A DNA stretch of 64,000 nucleotides, from positions 180,933 to 244,932 of the forward strand of contig NIVC01000925.1 in the NCBI GenBank assembly GCA_002269645.1, given 5' to 3'. Below the pieces are notes generated by a model. It had not been told where the DNA came from. It was given only the letters and a program-made list of their open reading frames with translations, and made no database searches. The translations under genes were made by a program, and so were the position numbers. Below are positions 1 through 64,000 of this stretch, piece after piece (position 1 is the stretch's first letter; each line of letters opens with the position of its first letter). The DNA comes from Macrostomum lignano (Eukaryota).

Positions 1-1089
1 TATTCTGATGACAGCTTTTACCGGCGCCGCAGCGTTAATCCATCGCACCTTTTTTCATCTGTCTGAGCACGTGGCTGCCGGAATATTGCTGCTCACCTGT
101 CTATGTATTTGATGGCGCTTCATCTATTATTCACAGCTCACGGCTCTGAGCCCGCATATATATTTATGCATATTTCGACGGCCAGGTGTGAATGCAATGT
201 ATGAATTGAAACTCAGAGAGAGAAGATGAGAGGATAAAGAAATCCGACTTATTACATCATTATTGCGCCAGCCTCCATCGTGGATTACAGAAAGCCGCGC
301 AAAGAGTTGTGAAGTTGCAACTATTCTCCAAATCTTTATTTTCAAGATAATACAAGGTTGGCTGCAGTTTTTCAATTTACACACAGCGAGACTCTGTCAT
401 AAACGGATTTTTATGATAATCTTGTCTTGAAAAATGAGAAGTTCCCATCGGCATGAGGACTGATTATTGATGCCCGTTTATTATTTCTCACGCTCGGCCG
501 GACCGATAGGCGTGAATACGGGGAATCGTCGACATTTTCTTCACCGTTCTTATATTGTCTTCTTGTCTGAGAGACCCGGCCTTGGAGGCAGTGAAATAGA
601 ACGGGGGCTATCCGAACACACTGGGGTGGGGACAGGTGTCAGTAAGGTGGAGGCTTCTCTCCCCGAAACCGCCTCAACCAGCCATGCGGCACCCTCTTGA
701 GCACACAAGCATGTAGACATGCTCGCGCGTCTATACACACTTGTGCAAGCCCACCTGATCTGCATGCATTGAAGAAGACCCTGTTCCACTTAGCCTCTCA
801 GATGAGTAGCTATTAGTCATGCTTGCTGCTCCTGCTATCTGCCTGCTGTCTGTCTGCTAATCTGAATACTAATCCTTGTTGTTGCGTAGCTTGTATTGTC
901 TTTGTCAACAATGGGGTGTCCATTTTATTTTATTGTATTAGAAAGTAGATTGTGTAATCTTTATCAATGAACTTAATGGAGTCTTCTCTTATTATTACGA
1001 GTATACACTGAATAGATATGTGTAAATATTTCTCGTTTCTAACCTTGGTTATTTATAAATGGGATTCTTGAAATGGTTCTAAAATGGGA

Positions 1090-1800
1090 TTTCGGGAAAT
1101 ATCCCAAAACTGCATTCTGGGAATCATCCCTAAACTGGATTCTGGGAATCATCCCTAAACTGGATTCTGGGAATTATCCCTAAACTGGATTCTGGGAATC
1201 ATCCCTAAACTGGATTCTGGGAATTATCCCTAAACTGGATTCTGAGAATTATCTCTAAGTGGGAATCTTAGAATTATCCCTAAATCGGATTTAATTCCTA
1301 ACCAAATAAAAAGATCCTTAAGTCCCAAAAATTATTCATAAATTAGTTTTTTTAGAATATTCCCTAAGCAGGATTCTTGGAATGATTCCTATGTGGGATT
1401 CTAGGAGTTTTTATTATCCCCAAACGGGATTATGGGAATGGTCCCCACATCAGATTCTGTGAATTATCCATAAACAGTATTTTGGGAATTTTTCCTAAAT
1501 AAGATTCCGGGAATTATTCCTAAAAAGGATTGTAGGAGTTATCTCTAAATAAATAGGATTTTGGGAATTATCTCTAAATAGGATTCTGAGTTATCCCTGA
1601 ATAGGATTCTATGAGTTATCCCTAAATAGGATTCTATGAGTTATCCCTGAATAGGATTCTATGAGTTATCCCTAATTAGGATTCCGGGAATTGTCCCTAG
1701 GTGGGAATCTTGAAATTATCCCTTAATCGGATTTAATTTCTAACCAAATGGAAAAATCATTAAGTCCACAAAAATGATTCCTAAATGATTTCTTTAGAAT
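1090..1800. repeat. Degenerate ~25-bp minisatellite (TAAACTGGATTCTGGGAATYATCCC) with a duplicated flanking block
   Basis: Near-identical units at 1110-1250. Block 1255-1345 recurs at about 1700-1795. Confidence 0.85.
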
Positions 1801-2374
1801 GATATTTAGAATGATACCAAAGTTGCTTTTCTTTTATTTCGCCTTTCTCTCTCTCTTTTCTATCTGTTTGCTGGTCTCAGTCTTTGTGCACCCTGTCAAT
1901 GGTTCAGTGCCCAATTCCTATAAGAACTTCCCCAGTTCAGTACGTACAAGTATTCAATTCAATTTCTTGAACGGTAATATTGGGTCGCGTGCGATCGAAT
2001 GTGTCTAATTTGAATATCGTCACCCAGGCGGCCATCTTGTGCGCGTGTCCACCTGCCTGGTTTCCCCAGTTTTAAGGTAATTAAATATAGATTTCTAATT
2101 TACTTGTTCATTCTCTGTCGCTCACTCTCTCTCGAGGGCTCTGTCTGTCTTTGTTCTATGCCTGTATACCCTGTTCCTATAAAGGTCTTTGTCTCGTTGA
2201 GTTGATGCTAGACTGGCTATTTCAATGCCAACGGTTGACTGCGTCTTGGCAATAATTAAAAATTGCGCTTGGCTGTTGGTCATTTGAAACGAGCTTGCAT
2301 AATTAAGAACTGAGGCCTGCCTTACCTGTGTCGGTGCAAGGATTCGAATTATTTGACCGATAGGATTTTACAGT

Positions 2375-2970
2375 GACCCATCTATGCCTGTCTGTCTGTG
2401 CTTATCCATCTATCCTTATCTATCTGTGCTTATCCATCTATCCTTATCTATCTGTGCTTATCCATCTGTGCTTATCGGTCTGTGCTTATCAATCTATGCT
2501 TATCGGTCTGTGCTTATCCGTCTATGCTTATCGGTCTCTGCTTATCCATCTATGCTTATCGGTCTCTGCTTATCCATCTATGCTTATCGGTCTCTGCTTA
2601 TCCATCTATGCTTATCTTATCGGTCTGTGCTTATCCATCTATGCCTGTCTGTCTATGCTTATCCATCTATGCTTATCTTATCGGTCTGTGCTTATCCATC
2701 TATGCCTGTCTGTCTATGCTTATCCATCTATGCTTATCTTATCGGTCTGTGCTTATCCATCGATGCCTGTCTGTCTATGCTTATCCATCTATGCTTATCT
2801 TATCGGTCTGTGCTTATCCATCTATGCCTGTCTGTCTATGCTTATCCATCTATGCTTATCGGTCTGTGCTTATCCATCTATGCTTATCTTATCGGTCTGT
2901 GCTTATCCATCTATGCCTGTCTGTCTATGCTTATCCATCTATGCTTATCCATCTATGCTTATCCATCCAT
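2375..2970. repeat. Compound ~14-bp minisatellite (TCTATGCTTATCCA / TCTGTGCTTATCGG)
   Basis: Direct reading; it explains three overlapping spurious ORFs. Confidence 0.9.
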
Positions 2971-3659
2971 GCTTCTCATTTTTTTGCTTTGGCAATGTAA
3001 ATATAAGGAAAAAATCCAGAGAAAAGCGAAATTTAATAATACGTGGGAACAAAATTGGAGACTTAAAAAAATGAAGGCCCGTATCGTTAGGCTGCATTTC
3101 GTGAGAGATAGGGGATTTTTTTCTCTCCTTCCCTGATGGGCAAAGTCGACAAGAAGGTAAATCTTATTGCCCAGAATGTCGAGCAGGGTTGCTGACCTGT
3201 CTAGGGATTCTGCGAAGAATTTCCCCTTTCTCCCCGTTTCCTCATCCTATTTAGCCCCTTCTTTTCTCTTATCTATAGAAAATCCCCAACCGCGTGCCCC
3301 ATCGTTGATTAAGTTTTCCCGTCTTCTGTCTTCTTGTTGTACAGCTGCCGCCGCAGCCTCCCTAAGGATTTTGATGTGGCTTCAACTCGTGAATTACGAG
3401 GCTTTGGCTGGCTTAGTTGAGTTGAGTATTAAATTCTCGCGTTAAGAAGTCCGACTTAACTCTCTCTCTCTCTCTTTTGTACAGTTTTGCCTTGGCAAAT
3501 TTTTGAAATATTCTAGGAAAATTTAAATTTCTCGTCTGGATTGATTAACTAACAAGCTAAGGTGGAAGAGGAAGGTTTCGGAATGAGTAGATATCTCAGT
3601 AAATGACTCGACCCCCAACTGTATTTTTATTTCCAAATCATTATACAGTTCTTATGAAT

Positions 3660-4390
3660 TTCTGACTCTCTGAGTCACTGACTCTCATTTTATATGACTC
3701 TTTTTGACTCGTTTTGACTCTGACTGTATCTGACTCTCTCACTGTGTTTGACTCTATCTCTATGACTCTCTCTGACTATACCTGACTCTGTGACTATACC
3801 TGACTCTGTGACTGTAACTGACTCTCTCTGACTGTAACTGACTCCCTCTGACTCTCTGACTCTCTCTCTGACTGTAACTGACTCTCTCTGACTCTCTTTG
3901 ACTCTCTTTGATTCTCTGACTCTCTCTGACTCTCTTTGACTCTCTGACTCTCTCTGACTCTCTCTGACTCTCTCTGACTCTCTTTGACTCTCTGACTCTC
4001 TCTGACTCTCTCTGACTGTATCTGACTCTCTGACAGTGTCTGACTCTCTCTGACTGTATCTGACTCTCTGACAGTGTCTGACTCTCTCTGACTGTATCTG
4101 ACTCTCTGACAGTGTCTGACTCTCTGTGACTCTCTTTGACTCTCTGACTCTCTCTGACTCTCTCTGACTGTATCTGACTCTCTGACAGTGTCTGACTCTC
4201 TCTGACTGTATCTGACTCTCTGACAGTGTCTGACTCTCTCTGACTGTATCTGACTCTCTCTGACTATCTAACTCCCTCTGACTGCATCTGACTCTTTCTG
4301 ACTCTTTTTGACTGAATACCTGACTTTTTCTGACTCTTTTTGACCTCTCTGATTCCCTGAGTTACTTCTCTGACTATTTCTTCTGACTAT
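3660..4390. repeat. TGACTCTC(TC)-based low-complexity tandem array
   Basis: 8-12-bp units with a recurring TGACTGTATC/TGACAGTGTC higher-order pattern. Confidence 0.9.
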
Positions 4391-5344
4391 CGAAATTTTC
4401 TCTCAAGTTACTATTCACTGCCTCGATTTTCAACTCTTCACTTCACCTCAGACGCAGTTCAACTTTATAAGTGAAAATTTGGAAATATAAATTAACAGAA
4501 TAAACTATGATTAAGCCGTCACCTTTTTTCTATAATCTTAGCAAATTTTGGAAAGATAACTAATAAATGTAATTTGAATTAAGTGATCTTGGTTCACTAG
4601 AATCATTGGTTTCTATAACTGGCAATCCCACTTCCCATATCTCTGTTTGTCTTCCTCCATCACCCAATCTCTGGCTTATTTCTCATATAAAACTTTAATT
4701 TCCGCTCACAGAAACCCGCTCTGACTGAAAAAAGCACTGCGATTTTTTAGAATCACAAATCGATCATCCTTATATCTGGATCGCCGATTTCGTGATTCCA
4801 GGTCTATTGAAATATTATTATTGTGTGATTATAACTCAAATCAGGAAGTCAAACAATGAATATAGGAATTCTTTTTTGAACGCGGAACTGCATGCCCCTG
4901 TCCATCAGTGGAGCAGCGATTCGTGACTTATTTTCTTGAATAGAGGAGAAAGAATGGACCAATTAACAAGCACCTGGAGTCAATTAGCACCCTGGAGGTT
5001 TATTTGCCTGTCCTCCGAGTCACGTCAGTCCGTCACCTTCATTTCCTTCAAATTGTGAATTCCATTTTCCATCGCAGACGATTTTCATTAGTTTCTGGGG
5101 CTTATTTTTTTCTGAGAGGGACTTCTTGTTGACTAATCTAGTCCATATATGTTCATTTTTTGCTTGGAAGTTGGTGGAAAAAGGCTCTTTTAAGAGTGAC
5201 AGCGTGTGACAGCCTTATGTAGAACGTTAGTTAGAATTACAAGTTTCAGGTGTACACAGTGACCATTTCGCTCCTGTGTTCGATATTTCTCTTGAGTAGT
5301 CTCACCATTCTTTTTATATTTTCTCCCATACTCACCCTCTTTCG

Positions 5345-6480
5345 TTTACCTGTCTCTCCATTACTCTCAACTTCTCGCGTCTCCTATCTCTTCATTACTC
5401 CCAACTTCTCGCGTCTCCTATCTCTTCATTACTTCCAACTTATCGCGTCTCCTATCTCTTCATTACTCCCAACTTCTCGCGTCTCCTATCTCTTCATTAC
5501 TTCCAACTTATCGCGTCTCCTATCTCTTCATTACTCCCAACTTCTCGCGTCTCCTATCTCTTCATTACTCCCAACTTCTGGCGTCTCCTATCTCTTCATT
5601 ACTTCCAACTTATCGCGTCTCCTATCTCTTCATTACTCCCAACTTCTCGCGTCTCCTATCTCTTCATTACTCCCAACTTCTCGCGTCTCCTATCTCTTCA
5701 TTACTTCCAACTTATCGCGTCTCCTATCTCTTCATTACTCCCAACTTCTCGCGTCTCCTATCTCTTCATTACTTCCAACTTCTCGCGTCTCCTATCTCTT
5801 CATTACTCCCAACTTCTCGCGTCTCCTATCTCTTCATTACTCCCAACTTCTCGCGTCTCCTATCTCTTCATTACTTCCAACTTATCGCGTCTCCTATCTC
5901 TTCATTACTCCCAACTTCTCGCGTCTCCTATCTCTTCATTACTCCCAACTTCTCGCGTCTCCATTACTCCCAACTTCTCGCGTCTCATATCTCTCCATTA
6001 CTCTCACCCTCTCTCATCTCCTATCTCTCCATTACTCTCACCCTCTCTCGTCTCCTATCTCACCATTACTCTCACCCTCTCTCATTTTCTATCTCTCCAT
6101 TACTCTAACCCTCTCTCATCTCCTATCTCTCCATTACTCTCACCCTCTCTCGTCTCCTATCTCACCATTACTCTCACCCTCTCTCGTCTCCTATCTCTCC
6201 ATTACTCTCACCCTCTCTCGTCTCCTATCTCACCATTACTCTCACCCTCTCTCATTTTCTATCTCTCCATTACTCTAACCCTCTCTCGTCTCATATATCT
6301 CCATTACTATCACCCTCTCTCATCTATCTCTTCATTACTCTCAACCTCTCTCATCTCCTATCTCTCCATTGATCTCACCCTCTCATCTCCTATATTTCTA
6401 TCACTCACTCTCTCTCATCTCCTGCGTCTCTTTTACTCTCACCCCTCTCTTCTTCTGTCTGCATTACTCTCACCCTTTTT
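5345..6480. repeat. 34-bp pyrimidine-rich minisatellite (CTATCTCTTCATTACTCCCAACTTCTCGCGTCTC) grading into a variant family
   Basis: Unit counted by hand; the variant CCATTACTCTCACCCTCTCTC takes over after about 5990. Confidence 0.9.
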
Positions 6481-7504
6481 CTACTTGCCTCTATTTCTTT
6501 GACCCCTCTCTCCTTTCCATTCTTGATTAATCAGTTTCTAGAAAATGCAGCACAAGTTCCGCTAATTTCCGCTAATCAATAATATCAGCAAGAAACATCA
6601 ACAGCACCAGTCAAAGCAAAAAAGATATTTTCTCTTCGGGAAATTTTTTTGCTGTTTGTTGTAGCAGAATTCATAATTGCATTGGTAGGCAGTTTAGGAA
6701 AGTGAAGGAACCGTAGTGAGGGAGGGTTGCGGTTTGGACTGGCTCGGGAAGAAATTTAAATAAGTTTGGAAAGCAGAAAAAGCATTATGGACTCTGCCGG
6801 TTAGAAAAAGCCAGATCTGCTATCTCTCTGGCATCAGATGAAGGGGGCGAGAGTGCTGAGGTGCTGGGTTGCGGCTACCCCCTCAGGGCTGCGGTCTTTC
6901 CAGTCCTAATGGGAACGGATCTGAGCTGATGTAAGGGCTGTTGGGCTTAAAATACGAGTACAAAACAAAATTCCGCATAAAAATGTTTGCCTGGCTTGTT
7001 GGTTTGCTTGGCTGGTTGGCTGGTAGTGGTTGCAGAGACACGGAAGAAGACGAGAGAGTTAACGGAGCAGACAGCTAGCTAGTCCAACCTCTATTCAGGT
7101 CTTGTACAGGCCTATAAGCTAATTTTTGTGGTACTGGGGAGTCTGTTTTCGGCCTGTGACAAGATCGCGAACTGTATACAAAGTGTTATTATATATTTTT
7201 TGGAATTCTTCAAAGCGTGAGAAAGCTCTGTGTGTTAACTTCGACACTCCTCCTTTGCAGTTAGTTTTAGCTAGCCTATAAATAAATACTGCGCTGCCCC
7301 GGGCCGTACTTTTTATAGCTTGGTTCTGGGTCTCTTGGATTGAAATTGATTTCGCTAAGGATTGCTCACATCTGTTGTCGCTATGCTGCTGGGTGCTGCT
7401 CTGTGGGGGGGGGGGTTGCTTGCACATACGCTGGTCTCTTAATTTTTGCTCATGATATCGCGCTTATGAACTCTTATAATCATGAATTTGTTCATGCACT
7501 TGTT

Positions 7505-7725
7505 TACGAACTGACTCATGAACTCACTCATGAACAAACTAATGAAATCATGAACTCACTCATGAACAAACTAATGAAATCATGGACTCACTCATGAACA
7601 AACTAATGAACTCATGAACTCACTCATGAACAAACTAATGAACTCATGAACTCACTCATGAACAAACTAATGAACTCATGAACTCACTCATGAACAAACT
7701 AATGAACTCATGAATCATGAACTCA
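7505..7725. repeat. ~32-bp minisatellite rich in TCATGA palindromes
   Basis: Unit CATGAACTCACTCATGAACAAACTAATGAACT repeated. Confidence 0.85.
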
Positions 7726-8457
7726 CTCGTGGCGTCATGTACACACACTATCTCATTACTCCTATCCTCCGGTATAAAATCGCATTTCTCTCTCTCGCCA
7801 GAGTGCTTCATTCGCCAGCTAACCGCAGTAGTGACCCGGTAATTCGGCAAATGAGCCACTCGCTCTCCTCCCCCCAGGCCCCAATGAATTGGATTGGAAA
7901 AATTAAATTTATTATTTTTTATTTCTCAACTCAAAGCGGCAAATGTCATCACCAGGGTAGGCTCTGAGCTCTCCCCTGTCTCCGTTCCCCTCTCCCGCAC
8001 GCGGCCTTTGCATCGCTTTAATGTCAGTTTTCTAGTCAGGCTATCCTCTATCTCTGTCTTCCCCTGGCACTCAGTTGAGCTTATAAATGCATTTCTCCTC
8101 CTCAACCCCATTGCCACTCTCCATTTGTGTGTCTGGAGAGTTGAATTGACCCCAAGCTCAAGCACTCTCGCAGTGGGATCTCCTACTTTGTTACGTAACT
8201 GCTGGAGCCTTTGCTCTCCGCTGTGCTCCAATTGCTCTGTGTGTTAGTTATTTTCGCGATAAAAAAATGATATTAAAAAAGTCAAGCCAGTCATTGCGTT
8301 TTTAAAAATGATGTTGTCTCTTGATTGAATTATTGCATTTCATAACGAATTCACCATTGATTAATTGCAGTTCGTCATGCGAAGCTCAGCTTCTGTGCCT
8401 CATCACTGGATGCGTCAGGGATAAACTAGCTAACACTGCTGCGTTACAGTTCCAGCA

Positions 8458-8542
8458 ATGCTCTCAGTGCGGCCTGCAGTTCTGTGGCTGCTCTGCTTTG
8501 CAGCTCTGCCGCATGATGGGGCTCATGGCGACTCGCAATACG
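8458..8542 (+). CDS. Host Ig-superfamily gene, first coding exon (signal peptide MLSVRPAVLWLLCFAALPHDGAHG-DSQY)
   Basis: ATG followed by a hydrophobic signal-like stretch. The phase-1 donor G|GTGAGT at 8542/8543 joins in frame to the phase-1 acceptor at 36156 (G+TG=Val). The upstream acceptor TTACAG at 8449 suggests a 5' UTR exon further upstream. Confidence 0.65.
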
Positions 8543-8559
8543 GTGAGTCTGGGCCACCT

Positions 8560-8562
8560 CTG

Positions 8563-8635
<73 letters not shown>

Positions 8636-8636
8636 T

Positions 8637-8727
<91 letters not shown>

Positions 8728-8772
8728 GTCTGTCTGTCGTCTGTCTGTCTGCCTGTCTGTCTCTGTCTATCC

Positions 8773-8832
<60 letters not shown>
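8560..8832. repeat. (TCTG)n then (TATC)n microsatellite
   Basis: Direct reading. Confidence 0.95.
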
Positions 8833-8833
<1 letters not shown>

Positions 8834-9365
8834 GTCTTTCAAACATAAATGAAAATATTGCTACAATGCACTCTCAGCCGACGCTATTCAATTAGTATTT
8901 TCACTATAGCTGAAGCCAGTGAACACATACCGGTAGAGTCGCACTGCCAGTCACGTGCGCAATTACCCATAAAGTTAGGATGCCCGACGCCGATGTGCGA
9001 GGCGGCAGGGCACGAACTGCACCTTGTCTGTCGGCTTCTACAGCCAGCCAGCTATTCAGGCTGAACCGAAGCACCGTTTCCGAACCAAGAGCGTCATGTG
9101 TAGTTTGTGTGTGCGCGTTCAGACCTTGAAGCGCCAGTTATAATATATTCTGTTGTAGCGGAGCTGCTGCTCTTCAATCTGTGTTGCTTGTGAAAACTCG
9201 CGAGGTTTTTTGGTCGTGGGGGTTGCTGGTTGTGTTTTGCTAATACTAGATAAGTCGGACTAAACAGGCGTAAACAAAATATTATTCCTTCCTGGCTTTC
9301 TGCGCTATGATTAATTAGAGAAAACTTTACTGGCTGTGCTTTAGTATTGAGTAGGTAGATGCATA

Positions 9366-9366
9366 C

Positions 9367-9420
<54 letters not shown>

Positions 9421-9421
9421 G
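9366..9421. repeat. (GATA)n microsatellite
   Basis: Direct reading. Confidence 0.95.
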
Positions 9422-10132
9422 AGTAACAAAATTATCGATAGATGCATATATATGTATAGATAGAAGCTTAGATAGTTTCCTTAGATACGAGCGTAGATGC
9501 TTGATGATGCAAGATGTAAATTAGAAATATAATATTTGTTATACTTTATTATATACTAGAAATTTTTAACTCGAAAGCATTTATAAAAACGAATATAAGT
9601 CGATTACGCCATTAGATATATGATTATTTTTTACAGTTTCATATCACATATTTCACAGGCACACACAACAAAAATTAATAATTGGTTAAAATTCGGAATC
9701 ACTAAGGTTAAGAAAAAATCACAATGACTGCCCAGCACAGGTTGAATTCCTGTTTGCTAACTGGATTTTAAACCGCCTCCTTGCGCAGACGCCTGCCTCT
9801 CCGACGGTTGCTTGCTGCATGCCCTGTGCACAAGAGGAAAAGAATCCTTATTTAGAAAGCATAGCTGCTTTGGCTGCCTGATCGCATTTCTAAGGTCTTG
9901 CTTGCCTATGTTGCTGCTTTTTGAAGCTGTCTGGCGTTCTTGAATCGGGATATTTTTCTCTCGCCTGCTTTTTTTCTCCAGTCTTCTTCGTCCTGCGAAT
10001 CTTCAGTTTCACTGCCGCCGCCTTGCTGCTTCCGATCGGCAACAGCCTGGAGTGCTAAGTTACCACCTTGGCGAGCCCATAGAATCTGGGCAGGGATACT
10101 CGGATTGAACCGAAGCTGATAGAGGGGTTTCA

Positions 10133-10490
10133 CCAACCATAGACTGTCACCAACCATAGACTGTCACCAACCATAGACTGTCGCCAACCATAGACTGTCA
10201 CCAACCATAGACTGTCACCAACCATAGACTGTCGCCAACCATAGACTGTCGCCAACCATAGACTGTCGCCAACCATAGACTGTCACACAACCATAGACTG
10301 TCACCAACCATAGACTGTCACCAACCATAGATTGTCACCAACCATAGATTGTCACCAACCATAGATTGTCACCAACCATAGATTGTCACCAACCAACCAA
10401 CCATAGACTTTCACCAACCATAGACTGTCACCAACCATAGATTGTCACCAACCATAGACTGTCACCAAACATAGACTTTCACCAACCATA
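10133..10490. repeat. 17-bp minisatellite (CACCAACCATAGACTGT)
   Basis: About 20 near-identical units. Confidence 0.92.
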
Positions 10491-10978
10491 GAACTTCATA
10501 TATCAACAGGACCAGTTGGACCTATTCGAAAGAATCTACGTAACTTTAGCAACTCAAGTTTGCTGATTCTTTTTACTTAGAAGTTTCTAGAGTTTTGCTT
10601 TCTTTATAGTTTATTTTCTGTTCTTGTCCTTGCCCTAAACTGAACACTTATTTCGCCAGCAAGGTAATCTCGTCTGCTTTTCTTTGACCTTATTTTTGGT
10701 CACGAATTTGACAAGATTTTAACTTTTTCTCTCACTTTCTGCGAAGCATGATAAAGTTCATTTATGAATATAAATTGGATGCTGAGAAAGATGACTGGTC
10801 GGCCAATTTGTATTTGCTAGCTATGGTTTTCCTTCTGAACAATTGCTCTTCTGTAAGATAATGCTATAAAATATATTGTGCCTAGATGACTAATATGCCT
10901 AAGTCTCTTGCAACAGCATATGGGGAATCGAGCTCGGGACCTCCGTCACACTTCATCAGTAGGCAGTTTTTTCGGCAG

Positions 10979-10979
10979 A

Positions 10980-11072
<93 letters not shown>

Positions 11073-11073
11073 G

Positions 11074-11109
<36 letters not shown>

Positions 11110-11121
11110 AGTCAGTCTGCC

Positions 11122-11169
<48 letters not shown>

Positions 11170-11190
11170 AGTCAGTCTGCCTGTCTGTAC
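10979..11190. repeat. (TCTG)n microsatellite
   Basis: Direct reading. Confidence 0.95.
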
Positions 11191-11605
11191 AGACAGACAG
11201 ACTTTTCTGGCTTCGCATTAGAATCGAAAGCCGCACCTTGGGCAACAAGGGGACAATGCGCGGTACTCATCTGGATCTCAGCTTCAACTTCGTACGATGA
11301 GAGCTAAGCTAACACAGTTGACTGGCAAAGCATGTTTGCGGCCTCAATAAGGGCCCCGTCTTTTACAATCGTGACCAATAGTGACCGAGCCCTCCGCTTT
11401 ACAATGCTTCTGCCCTAGACCTATCTAAGCACGGCAGCGAGCCCCCCCCCCCAGCAACCAGAGCTTGATTGCGCAACACGGTCCGTTGGTAGTATATAGA
11501 AGCCAAAAAATGTTTACTAGCTTCAAAAAGACGCAAAAGAAGAATGGAAGGAAGAAAATTAGCCAGCTTTACAGCGCGCGTCGACCTGCTAGGCAGAACT
11601 TGACT

Positions 11606-11794
11606 ATCATGGATGTCTGAAACTAGAGATCTAGATTGGAAACTTTTACAATGACAATGTTTAGCTGCGATATTTATTATACAAACTAAAAATTCGAGTT
11701 AGTGAAATTTCTAATAATTGCGACTTCACGTCCTAAGCTTGTAATAAATCGCAATATTTCCAATCCAGAAACTCTAGCTCTAGCAGTCCATGAT
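11606..11794. mobile_element. Degenerate MITE-like foldback (~190 bp)
   Basis: The left end ATCATGGA..CTAGAGATCTAGATTGGAAA..TGCGATATTTATTATACAA is an imperfect inverse of the right end TTGTAATAAATCGCAATATTTCCAATCCAGAAACTCTAG..TCCATGAT. No clear TSD. Confidence 0.4.
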
Positions 11795-12399
11795 GTTACT
11801 ATGCATGGTACGTTGCGGTTTTTACAACCGCCTCTATCTCTGCAGACTAACTAAAATTGCAGTTCCTGTTCAGATTAGAACTGCAAGATTTTTTCTGCGG
11901 CGCTAAATTTATGACCAACTGCAACTCCCCCATTTACTTCAAGGCAGCTATCGCTTTCCAAGAAATAGCTTTTGTACCCTGTTTAGCTTTAGGTATTATT
12001 CATTCACTAAAATATGATTATTAAATGTTTACAAACACGAAGGTATGAACCACCTGTTAGGGCTTATTGTTTAACTATGAAGCCATTTCTCTATGCTAAT
12101 GGAAGCTGATCTTCCTTGCTTTCGATTCTGCTTTTTTTAAAAACTGTCCCGCCTTTACTGTTTGGCAGTTTTCTGGGTCAGGCGCTGCCATTCCGCTTGG
12201 CTATTAAAAATGAATTCCGCGAGCTGCATAGTTTCTTACTTCGGCCTGTGTTGCTTTTAACTTGCTTCTTCTCCGCTATTAGGCCTTCGGGTTTAGGCAG
12301 CCTGCGAGTCACTCCAGTATAGTGGCTCTGTAATGCTGGCCCTCTGGGTTCTTCTGCGTTCTTAGCACTGCCTGACTGACTTGTCTGTGTGTCTAATCT

Positions 12400-15625
<3,226 letters not shown>

Positions 15626-16679
15626 TATGTCCAAATAAAATTCGGTTTAAAGCAAGATTCCGAGAAAACCTGCCGGAGTCACCCCGTGACCCGATTCTCA
15701 GTGGGGGGCACTAATTCCACCCGAACGCGCCATAGCCTCATAGACTGATTCCTGGTAGAGAAAAATCTAAAAAAGCAATTTCACCGGGCTGGCGGCAGCT
15801 TATTTTATAATAAGAGCAGAAAGTTTACTTTCGGATTACAGTCGTCAGAGACAGTCAGCGTGAGGTCACGGCAGTTGACCCAATCAAAAGTCAAGCCTCT
15901 TTTTATTTTAGTCCCTTCACTTCTCTTTCTCTCAGCTTTCTGCTGTCGTGTCTGTCACGGCTGCCCTCGCCGGATTATCTCCGCCCGGCCTCAAATCCGT
16001 CGCGATTCAGGATTTGAGCCAAGAGCAACCCTTAACTCCCCGCCGCTCCCGCGCCTTCCTTCCTTTCTCTCTCTCTCTCTCTCTCCCCTGTATGGTCTCC
16101 TTTGTTGTCTTTTCACAGAGTGATTATTTGTTCTTTCCTCCTCTCTATCTGCTTGTTTAAAGCCAGCCAGCCTTCGGCACGAATTCGCTTGTCTCTGTCT
16201 GCTTTATCGATTGGCGATTGAAGAGAGACAGCCTGTCGAATATGTTTTTGCCTTCTATTGACCTGTCAATCAAGCGTTTTAATAATATCGAGATTGCTTA
16301 TATTCTTTAGATAAGCAACGAATTGGAAATGATCTAATTCTCTGCGTTTGTTTGATATTTGTCACAGATCAATTGATTGACTGTATTATAATTATTAATG
16401 TAGTCGCTCGATTCACGCCCACGATGGCCAACACCCTTAAAGGCACAGTGAAGTTAGCACTGTTTGACGGTTTAGAAAGTCTGGGTTGAAGTACACCCTG
16501 TGTGAGCGTGTTCACGTGCTCAAGGTTCAGCGCAGGAGTCGGCAAACTGTTTTACTTTATCGGCTAGATAAAGGGATTTAAATCATTGTTGCTGAGAGAA
16601 GAAGAAACAGGGGATGAAAGATGACAAAAGAGATGAGAGGTAAGAGGCGAGATTGATGTGCGAGAGATACGATAAGAGA

Positions 16680-49593: not shown

Positions 49594-49890
49594 GTAATTT
49601 AAAAAACAATGTTTTACTAAATTCATTGCTTTTTTGAATTGTTGCAAGATCTGTCTGCTGCAAGGGTTGCAAGGGTTATCGTGCGGTTCAGGCCCATGAG
49701 GGCCAACCCCCAAGGCACAGAGTGCACACGCCTGACGATTAGGGTGTATGTGCTTGGGAGTTGATCCAGGGTGTCTGCGGTCCTTCTGTAATAATAATAA
49801 TATTAATAATAATAATAATTCGTCTGTACTGATGAATTTAAAAATCATCAACCTACAGTGCACATTGTAAAACTAACACATCACTTTAAG

Positions 49891-50058
49891 AGCGTCTCTC
49901 CATTGTTGTCAAGCCGGAAAATGTAAAGATGAGCACACCAGACTCCGAAGCCAGCTTCAAGTGTCGCATTTCTGGCGGCTCAAGCAGCCGTTCTTTACTG
50001 TGGTACAACAATGGCAGATTCGTTAGTCCTCGAGACAGCGAGGGACCGGCGATTCAAG
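49891..50058 (+). CDS. Host Ig gene exon: Ig4 N-half
   Basis: CTTTAAG|AGC..CAAG|GTAGGA, 168 nt. Translates RLSIVVKPENVKMSTPDSEASFKCRISGGSSSRSLLWYNNG. Confidence 0.8.
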
Positions 50059-50089
50059 GTAGGATTAAACAATATGTGAAAGCGTTGGG

Positions 50090-50250
50090 AAAAAAGGGTA
50101 GTGGCACCCTTTGAAAAGTCTGTGGAAGGGAATAGCGGCACCCTTTGAAAAGTCTGTGGAAGGAAATAGCGGCACCCTTTGATGAATCTGCGGAAGGAGA
50201 TAGTGGCACCCTTAAATGAATCTGTGGAAGGAGATAGCGGCACCCTTTGA
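50090..50250. repeat. ~34-bp minisatellite x5 (GGAAGGGAATAGCGGCACCCTTTGAAAAGTCTGT)
   Basis: Direct reading. Confidence 0.85.
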
Positions 50251-50330
50251 AGAGTCCAGTAAGAATTTGGGTGATACGCTCGTTAAAATCTACTTTACTA
50301 TTTTTTTCATTTTTACTATCATCATTTCAG

Positions 50331-50351
50331 ATGAAACTTCAAGTACCGGAT
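50331..50351 (+). CDS. Host Ig gene 21-nt microexon (DETSSTG)
   Basis: ATTTCAG|ATGAAACTTCAAGTACCGGAT|GTAAGT has strong canonical sites, phase 1-1, and preserves the frame. Confidence 0.65.
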
Positions 50352-50443
50352 GTAAGTAATTTTATTTTCAGGAGTTATTCATGATACTCATTTTTGTTAT
50401 TCATCTTCATCATCATACTGGATTCGTCTTGACAATTTTCCAG

Positions 50444-50590
50444 TGTCCACAATCAGGGTGCGTAAGCTGAACCCGTCAATACGCGGCATTTTCCAATGCA
50501 TCGCTAGCGACCCGGAGGCCGACATCTGGGAGAGCGCAAACGCTTTGCTCACCGTTCAAGGCGACACGCTGCAACGGCCGACTGAGCCAG
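50444..50590 (+). CDS. Host Ig gene exon: Ig4 C-half
   Basis: TTTTCCAG|TGT..CCAG|GTGAGC, 147 nt. Translates STIRVRKLNPSIRGIFQCIASDPEADIWESANALLTV. Confidence 0.85.
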
Positions 50591-50671
50591 GTGAGCACTC
50601 AATAGATTCCTGCCGAGGATATCTATTAGTTTTTCTCCCAAATTTGATTTGAAAAATGAAAATCTTTGCAG

Positions 50672-51076
50672 CAGTTCCAACACCAGCCCGACCACCGATT
50701 GACGAACCTGCTGGGGCTACCACTAATCCATCGACCACCGACAAAGAAATCGTTCAGTTCTTAAACAGCACAAAGAGTGTAACCTACAAACTATTGAAGC
50801 CGGGAGAAACTTTCCAACAGATCAAATGCGGCAGTCAGTTTGAGCCTCGAAGTAATTACGTGTTCACCTTCTATAAGGACAATCAGCTGATTAATGTTAC
50901 TCCTAGCAAAGGACCGATTCTGAATCCGTACATGCAATTCGAGAATATTCTTGGTCTGGTGAGTTCGACTAAATTCGGCGATGAAAAAGCCCGCTTCCAG
51001 GGTGTGTATAAGTGCCGAGTTACCCAAAAGGATACTGGCCGACTATTGTTTGTTCAGACTATCCATGCTGGATATG
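50672..51076 (+). CDS. Host Ig gene exon: Pro/Thr linker plus Ig5 (gene continues beyond, no stop)
   Basis: TTGCAG|CAG tandem acceptor, donor TATG|GTGAGT, 405 nt. Translates IKCGSQ..FTFYKDNQ..FQGVYKCRV. Confidence 0.8.
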
Positions 51077-51121
51077 GTGAGTGAGCGCTTATTTATATTG
51101 CTTATTTATTTACGTGTATAT

Positions 51122-51210
51122 CAGGGGTCGGCAAAGTCCGGCCAGCCAGGCTTCTCTATCCGGCCCTCGGGTCCTTTGAAACTTCACAATAGCAATCCGG
51201 CCGCTCAAGG
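51122..51210 (+). mobile_element. Left end of a hAT (Charlie/Buster-like) non-autonomous element
   Basis: CAGGGGTCGGCAAAGTCCGGCC..ATCCGGCCC resembles hAT-Charlie termini. The preceding 8 bp GTGTATAT has a central TA. No right end was found in the window. Confidence 0.45.
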
Positions 51211-51419
51211 TTTGTGTCTTTTCTCAGCTCTCCTCTCTAATCTCCCCTCTCTCCTTCTCCATTCTCTCGTCTCAATTGTATCTCCCCTCCCTTCCGATGC
51301 TAAATTAGAGCTTATAAAAGAGCATCATGCAATCAGGTACAAATATAATATCAGAAGGAACTTCCACTCATAGGCTTGTTAGCTTAAGAGTAACCTATAT
51401 ACAATAAGTAGTATATACC

Positions 51420-51632
51420 ATACAAAATACCCAGCAAACCATTCTCACCATTGCAAACAATTTAACCCTTTATCAGTGTGAAATGGCCTGTTTCCCTTCA
51501 TTTTCGCTCGTCTTCACTTCGCTCAACTCGCTTCGCTCATCCTCGCTTCATTTCGGTCAAACAGGCCATTTCACACTGATAAAGGGTTAAATTGTTTGCA
51601 ATGGTGAGAATGGTTTGCTGGGTATTTTGTAT
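51420..51632. repeat. Perfect 74-bp inverted repeat with a 65-nt pyrimidine-rich loop
   Basis: Arms at 51420-51493 and 51559-51632 are exact reverse complements. The loop contains repeated TTCGCTC. Confidence 0.95.
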
Positions 51633-51737
51633 CGTCAACGCTTCCAACTCTCTCCAACACACACAAACTTTCTAGAACCCGTCGCACGCGCCGCAGGCGC
51701 GAAGGGTCTTTTTCTGTTATAAAAAATAGAACAAAAA

Positions 51738-52148
51738 ATGACACACGTTACACATATGCAAAATCTGAACGAATTGCAGGTAGGAGATCCAATTGAATAC
51801 CGAGGTGAGGGACTTTTTGATTTGGTTGGAACAGCAGCAAATTTTGTTAAAGACAATATGGGGCTTATAGGACAAGCTGGCTCTGCAGCAGGCTCTATAA
51901 CAAATGCTGTAAAAGGAGGAATTGAAGCAGCTAGAGCGGCAGAAGAACTAAAGAAATTGAGAGATTTTAACGATACCCTCTCACAGATAAAAGCAATAAA
52001 AGATTTGAAATTAGCACAGGAAGCAACCCAAGCCGCACAACCAACAGAAACCCCCACGAAAAGCGCATCAATAAGTAATAAAGATATTCAGGATTTTAAT
52101 AAAATGTTAAATACTATTAAAGGTGGAAAAGGATTAAAGAAATTTTAA
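51738..52148 (+). CDS. Putative virion core/cement protein (136 aa) with GxG|L adenain-type sites
   Basis: YRGEG-LFDLVGTAANFVKDN amphipathic segment and C-terminal IKGGKG-LKKF; A-rich start context. Confidence 0.7.
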   Translation: MTHVTHMQNLNELQVGDPIEYRGEGLFDLVGTAANFVKDNMGLIGQAGSAAGSITNAVKGGIEAARAAEELKKLRDFNDTLSQIKAIKDLKLAQEATQAAQPTETPTKSASISNKDIQDFNKMLNTIKGGKGLKKF

Positions 52149-52158
52149 CAATATAAAA

Positions 52159-53154
52159 ATGGACTCAGTTAATGATGATGAAAACCGGTTATATTTTATA
52201 GGAGAAATTGTAGATACCTTAAATCTTGATGATAATAAGCAAACCCACACAATGTTAAAAAGATTGGATCGATTAGGTAAAAAGTTTGACTACGACATCG
52301 ATACATTTAAACTCGCAGCAAAATATGCGCAAGAAGGAAGGCCAATATCCTTTAAGAATCGCGGCAGAAATTATAGGTTAACCGACTCCGATGTGAAATT
52401 TTTAATGGAGACTCACACTAAAAAGGACGGCGGATTACTACCCATTCTACCGCTTCTTTTAGGACTTGGCGCAGCTGGAGCAGTCGGTTTAGCCGGAAAA
52501 AGAATTCATGATAATGTAAAACAGCTAGGAGAGTTAAGAGCGAAACAGGGGGGAATCTTGCCCCTTGCAGCTTTGCTCCCAATAATTTTTGCAGGAATTG
52601 GAGCAGCTGGAGGAGTTGCTGGCGGAGCAGCTGGAATTGCAAAAGCAGTAAATGACAAAAAAGCTGCGGACGAAAAAGCTAAAAGAGAGGCCGAATTTCA
52701 AAGACAGCAAATAACGCAGGACGCACAATTCAAACAGAAACTTATTGATACCATTAATAGTAGTTCAGCAACAGCAGAGCAAAAAAGAAATGCAGAAGCT
52801 AGGTTAGCAGCTAGAAAAGGGTTAATACTAAAAGGATCAAATCATGGCAATGGTTTACTTTTACAAGGAACAACCCAAGGAAGCGGAGTTGTAGCAGATA
52901 AACTACATGAATTTGGTCAAACTTTAGAAAAAACGGGTGAGAAAGCTAAAGGATTTTTTGACAATATTGGGGCTAATTTTAGGCCAGCAGTTCAGAAGAT
53001 TTTTACTAAATTAGGAAAAGATTTTAACATAATTGAAAAGCATGATGGAAGCGGATTATATCTCGAAATGAGACCAAAAGCAGGTTCAGGAATTTTCTTA
53101 AATTCAAACGTTATGGGCAATGGATTGCTGTTACCAAAAGCAGATCTCGAATAG
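52159..53154 (+). CDS. Adenovirus pX (mu)-like core/membrane-active polyprotein (331 aa)
   Basis: Contains KQGG-ILPLAALLPIIFAGIGAAGGVAGGAAGIAKAVNDKK and KKDGG-LLPILPLLLGLGAAG, which resemble the pX-like motif of Polintons, plus five GxG-hydrophobic repeats. Confidence 0.75.
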   Translation: MDSVNDDENRLYFIGEIVDTLNLDDNKQTHTMLKRLDRLGKKFDYDIDTFKLAAKYAQEGRPISFKNRGRNYRLTDSDVKFLMETHTKKDGGLLPILPLLLGLGAAGAVGLAGKRIHDNVKQLGELRAKQGGILPLAALLPIIFAGIGAAGGVAGGAAGIAKAVNDKKAADEKAKREAEFQRQQITQDAQFKQKLIDTINSSSATAEQKRNAEARLAARKGLILKGSNHGNGLLLQGTTQGSGVVADKLHEFGQTLEKTGEKAKGFFDNIGANFRPAVQKIFTKLGKDFNIIEKHDGSGLYLEMRPKAGSGIFLNSNVMGNGLLLPKADLE

Positions 53155-53237
53155 GCTCCTGGGGGAGGGTCTGGACACCAAAAACGCAAAATTAAAAAAT
53201 CAATAATTCAAACATTATATAAATTATATTCTATAAA

Positions 53238-56200
53238 ATGGAACAAAGATTGACCCCAGATCAGATTCGACAACTTCTTGCAAATGAGCGCCAACAGTTC
53301 AATCGATTACAAAGACAGATTGAACAAATTGAACAGCGCCAAAGACAACAACGCCGCCAAAGAGCAAGAGAAAGACAGAGAGAAAGGCAGAGAGAAAGAG
53401 AAATACAAGACCAACAAATAAATGCATTAGCAAATAATATAAGGGCAGAATATGAAATGAAGCGATTAATAGAAAAGGCTGAATATGAAAAAAGAATAGC
53501 AGAATTAGAAAAAAACCAAAAGAAACCCACACGTCGGAAACCTCGGAATAAATCGGATGAAAAACCATTAGATGAGTTTATTAGGGTTTATCGATTTGAA
53601 CCAATGCAGAATGTCCTAGATTTTATTGAAACCCAGCTTTCAAACGGATATGCTGTTGAAATTACTAATGCGAGGGTACAATATTTTTATAATAAAACCG
53701 GAGATGATCGTGAAGAGATTAATCAATACTTAGCAACATTTTATAATATAAGCCAATTTCAAGCTTGGTTTAAGCATTTGGTAGAAAATTACGACATGAA
53801 TTTAAGTGTGTTTTCTGGAAGACTTAAAATGACACCAAACGAAATTACACTTAAACACGAAAGGTCAAAGCAGGGTATGGGAACAAATGTCATGTGTGAA
53901 ATTGTAGAGTATAAAGATGAGTACTGTTACATACCTAGTGATGGAAATTGTTTCTACAAGTGTGTTCAGTTTATTTATGGTGATAAAGCCCCACGCAAAG
54001 ACGAATATGGTGCTTGGTTGTACGACTCAAGAACCCAAAGAGGTTTAATGACAAATTCAAGAATTGGAAGATTCAATGAATATTTTAATCTTAATATAGG
54101 GCTGTACAACACCAAAAATCGCGGCATTGAACCAAAGTCTCAAAGAGGGATTCACCACGATTGGTTATTAATAAATTATTTCCACACACCCGATTACCAC
54201 ATTGGGCATTATTGTCTTATATCAAATAAACAACGAGGAATCGCCCTCGAACGGATAAAAGACAATTATAAAGTTGTATATAAAAACCCAACGCTCGAAA
54301 ATGTTAAGGAGCTAAAAATGTTCAACACACCCACAAATCCCAATAAATCAAATGTATATATATTTGATTTTGAAACATATTTAAATTATAATCAACAAGC
54401 ATGTCCGTATGCGGTTGGTCTTTTAAACTATAACGACTTTTCTAATAAGTGTAATGAAACCCCAGAGACAATAAAGAAACTAACTAAGATCTTGATATCA
54501 GATCGCGGTTGTGATTTTCAAACAGATGGAGATAAGACCGATCGTACCGAAGGTTCGCAACCAAAGGTTGATTGTGTTAGAAAAATGTTTAAATACCTTG
54601 GTACAGTTAGGTCAAAAAAGATTGTTTTGATCGCGCATAACTCATCCCGCTTTGATTCATACATACCACTATTTTGTAATATAAAACCAATTAAAATTCT
54701 CAAAACCCCAAGAGGAATATTATCAATAACTTTTGTAAACGATTACGCGTCAAAAGAGGTTAGTGCATTTATAAACAAAGATAAGAAGAAGAATCATAAG
54801 GATTCGAAACAAACCATTACGATGCTTTGTTCATATCAACACGCATCAATGAGTTTAAAAAAGTTTTGCTCATCAATGACAATTAGAGAGGATTTGCGAA
54901 AGACCTCAATGGTTCACGACATTACCGAACACGACTATTTAGAGCGCATGGACGAATGGTATGAATATTTACAATTTGATCTTATTTCTTTATGCGCCTG
55001 TATTCATAAGTATAATGAAATAGCATATGAAATTGGAGGAATGACAATGTTCGATACTCTTACCTGTTCAAGTTTAACATTAAAATGTTGGTTTAAAGAT
55101 TTTGTTAGAGTTGAAGACAAAATGAAACAATATCTAAAGACAGAAGAAAAAACTAATTACATTAAAAAAGTTGAAGAAATAATATCTCCGTTGAAAATAG
55201 AGGATTATTTTGACTTAAGCAAACTTGAAAAAGCAAAATACCAAACACTATTAAGAAAAGAATTTTCAGTTCACTCTCATACCAATCCTTATATACGAAG
55301 GTTTATGCGGGACGCAGTCAAAGGAGGCAGGGTATTTGCACTAATAAATAAATATGAAAGCGACTGTTTTCAAACAATTGTAGACGTTGTAAAAGCCCAT
55401 TTAAAAACACCAACAAGCGACCCATGCGAGGTTATATCAACTTATCTCAAAAGCGATATGGAAGAAAAAAAGAAAATCGCAATTAAATTAAAAAACCAAT
55501 TGGGTACCGTATCAGATTGTTTAATGAATTTTGATGGAGTTTCGTTGTACCCATCTGCCATGTCTGATAAGGATAGTGAATATCCAAGAGCAGAAACAGC
55601 AAGAGTTTTTGATATAAGCGAGGAAAAAGATTTCTTGGCACAATTTAATTCACAAACCTTTCGACCAAAAACAGCGGTTTTAAAGATTATGTATGAGAAT
55701 CCTAACACCGTTTTTCTTCAACATCTCCCATCGAAAGATAAAGAGAAATTTTATAATCCGGAAACAAAAGCAAACGAAACAAAAACATTAAATAGGTTTA
55801 GAAACGGAAAAGTAATTGACACCTTATGTTCCGTAGATATACAAGAAATTGTAAGAATGGGTGGAAAAATATTAAAGATATATAGTGGAATTGTATATGA
55901 AAAAAATTACGATTTCTCTCCGTTTCAGAATTATATTACAAATCTTTTTGAAATGAGAAAAGTATTTAAAAAAGAAAATAACGAGGCAGGTTCTGAATTG
56001 GTAAAAACACTATTAAATTCATTATATGGCAAAACAGTTCAAAGAGACATTACTTTCACAACACATCTCTGGAATTTGCAAACATTAAAAACCGAATACG
56101 ATGACACAATCAAATCATATGAGAAAATATGTGACGATTTATATTATGTTGAAAAAAATAAAGACACGCAAGAATATGTAGATGAGGAAGAGGAAAGTCC

Positions 56201-56858
56201 TATAACAAGCCTTTGTCCAGCACAATTAGGAATATTTATCTTAGCTCATTCAAGAAGGATCATGAATAATTTTATTACCTCTATAGAGGGCTCAAAGACT
56301 CCAGAAATTTATTACGGCGATACAGATTCGTTATATATACATAAAAAACATTGGGACACATTAAATAAAAACGGGCATGTTGGAAATAACTTAAGTCAAG
56401 GAAAAAATGATTATGGAGAGGGTGGAATTATATTCGGTTATTTTATCGCTCCTAAAATTAAATATTGTCTTTTATTGAAAGACGATTTTATTATGGAAGA
56501 GAAAAAAACATTTAAAGGATGTGCAAACGATAAGATTAATTTTGCATCGTTTAAAACTTTATATGATGGACAGTCAATAAAAGTAAATAATAATGCTCCG
56601 TGGAAACGATCATTTGAAGGTGGTATAACAATTCCTCAAAGCGGATCAACAATATCAAAAACATATACCTCTACGATAAACACATTTAAAAGAGAAAAAC
56701 CGGATAAAAACGGAGTTATGAAACCATTCTTTAAAAACTATTTTGATGACAAACCACAGCATGAACATTCAATTGAATATTATAACAGTTTACTATTTGA
56801 CGTTGACTATAATTGTTTTGAGTTCGATATTGATGAATTAGCACTTGAAAAAAACTAA
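53238..56858 (+). CDS. polB: Protein-primed family B DNA polymerase (1206 aa), intact, with N-terminal region and OTU-like domain
   Basis: ExoI IFDFETY, ExoII AHNSSRFD, ExoIII YLQFD, KGGRV, motif A FDGVSLYPSAM, motif B KTLLNSLYGK and motif C YGDTDSLY. Confidence 0.96.
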   Translation: MEQRLTPDQIRQLLANERQQFNRLQRQIEQIEQRQRQQRRQRARERQRERQREREIQDQQINALANNIRAEYEMKRLIEKAEYEKRIAELEKNQKKPTRRKPRNKSDEKPLDEFIRVYRFEPMQNVLDFIETQLSNGYAVEITNARVQYFYNKTGDDREEINQYLATFYNISQFQAWFKHLVENYDMNLSVFSGRLKMTPNEITLKHERSKQGMGTNVMCEIVEYKDEYCYIPSDGNCFYKCVQFIYGDKAPRKDEYGAWLYDSRTQRGLMTNSRIGRFNEYFNLNIGLYNTKNRGIEPKSQRGIHHDWLLINYFHTPDYHIGHYCLISNKQRGIALERIKDNYKVVYKNPTLENVKELKMFNTPTNPNKSNVYIFDFETYLNYNQQACPYAVGLLNYNDFSNKCNETPETIKKLTKILISDRGCDFQTDGDKTDRTEGSQPKVDCVRKMFKYLGTVRSKKIVLIAHNSSRFDSYIPLFCNIKPIKILKTPRGILSITFVNDYASKEVSAFINKDKKKNHKDSKQTITMLCSYQHASMSLKKFCSSMTIREDLRKTSMVHDITEHDYLERMDEWYEYLQFDLISLCACIHKYNEIAYEIGGMTMFDTLTCSSLTLKCWFKDFVRVEDKMKQYLKTEEKTNYIKKVEEIISPLKIEDYFDLSKLEKAKYQTLLRKEFSVHSHTNPYIRRFMRDAVKGGRVFALINKYESDCFQTIVDVVKAHLKTPTSDPCEVISTYLKSDMEEKKKIAIKLKNQLGTVSDCLMNFDGVSLYPSAMSDKDSEYPRAETARVFDISEEKDFLAQFNSQTFRPKTAVLKIMYENPNTVFLQHLPSKDKEKFYNPETKANETKTLNRFRNGKVIDTLCSVDIQEIVRMGGKILKIYSGIVYEKNYDFSPFQNYITNLFEMRKVFKKENNEAGSELVKTLLNSLYGKTVQRDITFTTHLWNLQTLKTEYDDTIKSYEKICDDLYYVEKNKDTQEYVDEEEESPITSLCPAQLGIFILAHSRRIMNNFITSIEGSKTPEIYYGDTDSLYIHKKHWDTLNKNGHVGNNLSQGKNDYGEGGIIFGYFIAPKIKYCLLLKDDFIMEEKKTFKGCANDKINFASFKTLYDGQSIKVNNNAPWKRSFEGGITIPQSGSTISKTYTSTINTFKREKPDKNGVMKPFFKNYFDDKPQHEHSIEYYNSLLFDVDYNCFEFDIDELALEKN

Positions 56859-57187
56859 AGCATGTAATTGTTTAAGCATAATATCCATTTCGATTTCATA
56901 TAATATTGAAGCCAATTTTCCTCGCAGTCAGGGTAACTTAAACAATCCTTTATTTTTTTCCTAAGTTTTTTTATTTTTCTAACCAATCTATCTATTTCAA
57001 TTTCAATTACTATTTCAGCATAATTAATTGCAGATTTAATAAAACGTTTTCTTTTATCTATCTCATATCGGATGGGAAACATATCGTCCCCATACTCATG
57101 ATATTTCTGAGATATAATTATATTTATTTTTTTATTAATATCATTAAGTTCACGCTCTTTAGTGATAAGGATTTTTATTGTCTCCAT
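56855..57187 (-). CDS. Hypothetical basic protein (110 aa)
   Basis: TATAAGAAAATG start context; the stop overlaps the pPolB stop region (convergent). Confidence 0.6.
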   Translation of the reverse strand: METIKILITKERELNDINKKINIIISQKYHEYGDDMFPIRYEIDKRKRFIKSAINYAEIVIEIEIDRLVRKIKKLRKKIKDCLSYPDCEENWLQYYMKSKWILCLNNYML

Positions 57188-57202
57188 TTTCTTATAAAAA
57201 AT

Positions 57203-57535
57203 TTAGTCTTCGTCGTCATCCTCCCAAACAGCCGCCAATTTTACAGTCCTATCACTCTTTTTATTATTTGTTTGTTTTAGTTTAAATTGCAATCCACCCT
57301 CGTTGCAGTATTTCATAACAAACGCTTTAGGTTTATTAATAACTAAAACAGGAAAATTTTTAACATCATCTCCGCTTAGACATAAAATTTTTTGCCCATC
57401 TAATTGTAAAAATATTGATTGAAGCCCAATAAATTTAACCTGTCTCAAACATATAATATTATATTCTTTATTCTCCAACATATTGGGTGTGAGATAATTA
57501 ATCACATTAGAATCGGTTTTGAACCAGCTCTCCAT
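57203..57535 (-). CDS. Hypothetical protein (~110 aa, likely start MESWF) with acidic tail
   Basis: AAAAATG context at 57535; the upstream in-frame extension reads as poly-Phe from an A-run. Confidence 0.6.
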   Translation of the reverse strand: MESWFKTDSNVINYLTPNMLENKEYNIICLRQVKFIGLQSIFLQLDGQKILCLSGDDVKNFPVLVINKPKAFVMKYCNEGGLQFKLKQTNNKKSDRTVKLAAVWEDDDED

Positions 57536-57560
57536 TTTTAATCTAAAAAAATAAAAAAAA

Positions 57561-57851
57561 ATGAAAGACATTTATGTTTGTAATAAATGTAATGTGACTA
57601 TGCACAGAGGGCAAACAGCAAACGGAGATATATATCATATGTGTTATTCATGTTCTAAAATATATCAATTTGAAAAAACAAAAAAGATTGAAAACTCATA
57701 TTACTATTTTAAAAACACAATTTTAAGAAATCTTACAAGAGACATTTCTGATCCAATTTTAATTCCCGGAAATAATGTTTATTTATATAATAACTTTTTC
57801 CATTTAAATAAAGGAAAGGGATTAAGTTCGAAAGACTCGAAAGGATTTTAA
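57561..57851 (+). CDS. Small zinc-ribbon protein (96 aa)
   Basis: CNKC-x17-CYSC near the N-terminus; A-rich start. Confidence 0.6.
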   Translation: MKDIYVCNKCNVTMHRGQTANGDIYHMCYSCSKIYQFEKTKKIENSYYYFKNTILRNLTRDISDPILIPGNNVYLYNNFFHLNKGKGLSSKDSKGF

Positions 57852-58039
57852 TTTTAGTTGGATATTATTTCAATTTTCTTATTCGAGAGAATACAAAGTT
57901 TATAAGGATAGGTAACATACCTAACGAAATGTTATTGAAAAAGTCATTGGAATTTTTATGTATTGATAAAAAATTTAAACCTAGGATCAGAAGAGAGTTA
58001 CCACTTTGGGAAGAATATATAACATATGCATTAAATAAA

Positions 58040-58692
58040 TTAAACAACATTAAGTTCTACAGCACTTCCTGACCGTGGGCTTTGTGCCCCAGTAGCAATA
58101 GTTTCAGGTTCGTAAATACCTAATGTTTCTATAGGTGGAGCTTTGGGTTTGTCCAAACGTAATTCTTTTAATTCCATATCGGTAAAAGTTTCAACATCTA
58201 AAATTCTATTTCTATCTTTTAAATATTTTTCATATAATTCAACCGCGGTTGATAATTCATGAATCGTTATCTCTCCGTCATCCAATATTTTTTGCACATA
58301 TAAATATAATTGATTTTTATATTGGCAACATCTCTTAATGATTTATATTTTTCCTTTCTTTTTTTAAGATATAATTTAATTGCTAAAAGTATTGATAAGT
58401 TCCTGATCAATTCAAAACCTGATATTGAGCCAATTGAAATACCTAAAAATAATTGAGATAAATTAAGAGTTGGAATAGATTGTAAAATACCTAAAACGAT
58501 TACACATAACATTGATAAGCTTCCAAATCCAATATTGAAAAAGTCCATATTTCTTATATGGTTTGAAACTCTTCTTACTTTTTTAGCATATAAATCATAA
58601 TCATAGTTAATACGATCAACATTACTTAACATCTGACCTTTACGTTGGTTGAACCGGTCGCGTTCCCATTTATCTGCTTCAGATACCGACAT
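58040..58692 (-). pseudogene. Membrane protein with two hydrophobic helices, apparently split by a frameshift at ~58295
   Basis: The 141-aa ORF (..KINYIY) continues in the adjacent frame as VQKILDDGEITIHELS. Removing one AT from TATATGTG fuses them. Confidence 0.55.
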
Positions 58693-58704
58693 TCTCGTCT
58701 ATTT

Positions 58705-59004
58705 TTAATAGCACCAAAATGAATTCCCCGCGCTCTTTGGGATTTGTCCCGAGCTCAATAGGTATTGTATTGGAGTGATTCTTTCTTTTTTCTCCCATTT
58801 AAATCCTATTTTCCAAAACTCTTGAAGTATAATATGATTTTTTAATAACTTAATTAATTCTTGAAGCTTCTTATTATCCTGAACATTTACAGTACTAAAT
58901 AAAAATTTGGTATGAGATTTGAATGTTTTTATATTTGATTCTTGTTTAGGAATAGGAATAATAACATTATTTTGCCGCATCGATGGAGTTCTACTAAAAG
59001 CCAT
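58705..59004 (-). CDS. Hypothetical protein (99 aa, MAFSRTPS..)
   Basis: TATATAAAATG start at 59004, inside the track's 248-aa ORF, preceded by a duplicated AT-rich 15-mer. Confidence 0.55.
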   Translation of the reverse strand: MAFSRTPSMRQNNVIIPIPKQESNIKTFKSHTKFLFSTVNVQDNKKLQELIKLLKNHIILQEFWKIGFKWEKKERITPIQYLLSSGQIPKSAGNSFWCY

Positions 59005-59035
59005 TTTATATATAAATATTTTATATATAAATATT

Positions 59036-61081
59036 TTATATTTGAGTAGGAGGTTTTTCCAAATAAGCAGTAGAGGGAAAAACATAACCAAACGACGTAC
59101 TACCACATACAACGCACCACGAATAAAATGTGCAGCATCCGCTCCACCAGTTCGAGCACCAAAACCCATAAGGGTTCCAGATTTATCTAAAGTTCCCCAA
59201 GTTCCACTATCATATGTGAAAACGTTCTGTCCAATGAGGGTAAAAGAATCACCAGCAACATTGTATGACTGTAATCGGTACCAAACCCTTTGATTTAAAA
59301 TATTAACTTCAAATAAATGCCAATTGCCGTTATCAATATTAGCATAGGCTACAGTTTGATCTGCGCCAGTATTAACATCCCGCGCGGCTTGATCCGTCTG
59401 ATTTTTTATTACTCCAAACAACTCCAAACCTATCAGTCCACTCACTTGCAAAAACTATCAGCCCGGCGTCGGTTGATAATCCAGTTCCAAATTCCGATGT
59501 TGGACGTTGGTGACAGTATGCATAAAACCAAACCGCATCTGCACCATCTCCTGTAGAATTAGCAACTCGGAAAAAGAAAGACGCAGATATATTTTGAAAA
59601 TGTGTGAAATTGAATTGTAAAGCACCACTTACTCCAGGAGTTTCACGAGTAATTCTAGCGCCGTTTTGATAATCGATATAAGAAGCATCGCTAATTAAAG
59701 AACCGACTGGATATATATCTCCGGCGGTTGTTGGATTTTGATATCCAGACCAATTGCAAATTACTGGTTCGAACAAGGCCGCATCAATAGCAGGTATTCC
59801 ATCCAATTTATTTTTATCGCTTCCAGACATTCTACCATTTGATGTTGGAGTAGCTAGCTGATCTACGTACGCTCGCGGAACTGCAGAAAGTATTTGAGTT
59901 GGCCAATTAAGATCTTGAATTTCAACACGGTGTTCAAATAATTGTATTTGACGAACCTCGATAGGTTGTGTACCGGTACCACCAGTTGGGAAGAATACGC
60001 TATAATATTTCCAAAAATTAGTCGTTAAATTAGATAGAGCAAATGATGTTGCTTGAACTGGTGATCCCGACGTAGTTAATGTCGTCCATGAATCGGTAGC
60101 AACATTTTTTGCGCGAACCGACCACCCCGAGGGTATCTCAATTGTTTCACTGCCTGTAATTCTTAATTCAAATATTCTTCTATTATAACCTAAAAATTCA
60201 AATTGAATTTCCATATTGGTTGTGGTTCCGGTATTTGGTGACCATTGTGTCGCAAGGCTTCCATCTCCAACTCGAAAAGCTGTGTTGCCATTTTCAGATG
60301 CTGTAAGAACAACATCAGGATTTGAAGTATTTGATGTAAGCGGCGTGGTAAAAATATCGGCGTCGGTTGCATTAGCTCGCTCGTTTACTTGGCCTAGAGT
60401 TATCGAGTCTGCGTTCTCTGTTCCAAATAATAAATTTGTTAATTTAAAATTATTCATATTAATATTTCCACTACGAGTGGCAACTTGATTATCGACATAG
60501 TTCTTATCAACCACTGAATCACTAGTTGTAATTGAAACATTTATAATTCGGTTGTTGCTCATATCTAGGTTTCCGGTTGCGGTGGTTTGAACATAACGTG
60601 AATCAGAATCAGTTCGAGAATAAGAATCAGTTACATCTCTTTTTAAATTTAATCCATTATCAACTTCGGTTTTGGTATAAGAATCGGCTACGTTCCGTTT
60701 CAAATTTAATGAATTATCAACTTCGGTTTTGGTATAAGAATCGGCTGTATTGCGTTTTAAATTTAATGAATTATCAACTTCGGTTTTGGTATAGGAATCG
60801 GCTGTATTGCGTTTTAAATTTAATGAATTATCAACTTCGGTTTTGGTATAGGAATCGGCTACGTTCCGTTTCAGATTTAGTGAATCATCTATTTGAGTTT
60901 TGGTATAGGAATCTGCAACATTTCTTTTTAAATTTAATTTATTATCAACTTCAGTTTTTTTATAACCTTCATCCTCATTAATATATCGATTATCTCCAAA
61001 TGTAACACTTATTCCACCAGATGTGCCACCACCACCACTACTTGTTGTTCCGTTCCATGAGGGTGTTCCAGAAAATAACAT
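59036..61081 (-). CDS. Fibre/receptor-binding protein: 19-aa repeats, stalk motifs, F5/8C (discoidin)-like and L-lectin-like domains; frameshifted near 59405
   Basis: Six YTKTEVDNSLNLKRNxADS repeats (57 bp), GNLDMSNNRIINV..KNYVD stalk motifs, ASENGNTAFRVGDG..QW..PSGWSV..YY discoidin pattern and ATPTSNGRMSGSDKNKLDGI. The lectin pattern GADAVWF continues in the +1 frame as NIDNGNWH..GFGARTGG..HFIR. Confidence 0.7.
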
Positions 61082-61118
61082 TTTTTACTGTCTATTTTAT
61101 AGAGTCTAAAATCGAACC

Positions 61119-61559
61119 TTAGGTTCGCATGCTTTGCATGATATTCTTAAATACTTCGGGGGTTTCCTTCGAGTTATTAATTTTATATAAAAAATACAAC
61201 GCCGCTTGCCCGCAATAACTTTTATCAAATGTTTGAAATTGTTCGTGATGATCTCCACATAAACGATTTTTAGTATGATTAAATTTGTCTTTTATTTCCT
61301 GTAACGGAGGAAGCGCGTATGAATCAAAAAAATAAACAAGTTTTGGTTTTGAATAAACTGCTGACCAATGAACACCGTTTTCTTTTGTTGTTTCAATATT
61401 AACAATGAAAGATCCATATTGTGGTAAGTCTTTGATCTCATCTCGCATAACACATCTGAATGGTTTTATTTTTAACTGCCTCGCCCAATTTGTTAATTCG
61501 ATATTGCTTGTTGTGTCCGTTCCATATCTTTGTTTAAAATCATCCCACGTCATGGTCAT
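61119..61559 (-). CDS. Adenain-like cysteine protease (146 aa), intact
   Basis: Catalytic H (NGVHW), D (YFFDSY), oxyanion Q and C (QTFDKSYCG). Confidence 0.9.
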   Translation of the reverse strand: MTMTWDDFKQRYGTDTTSNIELTNWARQLKIKPFRCVMRDEIKDLPQYGSFIVNIETTKENGVHWSAVYSKPKLVYFFDSYALPPLQEIKDKFNHTKNRLCGDHHEQFQTFDKSYCGQAALYFLYKINNSKETPEVFKNIMQSMRT

Positions 61560-61560
61560 T

Positions 61561-61770
61561 TTATGTTCCTGAAAAACTCTTGGTTTTAGTTAGTTTCGTA
61601 GGTGTGGGTTTTAACAATTCCTTTCTTATTTTATCAGCTTGTAACTGCCTTAATTTTGCTAGTTCTAGTTCGTAATTATCTTCAGCTTTTTTAACTTTTT
61701 CTGATTGTTTTTTTATTAAATTATTATTATTATCGTGCTTTGCACGCGAACATGTTGTTCGATTACCCAT
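61561..61770 (-). CDS. Small basic coiled-coil protein (69 aa) with putative N-myristoylation signal
   Basis: MGNRTTCS start; tightly packed between the penton and protease genes. Confidence 0.6.
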   Translation of the reverse strand: MGNRTTCSRAKHDNNNNLIKKQSEKVKKAEDNYELELAKLRQLQADKIRKELLKPTPTKLTKTKSFSGT

Positions 61771-61780
61771 TTTTACAGTA

Positions 61781-62488
61781 CTAAACCTGTTTTATACGTA
61801 AAATTATTGTTATTGACTGCCCACCAAAACTTATTAATCTATCGCTTTCATCTACAATCCTAATATAAATTGATTGAACGCTATATTGATTTAAAGGATA
61901 ATATATTGGGGTTTGGGGTGCAACAATCATTTTCTCTCCAATTGGAACAGCAAGAAATGGGATTGAATAAATAATTCCACGTTGAACCAAAACTCCGTTA
62001 TCGTCTGTTATATAACCACCGTTTGAAATGTCGGTTGTTATATTAATTGTATTTACTCCACCCTCTATATTTCCAACTGTATCACCGGTGCTTGATGTGG
62101 TAACTATTCGGGAATTAAATCCAAGTATGGTTCTGAGTGAATTTGCAATTGTGAAATCAACCTGATATCCGGATCCTAGTGATAGTGTGAATCTGCCAGA
62201 CGGTAAATCAACACCTATAACAATTGCTCCTGCTACCCAATCACCATTAGTTGTTAATTCTCCTTCTATATAAGCATTCAAATCAGTATAGCTATACGCT
62301 CCTGGGTTAACGCTAAATGTTGTCCAATTGGCTCCGGAATCTTTAGAATATCTAAATTGATTATTTGTTGCATTAATTAATTGAGGCATGTTGAAAACCG
62401 AAAATAGTATTAAACCTATTTGATAACTTAGGCTTTGATCAAGTTGTAATGGATCGCGCAATTGAATCCGTTGCTCGCTGGTTGTCAT
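61781..62488 (-). CDS. Minor capsid protein (penton, single jelly roll), 235 aa, intact
   Basis: INATNNQFRY..VNPGAYSYTDLN, VNTINITTDI..GGY, GEKMIVAP..IYYPL and IYIRIVDESDRLISFGGQSITIILRIK match the Polinton penton pattern. Confidence 0.85.
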   Translation of the reverse strand: MTTSEQRIQLRDPLQLDQSLSYQIGLILFSVFNMPQLINATNNQFRYSKDSGANWTTFSVNPGAYSYTDLNAYIEGELTTNGDWVAGAIVIGVDLPSGRFTLSLGSGYQVDFTIANSLRTILGFNSRIVTTSSTGDTVGNIEGGVNTINITTDISNGGYITDDNGVLVQRGIIYSIPFLAVPIGEKMIVAPQTPIYYPLNQYSVQSIYIRIVDESDRLISFGGQSITIILRIKQV

Positions 62489-62562
62489 TATAAACTACCA
62501 GCTAATCGAACTAAATTAGTTCGATCTACCAATTGTTTTATAGTATTTAAATTTGTAGTCAT
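62488..62562 (-). CDS. 24-aa micro-ORF translationally coupled (TAATG) to the penton
   Basis: CACTATAAAAATG start, MTTNLNTIKQLVDRTNLVRLAGSL*; the stop overlaps the penton ATG. Confidence 0.45.
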   Translation of the reverse strand: MTTNLNTIKQLVDRTNLVRLAGSL

Positions 62563-62652
62563 TTTTATAGTGGGAAATTAATCGGACGAAGTCCGCGTTC
62601 CGAAGGTACGCGTGCTATGCACGATCCTCTTCTTCCTCATTATCTTCTTTTA

Positions 62653-63413
62653 TCAAATTTTTAAAATTCTATGTTTCCTTTCTAACCTCGGATTGATATA
62701 AATATGTTTGTATTGGCTATCATCCCAAATTTTTTTACACATACTTTTAAATGGTTTTGCATCCAACCCAGGATTAAATCTCGCGTGAATATTTTGTAGA
62801 TCATAGTTATCTAAATCAAACATTACACAACAGCTAGCATTCTTTTTTATAATCGATTCTAATTCTCTAAAGGATTGAGTAAGATAAAAAGCTCCAATTC
62901 CATCTCCTCTACCACTAACAAAAATTTCCTTTTGCAATTCTTGATCACCGTCATTAATACAATCATCAAAAATAATTAGTGTTTTATCATGTTTTGGAAT
63001 TTGATCATAGGCTAATCGGGTTGATACTCTAACAGTTGGGGCTCGATCGCGACGAAGTCCGCGACCCTTCGGGGCGATCGGTGATATTTTCTGGCTGTTG
63101 TGCCATTGTTTTACATAAATCCTCAATGTCTGCTAGATTAAATCGCGGTTCGTCATCATCCTCATATTGCTCATATGCTCTTAACATTCTAAACAAGACA
63201 TCTTTTTTTAATTTGTTTTTTAATCCATGTTAAGAAATTCATAATATTTTATTCTAGGTTTATTAGTATAAATTATTAAATTATTATAGTCTAACATTCC
63301 ATCTGTTGTTAATAAATCGTAAACAAAGTGTGTTTTTCCTTTACCTGATCCTCGATTACTAAACAAAGAAAAGGATCATTTGGAAATATTTTATTGTGTT
63401 TTGCCTTTACCAT
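62653..63413 (-). pseudogene. A32/FtsK-HerA-like genome packaging ATPase with three frame disruptions
   Basis: Reconstructed MVKAKH..LCLVI(G)GSGKGKT (Walker A), LIIFDD (Walker B), GR..IGAFYLTQSF and IKKN. Breaks at about 63352, 63230 and 63080-63038. Confidence 0.85.
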
Positions 63414-63428
63414 TTTTAAAGAAATAAT

Positions 63429-64000
63429 TTAAATAGGCGCGACGGTCGGAGACCTGCACCGCTTACAGCGGGCGACGTAAAGTGGCGCGTCCCGAACAAT
63501 CGTGCCATCAGCTTTAGCAATTGACATATATTCCTCTAGAAACAATACGTGGGCGTCAAGTGCCTGATTACCGGTTTTATTAATCTCTAACATATAATTA
63601 AGTCCAATATTGGCTACGTTTTCTTTCTGTGCCGTTAGATCATAAACAACCACTGGATGAATGTTTAGAAACTCTGTGGGTGTGTACTGAGGGACGGCAT
63701 ACGCTTCATTTTTGGCATAATCTTGATAATATTTTATAAAATCATTAACATTATTATTTGCTATTTAGATTAAAAGGGGGTCTTTCCGATAATATTGATC
63801 ATCAACTGCAGGCGGATATTCTGACATTAAACTCGTTAATGCTGCAGCCGCATTGTCTGTTGCGGTGGCTGCTTGTTCTGCTATGGCACCGGATGAAGCC
63901 AATATAAATCCCCATTTGCTCTTTTACTCCTTCTATTTGTTATCTTAAACCAAACAAAAATATATCTCACCCGACGTTTTGATGTCAGTATTTGCCACTG
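63429..64000 (-). pseudogene. Major capsid protein (double jelly roll), C-terminal part, several frameshifts or a stop; start beyond the window
   Basis: Fragments RVRYIFVWFKITNRR, DDQYY..FNL, YYQDYAK..PQYTPTEFLNIHPVVVYDLTAQKE and LDAHVLFLEE fit the Polinton MCP C-terminal pattern; it lies next to the ATPase and penton. Confidence 0.7.

Follow-up and report, generated by a model that had tools for sequence, protein, structure and literature searches.

The left part of a putative integrated polintovirus, with a subterminal hairpin and broken virion genes, in an apparent intron of Macrostomum lignano

The analysed window, a stretch of 64,000 nucleotides of Macrostomum lignano DNA, contains at its right end (51407-64000) the left ~12.6 kb of an element which, judged from its gene content, is Polinton/adintovirus-like (Preplasmiviricota). 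The element apparently starts 328 bp into an intron of a host gene with Ig-like domains. The last exon before the element (50673..51078, + strand) comprises an open frame between an AG acceptor and a GT donor and matched Ig_2 with an E of 0.059, while an upstream exon ORF (49422-49637) matched I-set with an E of 4e-4. The insertion site would thereby be intronic, with the next exon lying outside the window. A repeat in this flank (51146-51273), of which a second copy is located at 17897-18021, stops short of the junction and does not define its position.

Polintons and Mavericks possess AG-rich termini of the AGTAGT type, terminal inverted repeats (TIRs) of 100-1500 bp and target-site duplications of 5-8 bp. 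At the left end, a candidate AGTAGT terminus (51407..51412, + strand) lies beside a hairpin and the gene array and is preceded by ACAATA (51401..51406), which could represent the left copy of a 6-bp target-site duplication, the right end being outside the window. With 11 copies on the + strand of the 64 kb, AGTAGT alone is not beyond chance, but the copy at 51407 gains weight because a unique inverted repeat begins at 51417, 4 bp inward of the motif and 10 bp away from the proposed end. This subterminal inverted repeat (51417..51635) consists of two 77-bp arms (51417-51493 and 51559-51635) with one mismatch and a pyrimidine-rich loop of 65 nt with short repeats. No other inverted repeat at short range in the whole window reaches 20 bp in its exact arms, and the single-stranded DNA fold of 51395-51737 yielded -101.7 kcal/mol (z -20.8, 0 of 100 shuffles). 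Most likely, the hairpin is part of a replication origin within the TIR. An inverted partner of the left end, i.e. a second TIR, was not found inside the 64-kb window, short G+C-rich hairpins between the genes were not enriched (1 observed vs 0.2 in 30 shuffles), and an Rfam search of 51000-64000 gave no matches. The G+C content of the element is 0.33 compared to ~0.43 outside, with the fall located at ~51737 and not at 51407.

In line with the initial annotation, the left gene array lies on the + strand; it comprises three ORFs. The first (51738..52148, 136 aa) contains a Gly/Ala-rich amphipathic segment, showed no significant family match and is possibly a core protein. The second (52159..53154, 331 aa) carries two hydrophobic pX-like motifs and is probably a precursor of a virion core or membrane-active protein; Adeno_PX matched the whole ORF with an E of 0.01 and a 107-aa piece with an E of 7e-4, both below the curated cut-off. 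The third is the polymerase pPolB (53238..56858), an open frame of 1206 aa (1211 aa from stop to stop) which matched PF03175 (E 2e-18) and phrog_1907 (E 1.5e-19). It comprises the full Exo I-III, and the polymerase motifs were kept across 19 aligned rows, barring truncated or aberrant ones. Inserts of HNH or VSR type, which occur in some pPolB2, gave no family match in this pPolB. The Cys and His motifs of a vOTU are present here as well as in the relatives, while Pfam gave no OTU match, so that the OTU reading is one at the motif level. Accordingly labelled from the motifs and PMC11161782, an OTU-type domain would lie N-terminal to PolB; the available text of that paper gives the domain order TP-vOTU-Exo-Palm for polintons.

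The polymerase was identical in 978 of 987 aa (99%) to BOX15_Mlig030240g1 (P0001) of M. lignano, which is annotated on another contig of 60,361 bp and whose 90% cluster comprises 10 member sequences. This sister is shortened, its 988 aa not reaching Pol C. Only 22 among 5418 candidates matched pPolB at an E of 1e-20 or better, and the nearest relative outside the host (P0002) showed 50% identity. By these comparisons the lineage is divergent, with a limpet as the sole named relative outside the host. A pPolB tree, built by a quick method without named reference Polintons and carrying a long-branch warning, was not used for classification.

Right of the polymerase, the two gene sets converge on a cluster of small ORFs at 56.9-59.0 kb. 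Two of these (56855..57571, - strand; 110 aa, and 122 aa or 110 aa via a second ATG) belong to no family. A small ORF on the + strand (57561..58072, frame break at ~57830) contains two CxxC pairs, a motif by which it may bind zinc. It is followed on the - strand by a membrane-type protein with hydrophobic segments (58040..58692, break at ~58324), which matched no family and which may resemble a common Polinton membrane protein, and by an ORF of ~99 aa (58705..59004) with the AT-rich start context of the element.

The minus-strand set announced by the initial annotation was present, with genes for fibre, protease, penton and ATPase and, for the capsid, its C-terminal part. The fibre-like gene (59120..61081, - strand) has a break at ~59418 and an uncertain 3' end. 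It encodes six 19-aa repeats like those of phage tail-fibre shafts (a 57-bp x 6.1 tandem repeat), matched the L-shaped tail fibre of PDB 8hqz with an E of 1e-6, and matched 29 phage records in the repeat region only. The gene product also showed a weak F5_F8_type_C (discoidin) match (E 0.017). Its C-terminal region may be lectin-like, with a carbohydrate-binding match in PDB of only E 0.54; the C-terminal 336 aa had no match in phages or plasmids and weak ones in PDB, and the head domains are assigned tentatively. The adjoining adenain-type cysteine protease (61119..61559, - strand) is open over 146 aa and obtained an Atlas feature score of 0.97, with Peptidase_C5 in 13-62% of the members of the matched Atlas clusters. 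His, Asp, Gln and Cys could be read from the sequence in adenain order. Pfam, PHROG, NCBIfam and PDB gave no sequence match for it, and a single-sequence AlphaFold model (pLDDT 35) was discarded. A basic 69-aa ORF beside it (61561..61770, - strand) matched no family; its Met-Gly start with a Cys nearby is a motif that may indicate a lipid anchor.

For the penton or minor capsid protein (61781..62561, - strand), the AF2 model of the protein (pLDDT 81.5) had the mavirus penton (E 1.3e-8), the adenovirus penton base and Sputnik as top Foldseek matches, which identifies the modelled fold as a single-jelly-roll penton. Its relative P0027 leads to viral clusters in the Atlas. The open body of 235 aa (61781-62488) lacks an N-terminal part, which lies in another frame: seven of the eight penton relatives have ~26-31 additional N-terminal residues, and their start resembles the other-frame sequence from an ATG at 62561 (tblastn pieces weak, E 16-95). 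This ATG has the usual start context of the element, and the frame break maps to ~62493. Among 490 stretches of a bacterial and archaeal genome scan with this alignment of pentons, 2 loci gave matches, which spanned just 29 aa and were rejected as spurious.

The putative A32/FtsK-type packaging ATPase (62653..63412, - strand) is divided into four pieces by breaks at ~63351, 63222 and 63066. Walker A and B were read from the sequence in order, and the last piece matched Pox_A32 (E 0.011, below the cut-off) and a terminase phrog (E 0.0034); PDB sequences gave no match. The C-terminal part of the major capsid protein (63429..64000, - strand), of which ~170 of ~490 residues lie inside the window, was identified via relatives. 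An exhaustive search returned 11 of them, and the best full-length one is 56% identical over its residues 315-486. Since the PF21738 double-jelly-roll cut-off was passed by three of the six relatives scanned, a double-jelly-roll capsid protein, broken and partial here, is assigned transitively. The capsid piece of the window itself had no Pfam match, none of 67 candidates passed a word-based search of a 111-aa piece against longer proteins, and the MCP profile matched no PDB sequence. Two candidate relatives, P0035 and P0039, were left out as they look like repeat artefacts, and P0040 was not used.

Taken together, profile or structure matches for pPolB, penton and adenain-type protease bear out the Polinton/adintovirus-like class; the absence of all three, named beforehand as contrary evidence, did not occur. 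The ATPase, pX-like and fibre genes are more weakly supported than pPolB, penton, capsid and protease. The claim of a near-complete virion module holds for the gene content, but not for its condition, as capsid, ATPase, penton and fibre are broken and the capsid is partial. pPolB and protease are open frames that retain their catalytic motifs; contrary to the initial annotation, the penton is not free of lesions.

Polinton membership, taken strictly, is not complete, as integrase, right TIR and target-site duplication would lie outside the window. The window contains no integrase-like motif, and an rve integrase is absent from 51407-64000; counted from the start of pPolB, none lies in the 10.8 kb that follow or in the 1.8 kb that precede it. 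In many of the tabulated M. lignano copies, the integrase is located ~10.1-10.5 kb downstream or ~1.5 kb upstream, which would favor an integrase-less MELD or Polinton-like virus that was captured once or inserted via the integrase of another element. The divergent polymerase is in line with this, and the available part of PMC8502044 reports MELD viruses without an integrase from Hydra and from a spider and contains MELD virus maps with fibre and lectin genes. However, the integrase-less viruses in that part lack an OTU, whereas the vOTU is intact here, in combination with an AGTAGT-type end and a multi-member cluster, and other tabulated copies carry the integrase 11-15 kb downstream, i.e. 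outside this window. Such an origin is thus considered quite improbable.

Ten frame breaks were counted, three each in capsid and ATPase and one each in penton, fibre, membrane protein and the small Cys-pair ORF. All ten lie right of pPolB, nine of them in - strand genes, and none within the first 47% of the coding sequence. From left to right, 0 breaks were found in 5019 coding bp, 3 in 4176 and 7 in 1439 (KS p=0.0012), the zero reflecting the open + strand ORFs on which the codon model was trained and not an independent control. The density, 0 per kb at first, reaches 4.9 per kb near the end of the window. According to the codon model, every stop is explained by a frame change and isolated nonsense codons are missing. 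A run of at least five bases is found no more than 15 nt away from just four of the ten breaks, compared to 20% of random positions, which is a weak signal.

Because the breaks rise towards the window end, errors of the long-read assembly are favored over decay, though not proven. Indel errors inside a repeat appear to be the better explanation, and real decay the somewhat less probable one; according to the available text of PMC5730564, the Mlig_3_7 assembly is based on PacBio/Canu and was made difficult by repeats. If the breaks are real, the element could belong to a sub-lineage without particle formation, which spreads within cells as a self-synthesizing transposon or uses the capsids of intact relatives. 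The restriction of the breaks to the region beyond a whole pPolB agrees with this, and Polinton ORFs fragmented by nonsense and frameshift changes are reported in the accessible part of PMC10748475. On the other hand, the protease, the 235-aa body of the penton and the two pX-side ORFs are uninterrupted, isolated nonsense codons are missing and break density tracks position and not function. Since the pX-like virion genes and the protease are intact, the damage does not simply track virion function, and a particle-less sub-lineage is rather unlikely. A dead single copy decaying neutrally since its insertion would explain the many breaks, the intronic position and the truncated sister polymerase. 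Yet neutral decay should be even, contrary to the distribution observed, and the hairpin arms differ at only 1 of 77 positions, which makes this improbable. Finally, a chimeric assembly of free virus or symbiont DNA with host sequence could account for a break density increasing away from the junction and for the shift in G+C. As the 99% identical polymerase is annotated on another M. lignano contig and the junction coincides with the terminus-like motif and the hairpin, this seems very remote.

Altogether, the locus is best explained by an integrated polintovirus of a young, multi-copy M. lignano family within an intron, to which we assign a probability of about 80%. A recently active lineage, as proposed in the initial annotation, is plausible from the 99% identical sister and the cluster of 10. 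The original argument from the lack of lesions loses force, since the penton carries a lesion and frame breaks interrupt five virion-side genes in the assembly; as written, this copy would be unable to make particles by itself. For an intact member, a life cycle can be proposed as follows. The element would excise, and by analogy with its family its own polymerase would then copy the linear DNA, primed by a predicted N-terminal terminal-protein domain that the vOTU domain would cut off. The A32-type ATPase would pack the DNA into a double-jelly-roll shell with pentons, the adenain-type protease would mature the pX-like core proteins, and vertex fibres would attach to glycans of the next cell. 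Insertion, with its short duplication, would be the task of a retroviral-type integrase predicted to lie beyond base 64000.

Since Polintons are already catalogued by hundreds in flatworms and in M. lignano, the element as it stands contributes to annotation more than to new biology. Intact sister copies, if there are any, would raise its importance, as M. lignano is a tractable model (PMC5730564, available part) and infectious particles of animal Polintons are still argued mainly from sequence (PMC8502044, available part). Two of its details lend themselves to testing, namely the hairpin within a pPolB element's end for replication start and the phage-like fibre for host-cell attachment. Two cautions also follow: frame breaks from long-read assembly in repeats can pass for decay, and a broken gene can be masked by an in-frame internal ATG. 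A more far-reaching reading, which we regard as unlikely, would unite the elements of flatworm, limpet and environmental relatives in an undescribed clade of animal polintoviruses that live in marine invertebrates, bear fibres and form particles. Their vOTU-pPolB would be divergent and fall outside the catalogued pPolB1 families, a long subterminal hairpin would serve as replication origin, and the clade would still be active in laboratory M. lignano. If true, it would provide a transgenesis-ready animal in which to seek natural Polinton virions and to study what a hairpin does in a protein-primed replicon. An account of this family was not found in the Macrostomum Polinton/Maverick and flatworm pPolB literature searched, which covered neither subscription journals nor Repbase.

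Compared to known systems, the element shares with Polintons/Mavericks (Polintoviricetes) a pPolB with OTU-type domain, the MCP, the penton, a putative packaging ATPase and the adenain-type protease. The available part of PMC10748475 reports 748 pPolB1 in 8 of 73 flatworm genomes and tabulates 78 integrase-linked polymerase loci for M. lignano NIVC01. Because that survey, as described there, required a 650-aa match to nematode queries and a linked integrase, a divergent family could be missed. None of the 78 NIVC01 and 175 LFJF01 rows, all compared, has a pPolB length of 1206 or 1207, a comparison that is indirect; one LFJF01 row of 1211 equals the stop-to-stop frame found here, but with an integrase 1.3-2.1 kb upstream, where none is present in our element. 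The limpet polymerases (Lottia gigantea LOTGIDRAFT_155884 and _157165) showed 48% identity over 399 aa of the polymerase core and 31% in the N-terminal part, which contains the vOTU motifs. In the quick tree without named reference Polintons, Lottia and environmental relatives fell into one weakly supported clade with the present polymerase (SH-aLRT 83). Lottia is named in a pPolB2 figure legend in the available part of Jeong et al., whose table does not contain the Lottia accession looked up there.

With adintoviruses, as given in the available text of PMC8502044, the element has in common the animal host, OTU-PolB, adenain, hexon, penton, a putative FtsK-type ATPase and a weak pX-like motif; it differs in the integrase, which was seen nowhere in 51407-64000. 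Pfam gave no match to PLA2, gasdermin or cupiennin, so neither the Alpha (PLA2X) nor the Beta (GasderminX, cupiennin) set was shown, and four polymerase motifs sought in the supplement text of PMC8502044 were not found there. A virophage (Lavidaviridae-like) was rejected, as Exo I-III is complete here, the MCP profile finds no solved capsid and the relatives carry PF21738; the mavirus pPolB is described in the available part of PMC11161782 as devoid of most of the exonuclease.

The two most distinctive features have counterparts elsewhere. In the Halocafeteria virophages and PLVs, the available text of 10.64898/2026.07.28.741278 describes a palindrome that lies in the TIR beside the target duplication and is suggested to prime replication or to assist it. 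Those are protist elements with 52-nt palindromes (in the pictured subtype) and preferentially non-pPolB replication genes, whereas the animal element described here combines a full pPolB with 77-bp arms and a 65-nt loop located 10 bp from the proposed end. Fibres are mentioned in the available part of PMC8502044 for non-animal MELD viruses, while the fibre-like gene found here belongs to an animal element. Oomycete pPolB2 Polintons (10.1101/2023.08.22.554363, available part) likewise possess a phage-fibre-like attachment gene; their fibres are of the beta-helix type and occur with an HNH-bearing pPolB2, in contrast to the repeat shaft determined here, which is like those of T5-type and SPO1-type fibres.

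The element (51407-64000) is a genuine Polinton and probably a young one, a class assignment that draws on its left part, with the integrase, the right TIR and the TSD expected beyond the window. From 51738 onward its genes are densely packed at about 33% G+C, in contrast to the rest of the window, which is rich in repeats: tandem repeats occupy 1-50 kb and the micro- and minisatellite load is very high (1-50256; 74 TRF rows in the window). The satellites include a 3.2-kb TATC array (12404-15628) and a higher-order array (38576-44167) of 88-bp unit blocks (91-95% matches) with ~360-bp spacers between them, at ~49% G+C. No second occurrence of the element DNA was found elsewhere within the window. 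The ORF map confirmed the gene order proposed in the initial annotation, with genes on the + strand to the left and on the - strand to the right.

The 1206-aa ORF (53238..56858, +) matched PF03175 with an E-value of 2e-18. In the alignment of its relatives it retains the Exo I-III, Pol A-C and KxY motifs, and the Cys and His motifs upstream of these agree with the vOTU domain that PMC11161782 describes in polymerases of polintons. The best match was M. lignano BOX15_Mlig030240g1 (978 of 987 aa identical), which lies on a 60,361-bp contig, represents 10 member sequences and terminates at 988 aa, ahead of Pol C. The next relatives, including two proteins of Lottia gigantea, showed at most 50% identity. 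Since only 22 of 5418 candidates passed an E-value of 1e-20 and only one cluster among them belonged to M. lignano, a lineage separate from the common Polintons of this host is suggested, within the limits of a word-filtered candidate set. A tight pPolB clade among the homologues (P0012-P0016 and P0018-P0021) showed 28-30% identity on contigs of 45-241 kb, and the six members included in the alignment have a changed Pol B motif; it could be the Polinton family of another host or a larger virus.

The virion-side genes were assigned by different kinds of evidence. For the 235-aa ORF (61781-62488, -), a good fold was predicted from a 9-row alignment (pLDDT 81.5), and its best structural matches were the penton of mavirus (E 1.3e-8), the adenovirus penton base and Sputnik. 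The 146-aa ORF (61119..61559, -) scored 0.97 to Atlas clusters with Peptidase_C5 in 13-62% of the members. The last 570 bp (63429..64000, -) resemble the C-terminus of proteins of 460-500 aa, three of the six scanned passing the cut-off of the double-jelly-roll capsid profile PF21738. The ATPase (62653..63412, -) is indicated by Walker motifs and a Pox_A32 match below threshold, and the 331-aa ORF (52159..53154, +) by a weak match to Adeno_PX. The fibre (59120..61081, -) comprises six 19-aa repeats resembling phage tail-fibre shafts and a weak F5/8-C domain match; judging from a motif, its end may be lectin-like. Between penton and protease, a small basic ORF (61561-61770, -) with a Met-Gly start and a Cys nearby is possibly a lipid-anchored entry or core protein.

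The penton had been described as free of lesions. This does not hold, since the N-terminus is longer in seven of eight relatives and a stretch with weak similarity to this extension is encoded in a different frame, beginning at an ATG (62561) with the start context of the element. With the three + strand ORFs as its training set, a codon model located ten breaks, near 57830, 58324, 59418, 62493, 63066, 63222, 63351, 63762, 63773 and 63890, and required no isolated stops; an additional break at 58044, seen only under a laxer penalty, was left out. From left to right the breaks amounted to 0 in 5019, 3 in 4176 and 7 in 1439 coding bp (KS p=0.0012), and therefore even neutral decay is unlikely. 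Indels that climb away from the unique flank, with no nonsense codons, match the expectation for a poorly polished long-read consensus within a repeat, and the breaks more probably arose in this way than not. Homopolymer context, found at 4 of 10 breaks versus 20% of random positions, is weak evidence. Alternatively, this sub-lineage may truly have lost its particle genes. The published Mlig_3_7 assembly, whose type bears on the preferred reading of consensus error, is of the long-read kind (PMC5730564).

At the left end, AGTAGT was found at 51407 with ACAATA directly upstream, as initially annotated; the hexamer is common, with 11 copies on the + strand in the window. A 7-bp inverted repeat (51396-51418) straddles the proposed junction, by chance or target preference. 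Several open Ig-like exons of a host gene with I-set/V-set matches lie at 49290-51078 (+). Since a GT donor closes the last Ig-domain exon at 51078, the element seems to interrupt the following intron, 328 bp in. A short dispersed repeat at ~51122-51273 has an inverted copy at 17897-18021 (80% over 132 bp); its start at ~51122 presumably resembles a hAT-type transposon end.

A hairpin that the initial annotation did not include begins at 51417, with 77-bp arms, one mismatch and a 65-nt pyrimidine loop; no other close inverted repeat in the 64 kb has long exact arms. The loop (51494-51558) consists almost entirely of pyrimidines and contains repeats of a short unit with GCTC, which we would liken to parvovirus Rep-binding repeats. 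We infer that the hairpin may act as a replication origin; the plain alternative is the product of a recent local inversion. Palindromes within TIRs adjoining the target duplication are described, in the available text of 10.64898/2026.07.28.741278, for protist virophages and PLVs, mostly without pPolB; in a non-exhaustive search of partly available literature, no report of such a palindrome in an animal pPolB Polinton was found. That the divergent polymerase, the fibre and the hairpin mark a distinct and more interesting Polinton clade appears unlikely.

Most ORFs of the element are preceded by a common AT-rich start context with an A run just before the ATG. Its hexamer occurs at about three times the density in the element (29 in 12.6 kb) as in the host part (41 in 51.4 kb), an excess partly owed to A+T content. 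Short G+C-rich palindromic islands occur between and inside genes (51687-51701, 54541-54559, 61111-61129, 62583-62612, ~63030-63080 and ~63430-63490), one overlapping the ATPase break near 63066 and another a C-terminal extension of the capsid that the relatives lack; a strict shuffle test found no enrichment of them.

While the parts and their condition were read from the DNA itself, the life cycle is modelled on the Polinton family. The element would excise according to the excision-and-TIR model credited to Kapitonov and co-workers (10.64898/2026.07.28.741278, in part). Protein-primed copying would begin at the ends, with the vOTU freeing the terminal protein; the ATPase would drive packaging into a DJR shell bearing penton and fibre, the protease would mature the pX-like core proteins, and an rve integrase would re-insert the element.

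LFJF01 is presumably an earlier assembly of M. lignano. The supplementary tables of PMC10748475 report for flatworms 748 integrase-linked pPolB1 in 8 of 73 genomes and no pPolB2, with 78 rows for NIVC01 (M. lignano) and 175 for LFJF01. Since these tables carry rows for the host but none from either assembly with a pPolB length of 1206 or 1207, Polintons in M. lignano are already known, while the family of this element may, by polymerase length, be absent from them. One row has a length of 1211 and an upstream integrase match, whereas the present locus has no such integrase. Adintovirus features were compared using the available part of PMC8502044, and searches of its supplement, including polymerase motifs, gave no match. 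Fibre-like genes are also carried by oomycete Polintons (10.1101/2023.08.22.554363, section 8), and active Polintons are, according to the available text of 10.1101/2025.02.07.637071, found routinely in insects.
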